Assembly: GCA_903827975.1 (NCBI GenBank) | Contig: CAIKKG010000005.1 | Location: 372-64,371, forward strand | From: an uncultured bacterium | GTDB lineage: Bacteria > Patescibacteriota > Minisyncoccia > UBA6257 > GWB1-50-10 | Direction of reading: 5' to 3' | DNA: 64,000 bases | Shown here: positions 1 to 64,000 of the stretch, one piece after another | How the letters are laid out: each line of letters starts with the position of its first letter | How positions within the stretch are numbered: the first letter of the stretch is position 1 | Notes under the pieces: model-generated | Told to the model about the DNA's origin: nothing | The model's database searches: none | What the model saw: the letters and a program-made list of their open reading frames with translations, nothing else | Program-made: the position numbers and the translations under genes

Positions 1-330
1 ACTCCAATTGCAACAGAAGTTAAAAAAGCAGAGGCGCCAATAATCAAAACAGTTGCAGAAATTAAAAAACCAGAACAAGGTGTTGTTACTGAGACGCACG
101 CGCCAGAGGTTATTAAACAGGCGCCAGAAGCACATTTTGAGGCCCCGCGAAGATCAGAGGTTGCAAAACAGGTTACTCAGCATCCGGTTGAGATTCCGCG
201 CGTAGTTGAGGTTAGGAAACCAATTCCTCAGGTTCGTGCTCACGTACCACAACCAGTAGAAGTACAAAAAACAACACCTGAGCCGAAGACTATTTCTTCT
301 CGCATAAACACAAAAAGAATTTGGGAACAG

Positions 331-1818
331 ATGAAATTCTTTTTTGGGCAACTCTCATCAGAGCCACGCGTAGGTGGTCTGCATTTAAGTGACTCAGCAT
401 TAATTTATTCAGATATATTTGGTGGGCTTAAAACCTCTGGAGTAAGACTAACACCTGGGATTATTGTTGGTGGAAAGATTGTAGATGGAAATCAGTTTCG
501 TGTTGCATTAAAACAACTTCATCTAGCTATAGATCCAAGCGGAAGAAAAACTATACCGGTATCCGTAGCACTTCCAGCTAGTGGTATCTATACGCAAAGT
601 TTCACTACACCAAATGTTGGTCGTGAAAGACTTAATGAGTCAGCCCTTCTTAATTTGCAGATGATATCACCAATGTCGACCGATACTTATTATATGAGCT
701 GGCAGCTCCTTCAGGAGACTCCAGATCAGTTTGAATTATTGGGAGCATTTGCTGATAAAAAAGCTGTAGATGAATTTAGGGCACCACTTGAAGAATCATT
801 ATTTTCTCCGGTTGCATTTGAATTTCCAAGTTTAGCACTATCTCGTCTAATCGGCCTAATGGGCAGGGGAGATTCTCATCCCGCAATCCTCCTACAAATC
901 TCAGGGGATGGTTTGAATTTTTCAATATTGAGGAATAATGGTTTGTATTTTGATTATTTCCGCTCCTGGAATTCTATTCAAGAGGGGGAGCGACAGATTA
1001 CAAGAGAAAAACTCGAGGAGGTTGTGACAACAGAGGTTCAGAAGGTTATGAATTTCACTGTTAGTAAGTTTAAGGAAAGCCCAGCAAGACTTTTCTTAGT
1101 CGCCCCAGGATTTGAAAAAGACATGCAGGATTTTATAAAAGGACACTTTGGAATTCCTGTTGCTGTTCTTAAGATAACCACATGGGATGTGTCATCACAG
1201 TGGTATGTCGCAATTGGTTCAGCACTTAGAACTAGTGAGGAGGGTAAAAATGAATTCCTTATTAATCTTGCATCTGAGGAGCTAGGAAAGTTTTTCTATC
1301 GTGAGCAGACATTAAACTTTATTAGATTATGGAGAGGCATATTAGTTGGTGTATTCGCTTTATTCTTTATATTGTTTGCAGGTAGCTCATACTCACTTGC
1401 TCGTGAACTAGAGTCAGTTAACAGTGGGTTCTCAATTTTTACCGCAAACTCATCACTCGCAGAGCTTCAGAAATTAGAAGGAGAGGTTCGTGTTTTCAAC
1501 TCATTTGTTTCTAATATGCGCTCAGTAAAATCTGTGGCATCAGCATGGCCAACGCTTTTCAAAAAGGTTAGCAATGTATCATCTGCTAATGGAATAACAA
1601 TTGATAAGCTGGATTCACCATCTATAAGGGACATGATTACACTTGTTGCGCACGCGTCTACAAGAGAACAAATTATTGATTTTAAAAATGCACTATCCGC
1701 TGATACAAGTAATTTTTCTAATGTTGACCTTCTCGTGTCTCAGATATCAACAAAAGAAGATGGCTCATCAATGTTTAATATTACCTTCAGATTTGTTGGA
1801 GTTGCCCCAGCGAATTAA
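331..1818 (+). CDS. Type IV pilus assembly protein, fused PilM(actin-like)/PilN-like (TM helix ~aa 330-355 then periplasmic tail); frame is open to window start so CDS may extend 5'
   Basis: N-terminus VGGLHLSDSALIY resembles the PilM GLDIGSSSIK start; single TM followed by a ~140-aa tail; reading frame 1 has no stop between nt 1 and 331. Confidence 0.5.
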   Translation: MKFFFGQLSSEPRVGGLHLSDSALIYSDIFGGLKTSGVRLTPGIIVGGKIVDGNQFRVALKQLHLAIDPSGRKTIPVSVALPASGIYTQSFTTPNVGRERLNESALLNLQMISPMSTDTYYMSWQLLQETPDQFELLGAFADKKAVDEFRAPLEESLFSPVAFEFPSLALSRLIGLMGRGDSHPAILLQISGDGLNFSILRNNGLYFDYFRSWNSIQEGERQITREKLEEVVTTEVQKVMNFTVSKFKESPARLFLVAPGFEKDMQDFIKGHFGIPVAVLKITTWDVSSQWYVAIGSALRTSEEGKNEFLINLASEELGKFFYREQTLNFIRLWRGILVGVFALFFILFAGSSYSLARELESVNSGFSIFTANSSLAELQKLEGEVRVFNSFVSNMRSVKSVASAWPTLFKKVSNVSSANGITIDKLDSPSIRDMITLVAHASTREQIIDFKNALSADTSNFSNVDLLVSQISTKEDGSSMFNITFRFVGVAPAN

Positions 1819-1822
1819 TCTT

Positions 1823-2392
1823 CTAAATTAACTCCTTCCTAATTACATCAAAAGCATTCTCAAAATGCTTTTTGTGATTTTGTGATAAAGGTTTTAAAAC
1901 GTATTTTTCTGCACGTATCCTTCTCTTTGTGAAAAAAGTTTTTTGTTCAATACCTACTCGAGCTCTCCAAAATTCTTTCGTGCCAATGTGTTTAACAATA
2001 GATTCAATACCATGATGTCCCGCCTCTCCACGCCCAAATTGTATTTTAAGTTCTCCAATTGGAATATCGGCATCATCCTGAATTACAAGCATATGCTCAG
2101 GCTTAACACTGAAGTATTTCAAAGCATCACGAATAGCTATTCCTGACTCATTCATAAAGACAAGTGGTTGAATAAAAATCTTCCCATCATTTTTAAAAAA
2201 TGAAAATGTTCCAGTACTCGCAGTTACAAAATCCGCATTACCTGCGAGATAGTGGAGCCCTAGAAGTCCCGCATTGTGGTATGTGTTTTCATATTCCTTT
2301 CCTGGATTTCCAAGCCCGGCTATCAAGACCACATCTTTTGGTCCAACTCCTTTGTTATTCAATGTTTTTAACCCATTGTGTTTCTCACTCAT
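1823..2392 (-). CDS. pth: peptidyl-tRNA hydrolase
   Basis: LIAGLGNPG...Y..TYHNAG signature of Pth. Confidence 0.9.
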   Translation of the reverse strand: MSEKHNGLKTLNNKGVGPKDVVLIAGLGNPGKEYENTYHNAGLLGLHYLAGNADFVTASTGTFSFFKNDGKIFIQPLVFMNESGIAIRDALKYFSVKPEHMLVIQDDADIPIGELKIQFGRGEAGHHGIESIVKHIGTKEFWRARVGIEQKTFFTKRRIRAEKYVLKPLSQNHKKHFENAFDVIRKELI

Positions 2393-2450
2393 ATTCGTTA
2401 AAATTATCGCATATTTCGGTTTTTGTTTCTATTAGTCATATTTTTTACGA

Positions 2451-2996
2451 ATGAAAGCATTTTTATGGGCAGTATTCGAAGTAGTTGAAACAGTAGTAAT
2501 CGCCGTGGTTGCGGTTATTTTAGTTCGAACGTTTGTAGCGCAACCATTTCTTGTAAGCGGTTCAAGTATGGAGCCCGGATTTCAGAATGGTGATTATTTA
2601 TTAATTGATGAGTTGGTATATCGTTTTCACGAACCAGTACGTGGTGATGTAGTCGTATTTAAATATCCGTTAGATACTCGTTCATATTATATTAAGCGCG
2701 TAATCGGTCTTCCTGGTGAGCGCGTTGTAGTAGATGGTAGCTCGGTCACCGTATATGAGAAAAACGGTAATAAAGAGTTACTAAAAGAGGAGTATGTTGC
2801 TCGCATGAGTGGTATTGATAAGGGTGATTACACGGTTAAGGATGGCGAGTATTTCGTAATGGGTGATAATCGTGATTTCAGTTATGATTCACGAAGATGG
2901 GGGTTGCTTCCAAAAGCAGACCTAGTTGGGTTAGTTCGCTTTAGATTGTGGCCGATAGATAAGGCGATGGCATTCAGCGAGTACGCATATAATTAA
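2451..2996 (+). CDS. lepB: signal peptidase I
   Basis: N-terminal TM, SGSSMEP catalytic Ser box, GDNRDFSYDSR box. Confidence 0.9.
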   Translation: MKAFLWAVFEVVETVVIAVVAVILVRTFVAQPFLVSGSSMEPGFQNGDYLLIDELVYRFHEPVRGDVVVFKYPLDTRSYYIKRVIGLPGERVVVDGSSVTVYEKNGNKELLKEEYVARMSGIDKGDYTVKDGEYFVMGDNRDFSYDSRRWGLLPKADLVGLVRFRLWPIDKAMAFSEYAYN

Positions 2997-3003
2997 TTAA
3001 AAA

Positions 3004-4308
3004 ATGACCACAAAAATACCACCAAAGAAAAAAGTAAAAAAGGCGGGAAAAGCTAATCTTGAGGCACTTGGTGTTAAAGGAATGTCAGACATTCTTCCTA
3101 AAGACGGTGAACTTTGGAAGCTTATTATGGAGACTGGCAGACATCTTAGTGAGTTGTATGATTTTCATTTTATAGAAACACCAACTCTTGAGTCTCCAGA
3201 AATCTTTTTGGCAGGACTTGGTGAGAAGGCAGAGGAGGCAGCTAAGAAAATGTATTCATTTAAAACTCCTGAGGGTGAGGACGTTGCTTTGCGTCAGGAT
3301 CTTTCTGCTCCTGTATTGCGAAGTTACATCGAACATCACCTTGGTTATTTTGCATCACCACTTAAGGTTTATCACACGGGTTCAGTATTTAGATTCGGAA
3401 AATTAGACAACGGTAATAATAGAGAAATACGTCAGTGGGGATTTGATATTATTGGAGACAATGATGCTGTTTACGATATGCAGGTCATTCTCGCCTCACT
3501 CGAGTTTTTAAAGCAACTTAAGTTTCCTAATCTTAGATTAAAAATAAATACGATGGGTTGCAGGGTTTGTAGAAATAATTATCACGAAAAATTAAAGGCC
3601 TATTTCCGTAAGCAAAAAGTTTGTGGAACTTGTAAGGTAAATGTAGAAGAGAGACCTCTTCGCCTTTTCAAGTGTGTTGAGGCTGAGTGCATTGAAGTAA
3701 GAAAGGAGGCGCCAATTATTTTAGACCACCTTTGTCAGGCTTGTAACAATCACTTTAAAGCTGTTTTGGAATTAGTTGAGGATAACGGAGTTCTATATGA
3801 GCCAGACCCATATTTTGTACGCGAGAAGGAATATTACAGCAGAACAGTATTCGAGATTTATAGTGGTGATTATGAACACTCATTAGCTGGTGGTGGTCGC
3901 TATGATTATCTTTCTGAAATGTTATTTAAGAAAATAATTCCTGGTGTAGGATCTGCACTAAGTTTGGATAGAATTCTTGAGCAGGTTAAGTTGAGAAATA
4001 CAATGCCTCGCGCGAGAAATAATAATAGGGTCTTCTTTATCGCTGTGGGGGAGCAGGCCAAAAAAATGAGTGTGCGTTTCATGAATACTCTGCGCATGAA
4101 TAATATCGCTGTTGTAGAGGCGCTTGGTAAAAAGACTCTTACTGCACAAATGAAATTTGGAGAAAGGGTACGCGCACCACTTGCACTTATATTCGGACAG
4201 AAAGAAGCTTTTGAAAATTCTGTGATTGTTCGTGATACAAAGTCTGGAGCACAGGAGACTGTAATTCTGGAAAAATTGGTTGAGGAGGTTAAAAAGCGCT
4301 TACGATAA
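3004..4308 (+). CDS. hisS: histidyl-tRNA synthetase
   Basis: class II aaRS motifs; HisRS-specific regions (ALRQDLSAP, GGGRYD); C-terminal anticodon-binding domain; insertion domain carries 4 CxxC pairs. Confidence 0.9.
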   Translation: MTTKIPPKKKVKKAGKANLEALGVKGMSDILPKDGELWKLIMETGRHLSELYDFHFIETPTLESPEIFLAGLGEKAEEAAKKMYSFKTPEGEDVALRQDLSAPVLRSYIEHHLGYFASPLKVYHTGSVFRFGKLDNGNNREIRQWGFDIIGDNDAVYDMQVILASLEFLKQLKFPNLRLKINTMGCRVCRNNYHEKLKAYFRKQKVCGTCKVNVEERPLRLFKCVEAECIEVRKEAPIILDHLCQACNNHFKAVLELVEDNGVLYEPDPYFVREKEYYSRTVFEIYSGDYEHSLAGGGRYDYLSEMLFKKIIPGVGSALSLDRILEQVKLRNTMPRARNNNRVFFIAVGEQAKKMSVRFMNTLRMNNIAVVEALGKKTLTAQMKFGERVRAPLALIFGQKEAFENSVIVRDTKSGAQETVILEKLVEEVKKRLR

Positions 4309-4311
4309 AAT

Positions 4312-4722
4312 ATGACGGACTGCATATTCTGTAAGATAGCTAATAAGGAGATTCCATCAGAAATTGTGTATGAAGACGCGCACACCACAGCGATGCTGGA
4401 TATAAATCCAATTTCGCCTGGGCACACAATGATTCTTCCAAAGGTTCACGCCGAGAACATCATTGATATAGGAGACGGTGAGATAGAGCCCCTCTTTAAC
4501 GCTGTTAAACGCGTAACAAGCCTTCTAAACGAAGCACTTCACCCTGATGGGTTCACTATTGGTATTAACCATGGTAAGTGGGCTGGGCAGGCGATAGACC
4601 ACATACATGTTCATGTAATACCAAGGTGGAAGGATGACGGCGGGACCTCGATTCATGGTGTAGTTTCTAATCCACCAAAGGAATCATTGACGGAAATTAA
4701 AAAAAAGATTATAAAGGAATAA
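4312..4722 (+). CDS. HIT-family (histidine triad) nucleotide hydrolase
   Basis: HIHVHVIPR histidine triad motif. Confidence 0.85.
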   Translation: MTDCIFCKIANKEIPSEIVYEDAHTTAMLDINPISPGHTMILPKVHAENIIDIGDGEIEPLFNAVKRVTSLLNEALHPDGFTIGINHGKWAGQAIDHIHVHVIPRWKDDGGTSIHGVVSNPPKESLTEIKKKIIKE

Positions 4723-4730
4723 CTAACTAT

Positions 4731-4943
4731 ATGGCAATCGAAGTAAGAAAAAGAGAAAACGAGACGGCTAGCTCAATGCTTTACCGTTTCAGCAAGAGGG
4801 TCCAGCACGGTGGCGTGGTAAAGGAGGCGCGAAAGCGTCAGTTTACTACAAGAACCGCAAACAGCACGAAACGTCGTGCCGCAGCGCTTTATCGCATAGA
4901 GCGACAGACCGAACTACAAAAGACAAAGAAACGCGGAAAATAA
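4731..4943 (+). CDS. rpsU: 30S ribosomal protein S21
   Basis: 70 aa, basic; MAIEVRKRENE...RFSKRV pattern typical of bS21. Confidence 0.8.
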   Translation: MAIEVRKRENETASSMLYRFSKRVQHGGVVKEARKRQFTTRTANSTKRRAAALYRIERQTELQKTKKRGK

Positions 4944-4962
4944 TCCCGCGTTTTTCTTTTTT
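4930..4962 (+). terminator. rho-independent terminator after rpsU
   Basis: acgcgg/ccgcgt stem followed by T-run; stop codon sits in the loop. Confidence 0.6.
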
Positions 4963-4988
4963 ATATTACCTTTGTATACTACTTACAT

Positions 4989-5447
4989 ATGACACTTCAA
5001 GAAAAAATACGAGCAGACTTTATGACAGCGTTCAAAGCCCGAAATACTGATGTTGTTGAAACACTCAGACTTCTTTCTTCAGACCTTCATAATCGCGGAA
5101 TAGAAAAGAAGGGCAAGGGAGGGGATGAGGCGCTTACCGACGAGGAGACTCTAGAAATAATTCGTCGTGAGGCAAAGAGACGCAAAGAGGCTATAGTTTT
5201 ATATACTCAGGGTAATCGAGCTGATCTGGTTGCTCAGGAAGAAAAAGAACTTAAGGTTTTAGAGACATATCTACCTACACTTATGGGAGAGGATGAGATA
5301 AGGGTAGTTGTTGAAAAAGTTGTCGCGGATTATGGAGCTATTGATGCAAAGGACTTTGGTAAGGTTATGGGTGTTGCTATGAAAGAGTTAAAAGGAAAGG
5401 CAGATGCAGCACTTGTTACAAAAATTCTCAAAGAAAAAATCTCCTAA
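4989..5447 (+). CDS. GatB/YqeY-domain protein
   Basis: whole-length similarity to the YqeY family (LKEAMKARDK-type N-terminus, C-terminal GatB-like helix bundle). Confidence 0.8.
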   Translation: MTLQEKIRADFMTAFKARNTDVVETLRLLSSDLHNRGIEKKGKGGDEALTDEETLEIIRREAKRRKEAIVLYTQGNRADLVAQEEKELKVLETYLPTLMGEDEIRVVVEKVVADYGAIDAKDFGKVMGVAMKELKGKADAALVTKILKEKIS

Positions 5448-5460
5448 ATTAATAAACTAA

Positions 5461-5489
5461 ATCCGCCAAACCAGGCGGATTTTTTATTG
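5461..5489 (+). terminator. rho-independent terminator
   Basis: atccgcc-aaacca-ggcggat followed by TTTTTT. Confidence 0.65.
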
Positions 5490-5513
5490 ACCGCATATAT
5501 AAAAAGATGTTTA

Positions 5514-5999
5514 ATGAGCGAAGTAATTTACCACGAAGTGGAGGTGTGTGTGACGCAAGAAAAGCGCATGCCAGGCCTTACACATCTGCCGTTGTGGCAG
5601 GAGTGTTTTTATTGGCTCGTACTACGTGATCCACAAAATGCACGAATTGTTATGCATCGCATTAAGGTAGAGCAACTTGATGAAGCAATTCTCATAAAAT
5701 TTCTTAATTCGGAAACATCAGAGATTCGCGATCTCGGAAGGGAGTTAGTTATCATGAGAGAATTTAAGGAAGAAAAGGCGGGCAGTATCAAGGAGTCGTT
5801 CTTTCGCCTATTTATTTTCGTGAGCATGTGTGTGGCACTCGTTTGGTTTTTTTCTTTTGCATTTGTAAAAAAACCAGACATTGTTTCGACAGGGCAGGGG
5901 GCCGGGTATCTTGCCGGATTCGGCATACTCTTTGGTGTCGCCGCCTTGTGTGAACTCGCCATTCTTTTCTCACACCTTTATCGTCGTATATTTAAGTAA
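5514..5999 (+). CDS. hypothetical protein with C-terminal TM helices (start uncertain; the track ORF uses a TTG inside the upstream terminator)
   Basis: ORF with hydrophobic C-terminal segments; first in-frame ATG at 5514. Confidence 0.35.
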   Translation: MSEVIYHEVEVCVTQEKRMPGLTHLPLWQECFYWLVLRDPQNARIVMHRIKVEQLDEAILIKFLNSETSEIRDLGRELVIMREFKEEKAGSIKESFFRLFIFVSMCVALVWFFSFAFVKKPDIVSTGQGAGYLAGFGILFGVAALCELAILFSHLYRRIFK

Positions 6000-6010
6000 T
6001 TGTTTTACAA

Positions 6011-6033
6011 GCCCCGTTTTCGGGGCTTTTTTG
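6011..6033 (+). terminator. rho-independent terminator
   Basis: gccccg-tttt-cggggc followed by TTTTTT. Confidence 0.6.
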
Positions 6034-6053
6034 TAAAATTACTTATTTTTTCT

Positions 6054-6059
6054 TACAAT
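6054..6059 (+). promoter_or_regulatory. -10 TACAAT 7 nt upstream of ybeY ATG (leaderless)
   Basis: cttacaat aaggcta ATG. Confidence 0.35.
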
Positions 6060-6066
6060 AAGGCTA

Positions 6067-6498
6067 ATGACTCACACTGATAAACTATTAATGAACTTTT
6101 CCGACAAGCGCTTTTCTTCTCGTGCAAAAAAAGTAGAGAAAGTTTTGAGTGATGCTCTACTAATTTTAAAGAAAAAAAATGTTTCACTGGAGGTGCATTT
6201 ATTGACTGATAAAGAGATGAGGTCAGTAAACAAGAAAACGCGTGGTAAAAATGAGCCAACAAATGTACTTAGTTTTGAGACCAATGGGTTTCCGCTTGTA
6301 GATGAGGGTGGGGTTGTATATCTCGGGGAGATTTATCTGGCGCCCGATACAATAACTGCGCGCAAGGAAAACATAACATTTCTAGCAATTCATGGACTTT
6401 TCCACCTTTTTGGATATACGCATGATGAGAAGCGTGATATTATGAAAATGGAAAGAGCGGAAGATTCACTGCTCGCGAAGCTCGCCGAGCGTTTATAA
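6067..6498 (+). CDS. ybeY: rRNA maturation endoribonuclease YbeY
   Basis: HGLFHLFGYTHDE = HxxxHxxGxxH zinc motif of YbeY. Confidence 0.85.
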   Translation: MTHTDKLLMNFSDKRFSSRAKKVEKVLSDALLILKKKNVSLEVHLLTDKEMRSVNKKTRGKNEPTNVLSFETNGFPLVDEGGVVYLGEIYLAPDTITARKENITFLAIHGLFHLFGYTHDEKRDIMKMERAEDSLLAKLAERL

Positions 6499-6520
6499 TT
6501 TTTGTCACTATTTTTGCACT

Positions 6521-7741
6521 ATGTCATCACTCGTCACAAGCTTAGATATCGGCTCATCACAAATTAAGTGTATTGTTACTGCACCAAAAAAAGACGGAAC
6601 ACTTGCTGTTGTTACGGCATTTAAACGACCCTCGGCTGGATTTAAGCGTGGAGTGTTATCAGATATTGATGATGCTACAAATACACTTCGAGAGGTTGCA
6701 ATTGATTTGCAACGCATTTCAAAACGCGCAACAGAAAATGTTGTAGCAAATCTTAATAGTGAACACGTATGGTCCAGGAGTTCTAAAGGAATGGCGGCCG
6801 TTGGTCGCGCAGACCTTGAGATTCAGCAGGACGATATCGATCGCGCAAAACAGGCTGCAATAGCAGGAAAGGTTTTACAAAATCGAATGTTGCTTCACAA
6901 TATTTCGCGCGAATTTTTAGTTGATGGCGTTGGAGATATTGCTGACCCACTTGGTATGTCAGGGAATCGACTAGAGGTTAGTACATTTATAGTAGAAGCA
7001 TTTACTCCACACTACGCAATTCTTACAAAAACATTAGAGCGCGTGGGGCTTTCAATGAATGGAATTGTTTTTAATCCGCTCGCATCTCAAAAGTCTGTAC
7101 TTTCAAAACATAGAAAAGAACTTGGAGCACTTGTAATTGATTTTGGTTTTGGAACAACATCATTTGCTGCTTATGAGGATGGTAGACCAATTCACGCAAA
7201 GAGCATTCCTATCGGCACGAGTCATATTACAAGTGATATTGTTGCAGGATTCACAATTCCATTTGAGGTTGCTGAAAAATTAAAGGTTTCATACGGATAT
7301 GCAATTTCTAAAGATATAGCTCGCAAAGACCTAATAAGACTTTCCGAAGTTGATCCACAAAACAACACTGAAGTTTCTAAAAAGGTATTAAGTGAGATTA
7401 TCGAAGCCCGCCTTGAAGAAATATTGGAACTTGTGAATAATGAGATAAAGGGACTTGGAAGAAATATACAATTTCCTGGAGGAGTGGTAATAACTGGTGG
7501 TGGCGTTAAGATGCCAGGCATGACAGAGTTTGTGAAGCAGGAGATGAAATTTCCCACTCAGGTTGGCTTCCCAGACTTAAAAAACTTTGAAATAACCAAT
7601 CCAGCACACGCAGAATTGCTGGACGATCCTGAATTTGCTGTTGCTGTCGGACTTTTTGGCAACATGGAAGAAAGTAGAAGAGCGGACGGCGGTGGAATGT
7701 TTGAAAAATTCAAGCACATCCTTAGAAATCTTACCCCATAA
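6521..7741 (+). CDS. ftsA: cell division protein FtsA
   Basis: actin-fold ATPase; SLDIGSSQIKCIV N-terminus; located directly upstream of ftsZ. Confidence 0.9.
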   Translation: MSSLVTSLDIGSSQIKCIVTAPKKDGTLAVVTAFKRPSAGFKRGVLSDIDDATNTLREVAIDLQRISKRATENVVANLNSEHVWSRSSKGMAAVGRADLEIQQDDIDRAKQAAIAGKVLQNRMLLHNISREFLVDGVGDIADPLGMSGNRLEVSTFIVEAFTPHYAILTKTLERVGLSMNGIVFNPLASQKSVLSKHRKELGALVIDFGFGTTSFAAYEDGRPIHAKSIPIGTSHITSDIVAGFTIPFEVAEKLKVSYGYAISKDIARKDLIRLSEVDPQNNTEVSKKVLSEIIEARLEEILELVNNEIKGLGRNIQFPGGVVITGGGVKMPGMTEFVKQEMKFPTQVGFPDLKNFEITNPAHAELLDDPEFAVAVGLFGNMEESRRADGGGMFEKFKHILRNLTP

Positions 7742-7746
7742 AACTC

Positions 7747-8964
7747 ATGAAAAAGAAAAAAGTAGAAGTTAAAAAAATAAAACCAAAGCAGGTAAGCGCT
7801 CCAACGAGTCAACCAGCTAGTGCAAAGAAAAAAATTTCTCAGAATTTTGCGAGAATAAAAGTTATTGGTGTTGGTGGTGGAGGAGGTAATGCAATTTCTC
7901 GAATGATGAACTCTGATCGTATTCGTGGTGTTCAGTATATTGCAATAAATACAGATGCGCAGGATTTGGATTATGCATCTGCACATAAGAAAATTTATAT
8001 CGGCAAGGCGCTTACAAAAGGATTGGGCGCAGGAATGAATCCTGAAATCGGTAAGCAGGCAGCAGAAGAGAACCGCTCTGAAATTGGAGAAGAATTAGAT
8101 GATGCTGATATTGTATTTGTAACAGCAGGACTTGGTGGTGGTACTGGAAGTGGAGCTGGTCCAGTTGTCGCTGAAATCGCAAAAGAAAAAGGAATACTAA
8201 CAGTGGGTATCGTTACGAGACCATTTATGTTTGAAGGCGCACAACGAGCAGCGATTGCAAATGAGGCGCTTGGAAAATTTAAAGAAAAAGTTGATGCACT
8301 TGTTGTAATTCCTAATGACAGAGTTTTTGGACTTATCGATAAAGATACTTCTTTGATAAAAGCATACAGCTTTATTGATGAGGTTTTAAAAAATGGTGTT
8401 AAATCTTTGTCCGAATTAATTAATACTCCAGGACTTATCAATGTTGATTTTGCAGATGTGAAAGCAATCTTGCGTGATGCGGGTCAGACACTTATTGGAA
8501 TAGGAATTGCAGGAGGACAGGATCGAAGTATTAAAGCAGCGAACCTCGCAATCAATTCTCCTCTTCTCGAGGTTTCAATTGATGGGGCAAGAAATGTTTT
8601 ATTTAGTATTGCCGGAGGTCGCGATGTTAAAATGTCAGAAGTTAATGACATTGCTAGGGCAGTCGCTTCAAATCTCGATGCAAACGCGCGTGTTATTTTC
8701 GGAGTTTACAATGACAACAGCTTAAAAGATAAAAGTATTAAGGTCACAGTTATTGCAACTGGTTTTAATGGAACATTTTCAACAAGAATTGTAACCCCAA
8801 CACTTTTTATGATGGATGAGATTCCTAGTGCACCAAAAGCTACAGAACCAAAAGAGAAAACTTCGACTCCAACTGTTGAAAAGGACAAAACACCTAAAAA
8901 TATGCCCGATGAGCATGAAGAGTCATGGGACATACCCGCATTTTTGAGAAAAAAGAAGAAATAG
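7747..8964 (+). CDS. ftsZ: cell division GTPase FtsZ
   Basis: GVGGGGGNAI and GLGGGTGSGAGP tubulin signature motifs. Confidence 0.95.
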   Translation: MKKKKVEVKKIKPKQVSAPTSQPASAKKKISQNFARIKVIGVGGGGGNAISRMMNSDRIRGVQYIAINTDAQDLDYASAHKKIYIGKALTKGLGAGMNPEIGKQAAEENRSEIGEELDDADIVFVTAGLGGGTGSGAGPVVAEIAKEKGILTVGIVTRPFMFEGAQRAAIANEALGKFKEKVDALVVIPNDRVFGLIDKDTSLIKAYSFIDEVLKNGVKSLSELINTPGLINVDFADVKAILRDAGQTLIGIGIAGGQDRSIKAANLAINSPLLEVSIDGARNVLFSIAGGRDVKMSEVNDIARAVASNLDANARVIFGVYNDNSLKDKSIKVTVIATGFNGTFSTRIVTPTLFMMDEIPSAPKATEPKEKTSTPTVEKDKTPKNMPDEHEESWDIPAFLRKKKK

Positions 8965-8987
8965 TACTGGAATAAGTGAGTAAATGA

Positions 8988-9015
8988 GCCGCCTTTGACA
9001 GGCGGTTTGTTTTTA
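8988..9015 (+). terminator. rho-independent terminator after ftsZ
   Basis: gccgcc-tttgaca-ggcggt followed by a T-run. Confidence 0.6.
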
Positions 9016-9068
9016 GTCTTTTTGAGCGGCTTATACACAGATTTTTTGCTATTTTTTTATTCTTTTTT

Positions 9069-9077
9069 TGGTATAGT
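9069..9077 (+). promoter_or_regulatory. extended -10 TGGTATAGT 7 nt upstream of nrdJ ATG 9085 (leaderless)
   Basis: TGn + TATAGT. Confidence 0.4.
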
Positions 9078-9084
9078 TTGTGCT

Positions 9085-11835
9085 ATGGCAAACAAAAAAC
9101 CCGATTCAAAGAACCAAAAGATAAAGAGCGAAATCACGTTGCGTAGACTTTTTACGCGAGACGGAACTCATCCTTTTGATTCAATAAATTGGGTTCGTCG
9201 CGATGCTGTTGTTGGAAGTGGAGACAAAAAAGTTTTTGAACAGAAGGATGTTGAGCTTCCAGATTTTTGGTCACAGAATGCCATAAATATTACAGCAGCA
9301 AAATATTTTCGCGGTAAGGTTGGTTCACCTGAAAGAGAAGAAAGTGTTAAACAGATTATTACCCGCGTGAGTTCTACAATGCGTGGATGGGGAGAGAAGT
9401 ATGGTTATTTTAAAGATGAGGATCAAGCGAGGATTTTTGAAGAAGAACTTGCACACATTCTCGTGCATCAGAAGGGTTCATTCAATAGTCCGGTATGGTT
9501 TAATGTCGGAGTAAAAGAAAAACCACAATGTTCCGCGTGTTTTATTTTATCTGTTGACGACGACATGAGTGAGATTTTGAATTGGATTAAAACTGAGGGA
9601 ATGATTTTCAAAGGTGGCTCGGGCGCTGGTGTAAATCTTTCTACACTTCGTTCAAAAACAGAATCACTTTCAAATGGCGGAAATGCATCTGGTCCAGTTT
9701 CATTTATGCGCGGAGCAGATTCTGTTGCTGGAATGATTAAGTCAGGTGGAACAACTCGTCGCGCTGCAAAAATGGTTATTCTAAATGTTGATCATCCAGA
9801 CATAATGGATTTTGTTCGCGCAAAAGCTGAAGAAGAAAAAAAGGTTCGCGCACTCATGGAGGCTGGATACAATATGTTGGATTTGAATAATGAGGCGTGG
9901 AATTCTATTCAGTATCAGAACGCAAATAATTCTGTGCGTATCACTGATGATTTTATGCGAGCAGTTGAGCGTGATGGAATGTGGGAAACAAAGTTTGTAA
10001 GGACTGGGCTTCCAGCAAAAGAATATAAAGCACGCGAACTATTAAATGAGATAGCGCTTGCTGCTTGGGAGTGCGGAGATCCTGGAGTTCAGTTTGATTC
10101 AATAATTAATAAGTGGCATACAATTCCAAACTCAGGAAGAATCAATGGTTCTAATCCATGTTCGGAATATATGAGCATAGATAATTCCGCGTGTAACTTG
10201 GCATCAATTAACCTTGTTAAGTTCCTTCGTCCTGATGGAACATTTATGACAAAGGAGTTTAAACACACAGTTGATGTATTCATTTTGGCCCAGGATATTA
10301 TCGTTGATGCATCAAGCTATCCAACTGAGAAAATCGGCGAGAGTGCCCATAAATTTAGGCAGTTAGGGCTTGGATTTGCCAATTTAGGAGCACTTATAAT
10401 GGCAAAGGGCTTTCCATATGATTCTGAAGAAGGACGTGCCGTTGCGGGCGCTATAGCGTCATTAATGTCAGGTGAGGCATATAGGTTCTCTGCGACCATT
10501 GCAAGGCATCTTGGGGCGTTTGAGGGGTATGAGATTAATCGTGATCCGATGCTTAACGTTATAAGAATGCACGGTGCAGCATCACACAATATTGACGCAT
10601 TTTATTTGAACGATAAGGAGCTTGGTCGCGAGTCTCATGAGGTCTGGGAGGAGGCTTATAAACTAGGTGAGAAATTTGGATTTAGAAATTCTCAAGCAAC
10701 CGTTATTGCTCCAACTGGAACAATCTCATTTATGATGGATTGCGATACAACTGGTATCGAGCCTGACTTCTCACTTGTGAAAATGAAACAGCTTGTGGGT
10801 GGTGGATGGATGAAGATTGTAAATGCGGGCGTTGAACCAGCACTTAAGAATTTGGGATATACAGAAAATGAAGTAAGCGATGTTCTTTCTTGGATTGCAG
10901 AAAAAAATACAATTGAGGGCGCACCAAGTTTAAAGGAGACGCATCTCGCAGTATTCGATTGCGCGGCTAAAGCACAAAACGGAACGCGCGTTATTTCTTG
11001 GAAGGGCCATGTAAAGATGGTTGCTGCAGTACAACCGTTTATCTCAGGAGCAATTTCAAAAACATTTAATATGTTGAATGAGGCGACGAAGGAGGACATT
11101 GTTGAAGCGTACATGATGTCTTGGAAGTACGGAATAAAAGCACTCGCGGTATATCGCGATGGTTCAAAAGCCACGCAACCACTTAGCACATCAGCAACAA
11201 ACAAAAAAGAAAAAGTAGATGCATCTGATGGGGCCATAAGAAGAAAGCTTCCAGCAACAAGAGCTTCTGAGACGCACAGATTTGCAATTGCAGGACATGA
11301 CGGATATCTCACATACAGTATGTATGATGACGGAACTCTTTCAGAGATATTTATTCGAATGGCAAAACAGGGAAGTACTTTGTCTGGTCTTATAGATGCA
11401 TTCGCAATTTCTGTATCAATCGCACTTCAATATGGTGTGCCATTAAAAGATCTTGTTCGTAAATTTGTATATACGCGTTTTGAGCCGGCTGGATTTACAG
11501 AGAACCCAAATATTCGTATTGCAACAAGTATCGTTGATTATATTTTCCGTTATCTTGCATTACGCTTCTTAGGTCCTGATGATTTGTTGGAGTTTGGAAT
11601 GGTTCACGCATTAGAAGGTGCAACAGCAGAGGCACCAAAGGAGACAAGTGAGGTTAAGGCTCCAGTTGTTGCCGCTGTCGTAACTGGCACAAGTGGATTT
11701 GATACTCAGAAGCCAAAGGCAAATGGTTCAGTAATTTCAGATACTGTTTGTCGCAAGTGTGGTGGTATGATGGTGCGCACTGGAACATGTCTGACGTGTT
11801 TGCAGTGTGGTGATTCATCAGGGGGTTGCTCGTAA
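9085..11835 (+). CDS. nrdJ: ribonucleoside-diphosphate reductase, class II (adenosylcobalamin-dependent), monomeric type with C-terminal Cys-rich tail
   Basis: class II RNR core motifs (GSNPCSEY, NLASINL); C-terminal CxxC...CxxC...CxxC; start moved to ATG 9085 (MANKKPD), which follows a TGGTATAGT -10. Confidence 0.9.
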   Translation: MANKKPDSKNQKIKSEITLRRLFTRDGTHPFDSINWVRRDAVVGSGDKKVFEQKDVELPDFWSQNAINITAAKYFRGKVGSPEREESVKQIITRVSSTMRGWGEKYGYFKDEDQARIFEEELAHILVHQKGSFNSPVWFNVGVKEKPQCSACFILSVDDDMSEILNWIKTEGMIFKGGSGAGVNLSTLRSKTESLSNGGNASGPVSFMRGADSVAGMIKSGGTTRRAAKMVILNVDHPDIMDFVRAKAEEEKKVRALMEAGYNMLDLNNEAWNSIQYQNANNSVRITDDFMRAVERDGMWETKFVRTGLPAKEYKARELLNEIALAAWECGDPGVQFDSIINKWHTIPNSGRINGSNPCSEYMSIDNSACNLASINLVKFLRPDGTFMTKEFKHTVDVFILAQDIIVDASSYPTEKIGESAHKFRQLGLGFANLGALIMAKGFPYDSEEGRAVAGAIASLMSGEAYRFSATIARHLGAFEGYEINRDPMLNVIRMHGAASHNIDAFYLNDKELGRESHEVWEEAYKLGEKFGFRNSQATVIAPTGTISFMMDCDTTGIEPDFSLVKMKQLVGGGWMKIVNAGVEPALKNLGYTENEVSDVLSWIAEKNTIEGAPSLKETHLAVFDCAAKAQNGTRVISWKGHVKMVAAVQPFISGAISKTFNMLNEATKEDIVEAYMMSWKYGIKALAVYRDGSKATQPLSTSATNKKEKVDASDGAIRRKLPATRASETHRFAIAGHDGYLTYSMYDDGTLSEIFIRMAKQGSTLSGLIDAFAISVSIALQYGVPLKDLVRKFVYTRFEPAGFTENPNIRIATSIVDYIFRYLALRFLGPDDLLEFGMVHALEGATAEAPKETSEVKAPVVAAVVTGTSGFDTQKPKANGSVISDTVCRKCGGMMVRTGTCLTCLQCGDSSGGCS

Positions 11836-11930
11836 AAAATCTATAACAATAGTTGTTAATAAATATCGCCATCTCATTGATTGGCGATATTTATTTGCGG
11901 AAATTAGTTAACTGTATAAGACTGATACTT

Positions 11931-13061
11931 ATGATACGAAGAGTAGTTACCGCAGCGGTATTAATAATAAGTATATGTATGCCATCAATTTCTTTGGGGG
12001 CTAAATTTTCATATGGCGTATGGGTTCCATATTGGAAAAAGGCAGTTGCAATACCCGAGGTTGTCCAAAATGTTAATTCACTTAAAGAGATAAGTCCGTT
12101 TTCATATGAGGTTCAAAAAAGTGGAATAGTTCGCGATGCAATGAGACTTACTGATGTATCTTGGTTAACTTTGATGGAGACCGCGTACGGAAGTAATATA
12201 AAAATAATCCCAACATTTTCTTGGCAGAATGGAGATGAGATTCATGCGATTCTTTCTTCGAGCACACTTCGCACTGCGCACATTGCCAACATTTTACGAG
12301 TGGTAGATGCAAATGATTTTGATGGAATTGATATTGATTATGAGAACAAGAAAGCCGAAACGAGCACCTACTTTTCTAAGTTTCTAACAGAGCTTTCTAA
12401 AGCAATTCACGCAAAGAAGAAAACACTCTCCTGCACAATAGAAGCAAGAACTCCACCAAGTTCACGCTTTGTTACTGTTCCAAAGGTATTGGAATACGCG
12501 AATGATTTTAAGGTTATTAATACTGTATGCGATGAGGTTCGTATTATGGCGTATGAGCAGGGTAGAGTGGATTTGAAATTAAATAAAACAAAGAGCGCGA
12601 GCGGAAATTACTATGCTCCTATCTCCGATTCAGATTGGGTTGAGAAAGTTATACTTGAAGCATTAAAAACAATTAAGAAAGAGAAAATAATGCTTGGTGT
12701 TGCAAACTTCGGAAGCGAGTATGATGTTCGACTTGTGAATGGAGTGAGTACATATACTGATTTGCGAAACCTTTCATATAACGAGTTCCAAGTACTTGCG
12801 AGTACCACAGCTTCTAAAGTTGTAAGAAATAATGCTGGTGAGAGTGGTTTTATTTATACTGTGAATTCCATAAGTTCCACCAGCACAATAATTGGAACAT
12901 CAACATTAACGAATGCTACTTCAACGCGCTTCGTTACATTAAGCGATTCAAAAGCAATACAGGCAAAAATTACACTTGCTAAAAAATATAAATTAAAAGG
13001 AGTCTTTCTTTTCAAGATAGATGGCGAGAGTGATCCAAATCTTTGGAGTGTATTAAAGTAA
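11931..13061 (+). CDS. secreted glycoside hydrolase family 18 (chitinase-like) protein
   Basis: signal peptide MIRRVVTAAVLIISICMPSISLGA; GH18 catalytic DGIDIDYE (DxxDxDxE). Confidence 0.75.
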   Translation: MIRRVVTAAVLIISICMPSISLGAKFSYGVWVPYWKKAVAIPEVVQNVNSLKEISPFSYEVQKSGIVRDAMRLTDVSWLTLMETAYGSNIKIIPTFSWQNGDEIHAILSSSTLRTAHIANILRVVDANDFDGIDIDYENKKAETSTYFSKFLTELSKAIHAKKKTLSCTIEARTPPSSRFVTVPKVLEYANDFKVINTVCDEVRIMAYEQGRVDLKLNKTKSASGNYYAPISDSDWVEKVILEALKTIKKEKIMLGVANFGSEYDVRLVNGVSTYTDLRNLSYNEFQVLASTTASKVVRNNAGESGFIYTVNSISSTSTIIGTSTLTNATSTRFVTLSDSKAIQAKITLAKKYKLKGVFLFKIDGESDPNLWSVLK

Positions 13062-13073
13062 TTTTCTTAATAT

Positions 13074-13709
13074 TTAAGAACGAAGGAAATTTATTATTTT
13101 TAATATTAAAATAATAAAGAGCTGAATCAAAATATTTGTCAGTATTAGGCTAAGTGCCATTAGGCCAATATTCGTGAAAAAAGTAGACTGAACGAAAAAT
13201 AGTAAGATAATCGGAAACCACACGTTTTTTAGGTCTTTTGCTGATGGTCCGAGCATTGCACCGACGTTAAAAAATAAAAGAATCATTATCCAGCTCTGCC
13301 ATTGAAGTAAGTTAAGCTGCGATAAAAATGCGAATGGTTTTGTAAAAATAGAACCCCAATCAGAAATTTTGGATGCAACAAAGTAATCTCCCAAGGCATA
13401 GTGATTTACAAGATACAGGAATAGTAGTCCGCCCAATATTGGTGCGAATGATATAAGAGCCTCACCAATTAGTGGGATTTTTGATTTTCTGTGTAGGACG
13501 TGAGGCTGTGATGACAAAACTTTGTACTCCTCAATTTTTGCTCCCATAAACAGACAGAGTATTGCATGAGAAGATTCGTGAACAAATGCACCCACGTAAT
13601 ATAGAAGGTGCGTCAGGCGATAATTTAGATAACGCCAATTTAGCCAGTTACTTACGTAGCCGGAAAGAGATATTAGAATTATTACTATTCCAAGACTATT
13701 TGTTGGCAT
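13074..13709 (-). CDS. polytopic membrane protein with HExxH (putative M50/DUF3267-like intramembrane metalloprotease)
   Basis: VHESSHAI HExxH motif inside a TM helix; about 6 TM segments. Confidence 0.5.
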   Translation of the reverse strand: MPTNSLGIVIILISLSGYVSNWLNWRYLNYRLTHLLYYVGAFVHESSHAILCLFMGAKIEEYKVLSSQPHVLHRKSKIPLIGEALISFAPILGGLLFLYLVNHYALGDYFVASKISDWGSIFTKPFAFLSQLNLLQWQSWIMILLFFNVGAMLGPSAKDLKNVWFPIILLFFVQSTFFTNIGLMALSLILTNILIQLFIILILKIINFLRS

Positions 13710-13930
13710 TACAATATTCTATTTATTCGTAATAATTGCACCTTCAAAAGACATCGGTGCGCAATTTCCATACTGAACTAATTCCTGGTATTTAATTCCA
13801 AGATAGAATGCAATAAATGGGAGCGCTATAAAAACTATTAAAGCGACCGTTTTTGAGAGTGTTGTAACCTCATTCCATTTTATTTTCATATTATAATTCT
13901 AGCATTTAAACACACCTGGCCACCCAATGT

Positions 13931-14341
13931 TTATTCCGTGACTTTTATACTGCCTTTCATCATTGGATGAATAGTGCAGTAGTAATCAAATGACCCAATC
14001 TCGGAGAACGTAAAACTAAATGACTTTCCAGTCGTTAGTGTGCCCGAGTTAAGTGGTCCATCAGTATTAGAACTTGTGACTGTGTGTGGCGCCGAATCAT
14101 TATTAGTCCACGTTACTTTTGTACCAACCTTAATTGTTAGCGCGCCAGGATTAAATGAAAAATTCTTTATGTCTACTGTAATACCTGATGTCGATGCGGT
14201 TTCTGTTTGCGGCAACTGTGCACCCTTGATCGCAGAATCTTGAACGGTTGGGCCTGCACTAGGTAAATTTTTAGGAATAATAAGGTAGATTCCTATACCA
14301 ACAATTATCACTACAATGGTGGCTATGATTTTTTTTGTCAT
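13931..14341 (-). CDS. membrane-anchored cupredoxin (plastocyanin/azurin-like blue copper protein)
   Basis: N-terminal TM anchor; type-1 Cu ligands H...YYCTIHPMMKG (C-x2-H-x2-M). Confidence 0.8.
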   Translation of the reverse strand: MTKKIIATIVVIIVGIGIYLIIPKNLPSAGPTVQDSAIKGAQLPQTETASTSGITVDIKNFSFNPGALTIKVGTKVTWTNNDSAPHTVTSSNTDGPLNSGTLTTGKSFSFTFSEIGSFDYYCTIHPMMKGSIKVTE

Positions 14342-14466
14342 ACTCTAATTATATCATCCTTAAAAATAGTAATCTCATTCCTTATACTCATGAAAAATAG
14401 GCGCCTACGGTTCAAATCCTATTCTGTGTGTTTATTTGAAAATTGGAAATTAGACATTGGAAATTA

Positions 14467-14490
14467 AAAAACGCCTGACTGGCGTTTTTA
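14467..14490 (-). terminator. terminator downstream of tRNA-Lys (bidirectional hairpin acgcc-tgact-ggcgt flanked by A/T runs)
   Basis: perfect 5-bp stem with T-run on the minus strand. Confidence 0.55.
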
Positions 14491-14496
14491 TCCGTG

Positions 14497-14570
14497 TGCC
14501 CCCACTAGGATTTGAACCTAGGACCCACTGCTTAAAAGGCAGGTGCTCTACCAGGCTGAGCTATAGGGGC
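14497..14570 (-). tRNA. tRNA-Lys (anticodon TTT); CCA not encoded
   Basis: cloverleaf folds manually: acceptor GCCCCTA/TAGGGGC-like pairing, anticodon loop CUUUUAA, T-arm GGTTCAAATCC. Confidence 0.85.
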
Positions 14571-14697
14571 ATAAGCATCTCAAAGCTTTTGTTTTGAGCG
14601 TTTCTACTATACTAATTTTTTCATTACCTTGCAATATACTTGCCTTTACATCAAGGCTCTTTTTGATACAATAGCTTATGTTCCTTATGAACGGTAT

Positions 14698-14769
14698 TCC
14701 CCGGTAGCTCAGTGGTAGAGCGGCGCGCTGTTAACGCGATGGTCGTAGGTTCGAATCCTACCCGGGGAG
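14698..14769 (+). tRNA. tRNA-Asn (anticodon GTT); CCA not encoded
   Basis: acceptor TCCCCGG/CCGGGGA, D-arm GCTCAGTGGTAGAGC, anticodon loop CTGTTAA, T-arm GTAGGTTCGAATCCTAC. Confidence 0.85.
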
Positions 14770-14771
14770 CA
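14754..14771 (+). repeat. attL core: 3' end of tRNA-Asn (aatcctacccggggagca), repeated exactly at 24181..24198
   Basis: 18/18 identity between the two copies, same orientation. Confidence 0.65.
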
Positions 14772-16326
14772 CGATAGGTTGAGAGGGCACGAAAGTGCTC
14801 TCTTTTCCTTTATTAGAGCCACCTTTCTCCAGTTCGAGAGTTTCATTTACTCGTGGCATCCATTCTGCCAAAAAGCCGAAGGCTTTTGTGTATTCTGGCT
14901 TTATTGTTCCTTGCAAAACAGAGATGTTCGAGAAAGCGTAAGCCAACAGCAATCGGCGCTCTTCCGTAGTTGCTTTATCGCTCTGATAGATCTTCCCAGC
15001 TCTCAATGCCAGCTCGTGAATCGCCACCCCAACTTTGTAATATTCAGTATTGTCCGAATTTAACTTTCTAAGAGATTCAGTTAAGATCTCTCGCTCTTGT
15101 CCAAAACTCTCAACCCTCTGATCATAGAACTCTGTTGAAATTCTGCCATCCAATTTATCTTCGTACATAATCTTTAGACGTTGCTGGATGCGCTGGAGGC
15201 TCGCATTAATGCCATTCACCTGCGCTTCGTGAAGTTCGATCTCCTTGCCGTGGCTCTCCTTTAGGGCTTTGTTGAGAATACCCATAATCCTCTCGTTTTT
15301 AGGCGCTACAGAGCTAATTTGAGCCATTAGGTGGCTTTCTACGTCCTCCTGTCGTATGTACTTCCTGTCGATGGCTAGCTGTGCCTTGCACTGTTTACAC
15401 CCGCCATACCATTGTCCTTTTTGGAGTTCCCAAGTGACCGTCTTTTTACAACTGCCGCAAAAGACTTTGCCTCTTAATTCCTTGATGTGCTTAACGTGGT
15501 AAGGGGCGCTTGATCGGGTTAACTTGGCTTTAACCTGCTCAAACAAATCACGAGAAATAATGGGTTCTTGTTTACCTTCGTACTCTTTATCCTTCCATAT
15601 AAATTTACCGTAATAGAATGGGTCTGAAAGTAGCGCGTGGATTTTACTTTTCACAACTCTGCCACCTCCACGACTACGAAAGCCACTCTCGTACATTTTC
15701 TCTCCCAAAGAAACTGTTGAGTAATTTCCCGTCGCGTAAAGTGTAAACATCTCTCTTATGCGTGGAGCAACATTTTCATCTATCACGTGGATCTTGTGAC
15801 CTTTTTCACCAATGGTTTTATATCCTAACGGTGGTTTAGTTGGAAGCCAACCTTGTGCAGTCTTCTCTTTCTGACCTTTCTTAACTTCTTCCGATAAGTT
15901 ATTGGTATAGAAGCGAGCCATAGCCACTTTCATATCCCATACAAAGTTTTCGTGTGCTCGCGTGTTTTTACTGACAACGAAGTTTTCTTTTACGAAGTGG
16001 ATTTCACGGCTTGCTCCTTCTAATATCCAGTCACTCGCAGTTGCCGCATCCTTAAGATTACGCGTTAAACGATCAATCTTCTCACACAGAATGACATTGA
16101 TGTTTTTATTGGTGACGTATTGGATCATCTCAATAAACATCTTTCTTATTTGTTTTCCACTTGCTGACTCTGTAACTTTGTAGATCTTTACCAGCTCAAA
16201 ACCTTTTTGTTCTGCATAATCCTTCAAGAGTTTTTCTTGCGCCTCCAAAGAATATCCTGTTTCCTCTTGTTCTTTTGAGGATACACGAGCGTAGATTACT
16301 GCTTTAATTTTCTTAGTAGTTTCCAT
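14758..16326 (-). CDS. large serine recombinase (resolvase/invertase catalytic domain + recombinase domain + zinc-ribbon/coiled-coil)
   Basis: N-terminal AVIYARVSSKEQ catalytic-Ser motif; 522 aa; CGSCKK...CKQCK zinc ribbon; 3' end overlaps tRNA-Asn 3' end. Confidence 0.85.
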   Translation of the reverse strand: METTKKIKAVIYARVSSKEQEETGYSLEAQEKLLKDYAEQKGFELVKIYKVTESASGKQIRKMFIEMIQYVTNKNINVILCEKIDRLTRNLKDAATASDWILEGASREIHFVKENFVVSKNTRAHENFVWDMKVAMARFYTNNLSEEVKKGQKEKTAQGWLPTKPPLGYKTIGEKGHKIHVIDENVAPRIREMFTLYATGNYSTVSLGEKMYESGFRSRGGGRVVKSKIHALLSDPFYYGKFIWKDKEYEGKQEPIISRDLFEQVKAKLTRSSAPYHVKHIKELRGKVFCGSCKKTVTWELQKGQWYGGCKQCKAQLAIDRKYIRQEDVESHLMAQISSVAPKNERIMGILNKALKESHGKEIELHEAQVNGINASLQRIQQRLKIMYEDKLDGRISTEFYDQRVESFGQEREILTESLRKLNSDNTEYYKVGVAIHELALRAGKIYQSDKATTEERRLLLAYAFSNISVLQGTIKPEYTKAFGFLAEWMPRVNETLELEKGGSNKGKESTFVPSQPIVLPG

Positions 16327-16356
16327 ATTGGCTCAGTTTAATTTTAACAGTTAAAG

Positions 16357-16587
16357 TTAATCATTAGTAGTATTTTCAGTGATTCCATTTGGCACTCTCT
16401 TGAGTACCTTGTAATAGCAATCTTGAAGAAACATACACATATCCTCCTGAATCTCTTTCTTTACCTCCTGAAAGAACTCGTCTGTCATTTCACCTATGAC
16501 ATCAAGATCTTCTTCTAGGTAATCGCGGCTAAGGATTGCTACAACATCAGGATCACTCCAACGATAATTTTCTCTTTCTTCGGTCAT
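16357..16587 (-). CDS. hypothetical acidic small protein
   Basis: 76-aa ORF tightly spaced between the RHH gene and the recombinase. Confidence 0.35.
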   Translation of the reverse strand: MTEERENYRWSDPDVVAILSRDYLEEDLDVIGEMTDEFFQEVKKEIQEDMCMFLQDCYYKVLKRVPNGITENTTND

Positions 16588-16597
16588 ATTTTTTTAA

Positions 16598-16834
16598 TTA
16601 AGATTGATAATTTGAGAAGAAGTGTTTGCAGATCTCATCGAGTAAGAAAGAGATTATTGTTCCTTCCGACTTGGAGAATTCCTTGAGCTTCTTGTGCCAT
16701 TTTTCACTGACTCGCACCTGCACTGTCTTCCGCTTTTCAGCTTTGCGGGCAAAGTATTTTCTGACTGCTTCGTTGTCCGCTTTTGCCTGTTCTATATCGG
16801 TGGATGTATAGAGTTTTTTCTGCTTTGTCGACAT
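16598..16834 (-). CDS. putative ribbon-helix-helix (CopG/Arc-like) DNA-binding protein
   Basis: basic N-terminus then TVQVRVSEKWHKKLKEFSKSEGTIISFLLDEI beta-alpha-alpha pattern. Confidence 0.4.
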   Translation of the reverse strand: MSTKQKKLYTSTDIEQAKADNEAVRKYFARKAEKRKTVQVRVSEKWHKKLKEFSKSEGTIISFLLDEICKHFFSNYQS

Positions 16835-17136
16835 ATTTTAAGAACACTTCTATTTCCCTCATCCCTGTCCTTGATGAGAGGCTGATAATGCTGTGTACGA
16901 GATATCTATTGGGGTTTCGACCTTTTCACCCTCAAGCGGTGAACGCCCAATACAGTTGCTCCCTGATGTGCAAATGAGGTCGCCCGTTGAGAAGTGTTCA
17001 CTCAGAGCGGGCGCTGGTATTTACACACCAAGCGAGTTGCAGTCGGTTTTTTTCAGGAGACTTACTGACGACTCCTGACATCTCGGTTGTCTCAAGGTTC
17101 AAACACCCAGATCTGCCTCGAATATATCGGGGCAGA

Positions 17137-17361
17137 TTAAGATTTTTGAGGCTCTGGTCGACTGTCAATTTTTGCGAGCAAGTCAAAATACGCCACAGAG
17201 TTCAGCAAGATCTCCGACGCGTCTTTGAGAGTCAGGACTACACCAAATTCTTCTTTGATGGCATCCTGAAATTCCTTAATTGTTTGCTCACTGACCATAG
17301 GATCATTAGACACGTTGACCCTATACGCTTTAAATACGCTTTTAGTATCTTTTGCAGTCAA
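17137..17361 (-). CDS. hypothetical small protein (start uncertain: TTG at 17361 or internal ATG)
   Basis: protein-like composition on the minus strand, versus the Arg/Cys-rich overlapping plus-strand ORF. Confidence 0.3.
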   Translation of the reverse strand: MTAKDTKSVFKAYRVNVSNDPMVSEQTIKEFQDAIKEEFGVVLTLKDASEILLNSVAYFDLLAKIDSRPEPQKS

Positions 17362-17362
17362 A

Positions 17363-17385
17363 AAAAGCCCTATTTAGGGCAATGC
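17363..17385 (-). terminator. rho-independent terminator after the wHTH gene
   Basis: minus-strand gccctaaatagggc followed by TTTTTTT. Confidence 0.55.
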
Positions 17386-17417
17386 GAGGAGGATATTAAC
17401 AGGAGCAAGAGCAGACT

Positions 17418-18044
17418 TTAGACAAAAGTCTTAATTACCTTGTATGGAGATTTTATACCGTATCCACTGCTTGATTTAGATTCAATAATATCTACCTTCA
17501 AAAAGTGATCTATGTTCTTCTTGATTTTACCTATTTCTGACCGTACGTTCTTTAGATCTTTACCGCCCAGATACTCTGAAATATCCTCCGTTCTTTGTAG
17601 ACCTACATTGTCGACAAGGTAGGTTAAAATTTTTAGACGCTCGCTATCTTCTCCAATATGGTAACAAAGTTTACTTTTATCGCCGTGCCAAAGATCTCCA
17701 TTTTTATCTAAATAGAGAATTGTGCTCGTACCATTGTTGGTAAGCCCTATCTCGCTCACTAATTCGGAAGCCCTTTCTCTGAAATAGCTAGAGAACCAGA
17801 TGTTATAGATATCGTAGTCTGGCTCTTCTTCATATTCAGCATCCTTTCCTGACCAGAACTCATATTTCTCAATGAGTCCCTTTTCTTTCAGGTTATCCAT
17901 AATGCGAATGAGATCTGCTCCGCTAACACCCTCACTCAACAGGTCATCTGCCTTAACCTCGATATGCCGCACCGTTTCTGCTCCCAATAAATGGGTTTGA
18001 AGCAGGTTATTGAGAACTATTGATATCTTGGCGTTCGCATCCAT
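17418..18044 (-). CDS. putative transcriptional regulator with C-terminal OmpR/PhoB-type winged helix and no receiver domain
   Basis: C-terminus LKILTYLVDNVGLQRTEDISEYLG...VRSEIGKIKKNI...SGYGI fits the trans_reg_C pattern; 12 nt downstream of the Type IIG gene. Confidence 0.45.
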   Translation of the reverse strand: MDANAKISIVLNNLLQTHLLGAETVRHIEVKADDLLSEGVSGADLIRIMDNLKEKGLIEKYEFWSGKDAEYEEEPDYDIYNIWFSSYFRERASELVSEIGLTNNGTSTILYLDKNGDLWHGDKSKLCYHIGEDSERLKILTYLVDNVGLQRTEDISEYLGGKDLKNVRSEIGKIKKNIDHFLKVDIIESKSSSGYGIKSPYKVIKTFV

Positions 18045-18055
18045 ATCGTTAATGC

Positions 18056-20809
18056 CTAACGGTCATCTTTAACAGAGCTCCGAATTCTGTATAGGTCTAG
18101 TAAAGATTTCTTAATGCTTTCTTTCAAATTAAGAAGATTGATCGGGGTTAAGACAGCAACGTCCAAGGCATCACGATCAGTCTTTGTAAGCTCATCTTCA
18201 AGATTAAAAATACCCCTTCGTTTAATAGCATTAAACTTGTCGAGAATGTCCTTTTTTTGATCCTCGCTATATAGCGATGGATTGAGAATAAATAAATCCT
18301 TCTCTAGTTTGTCCTTACTAAGATCAAGAGCTCCCTCACCTCTGCCTGTGCCTAAAGCCTCAATGTAAAAAAGACCGAGAGTGCTATTCAGTAAGGCGTG
18401 ACAGAGCTCAACATCAGTGCTTAGATCTTTGCGCGTAAAACGAACTAGTCGTTGATTTACGAAGGTTGGTTCTGCAAACTTAGCGAAGAACAATCTATCG
18501 CCAAAGTTAATACTCGTGACAATTTCAGCCATTGTAGTGGGTGTCATTGTGTACCACTCTATATTTGGTCTTCGAAGTGCTAAAGGAAGGGCAATGCCCG
18601 TGCCGTTAGTTTTAGACTCAAAACTCTTTATCCAATTTATAGCCCCACTTTTACCAGCTCTTTCTAGCTCATCAATAGATTCAGTACAACAAAACGCCAC
18701 AGCGTCTGGTTCAGCAGTCAGGTTGGTTATGGATCGAGGGGTTCTTAAAACTGGCTTTAAAAATTCTGGCTCAATCGAGTGTGTTCCTTCGGGATAAAAC
18801 ATATCATCCCAGCCTCTGCGTTCTCCTCTTGCTATCTCAAATAGAGTGGAAGCTTTTACAAGGAACGGCTCGAGAGCAGTGATCCAATTATTATCAGTAA
18901 ATAAACTATTTAAATTTAAGCCAAATTTTTTGAGTGCAGTAATATCGGAATTAGAATACGTATTGATATGAATATCATTTTCATCAACCGCCTCTTTTAG
19001 TGAGACCAGAGCGGTAAGTTCACTCATATCTTGATCGCTTATGTGCTTAAGTGGTCGTTTGGTTACAACAAATTTAGTTTTTAGAGCCTCGTCTTTAGCG
19101 GGCGTTGACTTCTTCTTCAGGATCACGATATTTGTAACGACTTTGGCGTTATCAAACCATCTTCCACTGCCTGAAGTAATCACTGACTCGATGTGATAAA
19201 AAGCACTAAGATTTTCAAAGAAGCCTTCTCCCCATTTCGTTCCAAGCCACGAGTTTGAAATTATGAACGCCAAAGTCCCTTCATTCCTAAGAAGTTTCCA
19301 GAAATAAAATGGTAAATATGCATACAAATCACTCCTGCCATCTAGTGCAGTATTTGAACCTAAGGTAGCTTCTATAAAATCATTGATGCTTGGAGCTTCT
19401 GGATTTAGAACCTCCATATCCTCTTGTTGCACAAATGGTAAATTTGAAATAATGCAATCGAATTCAGGTATCTTTACCTTAAGCAAACTCCCATTGTAAG
19501 GATCGCGTAAATCAATTTCTTTACCGACTTGAATTTTTGTCGCGTCTTCTTTAAAAACCTGCAAGACTTTTCCCATTGCTTCGGGATCAAGCATATTAAA
19601 CATTGCCATCTGCAATGGAAGAGAAAACTTGTCACTTGCCCAAGTTGTTTTTAAGGCATCCTCAACACCCAAAACAGCTTTCTTTTGCACGAGAATCTCC
19701 CTTGCGATTGTTCCACTTCCACAACAAGGATCGATAGCTATCGCATTTTTATTCTTCATCGCAAGACCCACAATGAACTTTGCTAACTCATTTGGGGTTG
19801 TAAACTGTCCTGCAAACTTTCTTTTGTTTCTATATACGGTGTGACCGATTAGATCGTGCAAGAGAGTTTTTTCAATATTCTGGAAGTTCAGTGCCTTCAG
19901 AAAACCATTGAAATCAATCATATCCGCCCAAACTTCTGCGGAGATATATTTTTCGGTTGGCTGTGTTTGAAATATATTCCAAAAATCCACCTTCTGACTA
20001 ATGTCTTGAAAGACCTGCAACCCATCTTGCAAGGAAGTTGTTGAGTCTATTTGGTCAATTTTATTTGCGTCGGATTGGTAAGATTTTAAAATATGAGCAA
20101 AAAGAAATTTGTTTATGAGATAGATTAAGTTCATCCTTGAAAGAACGACAAACTTGTCGGTTTCTTCTGGGTGATCGTTCTTGGCATATCTCCACCACAG
20201 ATTTACCTCTGCTTCGATATCAGAATCCTTCACGGATTCATTTTTTAGATTCTCTATATAGCTTCCAATATTCCTATCAATCAACTTTGAGACTTGTTCG
20301 CTATTTAAAACACTAACTACAGACGTGGCTTTTATTTGTCCGCTTTGGATATAATCGTTTAAATCATTAAGTATTTTATGCAACTCAATCTTGATCTCAT
20401 CAGCTTTTTGCTCAACCTCATCTCGAACGTGAATGTGTGATAGCCCATCCCAAATCTTAACTTTTTCAAGAGATCCATCTTCATTAATTTTGTATAGAAC
20501 AGCAACTGAAACATTCCAAAGCAAGAAGCTGTTGAGAGAAAGTAGATCTGCCTTCTTTTTTGCATTAAGAATAAACTCTTGATCGTTGATATCCGTATCA
20601 GGCATCTTTAACTCCCAGCCTTGTACAATTCTTCCCTTTATTTCATCACCAAAAAGCAATACGTCAGGAAAAAGTGACTTCTTGTTTTCCTTCAACGTGT
20701 TTTCACCGCCCGCACGTTTTATTGAGGTGTTTTTAGTTGAAGCCCAGAGATTAATCTCGCTAATTAGATCTATTGCCCAACTTCTCTCATTGTAATTAAT
20801 TGTTGGCAT
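18056..20809 (-). CDS. Type IIG (MmeI-like) restriction-modification enzyme: N-terminal PD-ExK nuclease + gamma-class N6-adenine methyltransferase + C-terminal target-recognition region
   Basis: 917 aa (MmeI is ~919); N-terminal FPDVLLFGDE...GWELK (PD...ExK); motif X/I FTTPNELAKFIV...IDPCCGSGTIAREI; motif IV IISNLPFVQ (non-canonical NLPF). Confidence 0.65.
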   Translation of the reverse strand: MPTINYNERSWAIDLISEINLWASTKNTSIKRAGGENTLKENKKSLFPDVLLFGDEIKGRIVQGWELKMPDTDINDQEFILNAKKKADLLSLNSFLLWNVSVAVLYKINEDGSLEKVKIWDGLSHIHVRDEVEQKADEIKIELHKILNDLNDYIQSGQIKATSVVSVLNSEQVSKLIDRNIGSYIENLKNESVKDSDIEAEVNLWWRYAKNDHPEETDKFVVLSRMNLIYLINKFLFAHILKSYQSDANKIDQIDSTTSLQDGLQVFQDISQKVDFWNIFQTQPTEKYISAEVWADMIDFNGFLKALNFQNIEKTLLHDLIGHTVYRNKRKFAGQFTTPNELAKFIVGLAMKNKNAIAIDPCCGSGTIAREILVQKKAVLGVEDALKTTWASDKFSLPLQMAMFNMLDPEAMGKVLQVFKEDATKIQVGKEIDLRDPYNGSLLKVKIPEFDCIISNLPFVQQEDMEVLNPEAPSINDFIEATLGSNTALDGRSDLYAYLPFYFWKLLRNEGTLAFIISNSWLGTKWGEGFFENLSAFYHIESVITSGSGRWFDNAKVVTNIVILKKKSTPAKDEALKTKFVVTKRPLKHISDQDMSELTALVSLKEAVDENDIHINTYSNSDITALKKFGLNLNSLFTDNNWITALEPFLVKASTLFEIARGERRGWDDMFYPEGTHSIEPEFLKPVLRTPRSITNLTAEPDAVAFCCTESIDELERAGKSGAINWIKSFESKTNGTGIALPLALRRPNIEWYTMTPTTMAEIVTSINFGDRLFFAKFAEPTFVNQRLVRFTRKDLSTDVELCHALLNSTLGLFYIEALGTGRGEGALDLSKDKLEKDLFILNPSLYSEDQKKDILDKFNAIKRRGIFNLEDELTKTDRDALDVAVLTPINLLNLKESIKKSLLDLYRIRSSVKDDR

Positions 20810-21626
20810 ATGTTTTGATTTTCAACTTCGGATTTACTTCCTTGATGCGTTTTTCAGTAATAGAGATCAAATCTACTTTCTTTTTTTGATGCAGATCGGT
20901 CTCTTTATTTAGCTCTATTCCTACAAACTTTCTATCCTCCAAAGCAGCAGAGACCAAGAAACTTCCACTCCCAGAAGTATTATCTAGCACCAACTCACCT
21001 TTATTTGTGTATGTCCTGATCAAATACTGACCCAATTCAACTGGCTTTTGCGTAGGATGGTACACCTCACCTTCGCTTTCTGCTGTCTTAAAGTAAATAA
21101 CATCACTAGGGTAGCGCTTACCGTCACTTTTAACTTCTTGCGAGTTAAAATCACCATAACTGCCAGTAAGCTGGTTTTTCCTAAAGCCTTTGTTATACGG
21201 CTCACCCTCTGACATTTGAGGGTTGTAAGTAGGTTGGTATATTTTGTTTCTATAAAAAATACAAACATCCTCGTGTTTTCGTAGAGGCTGCTTTTTTGCA
21301 TTTAAGAAATTAGTCGCCTTGGATTTTACCCAAGAAAGTTTGTACTTAAATAGTGTTGTATTGCTCATAATAAGTTGAGCCGTAAAAACACCTTGTGAAG
21401 TAAGAGCGATGACGCCATTAGGCTTTATTATTCGTTCGTACTCCTTCCAAAGTTCTTCAAGGGGTATTATGCTGTCCCATTTGTTTTGGGTTGTACCGTA
21501 AGGCAAATCACACAAAATCATATCCACACTCTTATCTGGAAAGCGTGACATCACGCTCAAACAATCACCCTCAAATAGGCTGTTCTCTATTTGTTTTTTT
21601 GTAAGCTTTTTAGTTGGCATAATCAT
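20796..21626 (-). CDS. beta-class DNA methyltransferase (N6-adenine or N4-cytosine)
   Basis: motif IV DLPYGT precedes motif I NTSGSGSF (IV-then-I order means beta class); 276 aa. Confidence 0.8.
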   Translation of the reverse strand: MIMPTKKLTKKQIENSLFEGDCLSVMSRFPDKSVDMILCDLPYGTTQNKWDSIIPLEELWKEYERIIKPNGVIALTSQGVFTAQLIMSNTTLFKYKLSWVKSKATNFLNAKKQPLRKHEDVCIFYRNKIYQPTYNPQMSEGEPYNKGFRKNQLTGSYGDFNSQEVKSDGKRYPSDVIYFKTAESEGEVYHPTQKPVELGQYLIRTYTNKGELVLDNTSGSGSFLVSAALEDRKFVGIELNKETDLHQKKKVDLISITEKRIKEVNPKLKIKTYANN

Positions 21627-21796
21627 TTGATTGTTGTCTTTTTGAGAAAAATCTCAAACTCACTCTTGCCAATCCTGAACTCTTTTCCTATTTTATGAGC
21701 TCTAATTTTGTGGGCTTTGATGTAGCGATAAATGGTCATTATATTGACCTGCAACTTGTCCGCTAAATCTTGAGCTGTATAAAATTCTTTATTCAT
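21623..21796 (-). CDS. excisionase-family HTH DNA-binding protein (57 aa), possible R-M controller or Xis; not in the ORF track
   Basis: own translation MNKEFYTAQDLADKLQVNIMTIYRYIKAHKIRAHKIGKEFRIGKSEFEIFLKK matches the excisionase/MerR-type HTH pattern; ATGA overlaps with both neighbours. Confidence 0.5.
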   Translation of the reverse strand: MNKEFYTAQDLADKLQVNIMTIYRYIKAHKIRAHKIGKEFRIGKSEFEIFLKKTTIK

Positions 21797-22557
21797 ATTC
21801 TCTTGAGCTGTTCCATAACTCTACCCGCTAAATCCCTCTTATCAATCATAAATGCGTCCCACTTATTACTATCCTTCTTTTGCTTTCCAGAAACAAAACC
21901 GAGTAAGTCGTTTTTGTCTTTGTGCGCCATACGAATGAAGTCTGGAGCTGGCACAAACCAGACATAGTCGTGGACATCGCCCTTAGACGTGTCGAACAGA
22001 CAAAAAACAAAAGCCATTGAATAATTGTCTACTGCGCTTCGCTGTTTAACCGTTGCAACAAACGGACGACTAAAGTCTTCGCTAAAATTACTTTTAATCT
22101 GTATGTAAATAGATTTTAGACTCCCTTTTTCTTTTACAATGAGATCTATACCTTCGTCATCAGAGAGGGGGCGGTAGCACGAAAGATTAGTGCCATAGAG
22201 CAGGACTAGTTCCGAGACACGCGCTTCAACAATGTTTCCTTTTTGCACAGACATCAAAGTGTCTGAAACTTTATATTCTTTTTCTTCGTGCTCTTCGCTA
22301 AGTTCCTCCTCTTGCTTTATTGTCTTTATTGTCTCGTTTAGTGCAAAAGTACTTGGAGCTGTTTTAATAAAAAGTGAACCTGATCCTTTTTTATTTACAT
22401 CCACTACAAGTTGGGCGTTCATTGTAGCCGCAGGAGTTTTGCCAGCAGTTTTAAGCCAACCACGCTTTAGGGCAATTTTTGTAATCTCCTCGTAGTGGAG
22501 TGGTTTATCAGCTTCTTTGAGGATTTCATAGGCAACGCCCTTAAACGTGTTTACCAT
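21793..22557 (-). CDS. HARE-HTH domain fused to a PD-(D/E)xK restriction-endonuclease-like domain
   Basis: N-terminus FKGVAYEILKEADKPLHYEEITKIALKRGWLKTAGKTPAATMNAQL = HARE-HTH pattern; C-terminus DDEGIDLIVKEK...IQIK nuclease-like. Confidence 0.5.
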   Translation of the reverse strand: MVNTFKGVAYEILKEADKPLHYEEITKIALKRGWLKTAGKTPAATMNAQLVVDVNKKGSGSLFIKTAPSTFALNETIKTIKQEEELSEEHEEKEYKVSDTLMSVQKGNIVEARVSELVLLYGTNLSCYRPLSDDEGIDLIVKEKGSLKSIYIQIKSNFSEDFSRPFVATVKQRSAVDNYSMAFVFCLFDTSKGDVHDYVWFVPAPDFIRMAHKDKNDLLGFVSGKQKKDSNKWDAFMIDKRDLAGRVMEQLKRI

Positions 22558-22619
22558 AGATTTAATTATACTTTACAATGCTTTACACAACAATTAGATA
22601 TGTGGATAATGATTGATAT

Positions 22620-23435
22620 ATGGCACTTATAGCATCAAGAATATTGAGTGATCGGCTAGATTTTGAAACTCATCTCAAATACGCTTCTCGACTCGCCAAG
22701 CTTACAACAGGACTTTCTGTTACTTGTTCTATAAAACCTCTCTTAGTCAAATCAAAAATTACAAATCTTCAAAATAAATCAAAACTGATTGAGCTTACAA
22801 AAAAATCAATAAAGGATGAGCACGAGATAGTTCAGTTTGATAAGGAGTATTCCACTGCTTCGGTATTATGGTTACCCATTAAAACTTATTACTTAACCTA
22901 CCACCTGCTCTGCACAATCGAGTACCTTTTGGGTGGGAATGAGGGATCTTTGTCAGAAAAGCATTACAAGTGTATGGATATTTTCACAAAAAGGCTCTCG
23001 GATGGAACTTTAAAATTCAGTGAACCATTACTAAATAGTGTTTTTGATAAATCAATTCTAAATTTTCGAACAACATCAGGTGAACACCTAAGAACAGGTG
23101 TTTCGGATGAGATTATCTACAAATTGCTAATGAAAAAAGTTGCCAACGACAAGATAGAGAATTTTAAGGTCGCCAATGGCATACCAGACGTGAGAAGCCT
23201 TAAGAATAAGGAACGAGTGGAGAAATTTAAAAACTCTTTAACAGTATCCGTGTTCGACTTTTTTCACCTGATGCGACTAAGAATGAATTACCGAAACTTT
23301 GATTTTGTTGATTCTGTAACGTCATCGAATACAAAGGCGTATTTTGAGGAGTATTACAAAGCGTCAGGTTATTTCTATACAGCCCTCAATAACCTAAAAA
23401 ACAAGATAATAACTGACATTTCAGTTGGAAGCTGA
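22620..23435 (+). CDS. hypothetical protein (Lys-rich, helical; candidate abortive-infection/defence accessory)
   Basis: 271-aa ORF divergent from the R-M operon; N-terminal R-x5-H (RLDFETH); no confident family assignment. Confidence 0.35.
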   Translation: MALIASRILSDRLDFETHLKYASRLAKLTTGLSVTCSIKPLLVKSKITNLQNKSKLIELTKKSIKDEHEIVQFDKEYSTASVLWLPIKTYYLTYHLLCTIEYLLGGNEGSLSEKHYKCMDIFTKRLSDGTLKFSEPLLNSVFDKSILNFRTTSGEHLRTGVSDEIIYKLLMKKVANDKIENFKVANGIPDVRSLKNKERVEKFKNSLTVSVFDFFHLMRLRMNYRNFDFVDSVTSSNTKAYFEEYYKASGYFYTALNNLKNKIITDISVGS

Positions 23436-23939
23436 ATGTTCTAATTCGGTATACTTTTTCGCAAAATTACCCATCGCTCTTTTGATAAGTGCTATCTGTT
23501 CTGGGTCAATACTGTGTCTGTCTGATACTTCACCTGTGTGATGCACCTGCGCCCGTGTTGAGAACTCTAGGGGACGCTTACGTTCAAGATACTTTAAAGC
23601 AAGGTCAGCATCGTGCTCTGCCGCGGCTACAACACGTTTACGTAGGACAAAAGAGACTGCGTGCCGTAACTGATCAATTCTGTCCGAAAAGTCGGAGTTT
23701 TGCTTACAGAAATCGTAGTACGTATTTCTTGAAATGCCCGCGTAAAGACAGGACTCTTCAACCGTACAGTCATATACAAAAGCGTGTTCTAGTTTTCGGA
23801 CAACCTCCTGCGTCATTACAGTAGGTCTTCCTGTCCTACCGTGTTTCGGGGCAATCTTGCCCTTAAGCACATAGGCATTGCGCTTGGCGTACTGCTCAAC
23901 CTCACTTACTTTTGGAAATATTATCTTTTTTCTCGTCAT
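23421..23939 (-). CDS. phage terminase small subunit-like (HTH) protein
   Basis: GRPTVMTQEVVRKLEHAF...GISRNTYYDFCKQNSDF matches the TerS GRPTKYT...GIS..T.Y.W pattern. Confidence 0.5.
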   Translation of the reverse strand: MTRKKIIFPKVSEVEQYAKRNAYVLKGKIAPKHGRTGRPTVMTQEVVRKLEHAFVYDCTVEESCLYAGISRNTYYDFCKQNSDFSDRIDQLRHAVSFVLRKRVVAAAEHDADLALKYLERKRPLEFSTRAQVHHTGEVSDRHSIDPEQIALIKRAMGNFAKKYTELEHSASN

Positions 23940-24034
23940 ATAAAATTAGTTCGCCAAAGCCAACAACCTACCTATGGTTGCCACGTGATAGTCAGGATTA
24001 GGGTAGATACTGACCCAATCCATAGTTCGAAAAG

Positions 24035-24146
24035 CGTCCCTCCACGCGAGCTAATGAAAATTAAAACGGCATAAATGCCGTTTTAGTTTTTATCTCGGGT
24101 AGTATTCGAACCGAAGGTGCCCAAAAACAAAGAGCTGAGCGATTAT
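24035..24146 (+). repeat. ~110-bp repeat, copy A (inside island, next to attR); contains hairpin aaaacggcat..atgccgtttt and an inverted tRNA-Asn 3'-like segment ctcgggtagtattcgaacc
   Basis: near-identical to 25006..25140. Confidence 0.65.
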
Positions 24147-24180
24147 GTTTTTGGCGCATCTCGACCGAAGAGAGAGGCGA

Positions 24181-24198
24181 AATCCTACCCGGGGAGCA
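24181..24198 (+). repeat. attR core: exact copy of tRNA-Asn 3' 18 nt
   Basis: aatcctacccggggagca. Confidence 0.65.
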
Positions 24199-24261
24199 AA
24201 ATTTTAAACCATATTTTATAATGGTTATTTTTTGGAGGTTAGTAGAAGCTCGAACCTAGTA

Positions 24262-24267
24262 TATAAT
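24262..24267 (+). promoter_or_regulatory. -10 hexamer TATAAT 7 nt upstream of ATG 24275 (leaderless start)
   Basis: spacing -10 to ATG = 7 nt, no SD. Confidence 0.4.
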
Positions 24268-24274
24268 ACATGGT

Positions 24275-24967
24275 ATGACAAAAAATAATAAAATAATTTA
24301 TTTGATAATTGTAATTGCGATATTTGCATTTACTTTTTTAATTTGGAGAACTGGAGTTTTTAATAATTATCTTCCATTTTTTCTTACTACTGACGGTTGG
24401 AATAAAAATGAACGTGAAATAAATAAACTAAATAATAATTTAGAACCCTCAAGAGAACCTTATCCAGATTGTAAATGGAAAAAAGTAATTGGTGCTGGTC
24501 TCGAAATTTGGGGTCAATCTTGTGATTATGGAGATAAAAAATTAGAAGTTAATGCAAGTGAGACATTGCCAGGAATGTTTTTGGAAGATGTTACCAAAGG
24601 AAGCCCTGTTGCAATAGAACAATTAATTCAAATTTTTAATTTAGAAAATAAATCTATTGATAGTGTCATTCCATTATTATCTGATAGTAAAGATTGGAAA
24701 GTTACAGATAAATGTATTTTTACAAAAGTTTCTATTAATCGAAGTGACGTCGCTAGGTATACATTAATGCCAACAGGGGCTGCTTTAAAAAAATTCGAGA
24801 GTGACGGTAAGAATGAACCCATAACAAGTACTTGTGCGGGATACGGTATGGGTAACAGTGGGGTTCAGTATTTTGAAATATATAATTCAAACCCTAATAA
24901 AGTTTTATTTATAAATGCTGGACAAGAACTACCTATGTTTGATGAAAATACTATTGTTGTTAAATAA
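24275..24967 (+). CDS. hypothetical membrane-anchored/secreted protein, very AT-rich (likely acquired cargo)
   Basis: N-terminal TM IIYLIIVIAIFAFTFLIW; flanked by repeats A and B. Confidence 0.45.
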   Translation: MTKNNKIIYLIIVIAIFAFTFLIWRTGVFNNYLPFFLTTDGWNKNEREINKLNNNLEPSREPYPDCKWKKVIGAGLEIWGQSCDYGDKKLEVNASETLPGMFLEDVTKGSPVAIEQLIQIFNLENKSIDSVIPLLSDSKDWKVTDKCIFTKVSINRSDVARYTLMPTGAALKKFESDGKNEPITSTCAGYGMGNSGVQYFEIYNSNPNKVLFINAGQELPMFDENTIVVK

Positions 24968-25005
24968 TTATGTACTATTGTTCTTCAACAATACTTTTCC
25001 GAACA

Positions 25006-25140
25006 TCGTCCCACTTGCGGAGCTAATGAAAATTAAAACGGCATTTACGCCGTTTTAATTTTTATCTCGGGTAGTATTCGAACCTTTTACAGTAGTACTT
25101 GAAGATTGGGTGAATTGTACCAATAGAGCTGAGTGATATA
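25006..25140 (+). repeat. ~110-bp repeat, copy B (outside island)
   Basis: shares agctaatgaaaattaaaacggcat and tttttatctcgggtagtattcgaacc blocks and the downstream agagctgag[c/t]gat block with copy A. Confidence 0.65.
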
Positions 25141-25142
25141 CT
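25134..25142 (+). promoter_or_regulatory. extended -10 TGATATACT 6 nt upstream of ATG 25149 (leaderless)
   Basis: TGn + TATACT; no SD. Confidence 0.4.
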
Positions 25143-25148
25143 CATATC

Positions 25149-25361
25149 ATGCAAAAGATAGCCACAAATGTATTTATCTACTCATCAATTGTTTTTGGTA
25201 TTGTTGGAGTTTTAATGATTTTGACACTGCCTGATGGTGGTGATGCCGCGAAATCGGGCCTGAACCTAATACTATCAAGACTTCTATCTGCAACAGTTTT
25301 TGTTATTTTACCGTCATTTGCGCTTAGTATTGCTGGTAAGTACCTGGGTGATAAATCATAG
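25149..25361 (+). CDS. small membrane protein (2 TM)
   Basis: 70 aa, two hydrophobic helices; leaderless promoter context. Confidence 0.4.
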   Translation: MQKIATNVFIYSSIVFGIVGVLMILTLPDGGDAAKSGLNLILSRLLSATVFVILPSFALSIAGKYLGDKS

Positions 25362-25469
25362 TTTTGTGAAGGTATATTGAGGAGGGGGTAATAATGAAAT
25401 AAAGTGCGTGTTTCTATTGTATTAGTAGTAGAAAGGTCGTAAGTACGATTAATCAATAAAAATACAATT

Positions 25470-25856
25470 ATGAACAATACAAAAAAAGCACTTATTATTT
25501 CAGCGTTTGCAGTGGTTGCAGTTGTCGGTTTTTCATCAGTAAGTTCAGCTCTTGCTTATAAGGGAAATTATTCAGTAAAAGGGCCTCAATATACAGCAGA
25601 GCGACATGATGCAATGGAGAAGGCATTTGAGAATAATGACTACACAGCATGGAAAAACTTAATGCAGGGCAGTGGTAGAGTAAGTGATGTCATTAATAAA
25701 GATAATTTTGCACAATTTGCAAAAGCCCATGAGTTGGCAGAACGTGGAGATGTTGCTGGAGCGAATGCTATTCGCACATCACTAGGACTCGGAATAGGTA
25801 ATGGTGGGTGTGGTATGAGCGGAAGGACTGGTGGACGCGGTCAGGCTGGACGATAA
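25470..25856 (+). CDS. small secreted protein with Gly/Arg/Met-rich C-terminal tail
   Basis: signal peptide; C-terminus GLGIGNGGCGMSGRTGGRGQAGR. Confidence 0.45.
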   Translation: MNNTKKALIISAFAVVAVVGFSSVSSALAYKGNYSVKGPQYTAERHDAMEKAFENNDYTAWKNLMQGSGRVSDVINKDNFAQFAKAHELAERGDVAGANAIRTSLGLGIGNGGCGMSGRTGGRGQAGR

Positions 25857-25928
25857 TACATATTATTCCCTCATTTGAATTACAGATGAGGGAATAATAT
25901 CTTAGAAAATAAAATTTAATCACCACAA

Positions 25929-26477
25929 ATGGAAGATATTACACATTACACTGACGCGCAGGTGGTTAAATATGTGCGCACGGTAGATCAGGAGGCATAT
26001 CGTGAAGTAGTGAGTAGGTATCAGGAGAAGCTACTCAGGTATGCATATTATCTTACGCAACAAGAACTAGAGTCTGCTGATATAGTTCAACGCTCATTTA
26101 TAAATGCTTTCATTAATCTAAATAGCTTTAATGAAAAGATGAAGTTTTCTTCGTGGATATATCGCATAGTTCACAATGAGGCGATTAATTCACTTATTAA
26201 ACACAAGAGCGAGACGCCTATAGAAGATGGAATGGATTTTGAGGGAGGTGAAAGCAGCGAGGAGATTTTTTCAAAAAAAGAGAATCTAGAGCTTGTAAGT
26301 TCGTGTCTTTCGAGGATTCCATTGATTTACGCTGAGCCGCTATCTCTTTTTTTTCTTGAAGAGAAATCATATGAAGAGATAAGCGATATCTTAAGAATTC
26401 CGGCAAGTACAGTTGGTACAAGAATTAGTCGAGCAAAAGTATTTATGAAAAAAATATGTCAAACCAAAAACAAATAG
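25929..26477 (+). CDS. ECF-type RNA polymerase sigma factor (sigma-70 family)
   Basis: region 2 (SWIYRIVHNEAIN) and region 4 HTH (YEEISDILRIPASTVGTRISRA). Confidence 0.85.
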   Translation: MEDITHYTDAQVVKYVRTVDQEAYREVVSRYQEKLLRYAYYLTQQELESADIVQRSFINAFINLNSFNEKMKFSSWIYRIVHNEAINSLIKHKSETPIEDGMDFEGGESSEEIFSKKENLELVSSCLSRIPLIYAEPLSLFFLEEKSYEEISDILRIPASTVGTRISRAKVFMKKICQTKNK

Positions 26478-26974
26478 AAACTCAGGATAATATTTCATCA
26501 CTTATTAAAAGTGGGAAGATAAAAATGAAACCCAGGTGGTACTTTTTACTTGGCTCAATCGCAATGTTTTCAGGACTTTTTGGTATTGCAACGCTCTCCA
26601 TATTTTTAACAAGTTTAATAACATTCTCACTTCGTACGCACGGGCCAATGGGGGAGATTAGATATGAGCAGTTGCTTTCAAGCTTTCCATGGTGGGCGAT
26701 TCCAGTTGTGATTCTTGGAATTGGGGTTGGTATATGGATTTTGCGTGAGTACGATTTTTCATATAAACATAATTTTTTATATATAGTCATTGGTGCTGTG
26801 GCAGCAATACTTTTTATCGGTTGGAGTATTAATTATTTCGGATTTGATAGTGGGTGGATGGGGCGTGGAGGTATGCGTGGATTGTATCAGCAATATGACG
26901 GTGGAATGATGCGTAGTGGTGGACGTGGCATGCAGCGCGCTATGTATGATGGCAGTCAGATATATTCAAGATAA
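26456..26974 (+). CDS. membrane protein overlapping the sigma gene by 22 nt (candidate anti-sigma factor); Gly/Met/Arg-rich tail
   Basis: 3-4 TM; position and overlap typical of anti-sigma partners; tail GWMGRGGMRG...GGMMRSGGRGMQRAM. Confidence 0.4.
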   Translation: MSNQKQIETQDNISSLIKSGKIKMKPRWYFLLGSIAMFSGLFGIATLSIFLTSLITFSLRTHGPMGEIRYEQLLSSFPWWAIPVVILGIGVGIWILREYDFSYKHNFLYIVIGAVAAILFIGWSINYFGFDSGWMGRGGMRGLYQQYDGGMMRSGGRGMQRAMYDGSQIYSR

Positions 26975-27017
26975 GAAAAATATAGCGGTGTATTTTTATA
27001 AGTGGTAGGATTTAGAT

Positions 27018-27209
27018 ATGAACATCTTTAAGCCATACACCTTGAATTGGCAGCATGGGAGTATTTTTAAGATCTCTATGATTTCTGGGGGGATAGCAAT
27101 CGGGACATACTGGTATCAATTTTTTACCCAGTTTATTTTGTTATTTGTAACCATCGCAGTCATTGGTGGATTATATGTCAGCTATGATTGGTGGAAGCAA
27201 ATAAAATAA
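27018..27209 (+). CDS. small membrane protein
   Basis: 63 aa with 2 TM. Confidence 0.3.
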   Translation: MNIFKPYTLNWQHGSIFKISMISGGIAIGTYWYQFFTQFILLFVTIAVIGGLYVSYDWWKQIK

Positions 27210-27321
27210 AAAACCTTGGTATTATATTTCTCGGTAAAAAAATATAGAACCGCTGACATGGTTTCAGCGGTTCAGTCATATAAAAGTTGGATTAAAATGA
27301 GTAATAATATATTCTAATTTT

Positions 27322-28407
27322 ATGAGCACAAATGTGGCACAAGCTAATGTAAGGAAGTTTAATTTTCACGTTTCATACCTGAATGGATTCGCTCTTATTA
27401 GCATTATTTTTATTCATCTTATTGATTGGTCTAATCTATCAATCTCTCCAAGCGCTCAGATAATAAAAGATTTTCTTCGTGCTGGTGTGATATTGTTTGT
27501 TTTCGTTGCTGGGGCAGTTACATTCATGGCCTATGAGGGCCGAACTCTTATAGAGTCTACAAAACGCTTATTGCGTAGAGGTATTGAGACGCTCTTTTTT
27601 TATTATCTTTATAGTCTAATAAAACTATTTATTTTTAATTTTTCTACACAACCATTTTACGAACAGTTTATAGGAATAGGTAAGTTTAGTTTTTTGGACA
27701 TTCTTAAATTCCGTAGCTTCTCAGTTCCAATAACAATTCTTATTACATTTGCCTTCCTCTTTATGTTCTCCCCAGTGCTTCTCTATATACATAAGAAAAC
27801 GAAGAGTCCGATTCGTAATATCGCGCTACTCATTGCGGGACTTCTAGGTATTAATTATCTAACCTCTATTCCATCATTAAATAATCCTATAATTAAGTTT
27901 TTATATTCAGATGGATTTGTGCTTTTCCCGCTCGCGCTCTGGATTGTTCCATTCGCACTCGGCTTTTTTGTCGCGCAGAACGGATTTGAAAAGCAGAAGA
28001 AAAAGGTTCTTATTGTGAGCGGGTTAATCACGTTTTTTTACGGAGTGATATATTTTGTGCAACAAAAGTCACTTCTCCCATATGACTATGAGTTTCCACT
28101 CTCACTATATTTTATATCCTCTGGTATATTCTTTGCCTCATTACTCCTTTATTTATTCTGGTATTTAGAGCACGTACATAAGACTTGGATTATGAAAATA
28201 ATGGCTGGACTTAGGTTGCTCGGCGATAACACGCTTAACCTATATCTTTTTCACTGGATTGTTATTGATTGTACGATTTGGATGTTTTCACCACACACAG
28301 ACCTTATACTTGTTTCCGTACCTCTATTTTTCGTATTATATTTTATATTTAACAGAGAGAAATATGCCAAGTATTATATTAGTCAGAAAGGTTTGTCTAC
28401 GTCTTAG
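27322..28407 (+). CDS. acyltransferase family 3 (OafA/OatA-like) integral membrane protein
   Basis: ~10 TM; N-terminal YLNGFALISIIFIHL like the acyltransferase_3 start. Confidence 0.5.
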   Translation: MSTNVAQANVRKFNFHVSYLNGFALISIIFIHLIDWSNLSISPSAQIIKDFLRAGVILFVFVAGAVTFMAYEGRTLIESTKRLLRRGIETLFFYYLYSLIKLFIFNFSTQPFYEQFIGIGKFSFLDILKFRSFSVPITILITFAFLFMFSPVLLYIHKKTKSPIRNIALLIAGLLGINYLTSIPSLNNPIIKFLYSDGFVLFPLALWIVPFALGFFVAQNGFEKQKKKVLIVSGLITFFYGVIYFVQQKSLLPYDYEFPLSLYFISSGIFFASLLLYLFWYLEHVHKTWIMKIMAGLRLLGDNTLNLYLFHWIVIDCTIWMFSPHTDLILVSVPLFFVLYFIFNREKYAKYYISQKGLSTS

Positions 28408-28458
28408 CATCATGATAGTCTGATTTTAGTTCATCCTATATTAAAAAAAGGAGGGGGT

Positions 28459-28815
28459 ATGCGGCTTTCTGTCGTGTGTATTGTTCTAGCACTTATTCTC
28501 TATACCGTTGCAGTTTGGTCTGAATGGGCGAAGCAACGTCTGAAATTCTGGATGGTCGCTTTATTCACTTTTGGATTTGTGTTTGATCTTATTGGAACAT
28601 CACTCATGTTTCTTAGGGCTACACGTATATTTGTATTTAGCGTTCACTCCTTTTTTGGGCTCTTAGCGCTTCTAATAATGCTCCTTCATTTACTCTGGGC
28701 ATTACTTGCTATTACGAGGCAGGGAATTGCAGAGGCATATTTCACAAGGTTTTCCAGATTCGCCTGGGTATTGTGGCTTATCGCATTTATAAGTGGAATT
28801 CCCAAGGGTATGTAA
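28459..28815 (+). CDS. small 4-TM membrane protein
   Basis: strong SD aggaggggg; four hydrophobic helices. Confidence 0.45.
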   Translation: MRLSVVCIVLALILYTVAVWSEWAKQRLKFWMVALFTFGFVFDLIGTSLMFLRATRIFVFSVHSFFGLLALLIMLLHLLWALLAITRQGIAEAYFTRFSRFAWVLWLIAFISGIPKGM

Positions 28816-28821
28816 ATTACA

Positions 28822-28860
28822 AACCGCCAGTCATACGTAGACTCGGCGGTTTTTATTTTT
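28822..28860 (+). terminator. rho-independent terminator
   Basis: accgcc...ggcggt stem followed by a T-run. Confidence 0.6.
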
Positions 28861-28922
28861 ATGTGAATAAATGGGTATTGACTGGATGTGAGGGCTGATA
28901 TATCATTCAAACATTCATTTGA

Positions 28923-29213
28923 ATGAATATGCGTACAAAAAAGGACATAAAAGATATTGCAAAGCTTTTGCGCACCGCGGGAGATATTGGTCGATTAAAT
29001 ATTCTTTGCGTAATTTTTGATAAAAAAGATATTTGCGTTTCTGATATTGCAAAGCAACTTGGTCTAAGCGTGGCCATTACCTCGCATCATCTGAAAGTCA
29101 TGGCAAAAATAGGCCTACTGATTTCAAATAGATCAGGAAAGAAAATCTGTTATGAGCTTCCTAAAACGCCATTCGTTCGAGATCTGAAGGGTTTCATCTG
29201 TAAATATAAATAA
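28923..29213 (+). CDS. ArsR/SmtB-family transcriptional regulator
   Basis: HTH VSDIAKQLGLSVAITSHHLKVMAKIGLL. Confidence 0.75.
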   Translation: MNMRTKKDIKDIAKLLRTAGDIGRLNILCVIFDKKDICVSDIAKQLGLSVAITSHHLKVMAKIGLLISNRSGKKICYELPKTPFVRDLKGFICKYK

Positions 29214-29232
29214 ATAATTAACATATAAAAAC

Positions 29233-29472
29233 ATGAGCACACATTCTGTAACAGTATATTCAACGCCAAGCTGCCCATACTGCGTTATGGCGAAAAACTA
29301 TTTTAAGAAAAACGGAGTAGAGTTTAATGATATTGATGTGAGCATTGATACAAGTGCAGCAAACGAGATGGTGAGAAAGAGCGGACAGATGGGAGTTCCA
29401 GTTGTTGAGATTGATAACCAGATTGTTATTGGGTTTCAGCCAGACGCATTTGAGGAACTTCTTTCAGCATAA
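29233..29472 (+). CDS. glutaredoxin-like protein (NrdH/Grx fold)
   Basis: VYSTPSCPYCVMAK CPYC active site; 79 aa. Confidence 0.8.
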   Translation: MSTHSVTVYSTPSCPYCVMAKNYFKKNGVEFNDIDVSIDTSAANEMVRKSGQMGVPVVEIDNQIVIGFQPDAFEELLSA

Positions 29473-29480
29473 GTCTGAGA

Positions 29481-29505
29481 AAAACGCCCGATGGGCGTTT
29501 TTTAT
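29481..29505 (+). terminator. rho-independent terminator
   Basis: aaaacgccc-gatg-ggcgtttttt. Confidence 0.65.
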
Positions 29506-29531
29506 TTAGATATGTTTAATAAAATATCTGG

Positions 29532-29540
29532 TGGTATAAT
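29532..29540 (+). promoter_or_regulatory. extended -10 TGGTATAAT 7 nt upstream of ATG 29548 (leaderless)
   Basis: consensus TGnTATAAT. Confidence 0.45.
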
Positions 29541-29547
29541 TCTGCAT

Positions 29548-29967
29548 ATGGACACACACATTCCAAACCCACGTATTGAGGAGCGCTCTCAGTCAGGTCC
29601 GCACCTAACTACACATGAGCACACAGGTTTTAATGGTCGCTTAGCACTTCTTATTACCAATATGGTAAGTACGATGTGGTGTGCATATCTTTTCGCGCTT
29701 CTAGCTCTTATAAGTCTTCCAGAGGCCCTAAATGGTGGAACCTCATCAATAATTTCATGGGTCGCACAGACATTTCTCCAGTTGGTTCTTCTCTCGGTTA
29801 TTATGGTTGGTCAGAAGGTTGCAGCAAAGGCTTCAGATAAACGTGCAATACAGACATATAAGGATACTGAGGCATTACTTAAAATGCAGGATGAAGTATT
29901 ACAACTTACAAAGGCAAACAGTGAACTTACTAAGCAGATTCATGATTCTTTAATAAAAAAGGCCTAA
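29548..29967 (+). CDS. DUF1003-like membrane protein (paralog of 43992..44501)
   Basis: start moved downstream of terminator/promoter; two TM and a coiled C-terminus similar to 43992 ORF. Confidence 0.5.
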   Translation: MDTHIPNPRIEERSQSGPHLTTHEHTGFNGRLALLITNMVSTMWCAYLFALLALISLPEALNGGTSSIISWVAQTFLQLVLLSVIMVGQKVAAKASDKRAIQTYKDTEALLKMQDEVLQLTKANSELTKQIHDSLIKKA

Positions 29968-29974
29968 GCCGAAT

Positions 29975-30472
29975 ATGGAGAACCCGGAACACGCACAGAG
30001 AGAAGAAAATATAGAAACAAAAGAAGCCCAGCAAAACCCAAACAGGATTGGGGAGCTTTTAAGTGTTGGCACTGATTTAGCAACCTCTCCTGATAAGGTC
30101 TATAGAAGTGTCGGTGATATTGGCGCAATAAATGATTTAAAAGAAAGCGGTATTGTTAGAAACGCCAAGTCCGCTGGAGTTAAGGAGAATAGCAGATGGG
30201 GAGATGCGGTTTTTTGGAGTCGTGGCAGAGACGGAGGGTATCACATTGTTTCACAGGGCGGATTTGTCATTGAGGCGCCATTTTCTGTTGCAAGTGAGAG
30301 GGCGGTTACAAGCGAAGATATTACGGCAATTTATACAAAAAATGAAAAAGGAGAGGTCTCGAACACATTAGCAGTGGAACGCGCGAGCGAGGGGTTAATC
30401 AAAAGTGAGCGGGAAGCGTCCGATATCAAGCACTTAGAAGAAGTAAGAAGAAGTCTCGGATTAATAGAATAA
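29975..30472 (+). CDS. hypothetical protein
   Basis: 165-aa ORF; no recognisable motifs. Confidence 0.4.
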   Translation: MENPEHAQREENIETKEAQQNPNRIGELLSVGTDLATSPDKVYRSVGDIGAINDLKESGIVRNAKSAGVKENSRWGDAVFWSRGRDGGYHIVSQGGFVIEAPFSVASERAVTSEDITAIYTKNEKGEVSNTLAVERASEGLIKSEREASDIKHLEEVRRSLGLIE

Positions 30473-30540
30473 GTGTGTTTTGCCTGATGCACAAAATCAG
30501 TAATCTGGTATAATGAATCTGTTAGTAAAAGTAGTTTAAT

Positions 30541-30577
30541 AAAACCCCTTGTGAGGAGGGGTTTTATTGTTTTTTTG
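30541..30577 (+). terminator. rho-independent terminator
   Basis: aaaacccct-tgtgagg-aggggtttt followed by a T-run. Confidence 0.6.
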
Positions 30578-30618
30578 GGTGGGTTGAGTCGCACGCCGCA
30601 AAGTGGCAAAATTAATAC

Positions 30619-31005
30619 ATGGGAATATATTTAACATCACTAGTTTCATTACTTGTACTCGACGGGCTTTGGATTACGGTTATTGCAAAATCTTTTTATA
30701 AGAAATATCTCGGGTATATTTTTGCAGAACAGTTTGTCTTGTGGCCGGCTGCGTTATTTTATCTACTTTATGCATTTGGCATCTTTTACTTTGTTGTAAC
30801 CCCAGCGATAGAAGCGAAGTCATTATCAGTTGCGCTTTTTCGCGGTGCACTTCTAGGGTTGTTGGCATATTCAACTTATGATTTAACAAACCATGCAACG
30901 ATTGCAAGGTGGCCACTTATTATTACGCTCACAGACATTGCGTGGGGAACCTTCGTTACTGCTGTTGTAAGTGCCATCGCATATTTTGTCGCTACAAAAT
31001 TTTAA
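30619..31005 (+). CDS. DUF2177-like 4-TM membrane protein
   Basis: 128 aa, four TM. Confidence 0.4.
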   Translation: MGIYLTSLVSLLVLDGLWITVIAKSFYKKYLGYIFAEQFVLWPAALFYLLYAFGIFYFVVTPAIEAKSLSVALFRGALLGLLAYSTYDLTNHATIARWPLIITLTDIAWGTFVTAVVSAIAYFVATKF

Positions 31006-31031
31006 TTTTCATATATCTCGCTTATTAATAT

Positions 31032-31547
31032 ATGAAAAAAGAAACCATTGTTACGGTGCGCGACAAAATGCAGAATAGCTACCAGTATAAACTAACCGAG
31101 CCCATCGGAAAGAACTTCACACCAGATTTTAAACCCGATCTTACACCTAAGGAGATGCTCGCACTCGGCGTATTTGGGGGGAAGTATATGACTGATTGTG
31201 GAAAGGAGTTTCCACTTAGTTGGTTTTCGCACGCAAAATTCTCCCCTGAATTTTATGATAAAAAGCTAAATTATTTTCATGTGCGTGCGAGTCAGCCTCT
31301 TAAGGTATGGCGTGAGAATGGTTGGATAAATGAGGAGCATGATCCACGCGGATGGTTTCAGTGGTATTGCAGATATTATATGGGGCGACGACTTCCTGAT
31401 GAGGACGTGCATCAAATTAAGAGATGGCGGGCAATGCGCCGACACGTTTCGCAGGTCATGAAGTATTGTAGGCCCGGAGAATTAGAGTGCAGACCCGTTC
31501 AACGACAGGCTCTTTTGCACTGGGCATACGATTCTAGAAATATATAG
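31032..31547 (+). CDS. hypothetical protein (Trp/Arg-rich, soluble)
   Basis: 171-aa ORF; no recognisable family. Confidence 0.4.
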   Translation: MKKETIVTVRDKMQNSYQYKLTEPIGKNFTPDFKPDLTPKEMLALGVFGGKYMTDCGKEFPLSWFSHAKFSPEFYDKKLNYFHVRASQPLKVWRENGWINEEHDPRGWFQWYCRYYMGRRLPDEDVHQIKRWRAMRRHVSQVMKYCRPGELECRPVQRQALLHWAYDSRNI

Positions 31548-31640
31548 ATAATTTTCCAGGAAAAATTATACACAGTTAGATTTAATACCTTAATCAGGTG
31601 GTATAATATATATTAGGAAGAAATTAAATATATAAAATAA

Positions 31641-34295
31641 ATGGCCATACAATCAGAAGAAAATATACAAAAAGAATTAACTGCTTCCGAACTACGTTAT
31701 CGTAGTTTATTCGATTCCTCACAAAATGGAATTCTTTTGCTTGATTTTGAGACTGGGGTTATTACAGATGTAAATAAGTTCCTCATTGATCTACTAGGCT
31801 TCTCTAAAGAAGAGCTTCTAAAAAAGTATATCTGGGACATAGGTGTTTTTAAGGATGTAGTTGAGTCAAAAGATAACTTCCAAAAACTGCGGGAAAGTGG
31901 GTATATTCGTTTTGAAAACCTTCCACTCGAAACAAAGGTTGGTAAGAAAATTTCCGTCGAGTTTATTTCAAGCGTGTACTTTGTTGCGAATAAAAAAATT
32001 ATTCAGTGCGATATTCGCGATATTTCTGATAGAGTCAGGGCAGAAAATAAACTTGCTTTTGCGAATTCTAAGTCTCTCGAGATGTTTGAAGCATTGAATG
32101 AGGGATTTATTAATGTTGATGATAGTGGAAACTTTACGCAGTTCAATAAAGCTGTGCTAAATATTCTTAATGTTACTGAGTCTCAGTTTAAAAGTAGGTC
32201 AGCCACAGATCCGATTTGGAAATCATATCGCCTTGATGAAACTAACTTTCCGTTAGATGAGCAGCCAGTCCCGATTGCTTTTAAAACCGGCAAAAAGAAT
32301 TCTGCAGTAATTGGAGTAGAGTCAATCGCTGGGGATATTCGCTGGATTAACGTTATTGCAACTCCATATTTTTTAATTGATGAATTAACCGGAAAAGAAA
32401 CAAATGTACGTAACGTGCTTGTTATTTTTGACGATGTAACCCGGTTGAAAGTGCAGTCAGACGAGATGTCAATTTTGAATGAACAGTTTATTTACGCTCA
32501 GAAAATTTCAAAAACAGGAAGCTTTTCTCTCGATTTTCATACAAACAAAGCGACACTATCTGATGAGGCTTTAGAAATATACGGTCTTCCAAAAAATGAG
32601 CGAACAATAACAAATGAGCATTTTTTGAAACTGGTTAAGCCGAGCGATAGAGAAAGGATTATGAGTGAGATTCAGGCAGTAATAAATAGTGGTGAAAGTA
32701 GAAAAAGCATATACAGTGTTTTTGCAGAAAACGATGGCGAGAAAATAATTAGTGCTAAAGTAAATGTAACTAGTGCTAAAATCGGCCACCCAGCAAAACT
32801 TGTCGGTGTATTTACTGATATTACAGAGGAAGAAAAAGCAAGGATTGAATTAGAATCAAGTAAGATGCGCTATAGGCGACTATTTGAAACCACGGAAGAT
32901 GGTATTTTGCTTGTTGATTTAAATACAGGAATTATTGTGGATATTAATCCATTTCTTTCTAAAATTCTTGGCTACTCAAAAGATGATTTAATTGGAAAAC
33001 ATCTATGGGAAATAGGTTCTTTTAAGGATACCATCGCATCGCAAGAAAACTTCAAGAAATTGCAGGAAAGCGGACATATTCGTTTTGAAGATCTTACTCT
33101 TGAAACAAAAATGGGTGGAATATTAAGTGTTGATTTTTTGGCAAATTCATTTATTTCAGATGACGAGAAAATTATTCAGTGTAATATTCGCGATATCACA
33201 CAAAAGAAAAAAAGTGATTTTTTAATTTCTGAATTAGTAAATGCAGTAAATGCATCTGGTGAGGCAATCTTTATGACGAATGCCAATGGTACAATCTCTT
33301 TTATTAATGATGAATTTATAAGGCTTTACGGATATACGAGAGAAGAGGTTTTAGATAGGACAACGCCACGCATATTAAAGAGTAGTGGTAGAAAGCCTGA
33401 GGAGCATGCAGAGCTTTGGGGTAAATTAATTAGCGGTGAGATAGTTAGAGAAGAGCATATAAATAAGGCAAAAGATGGGAGATTAATAACTGTTGATAGT
33501 GTTTCAAGTCCAATTTTTGATAATGATAAAAATCTCGTTGGCTTTTTTTCAATTCAGCGTGATATTTCAGATCGCGCGATTTCAGAAGCTCGCATTAAAC
33601 AATTGAATGAGTTGCGTGGAAGATTTCTTAATATTATTGCTCATCAACTAAGAACTCCACTCTCATCAATCAACTGGAATCTTGAAATGTTGATTGATGG
33701 TGATATGGGCAAGATGCAGGAATTGCAGAAGAAATTTATTCAGGTTACTCATGCAGAAAGCAAAAAGATTTCAAATAGACTCAACGAGCTCCTATCTGCA
33801 ATAGACATTGAAGACAATAAAGTATCCTTAATTAAAGAAAAAACGCCATTTGAAAGCATTTTAGCCTCAGCATTTAGTGAGCTAAAGGATAGGTTTAATC
33901 AGAAAGAGTTAAAAGTTAATTATGATGTGCCAATTACTTCTTTGCCATTGATCGAAGTTGATTCAGAAAAAACCAGGTCGGCCATTCTCGCAATTCTCGA
34001 GAACTCAGTTGATTATACGAAGGAGGGTGGCTCTGTTGTGATTAAGCTTTCTCAAGAGGGTGATGTTATTCACCTTGATGTGACGGATACTGGAGTTGGT
34101 GTGCCAAAAGCGGAACAGGACAGGGTTTATGAGCGTTTTTACCGCGCATCTAATGCCTCCGTTATGCATCCTGATGGCTTTGGTCTTGGTCTTTATGTTG
34201 CAAAGAGCTTTGTTGAATTAAATGGTGGCAAGATTGGATTTGAAAGTGAGGAGAACAAGGGAAGTAGGTTTTGGATTGAGTTTCCTCATAAATAA
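31641..34295 (+). CDS. multi-PAS sensor histidine kinase (cytoplasmic)
   Basis: several PAS units including two paralogous ~115-aa repeats; HisKA IAHQLRTPLSSI; HATPase_c DTGVGVP...GFGLGL. Confidence 0.85.
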   Translation: MAIQSEENIQKELTASELRYRSLFDSSQNGILLLDFETGVITDVNKFLIDLLGFSKEELLKKYIWDIGVFKDVVESKDNFQKLRESGYIRFENLPLETKVGKKISVEFISSVYFVANKKIIQCDIRDISDRVRAENKLAFANSKSLEMFEALNEGFINVDDSGNFTQFNKAVLNILNVTESQFKSRSATDPIWKSYRLDETNFPLDEQPVPIAFKTGKKNSAVIGVESIAGDIRWINVIATPYFLIDELTGKETNVRNVLVIFDDVTRLKVQSDEMSILNEQFIYAQKISKTGSFSLDFHTNKATLSDEALEIYGLPKNERTITNEHFLKLVKPSDRERIMSEIQAVINSGESRKSIYSVFAENDGEKIISAKVNVTSAKIGHPAKLVGVFTDITEEEKARIELESSKMRYRRLFETTEDGILLVDLNTGIIVDINPFLSKILGYSKDDLIGKHLWEIGSFKDTIASQENFKKLQESGHIRFEDLTLETKMGGILSVDFLANSFISDDEKIIQCNIRDITQKKKSDFLISELVNAVNASGEAIFMTNANGTISFINDEFIRLYGYTREEVLDRTTPRILKSSGRKPEEHAELWGKLISGEIVREEHINKAKDGRLITVDSVSSPIFDNDKNLVGFFSIQRDISDRAISEARIKQLNELRGRFLNIIAHQLRTPLSSINWNLEMLIDGDMGKMQELQKKFIQVTHAESKKISNRLNELLSAIDIEDNKVSLIKEKTPFESILASAFSELKDRFNQKELKVNYDVPITSLPLIEVDSEKTRSAILAILENSVDYTKEGGSVVIKLSQEGDVIHLDVTDTGVGVPKAEQDRVYERFYRASNASVMHPDGFGLGLYVAKSFVELNGGKIGFESEENKGSRFWIEFPHK

Positions 34296-34353
34296 ACTGT
34301 TTATTGGATGACTTACCGCATCGCCTAGTTTTGGCGTATAATAATTAATACAC

Positions 34354-34857
34354 ATGCGTAAGTTTTTCAGAAAACATTCATATCAGTTATTTAAAGCTGG
34401 AATATTTATTAAAGCCGGAATTGCAATTGCCGAGATTATAGTAGGCGTCGCATTTTATTTCCTAAGTTACGAGACAATGAATGCTATTCTTACATCTGTT
34501 TTACAGATTGTTGTAAAAAACCCAGAAAGTGGTATCTGGAGCATGGTAAACTCAGGGTTTAGAGATTTAATTATTTACTCAACTTCATTCTGGGCATTTA
34601 TATTCCTTTCTCACGGCATTACGAAAATTCTACTTACTAGAGGCCTATTAAAAAATAAGGCGTGGGCATATATTGCATCATTGGTCGTATTTTCCTACTT
34701 TATTATTAATCAGATTTATCAAACACTGCAACACCCATCATTTGCACTCGAGTTAATTACTGTGTTCGATATTATCGTGGTCTACTTAATATTTTACGAG
34801 TATAGGAGGAGTATATCGAGGAGAAAGTCTGAAGATGTGTCATTGCAACAGAATTAA
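34354..34857 (+). CDS. DUF2127-like membrane protein
   Basis: 4 TM. Confidence 0.4.
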   Translation: MRKFFRKHSYQLFKAGIFIKAGIAIAEIIVGVAFYFLSYETMNAILTSVLQIVVKNPESGIWSMVNSGFRDLIIYSTSFWAFIFLSHGITKILLTRGLLKNKAWAYIASLVVFSYFIINQIYQTLQHPSFALELITVFDIIVVYLIFYEYRRSISRRKSEDVSLQQN

Positions 34858-34871
34858 AATATCAAAAATAG

Positions 34872-34877
34872 TATAAT
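34872..34877 (+). promoter_or_regulatory. -10 TATAAT 6 nt upstream of ATG 34884 (leaderless)
   Basis: no SD. Confidence 0.4.
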
Positions 34878-34883
34878 AAACAT

Positions 34884-35390
34884 ATGGAGAAAGAAATAAA
34901 AAACTCAAAGCATAAATTCGGAACATGTGGTATGGCATGCGGGAGCGTATGGTGTACTGCAGTTAAGTGGTTGATACTTGTTGTTGCATTCGCAATTGTC
35001 TTTGTTCTAGGAATGATTAACGGAGCAGTGCGCACAGCTAATTATTATGAGCTAGACACACTAACAAACGCAGGCACGGGATTGCGCTATGGAATGATGA
35101 ATGGATATGGGGCTGAGCGTGGTGGATTCGGAATGATGCGCGGATATAAGGATGATACAAGAAGTCTTGAAAAGGTATTTGGCTCAATTACAAACATAAC
35201 TGGAAATACTATAAGTATTTTAGATAATGGTGGAAATACTGTATCAATATTTTCTTCTGCTAATACTGCTATTTTTTCTGGTCAGAGCGAGACGAGTATC
35301 AACTCTCTTGTTGTCGGGCAGGACGCATCAGTCTTCGGCACTCGTGATTTAGATGGAAGGATGAGGGCACAGTATATTTACACCAAATAA
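34884..35390 (+). CDS. membrane-anchored protein with Gly/Met-rich segment (RYGMMNGYGAERGGFGMMRGY)
   Basis: one TM; low-complexity G/M motif shared with the 25470 and 26456 ORFs. Confidence 0.45.
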   Translation: MEKEIKNSKHKFGTCGMACGSVWCTAVKWLILVVAFAIVFVLGMINGAVRTANYYELDTLTNAGTGLRYGMMNGYGAERGGFGMMRGYKDDTRSLEKVFGSITNITGNTISILDNGGNTVSIFSSANTAIFSGQSETSINSLVVGQDASVFGTRDLDGRMRAQYIYTK

Positions 35391-35404
35391 GCAGTAAAAT
35401 AGAA

Positions 35405-35436
35405 CTCCACCACTCATTTGAGTGGTGGTTTTTATT
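35405..35436 (+). terminator. rho-independent terminator
   Basis: ccaccactc-attt-gagtggtgg followed by TTTTT. Confidence 0.65.
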
Positions 35437-35462
35437 ATTAGCCAGAGTTTGCTGTGTTGGTA

Positions 35463-35468
35463 TATACT
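35463..35468 (+). promoter_or_regulatory. -10 TATACT 7 nt upstream of ATG 35476 (leaderless)
   Basis: preceded by tgttgg. Confidence 0.35.
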
Positions 35469-35475
35469 TAAGTAT

Positions 35476-35694
35476 ATGAGAAAAAGGCTTTGGAAATGGT
35501 TCATGTATCTAACTAATAATGAGGAGGTCTCGCGTCACGAGGAGCACTTTGATGTTGTTTTCTTTGTGGTAAACACAATAGCGGTCATGGTTGGTGTCTA
35601 CCTTTTTATTTCAAAGGGTGAGGCTCAGTGGATTCCAGTTCTTGTAATCGAATATGCGTGGGCACTTGATAATATGCGCCACAATAGGCCATAA
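35476..35694 (+). CDS. small membrane protein (start moved to MRKRLWKWF)
   Basis: upstream part of the track ORF overlaps the terminator/promoter. Confidence 0.35.
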   Translation: MRKRLWKWFMYLTNNEEVSRHEEHFDVVFFVVNTIAVMVGVYLFISKGEAQWIPVLVIEYAWALDNMRHNRP

Positions 35695-35703
35695 AGCGTA
35701 ATA

Positions 35704-35737
35704 AAAAAATCCCCGCGTAAATGCGGGGAGTTTTTTA
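35704..35737. terminator. bidirectional rho-independent terminator
   Basis: aaaaaaa-ccccgc-gtaaat-gcgggg-ttttt. Confidence 0.65.
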
Positions 35738-35743
35738 ATATGA

Positions 35744-37147
35744 TTATTTTATATAAGAAAGTAAAAGATAGGCGATAAAGTACCAGTAGAAAACGGTTGC
35801 TCCACCCATCATTATATTGGTGAATATCCCAGGTCTCAGTTCTTTTTCTAACTTAGTATTATTTAAGTAGATAAGAACAGGCGTATATATTCCCATTGTT
35901 ATTCCTCCAAGCGCTGCGCTTATTGTGAGAAGTACAAGTGGCTGTTGCATCGGAAGTAGAAGCGCACTTGTAAATACAAGAATCACAATTGATGAGTAGT
36001 ATAATTTGCTCGCAGGTATTTCTTTGAATAATGTAAGATATTTTTTAAATGGACCTATATGAGAGTTTACATATATGATGTCGCTCACAATGCGAGTGAA
36101 TGCATCGAGTACTGTCCACATAACAGAGAAGAGCATTAAGAATGCCATTATGAGAAATACATTTGCACCAATTGGTCCCATAGAGTCTCCGAATATATGT
36201 GCCTGCACTACAGCAATATTTAATCCGTCAGGCACCAATCCTTTTGGAGTTAGTGTCGCATACGCATTTACACTTAAGAGTAATAGAGTTGTAAGTCCGA
36301 GAAACCAGAAAATAATTCCCTGATCTATGCGTATAAAGCGCATCCACTTTTTCCAACGTGAAATATTCTCATCATTTATATCGAACCTATAACTTGTTAT
36401 GGATACTGATTCGTTTTTCCCAGTAATCGGATTAATTATGCGCCCGACGTATTTTCCCATACCAGTCTGCTTATCCCTGTACCAGAGTGATGTGCATAGA
36501 TTTAACATTCCTCCCGCACCCGCAAATACTATTGCACCAAGGAAGACCGCCATATCAATTCCCTTTGGAAAGAAACCAAAATTTAATATTCCTTTGAACA
36601 TTCCACTGAAGTCTGTTGTTGATACGTTATAGAAACTAGAAACAAGAAGAAGTAGAAAAAATGTCGGGACAATTATTTTTAGGGTTTTTTCAAGTATCTG
36701 ATACGCAATTTTTCCTGAGAATGTTAATACGAGCACACCAAGAAGACTTACGAATGCCCAAGAAATATAATTTCCAAATCCGAAGAGTTCTTTAAGTATT
36801 GTGCCTATCGTGCTTGCCCAACCTGGCCAGACATAAAGCATTACGCTTGATATGATCCAGAACGGTGCAAACCACTTGAGCATTCTTGAGGTTGATGTAA
36901 AGAAGCTCTCTCCAGTCGCAATCGAGTGTCTAGCAACCTCCTGATTGATAAAGTATTGAAATGTAATTCCAAGAAGTGCTGCCCACAATACACCAAATCC
37001 AAACTTGGTCACTAGGTGTGGCCACATAATAAGCTCACCCGTACCAATTGAGAGGCCAACAATCACAACGCCAACACCAAGCGCATCCTTCCAGTGCGGT
37101 GGTGGTGGAAGTTCTCTTGTTTCAAATTCTCCATAATCCTGAGTCAT
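35744..37147 (-). CDS. polytopic transporter, Nramp/MntH-like superfamily
   Basis: ~11 TM; GLSIGTGELIMWP resembles the Nramp TM1 region. Confidence 0.45.
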   Translation of the reverse strand: MTQDYGEFETRELPPPPHWKDALGVGVVIVGLSIGTGELIMWPHLVTKFGFGVLWAALLGITFQYFINQEVARHSIATGESFFTSTSRMLKWFAPFWIISSVMLYVWPGWASTIGTILKELFGFGNYISWAFVSLLGVLVLTFSGKIAYQILEKTLKIIVPTFFLLLLVSSFYNVSTTDFSGMFKGILNFGFFPKGIDMAVFLGAIVFAGAGGMLNLCTSLWYRDKQTGMGKYVGRIINPITGKNESVSITSYRFDINDENISRWKKWMRFIRIDQGIIFWFLGLTTLLLLSVNAYATLTPKGLVPDGLNIAVVQAHIFGDSMGPIGANVFLIMAFLMLFSVMWTVLDAFTRIVSDIIYVNSHIGPFKKYLTLFKEIPASKLYYSSIVILVFTSALLLPMQQPLVLLTISAALGGITMGIYTPVLIYLNNTKLEKELRPGIFTNIMMGGATVFYWYFIAYLLLSYIK

Positions 37148-37193
37148 TTCTTTATTATAAACTATGCCAAATAGTGGAAATTATTTTTTCTGG

Positions 37194-37202
37194 TGGTACA
37201 AT
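37194..37202 (+). promoter_or_regulatory. extended -10 TGGTACAAT 7 nt upstream of ATG 37210 (leaderless)
   Basis: TGn + TACAAT. Confidence 0.4.
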
Positions 37203-37209
37203 GGCGTTA

Positions 37210-37896
37210 ATGAAAAAAGTTGCCATATTCGACATTGACGGGACTATTTTCCGCTCAAGTCTACTGATAGAGATTACAGAGGCTCTTATCCAGGAGGGGA
37301 TTTTTCCTGAGAAAGCAGAAAAGATTTATTCTGGCGCATTCAAGAATTGGTTGGATAGAAAGGGAAGCTATGATGAGTATATTCATGGAGTTATTGATGC
37401 GTTTGAGAAGTATATTGTAGGAATCAAGGAGTCAGATTTTTCCCGAATTGCAAAACGCGTTGTAGCATTTCATAAAAACAGAGTTTATAGATTTACACGA
37501 GACCTTGTTGCTGAATTACATGAGAAAAATTATTACATCATAGCAATCTCAAACTCACCAAAGGAGACGGTTGATGAGTTCTGTAAGACGATGGGTTTCG
37601 ATAGATCATATGGGCGTATTTATGCAACAGACAAAAACGGAAAATTAAATGGTGAGACATTGCACCTTGAATTAATGAGAGATAAGGCGAAGCTTCTTAA
37701 ATTTATTGCGAAGGAACATGGTTTTTCTCTAAAGGGTTCTGTGGGTGTGGGTGATTCAGAAGCTGACATTCCATTTTTGAAACTTGTAGATAGACCGATA
37801 TGTTTTAACCCTAACAGTAAATTATATGCGCATGCGCGCCGAGCAGGTTGGGAGATTGTGGTTGAGCGCAAGGATGTCGTTTATCATCTCCAATAA
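37210..37896 (+). CDS. HAD-superfamily subfamily IB hydrolase (phosphoserine phosphatase-like)
   Basis: motif I VAIFDIDGTIF, motif IV GDSEAD; start moved to MKKVAIFDIDGT. Confidence 0.75.
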   Translation: MKKVAIFDIDGTIFRSSLLIEITEALIQEGIFPEKAEKIYSGAFKNWLDRKGSYDEYIHGVIDAFEKYIVGIKESDFSRIAKRVVAFHKNRVYRFTRDLVAELHEKNYYIIAISNSPKETVDEFCKTMGFDRSYGRIYATDKNGKLNGETLHLELMRDKAKLLKFIAKEHGFSLKGSVGVGDSEADIPFLKLVDRPICFNPNSKLYAHARRAGWEIVVERKDVVYHLQ

Positions 37897-37916
37897 TTTG
37901 TAATAAATAAAACTAA

Positions 37917-39761
37917 TTAATGCGCCCTAAAAAGGCGCATTGAGTTTGCTATTGGTATAAAGTCTGTCATGAAGTTATATGCAGCCGCGCCCTCGGGTCC
38001 CAAAATATGCATTGATACAAGTACAAGGCCAACTATATTTACAGAGCCCCATATCGCAAAATTTTGTTTTACAACACGCATAGTGTCGCGTCCGAGTTCT
38101 ATCATCTCAGGGATTTTTGCAAAGTCATCCTTCATTAGTGCAACGTCAGCCGCCTCAATTGCTGAGTCTGAGCCAATCGTTCCCATCGCAATTCCAATAT
38201 CAGCAAGAGAAAGTGCAGCTGCGTCGTTTACGCCATCTCCAACCATAGCCAATCTTTTTTTAGGGTTTGCACTTAGCTTTACATACTCAAGTTTTTCTTC
38301 TGGGAGCATGTGCGCGTGGTACTCTGTTATTCCTACGCTTGATGCTATGCGCGAAGCGACATTCTCATTGTCTCCCGTAAGCATAACGATTGACTCAACG
38401 CCAAGAGTTTTTAGTTTCTGAATAGCAGTTTTTACATCTGGACGAAGTTCGTCTGCTGATGTTATTATTCCGACAACCTTTGAGTCTAGTCCAAATATGG
38501 TTACGTTTAATCCAGCCTTTTCAGCCGTAATTAGTCTTTCTCGAATCTCAGCATCAAATACGACACCCGTCGATTCTACGAATAAAGCATTTCCTGAGAC
38601 TATTGTTTTGGTTCCGAGCTTGGCCCGCATTCCTTTACCTGGAAGTTCCTCAACATTGTCAGGTTTTTCAATTTTTGTTTTCTCACGTTTTAAATATTCA
38701 ACAATCGCACGGGACACCGGGTGACTTGAATAGACCGCGGTCATCCCAGCATATTTAAGAAGCTCTTCTTTTGTTATGCCATTAAATGTGTGTACCTCAT
38801 GAACAATTAATTTTCCAAAGGTTAGCGTGCCAGTTTTATCAACGATTATTGTTTTAACATTTGCGAGTCCTTCCAAGAAATTACTTCCTTTTATTATGAC
38901 TCCACGGTGCGCCGCGTTTGCAATGCTTGCTAGGAAGCCCATCGGTATTGCTATCGCAATATCATCAGCACATGCAACAAGTAGAAGTGAGAGAAGTAGG
39001 GGAATGTCCTGAAATATTATGTATACGGCAACTGAACAGATAAGGGTGAAAATTATATACCACTTAGCAAATGAGTCTGCGACTGTTTTTATTCGCGCTT
39101 TATTTTTTTGAGCATTTTCTATAAGAGATATTATGTGTTCAAGTGTAGTATCTTTTCCGACACGTTCCGCACGAACCGTGAGCGTTCCTGAAGAAAGTAG
39201 TGTTCCACTCCAGACCTTCTCACCGATTATTTTAGTAATTGGAATTGACTCGCCCGTAAGAGATGACTGATCAACCTCACCGGTACCGTCCACAACAACA
39301 CCATCAATCGCAATTCGTTCTCCCATCTCTATAATTACCACATCACTTAATGAGACTGATTCTGTTGGAATATCTTCAACTGAATCACCACGCCTCACTC
39401 TTATTGTTTTTGGGCGAAGTTTTAGAATACTTCTAATTGCACTATGTGTGCGCGCTGCGGTGTAATAATCAAAAAGACGCGCAGAGGTGAGCATTAGGTT
39501 TATGAATGTGGCAGAACCCCACTCGTTAGATAGGATTGCAGCAATAAGGGCTACACTAGCAAGAAGGTCAACTGAAACAACCTTATTTTTTAGAGATTTA
39601 AAAGCGCTAAAAGCAACCGGAATAAGCCCACTAAGGGAGGCAATAAGAAGTATCGCGCTATCTATTGAGGGCGGAATTACTTTTAGTGAGTGAAGTATTA
39701 AAAGTATTAAAAAAGATACGAAGAGTGATATATCAAATAGTGGTTTTTTTGGTTCATCCAT
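37917..39761 (-). CDS. P1B-type heavy-metal P-type ATPase lacking N-terminal metal-binding domain; TM6 motif is CAD instead of CPC
   Basis: TGES, DKTGTLT, GDGVNDAAAL motifs; 614 aa; VACADDIAIAIP aligns to ACPCALGLATP. Confidence 0.8.
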   Translation of the reverse strand: MDEPKKPLFDISLFVSFLILLILHSLKVIPPSIDSAILLIASLSGLIPVAFSAFKSLKNKVVSVDLLASVALIAAILSNEWGSATFINLMLTSARLFDYYTAARTHSAIRSILKLRPKTIRVRRGDSVEDIPTESVSLSDVVIIEMGERIAIDGVVVDGTGEVDQSSLTGESIPITKIIGEKVWSGTLLSSGTLTVRAERVGKDTTLEHIISLIENAQKNKARIKTVADSFAKWYIIFTLICSVAVYIIFQDIPLLLSLLLVACADDIAIAIPMGFLASIANAAHRGVIIKGSNFLEGLANVKTIIVDKTGTLTFGKLIVHEVHTFNGITKEELLKYAGMTAVYSSHPVSRAIVEYLKREKTKIEKPDNVEELPGKGMRAKLGTKTIVSGNALFVESTGVVFDAEIRERLITAEKAGLNVTIFGLDSKVVGIITSADELRPDVKTAIQKLKTLGVESIVMLTGDNENVASRIASSVGITEYHAHMLPEEKLEYVKLSANPKKRLAMVGDGVNDAAALSLADIGIAMGTIGSDSAIEAADVALMKDDFAKIPEMIELGRDTMRVVKQNFAIWGSVNIVGLVLVSMHILGPEGAAAYNFMTDFIPIANSMRLFRAH

Positions 39762-39814
39762 TGTTATATTTTACATCTTTCTCTTTTTTGATGCGATGAT
39801 ATAATGGAAGGATA

Positions 39815-40126
39815 ATGGATACAATCTACAATATAAGAGATATAAAAGGGCATAACATCGGAAGGGTGGATGATAATTGCATTGTATTTGATTTGCACGG
39901 CAAGAAGGTTGGTCATATTTCAAATGATGGATATGTGTTTGATGCAAAGAACGATAAGGCTGGGCACGTTGGACCTGACGGCAAGGTGCATGACGATATG
40001 ATGAAGCACGTTGGTATTGTTCGAGATGACGGTTCAGCACTTGATATGATGGGTCATGTTGTTGGTAAGGCAATTCCTCCGCATATGCAGTTTGCTGGCG
40101 CGGCCTTCCTACTCCTTTTTAGATAA
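39815..40126 (+). CDS. His/Met-containing tandem-repeat protein (about six ~11-aa G-H-x-G/V repeats)
   Basis: KGHNIGRVDDN / HGKKVGHISND / KAGHVGPDGKV / MMKHVGIVRDD / MMGHVVGKAIP. Confidence 0.45.
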   Translation: MDTIYNIRDIKGHNIGRVDDNCIVFDLHGKKVGHISNDGYVFDAKNDKAGHVGPDGKVHDDMMKHVGIVRDDGSALDMMGHVVGKAIPPHMQFAGAAFLLLFR

Positions 40127-40193
40127 AATAAAATCCGGCAGAAATGTCGGATTTTTTTGTTATTTGGGTTGGTGGTATTATGCATACATATAT

Positions 40194-43175
40194 ATGCAAG
40201 GAGATGAATTCGAAAAACGATATAGTTTATTAAATACGGAGCAAAAGGAGGCGGTGGATGCTGTTGAGGGTCCTGTTATGGTTGTCGCGGGTCCTGGCAC
40301 TGGCAAGACACAGATACTCACGCTTCGAATCGCCAACATTCTTAGAAATACAGACACTAACCCTGGGAATATTTTAGCGCTAACTTTTACAGAGGCTGGA
40401 GTAAGTACTATGCGCCGAAGGCTTTTAGAATTTATCGGGGCTGACGCATATTCAGTCGGCATTAATACATTTCATGGATTTTGTAATGGAGTAATTAAAG
40501 AGTACCCAGAAGAGTTTCCACGCATCATAGGCTCAGAGAGTATTACAGAAGTTGATCAGATTTCACTTATTGAGGAAATAATAACTTCTACAACCTTACC
40601 GATATTAAAACCTTTTGGCGAGCCACTTCATCACGTGCGCGGAATTTTGAAAGCAATAAACGATTTGAAGCGCGAGGGAATAGATCCAGAGCAGTTTATT
40701 GAGATTATAAAAAAAGAGAAAGAACGATTTTTTGAAACACCAGATCTATATCACGAGAAAGGTGTACACAAAGGTAAGATGAAGGGCGAGTTCAAAGATG
40801 AGTTAAAACATATTGAGAAAAATGAAGAGCTTTGTATTTTGTATGGCGCTTATGAAGAAAAACTTAGCACGCGTCGGATGTATGACTATGGGGATATGAT
40901 TATGGAGGTTCTTCATGCGCTTACAAATAATGGTGATTTGCTTTTAATTTTGCAGGAAAAACATCAGTATATTTTGGTTGATGAGCATCAGGACACAAAC
41001 AACGCGCAAAATAAAATTCTTGAACTTCTTGCCAACTTCCATGAGAATCCGAATATATTTGTAGTGGGTGATGAGAAGCAGGCAATTTTTAGATTTCAGG
41101 GCGCCTCATTACAGAATTTTTTGCATTTTAAAGAACTATATCCGGAGGCTAAGCTTATTGTCCTTCAGGAAAATTACAGGTCTTCTCAACTTATATTGGA
41201 CTCAGCACACTCACTTATTGAGAGTAAAAAAGTATTGCATGCAAATACAACTAATAAGAATGAGTTGGTTCATCTTTTTGAATTTTCAAGGCCTGAGGTT
41301 GAGTCACATTTTTTGGCCGAGGATATAAGAAAGAAACTTGATGCTGGGTGTGCGCCGTCAGACATAGCAGTTTTGTACAGAAATAATCGTGACGCACTTC
41401 CGCTCGTTCCAGAACTTGAGCGAGCTGGTGTGCCTTTCGTTATTGAGTCAGACGAGAATGTTTTAAGTGATCTTGATATACGCAAGATAATTGTATTGTT
41501 AAGAGCGATAAATGAGTTCGGTGAGGATTCGCGTGTTGCCGAGGCAATGCATATAGATTTCTTAAAGCTTGATCCACTTGATGTGTACAGGGTTATACGA
41601 GCCTCACGTGATTTACGCGCACCACTTTACGACGTTCTTCGCTCAGAGAAAGTTTTGCGCGAATTAAATCTTGAGAATGCTGACGCAATAAAACTTTTTT
41701 ACGGTAAGTTGAAAGAACTTTCAGTTGCTGGGAAAAACAAAGGGCTTCAGGAATTTTTTGGAATGGTTTTGCGCGAGTCAGGATTTTTGTCATATGCGCT
41801 TGGTCATGAGGACATGATTCAGAAAATGGAGAGGGTTAATGGATTTTTTGATGAGATACAGAAGTTAACAGAAAGAAAGCCAGACACAAAGCTTAGCGAG
41901 TTTTTGTCTTACATTGCTACAATTGAGGCTAATAAAATTCTCATTAAGAAAAGTTCGTTCTCCGCATTTGGGAATCGTGTCCGTCTTATGACCGCACACA
42001 AATCAAAAGGGCAGGAGTTTGAGTATGTATATATGATAGGTGCGTTTGATGGTCACTGGGGTAATAAAAAAAATAAGGATTCAATTAAATTGCCGGGTTC
42101 CGTGTTCTCGCTCTCTCAAGATTTAAAAATTGAAAATAATTCTATAGACGATGAGCGTAGACTTTTCTATGTCTCTCTAACGCGTGCAAAAAAGTCCGTC
42201 ACTATTTCGTATGCAAAAGAAAGTATATCTGGACGAGAGCAGCTGCCGACACAATTTCTTAGTGAGATGAAGGCGGAACTTATTGAGAATTGCGATACAA
42301 GTAATTTTGAGAAAGAGTTTTCAGATCATAAGGAGTTATTATTTGCACCAACTGCGCCGTCACACGCGAGTATAAAAGATAAGGAATTCATTCGTAATCT
42401 TTTTGCTGAGCGTGGACTCTCTGCGACAGCTCTTAATAATTATCTTGATTGTCCTTGGAAATATTTTTATCAGAACCTTATTCGAATTCCTTCGGCCAAA
42501 GAGCCACATCAATTATTTGGAACCGCAATTCATGCGGCACTTGATGATTTTTTCAGCTCATTTTCTGAGGGTGGTAAATCAACAAAGCAATATTTATTGG
42601 ATAGATTTGCATTCCATTTTGATAGGCAGTCATTTTTGGAGAGTGATAAGGCTGATTATATGGCGCGTGGTGAGAAGGCACTCTCTGGTTATTTTGATTC
42701 ATATCACGCAACCTGGGCAACAAACGTAAAGACGGAGTTTGATGTTAAAGGTATTCTATTTACGCCAGAAATTGCTCTTTCTGGAAAGCTAGATAAATTA
42801 GAGTTTGCTGATGATATGCGCGAGGTTAACGTTGTTGATTATAAAACTGGCAAGCCAAAGACGCGCGGAGTTATTGAGGGAACGACAGAGAGTTCAAATG
42901 GAAATATAAAGAGGCAGTTAGTTTTCTATAAAATTTTATTAGACCGTTATGAGAAAGGAAAATATCATATGGTTTCGGCTGATATTGATTTTGTTGAGCC
43001 GGATGATAAGGGACGTTATAAGAAAGAGCGATTTTACGTGACTGACGAGGAGGTGAGTGAATTGAGTGATACTATTACTCGCGTAGTTGCAGAAATCCAC
43101 GCACTTTCATTTTGGGAGACTCGATGTGGAGAAGAAAAATGTGAGTTTTGTAAGTTGAGAGATATGATGGGCTAA
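40194..43175 (+). CDS. UvrD/PcrA-family helicase fused to C-terminal PD-(D/E)xK (Cas4/AddB-like, Cys-cluster) nuclease
   Basis: Walker A AGPGTGKTQ; UvrD motifs; C-terminal DYKTGK...CGEEKCEFCKLRD. Confidence 0.8.
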   Translation: MQGDEFEKRYSLLNTEQKEAVDAVEGPVMVVAGPGTGKTQILTLRIANILRNTDTNPGNILALTFTEAGVSTMRRRLLEFIGADAYSVGINTFHGFCNGVIKEYPEEFPRIIGSESITEVDQISLIEEIITSTTLPILKPFGEPLHHVRGILKAINDLKREGIDPEQFIEIIKKEKERFFETPDLYHEKGVHKGKMKGEFKDELKHIEKNEELCILYGAYEEKLSTRRMYDYGDMIMEVLHALTNNGDLLLILQEKHQYILVDEHQDTNNAQNKILELLANFHENPNIFVVGDEKQAIFRFQGASLQNFLHFKELYPEAKLIVLQENYRSSQLILDSAHSLIESKKVLHANTTNKNELVHLFEFSRPEVESHFLAEDIRKKLDAGCAPSDIAVLYRNNRDALPLVPELERAGVPFVIESDENVLSDLDIRKIIVLLRAINEFGEDSRVAEAMHIDFLKLDPLDVYRVIRASRDLRAPLYDVLRSEKVLRELNLENADAIKLFYGKLKELSVAGKNKGLQEFFGMVLRESGFLSYALGHEDMIQKMERVNGFFDEIQKLTERKPDTKLSEFLSYIATIEANKILIKKSSFSAFGNRVRLMTAHKSKGQEFEYVYMIGAFDGHWGNKKNKDSIKLPGSVFSLSQDLKIENNSIDDERRLFYVSLTRAKKSVTISYAKESISGREQLPTQFLSEMKAELIENCDTSNFEKEFSDHKELLFAPTAPSHASIKDKEFIRNLFAERGLSATALNNYLDCPWKYFYQNLIRIPSAKEPHQLFGTAIHAALDDFFSSFSEGGKSTKQYLLDRFAFHFDRQSFLESDKADYMARGEKALSGYFDSYHATWATNVKTEFDVKGILFTPEIALSGKLDKLEFADDMREVNVVDYKTGKPKTRGVIEGTTESSNGNIKRQLVFYKILLDRYEKGKYHMVSADIDFVEPDDKGRYKKERFYVTDEEVSELSDTITRVVAEIHALSFWETRCGEEKCEFCKLRDMMG

Positions 43176-43221
43176 TTGGTTTTAGTTTTCTTATGATTGT
43201 TTTTGTGGTATTAGTGTATGT

Positions 43222-43980
43222 ATGAATGGTAAGAAAAATACGTCATGGGGTGGGGTCGCCGAATGGTATAGCGAACTTCTTGGTAAGGAGGGGACATATC
43301 AAAAAGAGGTGGTTCTACCAAATCTTTTGAGAATGATGAATCTCCAAAAAGGCGAGACCATACTTGATCTTGCGTGCGGAGAGGGATTTTTTTCGCGCGC
43401 ATTTGCCGAGTTTGATGTTAAGATAATTGGCGTTGATGTTGCAAGAAATTTAATTGATATAGCAAAGAAGACACCAAGTAAACGAATTGCATATAAGGTT
43501 TCAGCCGCACACAAGCTTGAATTTTTAGATTCTGGAAGTATTGATAAGGTAGCAATCATACTATCTGTTCAGAACATGGAGGATATACAGAAAGTATTTG
43601 CCGAGTGTGCGCGCGTTTTGAAGGTTGGCGGAACAATGCACATGGTTATGAATCATCCAGCCTTTCGCGTTCCAAAGCGTTCAAGTTGGGGTTGGGATGA
43701 GAAGGAGCTTGCACAGTACAGGAGACTAGATGCATATATGTCAGAAAGCACCGAGAAGATTCAGATGCATCCTGGAGATAAACCGTCTGAGTACACGTTG
43801 TCATTCCACAGACCGCTTCAGGTGTATTTTAAAAATTTAAAAAAGAGCGGACTTCTTGTCCGTGGATTAGAAGAGTGGATTTCAAATAGGAAAAGCGAGC
43901 CCGGTCCAAGAGCAGGTGAGGAAAATAGAATCCGTAAGGAGATACCACTTTTTCTTACATTAGAAATTGTAAAGGTGTAA
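43222..43980 (+). CDS. class I SAM-dependent methyltransferase
   Basis: motif I ILDLACGEGFF. Confidence 0.75.
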   Translation: MNGKKNTSWGGVAEWYSELLGKEGTYQKEVVLPNLLRMMNLQKGETILDLACGEGFFSRAFAEFDVKIIGVDVARNLIDIAKKTPSKRIAYKVSAAHKLEFLDSGSIDKVAIILSVQNMEDIQKVFAECARVLKVGGTMHMVMNHPAFRVPKRSSWGWDEKELAQYRRLDAYMSESTEKIQMHPGDKPSEYTLSFHRPLQVYFKNLKKSGLLVRGLEEWISNRKSEPGPRAGEENRIRKEIPLFLTLEIVKV

Positions 43981-43991
43981 TATATAAATAT

Positions 43992-44501
43992 ATGAGTGAG
44001 ATAGAAAATAAAAACGAAAAAACGAAAGCCGAAGAAGTTTTCTCGGAAAAGGTTACTAGGTTGATTGGTTCAACTGGTTCTCTTGTCGTACATACAATTC
44101 TTTTTGCTGGAGCGATAGGTCTAATATTTTTTGGAGTCTCAACCGACTCAGTTCTTTTAGTATTAACGACAATCGTCTCACTGGAGGCAATTTATCTTTC
44201 CATTTTTATTCAGATTACAGTTAATCGTCATGCAGAAAGTTTGGAGGATGTTGAGGAAGATTTGGACGAGATTCAGGAAGACGTGAAAGAAATTTCCGAA
44301 GACGTTGATGAGATTTCAAAAGATATTGATGAGATTCAGGAAGACGTTGATGAGATTTCAAAAGATATTGATGAGATTCAGGAAGACGTTGATGAGATTC
44401 AGGAGCATGATGAGGAGGAGGAGAAAGCATCTTTTGATAAGATTGAGACACTTCTTAAAAAAGCTGTTGAGGATTTAGAGAGACTTAAAAAACAGCAGTA
44501 A
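43992..44501 (+). CDS. DUF1003-like membrane protein with acidic tandem-repeat C-terminus
   Basis: SLEAIYLSIFIQITVNRH core; EDVDEISKDIDEIQ repeats. Confidence 0.5.
   Translation: MSEIENKNEKTKAEEVFSEKVTRLIGSTGSLVVHTILFAGAIGLIFFGVSTDSVLLVLTTIVSLEAIYLSIFIQITVNRHAESLEDVEEDLDEIQEDVKEISEDVDEISKDIDEIQEDVDEISKDIDEIQEDVDEIQEHDEEEEKASFDKIETLLKKAVEDLERLKKQQ
44256..44402 (+). repeat. 42-bp tandem repeat (~3.5 copies) inside the CDS
   Basis: unit gaagacgttgatgagatttcaaaagatattgatgagattcag; two perfect copies at 44298..44381. Confidence 0.75.
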
Positions 44502-44521
44502 TAATTTGCAATAGAGTTAAT

Positions 44522-44550
44522 AAAAACCCCCGATATTTTTCGGGGGTTTA
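44522..44550. terminator. bidirectional terminator
   Basis: aaaaa-cccccg-atattttt-cggggg-ttta. Confidence 0.6.
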
Positions 44551-44555
44551 AGTAT

Positions 44556-45035
44556 TTATTCATCGTCTCTTACAATAACAATATAGTCTTCTTTTGCTTC
44601 CCAGACTTTTTTACTGCCGAGAGGGTCTACAAAAACGCTCGCCGCGGTATTTGCATCAATAAGGACCATGGCAACAAAGTAATTTTGTGCATCTCTGAAA
44701 AGGAAGAAGGCCATGTTGCAGTTTTTTGACATCCACTTTCGATTATCCCTCACAAACTCAATAATCTGATTTTGTGTTAAACAAAGTTGATCAAGATTGC
44801 ACGAGATAGATGTAAAAATCTGAACGAATTTGGAGTCGCGCACAAGCTTGAATCCCGCCGTTTGAGTTTTTTCGTTTGAAAAAGACTCCTCGAAGTCAGT
44901 AAAATTCTTGAAATCATCCTCTTTATAAAGAAAAACATCAGAGTCTAATATTTTCTTCTCACCACGAGTTGCTCGAATTACCTTACCGCAACCAAGTATT
45001 GGAGCGACCATGCTCTGCGCAGATTTCCCGTTCAC
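44556..45035 (-). CDS. hypothetical protein
   Basis: 159-aa ORF; no family recognised. Confidence 0.4.
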   Translation of the reverse strand: MNGKSAQSMVAPILGCGKVIRATRGEKKILDSDVFLYKEDDFKNFTDFEESFSNEKTQTAGFKLVRDSKFVQIFTSISCNLDQLCLTQNQIIEFVRDNRKWMSKNCNMAFFLFRDAQNYFVAMVLIDANTAASVFVDPLGSKKVWEAKEDYIVIVRDDE

Positions 45036-45155
45036 GACAATCTCCTTTTGATTAAGTTTCTATAAAAAGTTTTATCACTAAAAATGATATGTGTCAACGA
45101 ATAGTTTGACAAAGCCTGTATTTATGCGTATTCTTAGGAAGGATAAATTTGGAAA

Positions 45156-45178
45156 GGCCTCGCGCGAGGCATTTTTAT
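45156..45178 (+). promoter_or_regulatory. hairpin (gcctcg-cg-cgaggc) + U-run abutting the typA start codon; sequesters AAGG
   Basis: perfect 6-bp GC stem immediately 5' of ATG 45179. Confidence 0.3.
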
Positions 45179-47029
45179 ATGGATACAATACGAAAAGACA
45201 TAAGAAATATTGCTATTATTGCGCACGTCGACCATGGAAAGACAACGCTTGTTGACGCACTTTTAAAGCAGTCTGAGAACTTCCGTTTGAAGGCAGATGA
45301 CGATAAGGATTTGATAATGGATTCAAACGAACTCGAAAGAGAGCGTGGAATTACTATTTTTTCAAAAAACGCGACAATTCACTACAAGGGTGTGAAGGTT
45401 AACATTGTTGATACTCCAGGACACGCTGATTTCGGTGGAGAGGTTGAGCGAATCATGCGTATGGTTGATGGTGTTTTGCTTTTAGTTGATGCAAAGGAGG
45501 GCCCGATGCCGCAGACAAAATTTGTTTTAAGAAAAGCTATTCAGGCAGGACACAAGGTTATTGTAGTTGTGAACAAAATTGATAAGCCCGATGCACGACC
45601 AATGTGGGCACTTGATCAGACATTTGATTTGTTTATTGAGCTTGGTGCTTCTGATGAGCAGTCAAATTTCCCAGTAATTTATGCAGCTGGCTCACAAGGT
45701 AAGGCTGGATTAGTACCTGAGCTTGATACGATGAATGACGTCATTCCACTTTTTGATGCAATTTTGCGTTATATGCCCGGTCCAAGAATTTCAGAGGTAA
45801 ATCCACTTCAGATGTTAACGGTCAGTTTGTTTTATGATAACTATAAAGGAAAGATTGCAATTGGACGTTTGTACTCAGGAACTCTAAAAAAGGGAATGCG
45901 TGTTATGCACGTAAACCGCAAGGGCGAGATGAAGAAAGTTGAGATTGCTTCCGTTTTGGGTTTTGACGGAATGAAGCGTATTGATGTAGATGAGGCAACG
46001 GCCGGAGATATAGTGTGTATAAGCGGAATTTCTGATGTATCTATTGGAGAGACAATTACTGATATTGAGAATCCGATGCCATTGCCACCAATTGAGATTG
46101 ATGAGCCGACAATCAAAATGGTTTTTGGTGTTAACACATCACCATTTACTGGTAAGGAGGGTTCATATTCAACATCACGCAATTTGCGCGAAAGATTGAT
46201 GCGTGAGCTAGAGACTGATGTAGCACTTTCTGTAACAGCAACTGATTCGCCAGATAAGTGGACTGTAGCAGGACGCGGAGAGTTACACCTCTCAATCATC
46301 ATTGAGAAGATGAGACGTGAGGGATTTGAACTTGAGGTTTCTAAGCCACAGGTTATTTTTCATGAAACAGATGGTAAGAAAAAAGAACCAGTTGAACTTG
46401 TCTCATTTGAGGTTCCCGAGGAGTTTGGTGGAACTGTTATCGAAATGATGGGACGTAGACTCGGCATTATGAAAGATATGCGCGTGGATCGTGGAACAAC
46501 GCACATGGACTTTAATGTTCCGACAAGAGGTCTTATTGGAATTAGAAATGCATTCCTTACAAGTACAAAAGGAAAGGGTATTATGAATAGCATCTTTTTG
46601 GGATATGAGGATTATAAAGGTGATCTTCCACCAGAACTTCATGGCTCTCTTGTATCATCTGATAATGGCGAATCTAATAGTTATGGTCTTATTACTGCAC
46701 AGGGCAGAGGAAGGCTTTTCATCGGCCCAGCAATACAGGTGTATGAGGGTATGGTTATTGGTCAGAATGCAAAAGCGGATGATATTTTATTGAACATTTG
46801 TAAAACAAAAGAGCTTACCAATTTTAGAACAAAAAACTTCGGTATTCAGGAAACTCTTGATGTGCCAAAGGAGATGGGACTTGAGGACGCACTTGATTAT
46901 ATTGCGGACGATGAGCTTGTAGAGGTAACGCCAAAGACCATTCGCATTAGAAAAACTTTCCTTAGGGAGAGTGATAGAAAGAAGTTTGATAGGGATTCAA
47001 AGAATTCAAAGGCTGAGCAGGTAATATAG
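45179..47029 (+). CDS. typA: translational GTPase TypA/BipA
   Basis: [19 protein letters not shown]; EF-G-like domain order; 616 aa. Confidence 0.9.
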
Positions 47030-47137
47030 GCTTTAGGATTACCTCTAAAATAATGATATAATTTACACATAAAGATGTGTGATGCATTTTCGCGTTACAA
47101 ATCTGAAAAAAAGTCGCTTATAAAAAATTATTTTTAG

Positions 47138-47473
47138 ATGAAAATAGATATTTCGTGTGTGGGACTGGATCTAACACAGGCATTTAGTGATTATGTTGAG
47201 GAGAAGATTGGTTCATGCAGTGATTTCGTAAAGCGATTTGAAGAAAAAGGAGAACTAAATTTATTCTTTAAAATTGCAAGAACAACAAAGCACCACATAC
47301 ATGGAGATGTGTTTACTGCGGAGGCAATGATTCAACTTCCTGGAAAAATGGTTCATGCTAAGTCAATAGGTTCCGATGCACGAGCAGTTGTTGATGAGTT
47401 GAAGGATGAATTGAAAATTGAATTAAGAAAACAAAAAGAAAAGGCCGTTTCAAAATCAAAAGGGAGAAAATAA
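47138..47473 (+). CDS. hpf: ribosome hibernation promoting factor (short HPF/RaiA)
   Basis: 111 aa; MKIDISCVGLDLTQAFSDYVEEKI...KSIGSDARAVVDEL pattern. Confidence 0.75.
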   Translation: MKIDISCVGLDLTQAFSDYVEEKIGSCSDFVKRFEEKGELNLFFKIARTTKHHIHGDVFTAEAMIQLPGKMVHAKSIGSDARAVVDELKDELKIELRKQKEKAVSKSKGRK

Positions 47474-47483
47474 ATTTAAAATA

Positions 47484-49046
47484 ATGAAAAAATCAAAAAG
47501 AAAATATGTATGGCTCTCCATTCTACTGGTAATATTATCAATCGGTGGATTTTTTTGGATGCGCGCAAATAGCAAGCCAATATATGAAAAAGCAACAGTT
47601 ACGCGTGGTGATATAACAGAAAATGTTTCAGTAACTGGAAGAGTTAAATCTTCTGAGAGCGTTACGCTCGCATTTGAGAAGGGTGGCAAGGTTGCAAATG
47701 TAAATGTAAAAATTGGTGACAAGGTTTCTGCTGGTCAACAACTAGCTCGCCTTGATTCAACAGATCTTTCGGCACAATTACTTCAGGCAGAAGCTAATGT
47801 TGATATGCAGAGAGCAAAGCTTGAAGAATTGAAGAGCGGTACTCGTCCTGAGCAGATTTCAGTAAAGCGTGCGGAGCTTCAGAAGGCTGAGCGGGATCTT
47901 ACCAATCTTTATTCAAGTGTTCACGATGTTATAAATGATGCATATGTGAAGGCGGACGATGCGGTTCGTTCAAAGGCTGACCAGTTATTTACAAATGCTG
48001 ATACCGAAGTATTACAACTTGCGATTTCAGTTTCTGATTCTCAGGTACAGGTTGATGCGACTAACCTAAGACGTCAGTCATCAGTTCATCTTGCTGATTG
48101 GAAAAGGGAGTTAGCATCTTTTTCATCTTCAACAACCCGCACGGAATTAGATTCCATGTTAAAGGGTAGTGAGGCACATCTCAGCGTTATCAGAAATTTT
48201 TTGGCTAGAGCGTTTGATGTGGTTGATAAGTCTGTTGGTATTTCTCAAACAAGTATTAGCACATTTAAATCGAATATCGGCATTGGTAGGGCTAATGTGA
48301 GTCTTGCGATTTCTGCAATAACCGGACAGGAGCAGGCGATCTCAGCACAACTTACAACCGTTGAGCGTGTTAATAATGAATTAGCTCTTTTAGAGGCTGG
48401 CTCTACCCCGCAGAGCATTTCTGCTCAAGATGCTCAGGTAAAACAGGCTGAGGCGAGCGTCTCATCTATAAATGCGCAAATAACAAAAACATTTTTGTAT
48501 TCACCGATTTCAGGAATTGTTACAAAGCAGGATGTAAAGACTGGCGAGATTGCTGTTCCAAATATTGCACTTGTTTCTGTTATGGCTGAGGCCAGTCTTG
48601 AGATTGAGGCAAATATTCCGGAAGTTGATGTTGGTCGCATTGCTGTTGGAAATGTTGTTAGCATCACACTCGACGCATTTCCAGGGGAGACTTTTGCTGG
48701 AAAGGTATCTTACATTGACCCAGCAGAGACAATCATTGATGGGGTTGTAAACTTTAAGATCACAATATTATTTAATGAGATGAATGCGAAATTCAGAAGT
48801 GGTCTTACAGCAAACCTTGAGATTGAGAGTGCTAAGAAGATGGGGGTTTTAATACTTCCTGAATTTGCTGTCGTAGAAAATGACAATGGTAAGTTCGTTC
48901 GAAGATTAAATGTAGATGGTACAACAACAGACATTCCTGTAAAAATTGGAATTCGAAGCAGTGACGGATTTGTAGAGATTAAGGATGGAGTTGTGGAGGG
49001 CGCCTCATTTATAAATGTAGGTCTGAAGACTAGCACGGCTAACTAA
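47484..49046 (+). CDS. HlyD/MacA-family periplasmic adaptor (membrane fusion protein)
   Basis: N-terminal TM, lipoyl-like hairpin, long coiled coil, beta-barrel. Confidence 0.75.
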   Translation: MKKSKRKYVWLSILLVILSIGGFFWMRANSKPIYEKATVTRGDITENVSVTGRVKSSESVTLAFEKGGKVANVNVKIGDKVSAGQQLARLDSTDLSAQLLQAEANVDMQRAKLEELKSGTRPEQISVKRAELQKAERDLTNLYSSVHDVINDAYVKADDAVRSKADQLFTNADTEVLQLAISVSDSQVQVDATNLRRQSSVHLADWKRELASFSSSTTRTELDSMLKGSEAHLSVIRNFLARAFDVVDKSVGISQTSISTFKSNIGIGRANVSLAISAITGQEQAISAQLTTVERVNNELALLEAGSTPQSISAQDAQVKQAEASVSSINAQITKTFLYSPISGIVTKQDVKTGEIAVPNIALVSVMAEASLEIEANIPEVDVGRIAVGNVVSITLDAFPGETFAGKVSYIDPAETIIDGVVNFKITILFNEMNAKFRSGLTANLEIESAKKMGVLILPEFAVVENDNGKFVRRLNVDGTTTDIPVKIGIRSSDGFVEIKDGVVEGASFINVGLKTSTAN

Positions 49047-49759
49047 TGATTCATCTAAAGAATTTAGAGAAAAAATATGTTGATGATGGCGAGACGACCA
49101 ATGCGTTGCGCGATGTTTCGTTTGAAATTAAAAAAGGAGAGTTTGTCGCTATAATGGGTCCGTCAGGTTCTGGAAAATCTACGCTTCTTCACATACTAAG
49201 TTTTTTAGATAGACCGACTAACGGAGAATACGTATTTAACGGGAAAAGTATTTCAGAATTAACGGATAAGGAGATGGCTCATATTCGAAACAAGGAGATG
49301 GGGTTCGTTTTTCAGTCTTTCAATTTGTTATCGAGGCTTTCCGTGTTTGAAAATGTGTCTATGCCACTTATGTATTCACTCGACATAACAATTGCAAAAA
49401 GAAAACACCTTGTTGAAAAAGCAGTTGCAAGTGTGGGACTTACTGAAAAACTGTATGCGGAGGCTGGTAAGCTTTCTGGTGGTCAGAAACAACGCGTAGC
49501 AATAGCTCGCGCACTTGTTAATGACCCAGATGTTATATTTGCTGATGAGCCAACAGGCAATTTAGACTCTAAGTCAGGAGCCCAGGTAATGGAGATTTTG
49601 CACGACTTACATGAAGATGGGCACACAATCATACTTGTTACACACGAGACTTATACTTCTGAATTTGCTAACCGCTTAATTCATATTAAGGATGGCCTCG
49701 TTGAGTCTGATGAGCCAATTAAGAAGACAAGAAAAGCAAGGTCAGAATTTTTCAAATAA
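49046..49759 (+). CDS. ABC transporter ATP-binding protein (MacB/LolD type)
   Basis: Walker [10 protein letters not shown], signature LSGGQKQR, Walker B. Confidence 0.85.
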
Positions 49760-51003
49760 TGAGAACCCAAGATTCAATAAAAATAGCACTATCAAGTGTT
49801 CAACACGCAAAGACAAGATCATTCTTAACAATGCTCGGAATTGTTATTGGAATCTCCTCGGTTATTTTACTAATGTCTATCGGTAATTCAGCGCAAGCTC
49901 TCATTGTTAATCAGGTTAAGGGTGTAGGATCAAATCTCATATTCGTTATTCCAGGTGGTTCAAAGAGTGGAAGATTTTCTGCGCCAGCATCATCACAAGG
50001 CGTAATTATTAAAACATTGGTTAAGGATGATATATCAACACTTGAGAGGAATGCTGCAATAACAGGCGTTGAGCCTGAGGTACGTGGTCAAGCAAAGATT
50101 GTTTATGGAAACAATGATACAACTGTTACATTTTTAGGTGTGCGAGGAAATTTCTTTAATATTCGTAGTTACAATGTTGATAGGGGGCGACCATTTACTA
50201 ATAGTGATGTTGAGTCATATGAGCACGTTGTTGTATTGGGCTCAGAGACCGCAAAAACTCTTTTTGGTAATTATGACCCAGTTGGAAAATCTGTTCGTTT
50301 AAAAGATATATCATTTCGCGTTGTCGGGATTCTTGAGAAGAAGGGGGTTGGCGCTTTTGGTATAGATCAGGATAATCTCGCAGTTGTTCCTCTTACTGTT
50401 GGGCAGAAGCAGTTACTTGGAATAGATTATTATAATGCGATTACTGTTCAGGCAAGTGATGCATATACACCAGAGTTTGTAAAAGCACGAGTAACTTCAA
50501 TAGTTCGCGAGAGTCATAGAATTACAGATCCAAATAAAGACGACTTCACGGTTAGAACGCAGGAGGACATCCTATCGCTTTTGGGTAATATTACTTCAAT
50601 TCTTACATTGTTCCTTACATCCATCGCATTTATTTCTCTTGTTGTTGGAGGCATAGGAATTATGAATATCATGTTGGTCGCTGTTATTGAGCGAACTAGA
50701 GAGATAGGATTACGCAAAGCAGTTGGTGCAACAAACTCCGATATTTTACAACAGTTTTTATGGGAGTCTGTTATCCTTACGTTTTTCGGTGGATTGATAG
50801 GAATATTTTTCGGAGCACTTTTTACTGTCGTACTGTATTTTATTCTTGTGTACTTCGTTCAGATTGATTGGGTTTTCGCATTACCAATGTCTGCAATTTG
50901 GCTCTCGGTCGGCGTATCAACGTTTACTGGAATTTTGTTTGGTATCTACCCATCGCGAGAAGCAGCGAAGAAAAATCCTATTGAGGCATTGCGATACGAG
51001 TAG
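49759..51003 (+). CDS. ABC transporter permease, FtsX/MacB-like
   Basis: N-terminal TM + large periplasmic domain + 3 C-terminal TM. Confidence 0.8.
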   Translation: MRTQDSIKIALSSVQHAKTRSFLTMLGIVIGISSVILLMSIGNSAQALIVNQVKGVGSNLIFVIPGGSKSGRFSAPASSQGVIIKTLVKDDISTLERNAAITGVEPEVRGQAKIVYGNNDTTVTFLGVRGNFFNIRSYNVDRGRPFTNSDVESYEHVVVLGSETAKTLFGNYDPVGKSVRLKDISFRVVGILEKKGVGAFGIDQDNLAVVPLTVGQKQLLGIDYYNAITVQASDAYTPEFVKARVTSIVRESHRITDPNKDDFTVRTQEDILSLLGNITSILTLFLTSIAFISLVVGGIGIMNIMLVAVIERTREIGLRKAVGATNSDILQQFLWESVILTFFGGLIGIFFGALFTVVLYFILVYFVQIDWVFALPMSAIWLSVGVSTFTGILFGIYPSREAAKKNPIEALRYE

Positions 51004-51024
51004 AAAAAAGAATCTAACAAATCT

Positions 51025-52314
51025 ATGAAAATAAAATCTATTCACGCACGAGAAATATTAGACTCACGAGGAAATCCAACCATTGAGACAGATGTTATAT
51101 TGGAGGATGGAACGCCTGGAAGGGCATCTGTACCCTCAGGTGCATCTACCGGGGCACACGAGGCTCATGAGCTAAGAGACATAGATTTAAAAAGGTTTAA
51201 TGGACTTGGTGTATTGCGTGCAGTAGAAAATGTAAATAATGAGATTGCGAATGCACTTATTGGTATGGAAGCTGATAATCAGAGTGCAATCGATGAGAAA
51301 TTGATTGCTCTTGATGGTACTGAGAATAAAGAAAGATTGGGCGCAAATGCAATTCTATCAGTTTCGCTTGCTGTGGCACACGCAGTCGCGCATTACAAAA
51401 AGCTGCCATTATTCGCATATATACAAACGCTCTCAGATATTAAGCGCGATTTTATATTACCACTCCCGTTATGCAATGTTATAAACGGTGGCGCTCATGC
51501 AGAAAATTCAACTGATATACAGGAGTTTATGATTGCTCCTGTGGGATTTACCTCATTTCATGAGGCGCTTCGCGCATCTTCTGAGGTATTTCATTGTTTG
51601 AAAAAAGCATTATCAGACCGTGGGTATGCAACAACAGTCGGTGATGAGGGTGGTTATGCTCCTAACCTGAAAAATGGAAACGCAGAAGCACTAGATTGTA
51701 TTTCAGAGGCGGTTACATCGGCTGGATATGAACTTAAAAAGGATTTTGTGCTTGCGCTTGATGTCGCATCATCCGAATTTTTTCATGATGGAAAATATAC
51801 ACTCAAACAGGAGGGGAAAGTGTTTTCTTCTGATGAGATGATTGATTGGGTTTCCGATTTAAGAGAAAAATATGAGATAGCTTCTATTGAGGACGGACTT
51901 TCCGAGGATGACTGGGCCGGCTGGACTAAGCTTACCGAGTCACTTGGGTCCACAACACAATTAGTAGGTGATGACCTTCTTGTAACTAATACTAAATTTT
52001 TGGAGCGAGCAATAAGAGAAAAATCTGGGAACGCTATTCTAATTAAAATGAATCAGATAGGGACACTTACAGAAACGATTAGAGCAATTCGCATGGCTCA
52101 AGAGGTTGGGTGGAATACAATTATTTCACATCGCTCTGGTGAGACAGATGATACTACCATTGCACATCTATCAGTTGGATTGGGAGTATTAGAAATAAAA
52201 ACTGGTTCATTGAGTAGGGGCGAGAGAACTGCAAAATATAATGAGTTATTGCGTATTGAGGAGGCACTTGGCAATAATGCGCGGTTTGCGGGAGGTAGCG
52301 CGTTTACTAAGTAA
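51025..52314 (+). CDS. eno: enolase
   Basis: IHAREILDSRGNPTIE; full-length match. Confidence 0.95.
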   Translation: MKIKSIHAREILDSRGNPTIETDVILEDGTPGRASVPSGASTGAHEAHELRDIDLKRFNGLGVLRAVENVNNEIANALIGMEADNQSAIDEKLIALDGTENKERLGANAILSVSLAVAHAVAHYKKLPLFAYIQTLSDIKRDFILPLPLCNVINGGAHAENSTDIQEFMIAPVGFTSFHEALRASSEVFHCLKKALSDRGYATTVGDEGGYAPNLKNGNAEALDCISEAVTSAGYELKKDFVLALDVASSEFFHDGKYTLKQEGKVFSSDEMIDWVSDLREKYEIASIEDGLSEDDWAGWTKLTESLGSTTQLVGDDLLVTNTKFLERAIREKSGNAILIKMNQIGTLTETIRAIRMAQEVGWNTIISHRSGETDDTTIAHLSVGLGVLEIKTGSLSRGERTAKYNELLRIEEALGNNARFAGGSAFTK

Positions 52315-52412
52315 TTTTATATATGAAACATTTTGAATTTATTTTATTTGCTATATTTGCAGTCGGTTTATTATATATTGGGTATTCAATGCTAGGTGCT
52401 AGATAATATGAC

Positions 52413-53054
52413 ATGCCCAACCAAGCAGAAGAAAAGAATTTAAAAAAGAGAGCATTAAAAATAGTTACGACTTTAAAGAAAATTTATCCGCGTGAGCGTG
52501 TTTTTTTGAACTTTAAAACACCGTTAGAACTTCTTATTGCTGTGATTCTTTCTGCACAGTGTACAGACAAAAAGGTTAATGAGGTAACTGAAAAATTATT
52601 TAAAAAATATAAGACCCTAAATGCATATTTAAATGCTGATAAAACCGAGTTCGAAAATGACATTAGGCCCACCGGGTTTTATAAAACAAAAGCAAAACAT
52701 ATTTTAGCAACGGTTAAATTAATAAAGTCACAATTTCGAGGTTGCGTTCCAAATACAATGGAGGAACTTTTAACACTTAAGGGTGTTGGTAGGAAAACTG
52801 CAAATATAGTTCTTGAAAGCGCTTACGGCATCATAGTCGGGATTCCCGTTGATACTCATGTTCGGCGTCTCGCTAGGATTTGGGGTCTTACAAAAGAGAG
52901 TAATCCTGTAAAAATCGAAAAAGACCTAATGGAACTTATCCCCAGGAAGGAGTGGGCTGGGCTTTCATATAGGATAATCGCATACGGGAGAGAGCATTGC
53001 CCGTCAAAAAAGCATCAGCATAAAGAGTGTCCAATTTCAAAGATAGCAGTATAA
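52413..53054 (+). CDS. nth: endonuclease III (HhH-GPD glycosylase); C-terminal cluster is C-x4-H-x-H-x2-C rather than 4Cys
   Basis: LKGVGRKTANIVL, VDTHVRR; only two Cys in the C-terminal loop. Confidence 0.8.
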   Translation: MPNQAEEKNLKKRALKIVTTLKKIYPRERVFLNFKTPLELLIAVILSAQCTDKKVNEVTEKLFKKYKTLNAYLNADKTEFENDIRPTGFYKTKAKHILATVKLIKSQFRGCVPNTMEELLTLKGVGRKTANIVLESAYGIIVGIPVDTHVRRLARIWGLTKESNPVKIEKDLMELIPRKEWAGLSYRIIAYGREHCPSKKHQHKECPISKIAV

Positions 53055-53061
53055 TATATAC

Positions 53062-53949
53062 ATGAAGTCGCACATTGTTGTATTCGGAATGGGCGATATA
53101 GGAAGTGCAATCGCATCTATTTTGCGGAAAAATAAGCACGCAGTTAATCCTTGGGACAAGTCTCCAGGGAGGGTTAGTGGGCAGAAATCACTTTTTGAAA
53201 TTGTTCCACGCGCTGAAATTATATTTTTATGTGTACCATCGTGGTGTCTACCATCAGTAGTGCGTTCAATAAAACCATTTGTTCATAAGCAGACGATTCT
53301 CGTAAGTCTTTCAAAAGGACTTCAGGCAGACAGTAAGAAAAATGCACATGAGTTTCTTTCCGATGCATTCCCTGATAATCCTATAATGTATTTTGGCGGT
53401 GCGATGCTTGCAAACGAGCTTAAGGCTGGAATGCCTGGATTTGGTGTTTTAGCCGGAAAAAATTCCGTAGCAAGAGAGCGAGTCGCAAATCTTTTTAAAG
53501 GCTCACCACTTAAGGTAACAACTTCTAGTGATATTGTTGGTGTTGTGTCTTCTGGTGTTTTGAAAAATATATACGCGATAGGTTTAGGAATGGCAAAGGA
53601 ACTTAATTGGGGGGAGAATGCCCGTGCATGGTTTGCATTTAATGCGAATAGTGAGATGGAATTAATTGTTGCACATTTGGGTGGTAAAAAGGGCACGGCA
53701 AGTGGTGTTGCTGGAACAATTGATCTTATCGCAACTGGTTTTAGTACATATTCAAAAAATGTTGAGGCTGGAGAGATGATTGTGAAGAAAAATAAATCAA
53801 TTCCACAGACCGAGGGAGTATTATCCATTGAACCACTATCTAAAATTCTAAAATCAGAAATTAATAAATTTCCTTTTTTGCGCGCAGTTTATAGAGCATC
53901 AACAAATAAAGAAGAGCCACAAGAAGTTTTTCGTAAATTATTAAAATAA
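53062..53949 (+). CDS. gpsA: NAD(P)H-dependent glycerol-3-phosphate dehydrogenase
   Basis: Rossmann FGMGDIG; LKNIYAIGLGMAKEL...ENARAW matches GpsA core. Confidence 0.65.
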   Translation: MKSHIVVFGMGDIGSAIASILRKNKHAVNPWDKSPGRVSGQKSLFEIVPRAEIIFLCVPSWCLPSVVRSIKPFVHKQTILVSLSKGLQADSKKNAHEFLSDAFPDNPIMYFGGAMLANELKAGMPGFGVLAGKNSVARERVANLFKGSPLKVTTSSDIVGVVSSGVLKNIYAIGLGMAKELNWGENARAWFAFNANSEMELIVAHLGGKKGTASGVAGTIDLIATGFSTYSKNVEAGEMIVKKNKSIPQTEGVLSIEPLSKILKSEINKFPFLRAVYRASTNKEEPQEVFRKLLK

Positions 53950-55022
53950 TGCGTATTGTTGCACATATAGATATGGATGCTTTTTTTGCGTCTGTGGAAG
54001 AGCGGGATAATGAGAGATTTGTCGGACTTCCTATTGTGGTTGGCTCGGATCCAGAGGGTGGTAAGGGTAGGGGTGTTGTTTCAACCGCAAATTATAAAGC
54101 ACGTGAATATGGAATTCGCTCAGCACTTCCAATATCCAAAGCATGGGAGTATTCGGAGAATGCAAAGCGAGCTGGAAAACCACCGGCAATTTTTTTAGGT
54201 GTAAACATGAGGCTTTATTCTGATGTATCAAGTCATATTATGGAGATTGTTGAACAATACTCAGAAGAATTTGAACAGGCGAGCGTTGACGAGATGTATT
54301 TTGATTTAAGCCATCTTGGTAGTTTTGAAGAGGCAGAGAGGGCGTGCAAAAAACTAAAAAAAGAAATAAAAGACAGAGAGCGCCTATCATGCTCAATAGG
54401 TATTGGGCCAAACAAACTTATTGCAAAAATTGCTTCAGATTTTCAAAAACCTGATGGACTAACAGTTGTAACAAATTCTGAGGCCGAGAAGTTTCTAGAG
54501 CCGCTAACAATCCGGAAAATTCCTGGCATAGGCCCAAAAACCGAGGAGATACTAAATAATAAGGGAATTAATAAGGTTAAGGATTTAAAGAAATTTGAAT
54601 TAGGCGAGCTAAAGGAACTACTTGGTAAATTTGGCGGTGATCTATATCTAAAGGTTCGCGGAATTGATAACACTGAGATTGTCGAGGAGCATGAGGCTAA
54701 ATCAATAGGCGAGCAGGAAACATTTATGCAAAACACACTTGACGCGAATGTTATTACTGAAAGATTAAATCACTTGTGCACGACAGTCTTCAAAAGGTTC
54801 GCTAAAAGCGGATTTAAATATTTTCGTACAATCTCAATAACTGTTCGCTTTGGTGACTTTGAAACTAAATCTCGAGCACATACATTTAGTGAAAACGTGA
54901 AAGAATTAAGTGTTCTTGAATTTGAGTCGTTGAAACTTCTCTTGCCTTTTTTTGATGCGCGTGAGAATCCTAAGAGAAAAGCAATACGTCTTGTCGGTGT
55001 GAAGGTGGAAAAACTATCTTAA
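53949..55022 (+). CDS. dinB: DNA polymerase IV (Y-family)
   Basis: IAHIDMDAFFASVEER; SIDEMYFDL; HhH. Confidence 0.85.
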   Translation: MRIVAHIDMDAFFASVEERDNERFVGLPIVVGSDPEGGKGRGVVSTANYKAREYGIRSALPISKAWEYSENAKRAGKPPAIFLGVNMRLYSDVSSHIMEIVEQYSEEFEQASVDEMYFDLSHLGSFEEAERACKKLKKEIKDRERLSCSIGIGPNKLIAKIASDFQKPDGLTVVTNSEAEKFLEPLTIRKIPGIGPKTEEILNNKGINKVKDLKKFELGELKELLGKFGGDLYLKVRGIDNTEIVEEHEAKSIGEQETFMQNTLDANVITERLNHLCTTVFKRFAKSGFKYFRTISITVRFGDFETKSRAHTFSENVKELSVLEFESLKLLLPFFDARENPKRKAIRLVGVKVEKLS

Positions 55023-55098
55023 TAGTATAACGTTTGATTATTCTGTTGTGCGTGAATACAATGAACTTAACTAACAAGTATAGTAACCGATTTCAGAA

Positions 55099-56937
55099 TT
55101 GAAAATAAACATGAATAAGAAAAAAAGTAAAAATCCATTTAGTAGTAAAAAATTGATAGGAACGCTTGGCGTTACCAGAAAGTTATTTGGCCTTTTGTGG
55201 CAGTGGGAGCCAAGTATAGTTATTCAGAGTTTTATTACATATTCGATACCGGCGATTTTACCTTTTATAAATGCTTATATTTATAAACTTATTATTGACC
55301 TTGTTATTGCTTCAGTTGGATCGGGCTTAGTTGATTACAAGCAATTAGCCATATATCTAATATTTCGTTTCATCTCACTTCTCGCTTTAGATGTTTCATA
55401 TACGTTCCAGGACATAATAGATAAAAAGCTATGGATTAGGTTTCCAGCAAAGTTTTACACGATGATTCTTTCTAAGATTTCCTCGTTGGAGCTTGAATAT
55501 TTTGAAGACCCTGAATTTCGTAATAAGCTTCAGAATTTGCGCGAGAGTTATATAACTAGGCCAATAAATACAATCTCATTTGTTTTTTACCTTTGGCAGT
55601 CATTTCTGCAGTTTTGTATTGCCATAGCCGCACTTTCTCTACTTAACTGGTGGATTCTATTTCCAATACTTCTAACGGCTGTGCCAATTTTTCTTACTCG
55701 TAAATCACACTCAGAGTTTGCTTGGGGAATCTGGAATGGAAACTCACCTTATCGTAAGAAGTTTTGGTATCTATCTGAACTTATACAGGGTGGCGAAGGT
55801 ATTAAGGAGATTAAAATTTTCCAACTCAGCAAGAAGTTTATTGGTGAGCTACACAGCATGTATGAGCGTTTTTTGAAGGAGAACGAGGTTGTTTTAAAGA
55901 AGTATCTAATTTCAAACAACCTACTAAATGTTTTCTCAAATATTGTATATGGTGGTATTGAGATATTCATTATTTATCTTGCAATATTAAAGACAATCAC
56001 TATTGGTAGCATCAGCTATTATACGAGCGTTATGAATAATCTGCAGAATGGTGTGAGTGGTATGCTGAGGAACGCTGCGCGGCTTTATGAAAATGCAATG
56101 TATATCGTTGACATGTTTGAGGTTCTAGAATCGCCAAGTAAAATCATTGTTCCAGAGAGTCCAACAAAAATTGATTATTTATCCGCACCAAAAATCGAAT
56201 TTAAAAATGTAACATTTAGTTATCCAAAGGCATCGAAAGCTTCGCTGGAAGATTTCTCAATGGTTATTGAACCAGGTGAAAAAATTGCTATTGTCGGAGA
56301 GAATGGTGCAGGTAAGACAACATTAATTAAGTTACTCGCGAGACTATATGATGTGTCTTCAGGAGAGATATTAATTAATGGTGTTAATGTAAGGGAACTT
56401 GATCTTGATAGGTGGCATGCTGCATTGGGAATACTGCTTCAAGACTTTATAAAATACGAATATTCGATTAAGGATAATATTTATTTTGGGAATACAGAAT
56501 TTAAAGAGGACATTGAGAAAATTAAAGAGGCGGCAAAGAATTCAGGCGCAGATTCTGTAGCGTCTAATTATAAAGATGGTTATGATCAGATGCTTGGAAA
56601 GACATTCGAAAATTCAGTTGAGCTTTCCGCTGGGCAGTGGCAGAAGGTTGCACTAGGGCGCGCATTTTTTAGAAATTCACCAATACTCATATTGGATGAG
56701 CCAACTGCTTCTGTAGATGCGAAAGCCGAGGCCGAGATTTTCGAGCATGTTGAGAGATTGGCTAAGAATAAGACTGTTATCATTATTTCGCACAGATTTT
56801 CAACTGTTAAAAATGCTGATAAAATATTTGTTATTAATGAAGGAAAGATAATTGAGGCGGGGGCACATAAGGAGCTAATTAAGAAAAAGGGGACATATGC
56901 AACTCTTTTCAACTTGCAGGCAAAGGCATATAAATAA
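55099..56937 (+). CDS. ABC exporter, fused permease/ATPase (MsbA-like)
   Basis: 6 TM + Walker A GENGAGKTT + LSAGQWQK + ILDEPTASVD. Confidence 0.85.
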   Translation: MKINMNKKKSKNPFSSKKLIGTLGVTRKLFGLLWQWEPSIVIQSFITYSIPAILPFINAYIYKLIIDLVIASVGSGLVDYKQLAIYLIFRFISLLALDVSYTFQDIIDKKLWIRFPAKFYTMILSKISSLELEYFEDPEFRNKLQNLRESYITRPINTISFVFYLWQSFLQFCIAIAALSLLNWWILFPILLTAVPIFLTRKSHSEFAWGIWNGNSPYRKKFWYLSELIQGGEGIKEIKIFQLSKKFIGELHSMYERFLKENEVVLKKYLISNNLLNVFSNIVYGGIEIFIIYLAILKTITIGSISYYTSVMNNLQNGVSGMLRNAARLYENAMYIVDMFEVLESPSKIIVPESPTKIDYLSAPKIEFKNVTFSYPKASKASLEDFSMVIEPGEKIAIVGENGAGKTTLIKLLARLYDVSSGEILINGVNVRELDLDRWHAALGILLQDFIKYEYSIKDNIYFGNTEFKEDIEKIKEAAKNSGADSVASNYKDGYDQMLGKTFENSVELSAGQWQKVALGRAFFRNSPILILDEPTASVDAKAEAEIFEHVERLAKNKTVIIISHRFSTVKNADKIFVINEGKIIEAGAHKELIKKKGTYATLFNLQAKAYK

Positions 56938-56957
56938 GCAATTATTAATTAAACATC

Positions 56958-57704
56958 ATGAAGCACCCATTAAGAACAAGAATTAAAAAAGACATCGTTT
57001 CTGAGTTTGTTCCTCCATCGGTTCGAACTTCTGATGTAATTATTTTATGTTCTGGAATGCCCGGATATCCCGCTCAGAGCGAACTTATGTTTTTGCTCGC
57101 AAAACTGGGGTACTGGGTTTTTCTACCTAGATATCGCGGAAGTTGGGAGAGTGGAGGCTCACTTCTTAAAATTTCACCACATGAAGATATACTTGATTTA
57201 ATAGATTCACTTTCTGATGGGTTTACGAGTATTTGGGATGGTAAGGTATATAAAATAAATAATCCAAAAGTTCGAATAATTGGTTCAAGTTTTGGAGGGC
57301 CAGCGGCAATTCTTGCCTCAACACATAAAAACGTTAAGAAGGTTGTTGCACTTTCTCCAGTTATCGATTGGCGTATTGAGTCTGAGACTGAGCCACTAAA
57401 CAAATTAAAAGATTTTACACTCGGGGCATTTGGTAATGGGTATCGCGTAAATATAAAAGATTGGAATAAACTAAAGTCAGGCTCATTTTACAATCCTATT
57501 TCTGTTGTCGGGTCTCTTAATAAAAAAAAGATTTATGTAATACACGCAAAAGATGATGATGTCGTGTATCCAAGCGGTTCAATATTATTTGCAGAGAAGC
57601 TTGGGTGTTCATTTACGTTGCTAAAGAGTGGTGGGCATCTTTCTCTTTCAGATATATGGAGAAATGCTTCTATGAGAAAAAAAGTTCTAGAATTTTTGGG
57701 TTAA
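56958..57704 (+). CDS. alpha/beta hydrolase (dienelactone hydrolase/S9-like)
   Basis: IIGSSFGG nucleophile elbow. Confidence 0.55.
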   Translation: MKHPLRTRIKKDIVSEFVPPSVRTSDVIILCSGMPGYPAQSELMFLLAKLGYWVFLPRYRGSWESGGSLLKISPHEDILDLIDSLSDGFTSIWDGKVYKINNPKVRIIGSSFGGPAAILASTHKNVKKVVALSPVIDWRIESETEPLNKLKDFTLGAFGNGYRVNIKDWNKLKSGSFYNPISVVGSLNKKKIYVIHAKDDDVVYPSGSILFAEKLGCSFTLLKSGGHLSLSDIWRNASMRKKVLEFLG

Positions 57705-57728
57705 TATATTTGGTGCTATACTTTACTT

Positions 57729-58148
57729 ATGTGGCTTTTATATGCATTTTTATCTGCGCTTACAGCATCGCTTGTTGCGATTTTTGGTAAGTTGGGCCTT
57801 AAGGGGATTGACCCCACGCTAGCTACTACAATTCGCTCAATAATAATGGCTGGGTTTCTTGTATTAACCAGTTTATTCCTGAAAAAATTTAATGGGTTTT
57901 CATTTGATTCATTCAGCTCAAGGGACTGGACACTTATTATTTTGTCCGGCATTGCGGGCGCACTCTCGTGGTTATTTTATTTTTTTGCACTTAGATCGGC
58001 AGACGCTTCAAAAGTTGTTGCTGTAGATAGGATGAGTATAGTTTTTGTTGTTCTCCTAGCGGCAATATTTTTAGGGGAGACGCTTGGGTGGAAATCTGTA
58101 CTAGGAGCACTTTTAATGGTTGCCGGGGCGATAATGATCTCGCTTTAA
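57729..58148 (+). CDS. EamA-domain small transporter (DMT superfamily)
   Basis: 4 TM; EamA-like pattern. Confidence 0.7.
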   Translation: MWLLYAFLSALTASLVAIFGKLGLKGIDPTLATTIRSIIMAGFLVLTSLFLKKFNGFSFDSFSSRDWTLIILSGIAGALSWLFYFFALRSADASKVVAVDRMSIVFVVLLAAIFLGETLGWKSVLGALLMVAGAIMISL

Positions 58149-58190
58149 AAATTTACTAATTACGCGTTTTTAATTATATTTTCTAAATAT

Positions 58191-59201
58191 ATGGGAATTG
58201 AACAAATACCACTATCTCAAGCAAAGTTACCAGAAAAGGATTTTAGATTTGAGGAGAAATTTAAAGAACGTGAAGTTATTAAATTGCCAGGTGGCGATAT
58301 TAAGGTTTTAGACGTATCACCAGAGCATCTTCTACATGAAAATCCGACACTTCTTATTCCAGGATATAGTGACAATGCTCCAGAAAGTAGGAAGGCAAAT
58401 ATAAGTACTTTATATGAAGAGGGGCGAAGGGCACTTATGGTGGAGAGCGCAAGTGGTGCCGATGTAGAAATTTCGGACCCTAAAGTAAATGAATTTTCCG
58501 ATTCGCTTCTTCGCCAAGTAGCCGCTATTGAGCCAGTATTAGAGCAAAAAAATATTAAGGTTGATGCTATTGGTGAATCGCGTGGTGGCGTTGTAGTACT
58601 TTTGGCTGCATATCTATATCCTGAAAAATTTAATAATATCGTTCTTATTGACCCCGCTGGAATGGTTGAATCTATGAATGCTGCAAAGCTTACCATGAGA
58701 TTTATTATGACTGGGATAGCCGAGGGTAGAATTTTTGCAAAGCGTGAAAAAATGGGTGATGTTTCAGCAATGGCTAAAGAGCAGGTTGTGTGGGGAACCG
58801 CAAATTTTGTGAAATGGGTTGCGAGCAACCCAATGAAAAGAGTTGAAGAAATAAAAGACCTATCTCACGTAGAGGTGGCACATTTGTTATCAGAAATTAA
58901 AGCACTGGGAATTGGAATTTCAATTATACACGGTGTTAATGATAAGGTTTTTCCAATGGAGGACATGCAAGCAAGTATAACGAATGAAATAAATAAAGTT
59001 AGAGAAAAAATGAAAAATGAAGGAGCTCATGAGGATGAAATTGCTAATGCCTATAAAAAGGTTGTTGATGGGTTTTATTCTGTTAGGGGTGGGCATGGTG
59101 ATTTTAATACAAACCCTGAAAAATATACCTGGTTAGCATCTAATGCGCTTACCGCATTAGAAGAGAAGAAGAAAAACAAAAAAGCTGATAAACCGCAATA
59201 A
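58191..59201 (+). CDS. alpha/beta hydrolase fold protein
   Basis: GESRGG elbow; 336 aa. Confidence 0.5.
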   Translation: MGIEQIPLSQAKLPEKDFRFEEKFKEREVIKLPGGDIKVLDVSPEHLLHENPTLLIPGYSDNAPESRKANISTLYEEGRRALMVESASGADVEISDPKVNEFSDSLLRQVAAIEPVLEQKNIKVDAIGESRGGVVVLLAAYLYPEKFNNIVLIDPAGMVESMNAAKLTMRFIMTGIAEGRIFAKREKMGDVSAMAKEQVVWGTANFVKWVASNPMKRVEEIKDLSHVEVAHLLSEIKALGIGISIIHGVNDKVFPMEDMQASITNEINKVREKMKNEGAHEDEIANAYKKVVDGFYSVRGGHGDFNTNPEKYTWLASNALTALEEKKKNKKADKPQ

Positions 59202-59202
59202 A

Positions 59203-59232
59203 TAAAACCCCCTAATTTCGCGAGGGGGTTTT
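59203..59232. terminator. bidirectional terminator
   Basis: aaaa-ccccc-taatttcgcga-ggggg-tttt. Confidence 0.65.
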
Positions 59233-59237
59233 AAGTA

Positions 59238-60257
59238 TTACCAACTAGCTTCTTCTAGGAATTTCAGCGTCTTCTCATTCGTAAGCATCTCTTCTATGTA
59301 ACTCCTAAATGCTTCTGGGTTTGTGTCTGTGTAGTGGGTTGCTGCATGTTCCACTTCTTTTTCTACTTCTTTTTCGTCTGCTTTTATACCTTCTTTTGTT
59401 GCAATTGCTTTCAATATGAATTTTGTTTTGAATTGGCGCTCAATCGCTTCTTTCCTTTCCTTCATATATTCCTCCTCAGTTTTCTTTATTAGTTTAAAGT
59501 AATCCTCCTCACTCATCTTCCTTTTCTCAAGCTCGCGGTGTAGTCTTCCGTGTGCGGCATACATCTCATCTTCAACAAGAAGTGATGGAAGTTTAATTTT
59601 TGATTCATCTGCGAGCTTTTTCGCAAGCTCCTCATATCGCATGCGAGCTGATTCCATTTCTTTCTCGGCTTTAATATTTGTTTTTAGTTTTTCCTTGAAA
59701 TCAACAACATTTTCAAATTTACCAATTGTTTTTACAAAATCATCAGTTAGTTCAGGCAATTTACCATCCTCGCCTTGGCGCATTGTTAATAACTGCTTAA
59801 TTATTTCTTCCACCTCTTCGTCGGTTGCCTCGGCTTGTTTTTTTGTATCTTTTACAGCTTTAGCAATTTTCTTGTAATTCGGAAGATCCACTTCTGGCTC
59901 AACCGCTATACTAATTTTAAATTCGAGTGGGCTACCAAGCGCAAGTTTTACAAATGTTACGCGTGGTGAGCTTATCGGTACAATATGATTATCATCAAGT
60001 ATTGCTGGATAGGCGATACTAAGGGCTTCCTCAGCTGCATCCTCAAGAACATGATTCATGTCTAATTGCTTAAGAACCATTTCTTCTGGGGCATTTCCTT
60101 TGCGGAATCCGGGTATCTCAGCCTCCTGTTTTACCTCATCAAGAACTTCTTGTCGGTGAAATTCAATTATATTTGTAGGAATTTCTCCTTCAATTTCAAT
60201 AACACTGTCTTTTGGCTTTCCGACTTTGAGATTTGTATAGAGTTTTTTGTCTTCCAT
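59238..60257 (-). CDS. tig: trigger factor, short form lacking PPIase domain
   Basis: N-terminal ribosome-binding GFRKGNAP motif followed directly by C-terminal chaperone arm; 339 aa. Confidence 0.7.
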   Translation of the reverse strand: MEDKKLYTNLKVGKPKDSVIEIEGEIPTNIIEFHRQEVLDEVKQEAEIPGFRKGNAPEEMVLKQLDMNHVLEDAAEEALSIAYPAILDDNHIVPISSPRVTFVKLALGSPLEFKISIAVEPEVDLPNYKKIAKAVKDTKKQAEATDEEVEEIIKQLLTMRQGEDGKLPELTDDFVKTIGKFENVVDFKEKLKTNIKAEKEMESARMRYEELAKKLADESKIKLPSLLVEDEMYAAHGRLHRELEKRKMSEEDYFKLIKKTEEEYMKERKEAIERQFKTKFILKAIATKEGIKADEKEVEKEVEHAATHYTDTNPEAFRSYIEEMLTNEKTLKFLEEASW

Positions 60258-60328
60258 AAGTCAATAGATTACTACACGAAACGCGTATCGGCAAGTATAA
60301 AAAAATCGTCTATAATTAGATTCATTAT

Positions 60329-61525
60329 ATGCAGATTAATAGGACACAATTTAGTTTTTTTGGAAGGCGGGAGGTAAAGGCACTTTATGGAACACTAGCT
60401 CTCATTACGTTTGGAGAGGGTCTTATTAATATATTCGTGCCTATTTTCTTATGGAAAATGGGGTTCGCAATTTGGCAGATTCTATTTTTTTACTTTCTGC
60501 ATTCTGTTTATTTTGTTATATTAACATTCGCTACACTACCAATTCTTGATAGGATGAGTGACAAAATGATGATGTTCCTTAGTGTGCCACTCATGATTCT
60601 TTATTTTTTTGGCTTGAATTACATAGCGGAGATTCCGTATTTATTTCTAATACTCCCACTTATACTTGCCCTGAATACGTTGTTTTTTGATGTTGGATAT
60701 AACCTCGATTTTTCACAAACCGTTGATGATAAGAAGATTGGTCGTGAGATTGGAACAAGAAATACGATTTCAGCACTTGTACATTTCAGCGCACCATTTA
60801 TAGGAGGGGCGCTCATCGTTTTTTACGGTTTTTCAGTAACTTTTTTTATAGCATCATTAATTCTTTTTGGTGCCGTTGTTCCCTTGTTCTTTTTCCCGCA
60901 TCGCCACCTAGCAACAAATCTAAAGAGAGGGCAGATTTTAAGATTCCTTTTTGGGCGCGGTATTCAGAATTTTAATATTTCTGGTATCGGATATTCCACA
61001 GAGTTGATAATAGGAGGCCTACTTTGGCCAATGTTTATATTTTTCGCAGTTAATAACATAGAATCTTTAGGCGGTATAATTTCAGTCGGCTTATTTGCCT
61101 CAGCTATTACAACATATTTTGTTGGCCTTCTCTCGGATTCTGGGGACAGAAGAAAAATATTAAGCATAACCACAATTCTTTTCGCGACTATCTGGGCAAC
61201 AAGAATTTTTACAACAAGTCCTAACGCAATTATTATTTCAAATGTTATTGGGAATATTATTGCCGCCGCACTGATGGTCGCTTGGTCTAGTCAGTTTTAT
61301 AAAATTGCTAAGGCTGTTACACACCCAAGTCTATTTATTTTAAGTCGCGAGGTCCTTTATTTTTTGTCGCGAATCGTGTTTTTACCAATATTAATGGTTC
61401 TATCATGTGTCCTAACAATACAGAATTTTTTCATGGTAAGCTTCGGTCTGGCCGCACTTCTTCAGCTCCTATTTCTTTTTGCAAACAGGTTCCATCTTAA
61501 TGACCTTACTGCAATGAATGAATAG
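60329..61525 (+). CDS. MFS-like polytopic membrane transporter
   Basis: ~12 TM. Confidence 0.5.
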   Translation: MQINRTQFSFFGRREVKALYGTLALITFGEGLINIFVPIFLWKMGFAIWQILFFYFLHSVYFVILTFATLPILDRMSDKMMMFLSVPLMILYFFGLNYIAEIPYLFLILPLILALNTLFFDVGYNLDFSQTVDDKKIGREIGTRNTISALVHFSAPFIGGALIVFYGFSVTFFIASLILFGAVVPLFFFPHRHLATNLKRGQILRFLFGRGIQNFNISGIGYSTELIIGGLLWPMFIFFAVNNIESLGGIISVGLFASAITTYFVGLLSDSGDRRKILSITTILFATIWATRIFTTSPNAIIISNVIGNIIAAALMVAWSSQFYKIAKAVTHPSLFILSREVLYFLSRIVFLPILMVLSCVLTIQNFFMVSFGLAALLQLLFLFANRFHLNDLTAMNE

Positions 61526-61552
61526 TGGTAGACTTTTTAAACAATTATTTTT

Positions 61553-62875
61553 ATGACAGCTAAAAAAACACAGGATTTGTTTTCAGAATTTGAGCCGGAG
61601 CGCGAGATTAAAGAGGAGCTTGAAAAAGTTTTCTCAGTTTCAGAATTCGTTGATTTTTTAAATGAATATCTTAAGCCAGCAAAGGTTATTGTTCATGGTG
61701 AGATAGGCGAGAAGATGAGCACATACCCTGGGTTCACCTTTCTTAATTTGTTAGATACAGAGGACAAGTCATCTGTTCAATGTTTTGTTACTAGCGATGT
61801 GCTGAGAGCTCTCGGCATTAGTCTTCAGCCTGGAATGGCAGTTAAGATTCACGGATATCCATCAGTCTTCAAGAAGAATGGAGGATTAAATCTAAGGGTT
61901 ATGCGTATTGAGCTTGTTGGTGAGGGAATGCTAAAGAAACAGTTTGAAATTCTAAAAAAGAAACTTGGTGATCTTGGGTTATTTGATATAAAAAGGAAGA
62001 GGGTATTACCGCAATTTACAGAGAGTGTGGGTTTGATTACTTCAAAATTTGGTAGGGGTGCGCTAAAAGATTTTGTAACTAATTTAGATAATTTTAATAT
62101 TTCACTTTTTTTGTATCCTGTTAAGGTTGAGGGTGCTTCTGCTGTTGGTGAGATTACGGATGCAATCAAATGGCTTAATGAAAATAAACCTGAGCTGAGT
62201 ATAATTGTTCTTGCTCGCGGCGGAGGAAGCTGGGAGAGCTTACAGGCTTTTAATAGTGAGGATGTTGTTCGTGCAATTGCTGCATCAAAAATTCCAGTTC
62301 TTACCGGAATTGGTCATGAGGATGATGTAACACTAGCTGATCTTGTTGCAGATTTTCGTGCTTCAACCCCGACACATGCTGCAAAAGTTCTAAGTGATCC
62401 GTGGGTACTCGCAAGAGAAAATGTTTTACAGTCTGAAAGAGCTATTGCAATGGCAATGCGTACGAGTCTTCGTACTGCTCTAGAGTCATTGAAGAGTGCC
62501 GAGTCATCAATAACAACACTTGTAAGTAAGCAGATATCTGAGCCTAAGCGCTCACTAGACACTAAACTAAGATTCATTTCTGCAAGATTTCAGGAATTTC
62601 CAAAACAGTTCTCCTTACAGGAGAAAAACTTTTTCGATAATTCTCAAAAGTGGCTCATACATCTTAAACGAATTCTTTTTCAGCATGAAGAAAAACTCGG
62701 GCTTTCAAGTCCTCTTTTCAAATTGCGACAAGGGTATACAATTACCACAACAGAGTCGGGTGAAGTTGTTAAGGATTTAGAAAAGTTGAAGAAATCAGAT
62801 ATAATCACAACTAGATTTACTAAAGGCAGGATAACGTCGAAAATAGAAGAAATAAAAATTCAAAACAATGGCTGA
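61553..62875 (+). CDS. xseA: exodeoxyribonuclease VII large subunit
   Basis: N-terminal OB fold; LARGGGSWESL...TGIGHEDD core. Confidence 0.85.
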   Translation: MTAKKTQDLFSEFEPEREIKEELEKVFSVSEFVDFLNEYLKPAKVIVHGEIGEKMSTYPGFTFLNLLDTEDKSSVQCFVTSDVLRALGISLQPGMAVKIHGYPSVFKKNGGLNLRVMRIELVGEGMLKKQFEILKKKLGDLGLFDIKRKRVLPQFTESVGLITSKFGRGALKDFVTNLDNFNISLFLYPVKVEGASAVGEITDAIKWLNENKPELSIIVLARGGGSWESLQAFNSEDVVRAIAASKIPVLTGIGHEDDVTLADLVADFRASTPTHAAKVLSDPWVLARENVLQSERAIAMAMRTSLRTALESLKSAESSITTLVSKQISEPKRSLDTKLRFISARFQEFPKQFSLQEKNFFDNSQKWLIHLKRILFQHEEKLGLSSPLFKLRQGYTITTTESGEVVKDLEKLKKSDIITTRFTKGRITSKIEEIKIQNNG

Positions 62876-63077
62876 TAAAAAAATTAATTTCACAGAGAGT
62901 TATAAGGAGCTTGAGAAGATAAATGAATGGTTTCAGAGCGAGAATATAAACTTAGATGAGGCACTAGAAAAATATGAGAGAGGTTTAGACCTTATTAAGA
63001 AGTGTAAGGAGCGATTGAAAGAAGCTGAGAATAAGTTCGAGGAAATAAAAAGCAAGTATGCAAGTGGTGATGAGTAG
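62868..63077 (+). CDS. xseB: exodeoxyribonuclease VII small subunit
   Basis: 69 aa; FEESLKELEEI-like helix; overlaps xseA by 8 nt. Confidence 0.8.
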   Translation: MADKKINFTESYKELEKINEWFQSENINLDEALEKYERGLDLIKKCKERLKEAENKFEEIKSKYASGDE

Positions 63078-63134
63078 AATATTTTAGATAAATATTTATT
63101 CACAGGCTTGTGCTGACATATTAATTTTATTTGA

Positions 63135-63140
63135 TATAAT
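63135..63140 (+). promoter_or_regulatory. -10 TATAAT 6 nt upstream of ATG 63147 (leaderless)
   Basis: gatataat then ttttcac ATG. Confidence 0.4.
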
Positions 63141-63146
63141 TTTCAC

Positions 63147-63320
63147 ATGATTCATTACGTATGTTTGGGGGATTGCGGTAGCGTGATAGATGAGTTTGGT
63201 CTATGTGAGTCCTCAGATTGTTCACAAAACGGCCTTCCTCTTGAAAAATGTAAGTGTTCAGATGGTCTTCATAGCTCGCTTTTCGATGATTTAGGTGAGG
63301 AAACAGACAATAACATGTAG
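63147..63320 (+). CDS. small Cys-rich protein (57 aa, 6 Cys), not in the ORF track
   Basis: own translation MIHYVCLGDCGSVIDEFGLCESSDCSQNGLPLEKCKCSDGLHSSLFDDLGEETDNNM; leaderless promoter context. Confidence 0.35.
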   Translation: MIHYVCLGDCGSVIDEFGLCESSDCSQNGLPLEKCKCSDGLHSSLFDDLGEETDNNM

Positions 63321-63474
63321 ACTGTCTAAGTTTGGTTTGTTGGGGGTTGCTTTTTTTCTACGATATGGTATAAATACAGCGTCAGTAGGTTTCTCAGTTG
63401 GGGTAATCCTTTTGCCACGTTAAGTGTGTAAGGAGCCAAGTGAGTGGTCGCCCTACGAAGCAAAATACACACAA

Positions 63475-63771
63475 ATGGCAAAGAGATTATATATTGGAGG
63501 TTTGCCGTACTCTTCCACAGATGCTGACATGAAAGCAGCATTTGAGAAGGTGGGACCGGTTACGTCTGCAACGATCATCATCGATAAGATGACAGGTCGC
63601 TCACGCGGATTCGGTTTCGTCGAAATGGAAAACGAGGCAGATATTTCAAAGGCTATCGAGATGTGGAACGGAAAAGATTTTGACGGTCGCACGCTTACGG
63701 TAAACGAGGCGCGCCCGATGGAGTCACGTCCTGCACGCGGTGGTTTCGGAGGAGGAAGGAGAGACTACTAA
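63475..63771 (+). CDS. RRM-type RNA-binding protein with Gly/Arg tail
   Basis: RNP-2 LYIGGL and RNP-1 RGFGFVEM; SD aggag 63444. Confidence 0.8.
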   Translation: MAKRLYIGGLPYSSTDADMKAAFEKVGPVTSATIIIDKMTGRSRGFGFVEMENEADISKAIEMWNGKDFDGRTLTVNEARPMESRPARGGFGGGRRDY

Positions 63772-63879
63772 ATTTCTCAATCTAACTTGGACAAAAATCC
63801 CCTTAACGGGGATTTTTGATTTTATGTCATTAAATTAAATTAGTGCCGAGCAGTTAAAACGGTGGTATTATTTATATAT

Positions 63880-64000
63880 ATGTATAGTCCACCAAGAGTG
63901 CAAAATATGTTTAATCCAGACTCAACACAGCCATTTAAGTTGAGTCGCAGTAAGATAGAAAATTTTATTAGATGTGAGAGATGCTTTTATTTGGATCGTA
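63880..64000 (+). CDS. 5' fragment of a Cas4/RecB-like PD-(D/E)xK nuclease (runs off window)
   Basis: SRSKIENFIRCERCFYLDR resembles the Cas4 N-terminal Cys motif. Confidence 0.35.
   Translation, partial: MYSPPRVQNMFNPDSTQPFKLSRSKIENFIRCERCFYLDR

Follow-up and report, generated by a model that had tools for sequence, protein, structure and literature searches.

A serine-recombinase island and a small folded element behind one tRNA-Asn gene of an uncultured bacterium: a candidate history of stacked insertions

Downstream of a tRNA-Asn gene of an uncultured patescibacterium, two similar sequences of about a hundred nucleotides flank a short, AT-rich segment with a single gene, and the locus raises the question of how the same DNA came to follow one tRNA gene twice. 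The DNA analysed here (the window) is a stretch of 64,000 nucleotides, in which the tRNA-Asn (GTT) gene (14698..14770, + strand, called by ARAGORN) is separated from the repeats, copies A and B, by an integrated island. A preliminary description of the window placed copy A inside this island and proposed either that successive elements had accreted at a single tRNA gene or that the repeats enclose a small cassette. The window was compared with contigs from other samples (L-numbers), all from metagenome assembly; the tRNA-Asn gene, which is the integration target, is identical across all strain contigs.

The direct repeat and the inverted tRNA fragment noticed at the outset are both genuine. 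Copies A and B align without gaps over 85 nt (24028-24112 vs. 25000-25084) with 73 of 85 positions identical (86%), and in the core of the repeat, from GAGC to GAACC, 61 of 65 positions agree. Both copies contain the hairpin AAAACGGC..GCCGTTTT (24063-24084 in copy A and 25035-25056 in copy B), a pattern with two matches within the window against 0.02 expected; the differences between the two hairpins, once called compensatory, are one loop change and one stem mismatch and do not compensate each other. The 19-mer CTCGGGTAGTATTCGAACC is present once per copy, and its reverse complement resembles the tRNA-Asn 3' end with two mismatches; it fits these three places of the window and no others, the chance expectation being 0. 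The tails of both copies share CAA(T)AGAGCTGAGYGAT, a score equalled in 2 of 2000 shuffles. A tRNA pseudogene, on either strand, was rejected as an explanation for the tails and the inverted piece, as ARAGORN finds only the two true tRNAs in the window, the Rfam tRNA model has no match in 23950-25250 at E up to 10, and the T stem cannot form.

The borders of the island are set by contigs that lack it (L001, L002, L009, and L038). L001 and L002 read tRNA-Asn...GGGGAGC|TAATGAAAATT..., which places the end of the island at 24047/24051. The match to L002 reaches 14770 and then diverges, at the attL crossover core GAGC (14767..14770, + strand), and resumes at 24048, at the attR crossover core GAGC (24048..24051, + strand). 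GAGC is the only sequence that attL and attR share, and the empty site is restored precisely, with 0 mismatches in 3.6 kb of flanks in L002 and 8 mismatches in the 10.9-kb right flank in L001. The island thus occupies 14771..24047 (9,281 bp, 14771-24051, counting one GAGC) and carries restriction-modification genes, with Pfam matches to Eco57I/N6_Mtase, N6_N4_Mtase, and HARE-HTH. Its right end, an attP-derived P arm (24018..24047, + strand), overlaps copy A by 20 nt (24028-24047). Only these initial nucleotides of copy A are island DNA; the remainder is chromosomal trailer, which L001 and L002 retain from 24048 onward, so that copy A does not lie inside the island. The same comparison removes the proposed attR: AATCCTACCCGGGGAGCA occurs at 14754-14771 and again at 24181-24198, but this second 18-mer is not the attR of the island because it is present in the empty sites of L001, L002, and L038.

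At the left edge of the island lies a gene for a large serine recombinase of 522 aa (14758..16326, - strand), the reading frame of which crosses attL into the tRNA; in the reconstructed circle, this frame would give 553 aa. The protein matches Resolvase (PF00239, 4e-26) and Recombinase (PF07508, 3.7e-14), its match to Zn_ribbon_recom (PF13408) being 21.4 bits, below the cut-off of 25.3, and it is 78% identical to the enzyme of a different island at the same site with the same GAGC junctions. The right end of the window island is 21/30 identical to that of the L003 island. Read by eye, the putative attP half-sites, CGTCCCTCCAC to the left of GAGC and CGTGCCCTCTCAAC, inverted, to its right, are not equidistant from it; the predicted junction of the excised island, reconstructed from its ends, is ...CCACGC-GAGC-ACGATAGG. 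Judged from these sequences, the island is an insertion made by a large serine recombinase at the 4-bp GAGC core at the end of tRNA-Asn. It resembles the islands and prophages of other large serine recombinases (the phiC31, Bxb1, and A118 integrases and the ccr of SCCmec) in its edge recombinase with resolvase, recombinase, and zinc-ribbon domains (the last below cut-off here), in precise insertion with few shared bases and an intact empty site, and in restriction-modification genes as cargo. It differs from them in its target, the extreme 3' end of a tRNA gene together with the trailer that follows, and in the frame of its enzyme, which spans the junction.

What, then, is the DNA beyond attR? 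In the empty-site contigs, the tRNA is directly followed by a trailer or spacer that forms part of copy A (24052..24091, + strand) and contains the two-way terminator-like hairpin at 24063-24084. Next comes a complete tRNA-linked element of about 105 nt (24092..24197, + strand), which was recognised by a covariance model (R1), covariation, and fold. Its four parts are an inverted copy of the tRNA-Asn 3' end (24094-24112), a long hairpin, P2 (24116-24160), a short hairpin with a conserved TCGACCRAAGRRAGAGGC box (24159-24180), and a terminal direct repeat, i.e., the direct copy of the tRNA 3' end (24181-24197/8) that had been taken for attR. The window element has all four and scores 94.2 bits (E about 1e-21) against R1, of whose seed alignment it was a member; copies outside the seed score 79-108 bits. 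Its predicted fold has -39.1 kcal/mol, with z -3.6 on the + strand vs. z -1.6 on the opposite strand, and its P2 stem is flipped from A/T to T/A with pairing retained. The promoter-like gagYgatat -10 reported for copy A falls in the loop of a conserved hairpin, where a consensus scan gives no promoter, and the supposed 19-codon remnant ORF is element sequence, its nucleotides being conserved behind different tRNAs.

The R1 search of the window gave no other strong copy. Copy B, which appears to be an older trailer with a decayed tail (25020..25148, + strand; hairpin 25035-25056), gives only a weak match at 25064-25129 (12.7 bits, E 0.3): what survives in 25064-25148 is the inverted tRNA copy (25066-25084) with a fragment of the P2 loop, and the stem, the box, and the direct repeat are absent. 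A decayed element of the same family (14339..14429, - strand; weak R1 match, 11.3 bits, E 0.7) lies behind tRNA-Lys (14496-14570, - strand) and carries an inverted copy of the 3' end of that tRNA; in its place, contig L011 has a complete element (106.7 bits).

The element is not confined to this species. The covariance model found 14 further distinct copies, plus duplicates in other assemblies, in Saccharibacteria and Paceibacteria MAGs and metagenome contigs, all just 3' of Lys, Arg, Asn, Tyr, or Val tRNAs. Every copy in the nine genome stretches, which contain ten, and in the six metagenome stretches stands 70-130 nt downstream of a tRNA and on its strand. Across the family, 95.9% of cells are paired and both sides have changed at 17 of 29 pairs, which none of 500 shuffles matches; slid controls are about 45% paired. 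Conserved G-U pairs are compatible only with the tRNA-sense strand, which also folds better. Among 15 copies, the inverted piece scores highest against its own tRNA in 8, with 2 ties, and the direct repeat does so in 12; this 3' repeat is decayed in several otherwise intact copies. Between tRNA and element, a terminator-like hairpin with a T run was read by eye in 9 of the 15 copies; a promoter is not evident. The L022 genome carries two copies of the element. Stacking is also seen in L023, which has a strong and a decayed copy, and at the tRNA-Lys site of L011.

Several identities for this element were considered and rejected. Searches of Rfam 15 (the window region, the nine genome loci, and a close-up of L018) returned tRNAs and chance-level matches only, which argues against known ribozymes and small RNAs, and the lack of any copy among 2.9 million viral contigs argues against a phage origin. 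A common MITE with no link to tRNA-Asn had been named as a finding that would refute the original interpretation. Like MITEs and other short non-autonomous repeats, the element is short, non-coding, multi-copy (two in L022), and variably present; unlike them, it lacks its own terminal inverted repeats, always sits behind a tRNA in one orientation (all 17 strong copies, with none elsewhere in the window), and is flanked by a tRNA-specific repeat of 16-24 nt rather than a short fixed duplication. The link is not confined to Asn, related elements standing behind other tRNAs too. Full-text literature searches yielded nothing on such an element. The family is apparently an undescribed, small, conserved, and folded DNA or RNA element behind tRNA genes in several candidate-phyla-radiation bacteria.

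Is the element mobile? No integrase or recombinase gene for it was found within about 3 kb at the nine loci. With no recombinase adjoining any copy and no viral carrier, the argument for mobility therefore rests on presence and absence, on the direct repeats, and on element types that differ at one site. In leaving the tRNA intact, with a distal 16-24-nt copy of its 3' end from the T-loop and a terminator of its own, the element resembles tRNA-gene integrative elements that use the T-loop sublocation and tyrosine integrases; it differs from these in an insert of about 110-170 bp, no integrase gene nearby, and a conserved structured core with an inverted target copy. Paired with the direct copy, which leaves two A's bulged here, the inverted copy would mimic the T-loop-to-acceptor duplex of the tRNA gene, and the element would therefore carry a template of its own target. 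A similar target-mimicking duplex is formed by integron attC and CTX phage attP(+), and, as in these, covariation preserves fold over sequence; a strand folded in this way, once inserted, would leave its parts in the order seen here (target copy, loop, inverted copy, body, target copy). Unlike these systems, the element has no linked IntI- or Xer-type enzyme and its target is a tRNA gene, so the likeness is a resemblance of predicted folds only. It is tentatively suggested, at less than even odds, that the element may represent a new class of tRNA-gene-specific, non-autonomous mobile elements of candidate-phyla-radiation bacteria, with a folded single-strand attachment site, that renews the attachment site of serine-recombinase defence islands; a tRNA-mimicking RNA is a related reading.

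A rather unlikely version of that related reading holds that the element is chiefly a functional, tRNA-like RNA rather than selfish DNA, with a closing helix that reproduces the adjacent tRNA's acceptor and T stems, and that the repeats reflect gene birth and decay. The strong covariation, the strand preference of the G-U pairs and of folding, and a closing helix that tracks tRNA identity would all fit such an RNA. However, the terminator-like hairpins that precede the element, the want of an evident promoter, and the decay of the 3' direct repeat do not; moreover, presence and absence among near-identical strains is explained more easily by mobility, and the GAA-triloop mini-hairpins suit single-stranded DNA at least equally well.

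The DNA between the copies (24199..24989, + strand; GC 0.30) comprises a terminator-like hairpin (24206-24233) and a 230-aa gene (24275-24967), and is followed, beyond copy B, by a 70-aa membrane-protein gene (25149..25361, + strand), the first gene common to all strain variants. The strain comparison recommended in the preliminary description reveals that this segment varies among strains (230-aa gene, TspO, or absent), and that the 9.3-kb island is separately present or absent. In L038 and L039, a terminator and TspO replace the 230-aa segment between identical borders, and a 972-bp repeat-bounded unit is missing from L009, L003, and L005. L009 is the simplest strain, with one trailer between the tRNA and the 70-aa gene; this trailer, directly 3' of the tRNA, has a core identical to that of copy A followed by the copy-B tail. 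In L003 and L005, other islands abut a single trailer. Set against L002, both L009 and L003 are short of exactly one repeat unit and the DNA in between, the copy-A-type core being joined to tail B. The window-type element occurs with the 230-aa gene or TspO, and the L014-type element with TspO; near-identical strains have a 35%-different element at the same spot.

Homologues of the 230-aa gene sit among ordinary genes, which argues against regular island cargo; one homologue (86%) is situated 1.8 kb away from another tRNA-Asn, a locus that shows neither the element nor att-like features. TspO as an ancestral neighbour of the tRNA was likewise rejected, as relatives have TspO beside DUF2177 with no tRNA near. 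The left border of 24199-25023 is exactly a tRNA-end copy plus GAGCA, and the DNA inside is, by eye, unlike the left ends of islands. Both the 230-aa and the TspO segments have an att-like right flank, and their left ends are unlike those of islands. This right flank, the left flank of copy B with its GAGC (24990..25023, + strand), is 13/24 identical to the right end of the island, in register with GAGC, a level reached by only 3 of 425 GAGC sites in the window, and its last 22 nt also occur in the TspO variant. It resembles the right end of a serine-recombinase island and may therefore be read as a relic attR. The same flank could alternatively be aligned as a decayed tRNA 3' end, at the cost of 4-5 nt gaps.

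Considering these observations together, the two repeats are probably two generations of the DNA that follows tRNA-Asn, stacked by repeated insertions. Site-specific recombination would place a small element in its tRNA gene, within the part from the T-loop to the 3' end, and each insertion would bring a new tRNA end, terminator, and trailer and push the old tRNA end and old trailer downstream. The new trailer would recreate the order tRNA end-GAGC-trailer and thus a fresh attB for serine-recombinase islands; the GAGC site is offered twice at tRNA-Asn because the trailer is duplicated. The left flank of copy B would then be the leftover right end of an earlier island at the older GAGC, and recombination between the near-identical cores would delete the 972 bp between them, giving a one-copy state with a copy-A-type core. 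In the lineage of the window, the present arrangement is the tRNA, a complete element of about 105 nt that closes with a 17-18-nt direct copy of the tRNA 3' end, the variable one-gene segment, and the older trailer, copy B. Some members of the population also carry the 9.28-kb island, inserted at GAGC ahead of the newer trailer, and others lack it. The core types in the strains agree with deletion by recombination. The order of events is a candidate order, which these data do not fix. The general idea of accretion at one tRNA thus finds backing in the strain variants, although the boundaries, attR, and promoter first assigned to it do not.

The 972-bp unit might instead be a small circle-forming cassette, composed of the rest of the element, one gene, and one core, that moves in and out by homologous or site-specific recombination within the 65-bp core. 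The exact one-unit difference between L002 and L009/L003, with a copy-A-type core on tail B, alternative genes between the same borders, and the low GC of 0.30 speak for it, and the cassette first proposed survives to this extent (a unit absent from three contigs, its gene exchangeable for TspO), without the details of its map. However, element type and gene reassort independently, so that the unit does not descend as a whole; the small element also occurs elsewhere without a second core or a gene. On balance, such a cassette seems improbable. Still less credit is due to a simple doubling of the trailer in tandem, through slippage or unequal crossing-over, with subsequent drift and with the 9.3-kb island as the only mobile element: tandem direct repeats with divergent fill do look like old duplications, but the fill beside copy A is a conserved and covarying element that also occurs in distant genomes and behind other tRNAs, its end is a clean tRNA 3' copy, and near-identical strains have a 35%-different element in its place. 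An island with the 18-bp tRNA repeat at both ends (attL within the tRNA and attR at 24181-24198), with copy A as island DNA and copy B as the remnant of a sister island, is refuted by the empty site: the repeat is exact and unexpected by chance, but the island-free contigs keep 24048-24198, 18-mer included, joined directly to the tRNA, and the enzyme, a serine recombinase, uses a shared core of 4 bp.

Among known systems, stacked insertion at the tRNA resembles the tandem accretion and CIMEs beside ICEs, reportedly described for Streptococcus thermophilus ICESt1/ICESt3. Like CIMEs, the window segment bears a gene, has no recombinase of its own, and adjoins, at a single attachment site, an element that has one; at both loci, a fresh attachment site is kept proximal and the content is strain-variable. 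The window segment differs in having an att-like arm at its right border only, and the site is duplicated by a separate element of about 105 nt rather than by the island's own att repeat.

The corrected map of the island rests on a 4-bp serine-recombinase core, not on an 18-bp tRNA repeat, and automated island callers that use tRNA 3' repeats would err likewise wherever the element occurs. The tRNA-Asn site of this uncultivated, probably Parcubacteria-type bacterium acts as a docking site at which defence islands and single genes are interchangeable, with intermediate states seen in close strains (0-8 mismatches over the 3.6-11 kb of flank compared). The comparison has also revealed a conserved, covarying tRNA-linked element without a matching Rfam 15 family. 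If this element is mobile, it would explain how one tRNA repeatedly supplies a fresh attachment site, and it would offer a small, tractable system for learning how target specificity is copied into an element.

The window carries tRNA-Lys (14496-14570, minus strand) and tRNA-Asn (14698-14770, plus strand), and what the preliminary description had observed behind the latter, two direct repeats with an inverted tRNA-like piece, is largely real. A repeat finder run on the window returned a single long direct repeat, 24028-24112 (copy A) against 25000-25084 (copy B), which spans 85 nt without gaps at 86% identity. Both copies contain the hairpin AAAACGGC..GCCGTTTT and the 19-mer CTCGGGTAGTATTCGAACC, the reverse complement of which matches the 3' end of tRNA-Asn with two mismatches; within the window it matched only these two copies and the tRNA-Asn 3' end, the chance expectation being none. 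Past the cores, the tails have CAA(T)AGAGCTGAGYGAT in common, and 2 of 2000 shuffles scored equally well. Repeat, pattern and shuffle tests thus place the repeat pair, the hairpin and the inverted piece beyond chance. A further 18-mer, AATCCTACCCGGGGAGCA, is found at 14754-14771 and again at 24181-24198.

Positions 24092-24197 constitute one copy of a small tRNA-linked element. Its conserved box, GYGCRTYTCGACCRAAGRRAGAGGC, is common to the window, to the L014 version of the tRNA-Asn locus and to the contig L011, where tRNA-Lys is followed by an additional insert. The box pattern was scanned in one genome per species (185,579 species), in JGI metagenomes and in viral contigs. The species genomes gave nine stretches with ten copies, all in Candidatus Saccharibacteria or Paceibacterota/Paceibacteria MAGs, and the JGI metagenomes gave six further stretches; the viral contigs gave no match. 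All copies lie 70-130 nt downstream of a tRNA and on its strand, the tRNAs ahead of them being Lys, Arg-GCG, Arg-TCT, Asn, Tyr, Val-TAC-adjacent Arg and Val-GAC. Behind the tRNA stands a short spacer, often with a terminator hairpin, and then the tRNA's T-loop, T-stem and an acceptor portion in inverted orientation; in most cases this inverted piece tracks the T-stem of its own tRNA. Next come GAACCGTAGGYGCC, an A/T-rich hairpin, the box and, finally, a repeat of the tRNA 3' end in direct orientation, which starts in the T-loop, occasionally extends a few bases beyond the tRNA and is decayed in some copies. In the window copy the hairpin stem is flipped, CCAAAAAC/GTTTTTGG as against CCTATTTTT/AAAAATAGG elsewhere, with pairing retained. 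The supposed promoter-like motif of copy A turns out to be the loop of this long hairpin, and the supposed 19-codon remnant consists of the box and the direct repeat. No matching family was present in Rfam 15, and a full-text literature search found no description of the element.

Several individual loci may be mentioned here. The trailer of tRNA-Lys in the window (14339-14489, minus strand) is built like that of tRNA-Asn, with a terminator followed by an inverted copy of that tRNA's own 3' end (14400-14430, plus coordinates) and next by a decayed element. L011 has a complete extra element behind tRNA-Lys (L011:93-197), in which 16 nt of the tRNA-Lys 3' end are repeated, although repeat lengths in this scaffold are uncertain owing to a run of N. 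In L022:2310-2414, the perfect pairing partner of the inverted piece is the direct repeat (TACC) and not the present tRNA (TGCC), which hints that the two element-borne copies have been kept matched to each other.

The element is predicted by RNAalifold to form a three-helix fold. A covariance model built from 13 copies scored copies outside the model at 79-108 bits and matched only three places in the 64-kb window: the strong copy at 24092-24197 (94.2 bits), copy B at 25064-25129 (12.7 bits, E 0.3) and the tRNA-Lys trailer at 14339-14429 on the minus strand (11.3 bits, E 0.7). Among 17 distinct copies, 95.9% of the cells are paired, against about 45% when partners are slid, and 17 of the 29 pairs have changed on both sides; the observed pairing values were reached by none of 500 shuffles (1 of 500 for the pair-type count). 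The closing helix, made of the inverted and direct tRNA copies, shows 76% pairing, and many of its pair types track tRNA identity. One invariant G-U pair and one G-U/G-C alternation are compatible with the tRNA-sense strand only, and the window copy folds at -39.1 kcal/mol (z -3.6) in that sense versus -31.6 (z -1.6) on the other strand. At the tips of two helices (24133-24142 and 24163-24171, and the corresponding places in other copies) stand C-GAA-G or C-GNA-G triloops (GCGAAGC, CCGAAGG), and the spacers of L018 and L024 have a third, ACGAAGT; this motif forms unusually stable DNA mini-hairpins.

Most likely, the element inserts by site-specific recombination into the part of its tRNA from T-loop to 3' end, thereby rebuilding the tRNA end, adding a terminator and displacing the old end (the 18-mer) together with the DNA behind it. 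The order seen here, direct copy, loop, inverted copy, body, direct copy, is the one expected after a folded single strand has inserted, as with integron attC sites and the CTX phage attP, and such a route would agree with the strand-specific wobble pairs and with the GAA-triloop mini-hairpins. A terminator usually stands between tRNA and element, which argues against simple co-transcription, but the element may still have an RNA role.

In copy B the hairpin and the inverted piece survive together with part of the hairpin loop; stems, box and direct repeat are missing. With this partial set of features, copy B has the appearance of an old and decayed member of the same tRNA-Asn-specific lineage. 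A strong copy with a decayed one (20.8 bits) directly behind it occurs in L023, and likewise at tRNA-Lys in L011. The 30 nt to the left of the copy B GAGC resemble, in the same register, the right ends of serine-recombinase islands: 13 of 24 positions are identical to the island end of the window, which is matched by 3 of the 425 GAGC sites in the window (island end included), and 15 of 30 to the L005 island. We read this flank as a relic attR, the same 22 nt of which close the TspO variant described below; the alternative, a decayed tRNA 3' end, requires 4-5 nt of gaps.

Island-free contigs from other samples, obtained by looking up the 230-aa protein in public assemblies, define the recombinase island. 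Between 14654 and 14770, and again over 3,562 bases from 24048 onward, L002 shows no mismatch to the window, and L001 differs at 8 positions in 10.9 kb. Because their empty site reads CCCGGG-GAGC-TAATGAAA (attB), and the junctions read CCCGGG-GAGC-ACGATAGG (attL) and TCCACGC-GAGC-TAATGAAA (attR), the island is 14771-24051, 9,281 bp, with the 4-bp shared core GAGC that a serine recombinase leaves. It encodes a 522-aa large serine recombinase (14758-16326, minus strand; Resolvase 4e-26, Recombinase 3.7e-14); its other genes include those for an Eco57I-type enzyme, a DNA methylase and a HARE-HTH protein. The accretion of elements at one tRNA that had been proposed is right in outline, and its inside/outside coordinates, attR and promoter are wrong. 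Of copy A, only 24028-24047 belongs to the island, and all DNA from 24048 onward, with the 18-mer at 24181-24198 that was taken for attR, is present in island-free strains. The recombinase frame crosses the attachment site (14758-14850, 24000-24051), so that the integrated protein of 522 aa stops within the tRNA and that of the reconstructed circle has 553 aa.

GCA_026396755.1 has a different island of about 17 kb with GAGC junctions as in the window and a 78% identical recombinase, the difference sitting in the C-terminal tail, and GCA_037131435.1 has a third at the same site. Closely related strains thus show three islands there (window 14771-24047, L003/L010 and L005/L006), all three with restriction or defence-type genes: an Eco57I-like enzyme, methylase and HARE-HTH nuclease-like protein; an MmeI-like enzyme and SNF2/PLD helicase; and type I-like methylase and helicase subunits with a 1174-aa LexA-domain protein. 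Several metagenome contigs end exactly at GGGGAGC (L015 at its end, L008 at its start), as expected if samples mix variants branching at the junction.

Look-ups of flanking proteins yielded further variants of the locus. L002 and L001 read tRNA, GAGC, copy A with tail, 18-mer, terminator, 230-aa gene, flank, GAGC, copy B, tail B and 70-aa gene, to which the window and L004 add the 9.28-kb island. L038 shares this layout, with another terminator and a TspO gene in place of the 230-aa segment and borders identical to L002 (...GGGGAGCA on the left, AACATCGTCCCACTTGCG-GAGC on the right). L014 and L039 carry TspO as well, and their DNA between tRNA and 18-mer, though of the same design, is clearly distinct in sequence. 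L009 has tRNA-Asn, GAGC, one trailer (hairpin and inverted piece), tail B and the 70-aa gene, without 230-aa gene or 18-mer. The 972 bp bounded by the repeats are therefore dispensable, the gene within them is exchangeable, and the piece adjoining the tRNA is exchanged independently of that gene. In L009 and L003, a single core identical to copy A is yet joined to tail B, the product expected if copies A and B recombined within the last 26 bases of their identity.

Both cargo genes look relocated into the slot, judging by the contexts of their homologues. The 230-aa protein has 17 relatives, and homologues at 86% and 45% lie among ordinary genes elsewhere; some relatives (P0003-P0006) have an additional N-terminal domain, PF09864 or PF13127, so that it corresponds to the C-terminal module of a small protein family whose function is unknown. 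Its segment has the lowest GC of the neighbourhood (0.30). TspO proteins of 80-90% identity are widespread in Parcubacteria (named relatives are Candidatus Taylorbacteria and similar); in relatives the gene adjoins DUF2177 with no tRNA nearby. These named relatives and the distribution of the element point to a probable Parcubacteria-type origin of the window. DUF2177 follows TspO immediately in L040/L041 and lies about 5.4 kb from the TspO slot in the window species; the block from 25149 to about 30600, with 70-aa and 128-aa genes, a sigma-70 family factor, a membrane protein, an acyltransferase and others, may be an old insertion.

Taken together, an earlier insert, borne by a recombinase, would have left at the old GAGC the att-like flank of copy B and a slot now holding the 230-aa gene or TspO; a new element, perhaps afterwards, would have remade the tRNA end, GAGC and trailer later used by the 9.28-kb island. 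The whole stack could be deleted by recombination between the two cores. In this locus the serine-recombinase defence island and the stacking at a tRNA are of known kinds; what is unfamiliar is the conserved, structured, tRNA-linked element, which is the source of both the repeat and the false attR.
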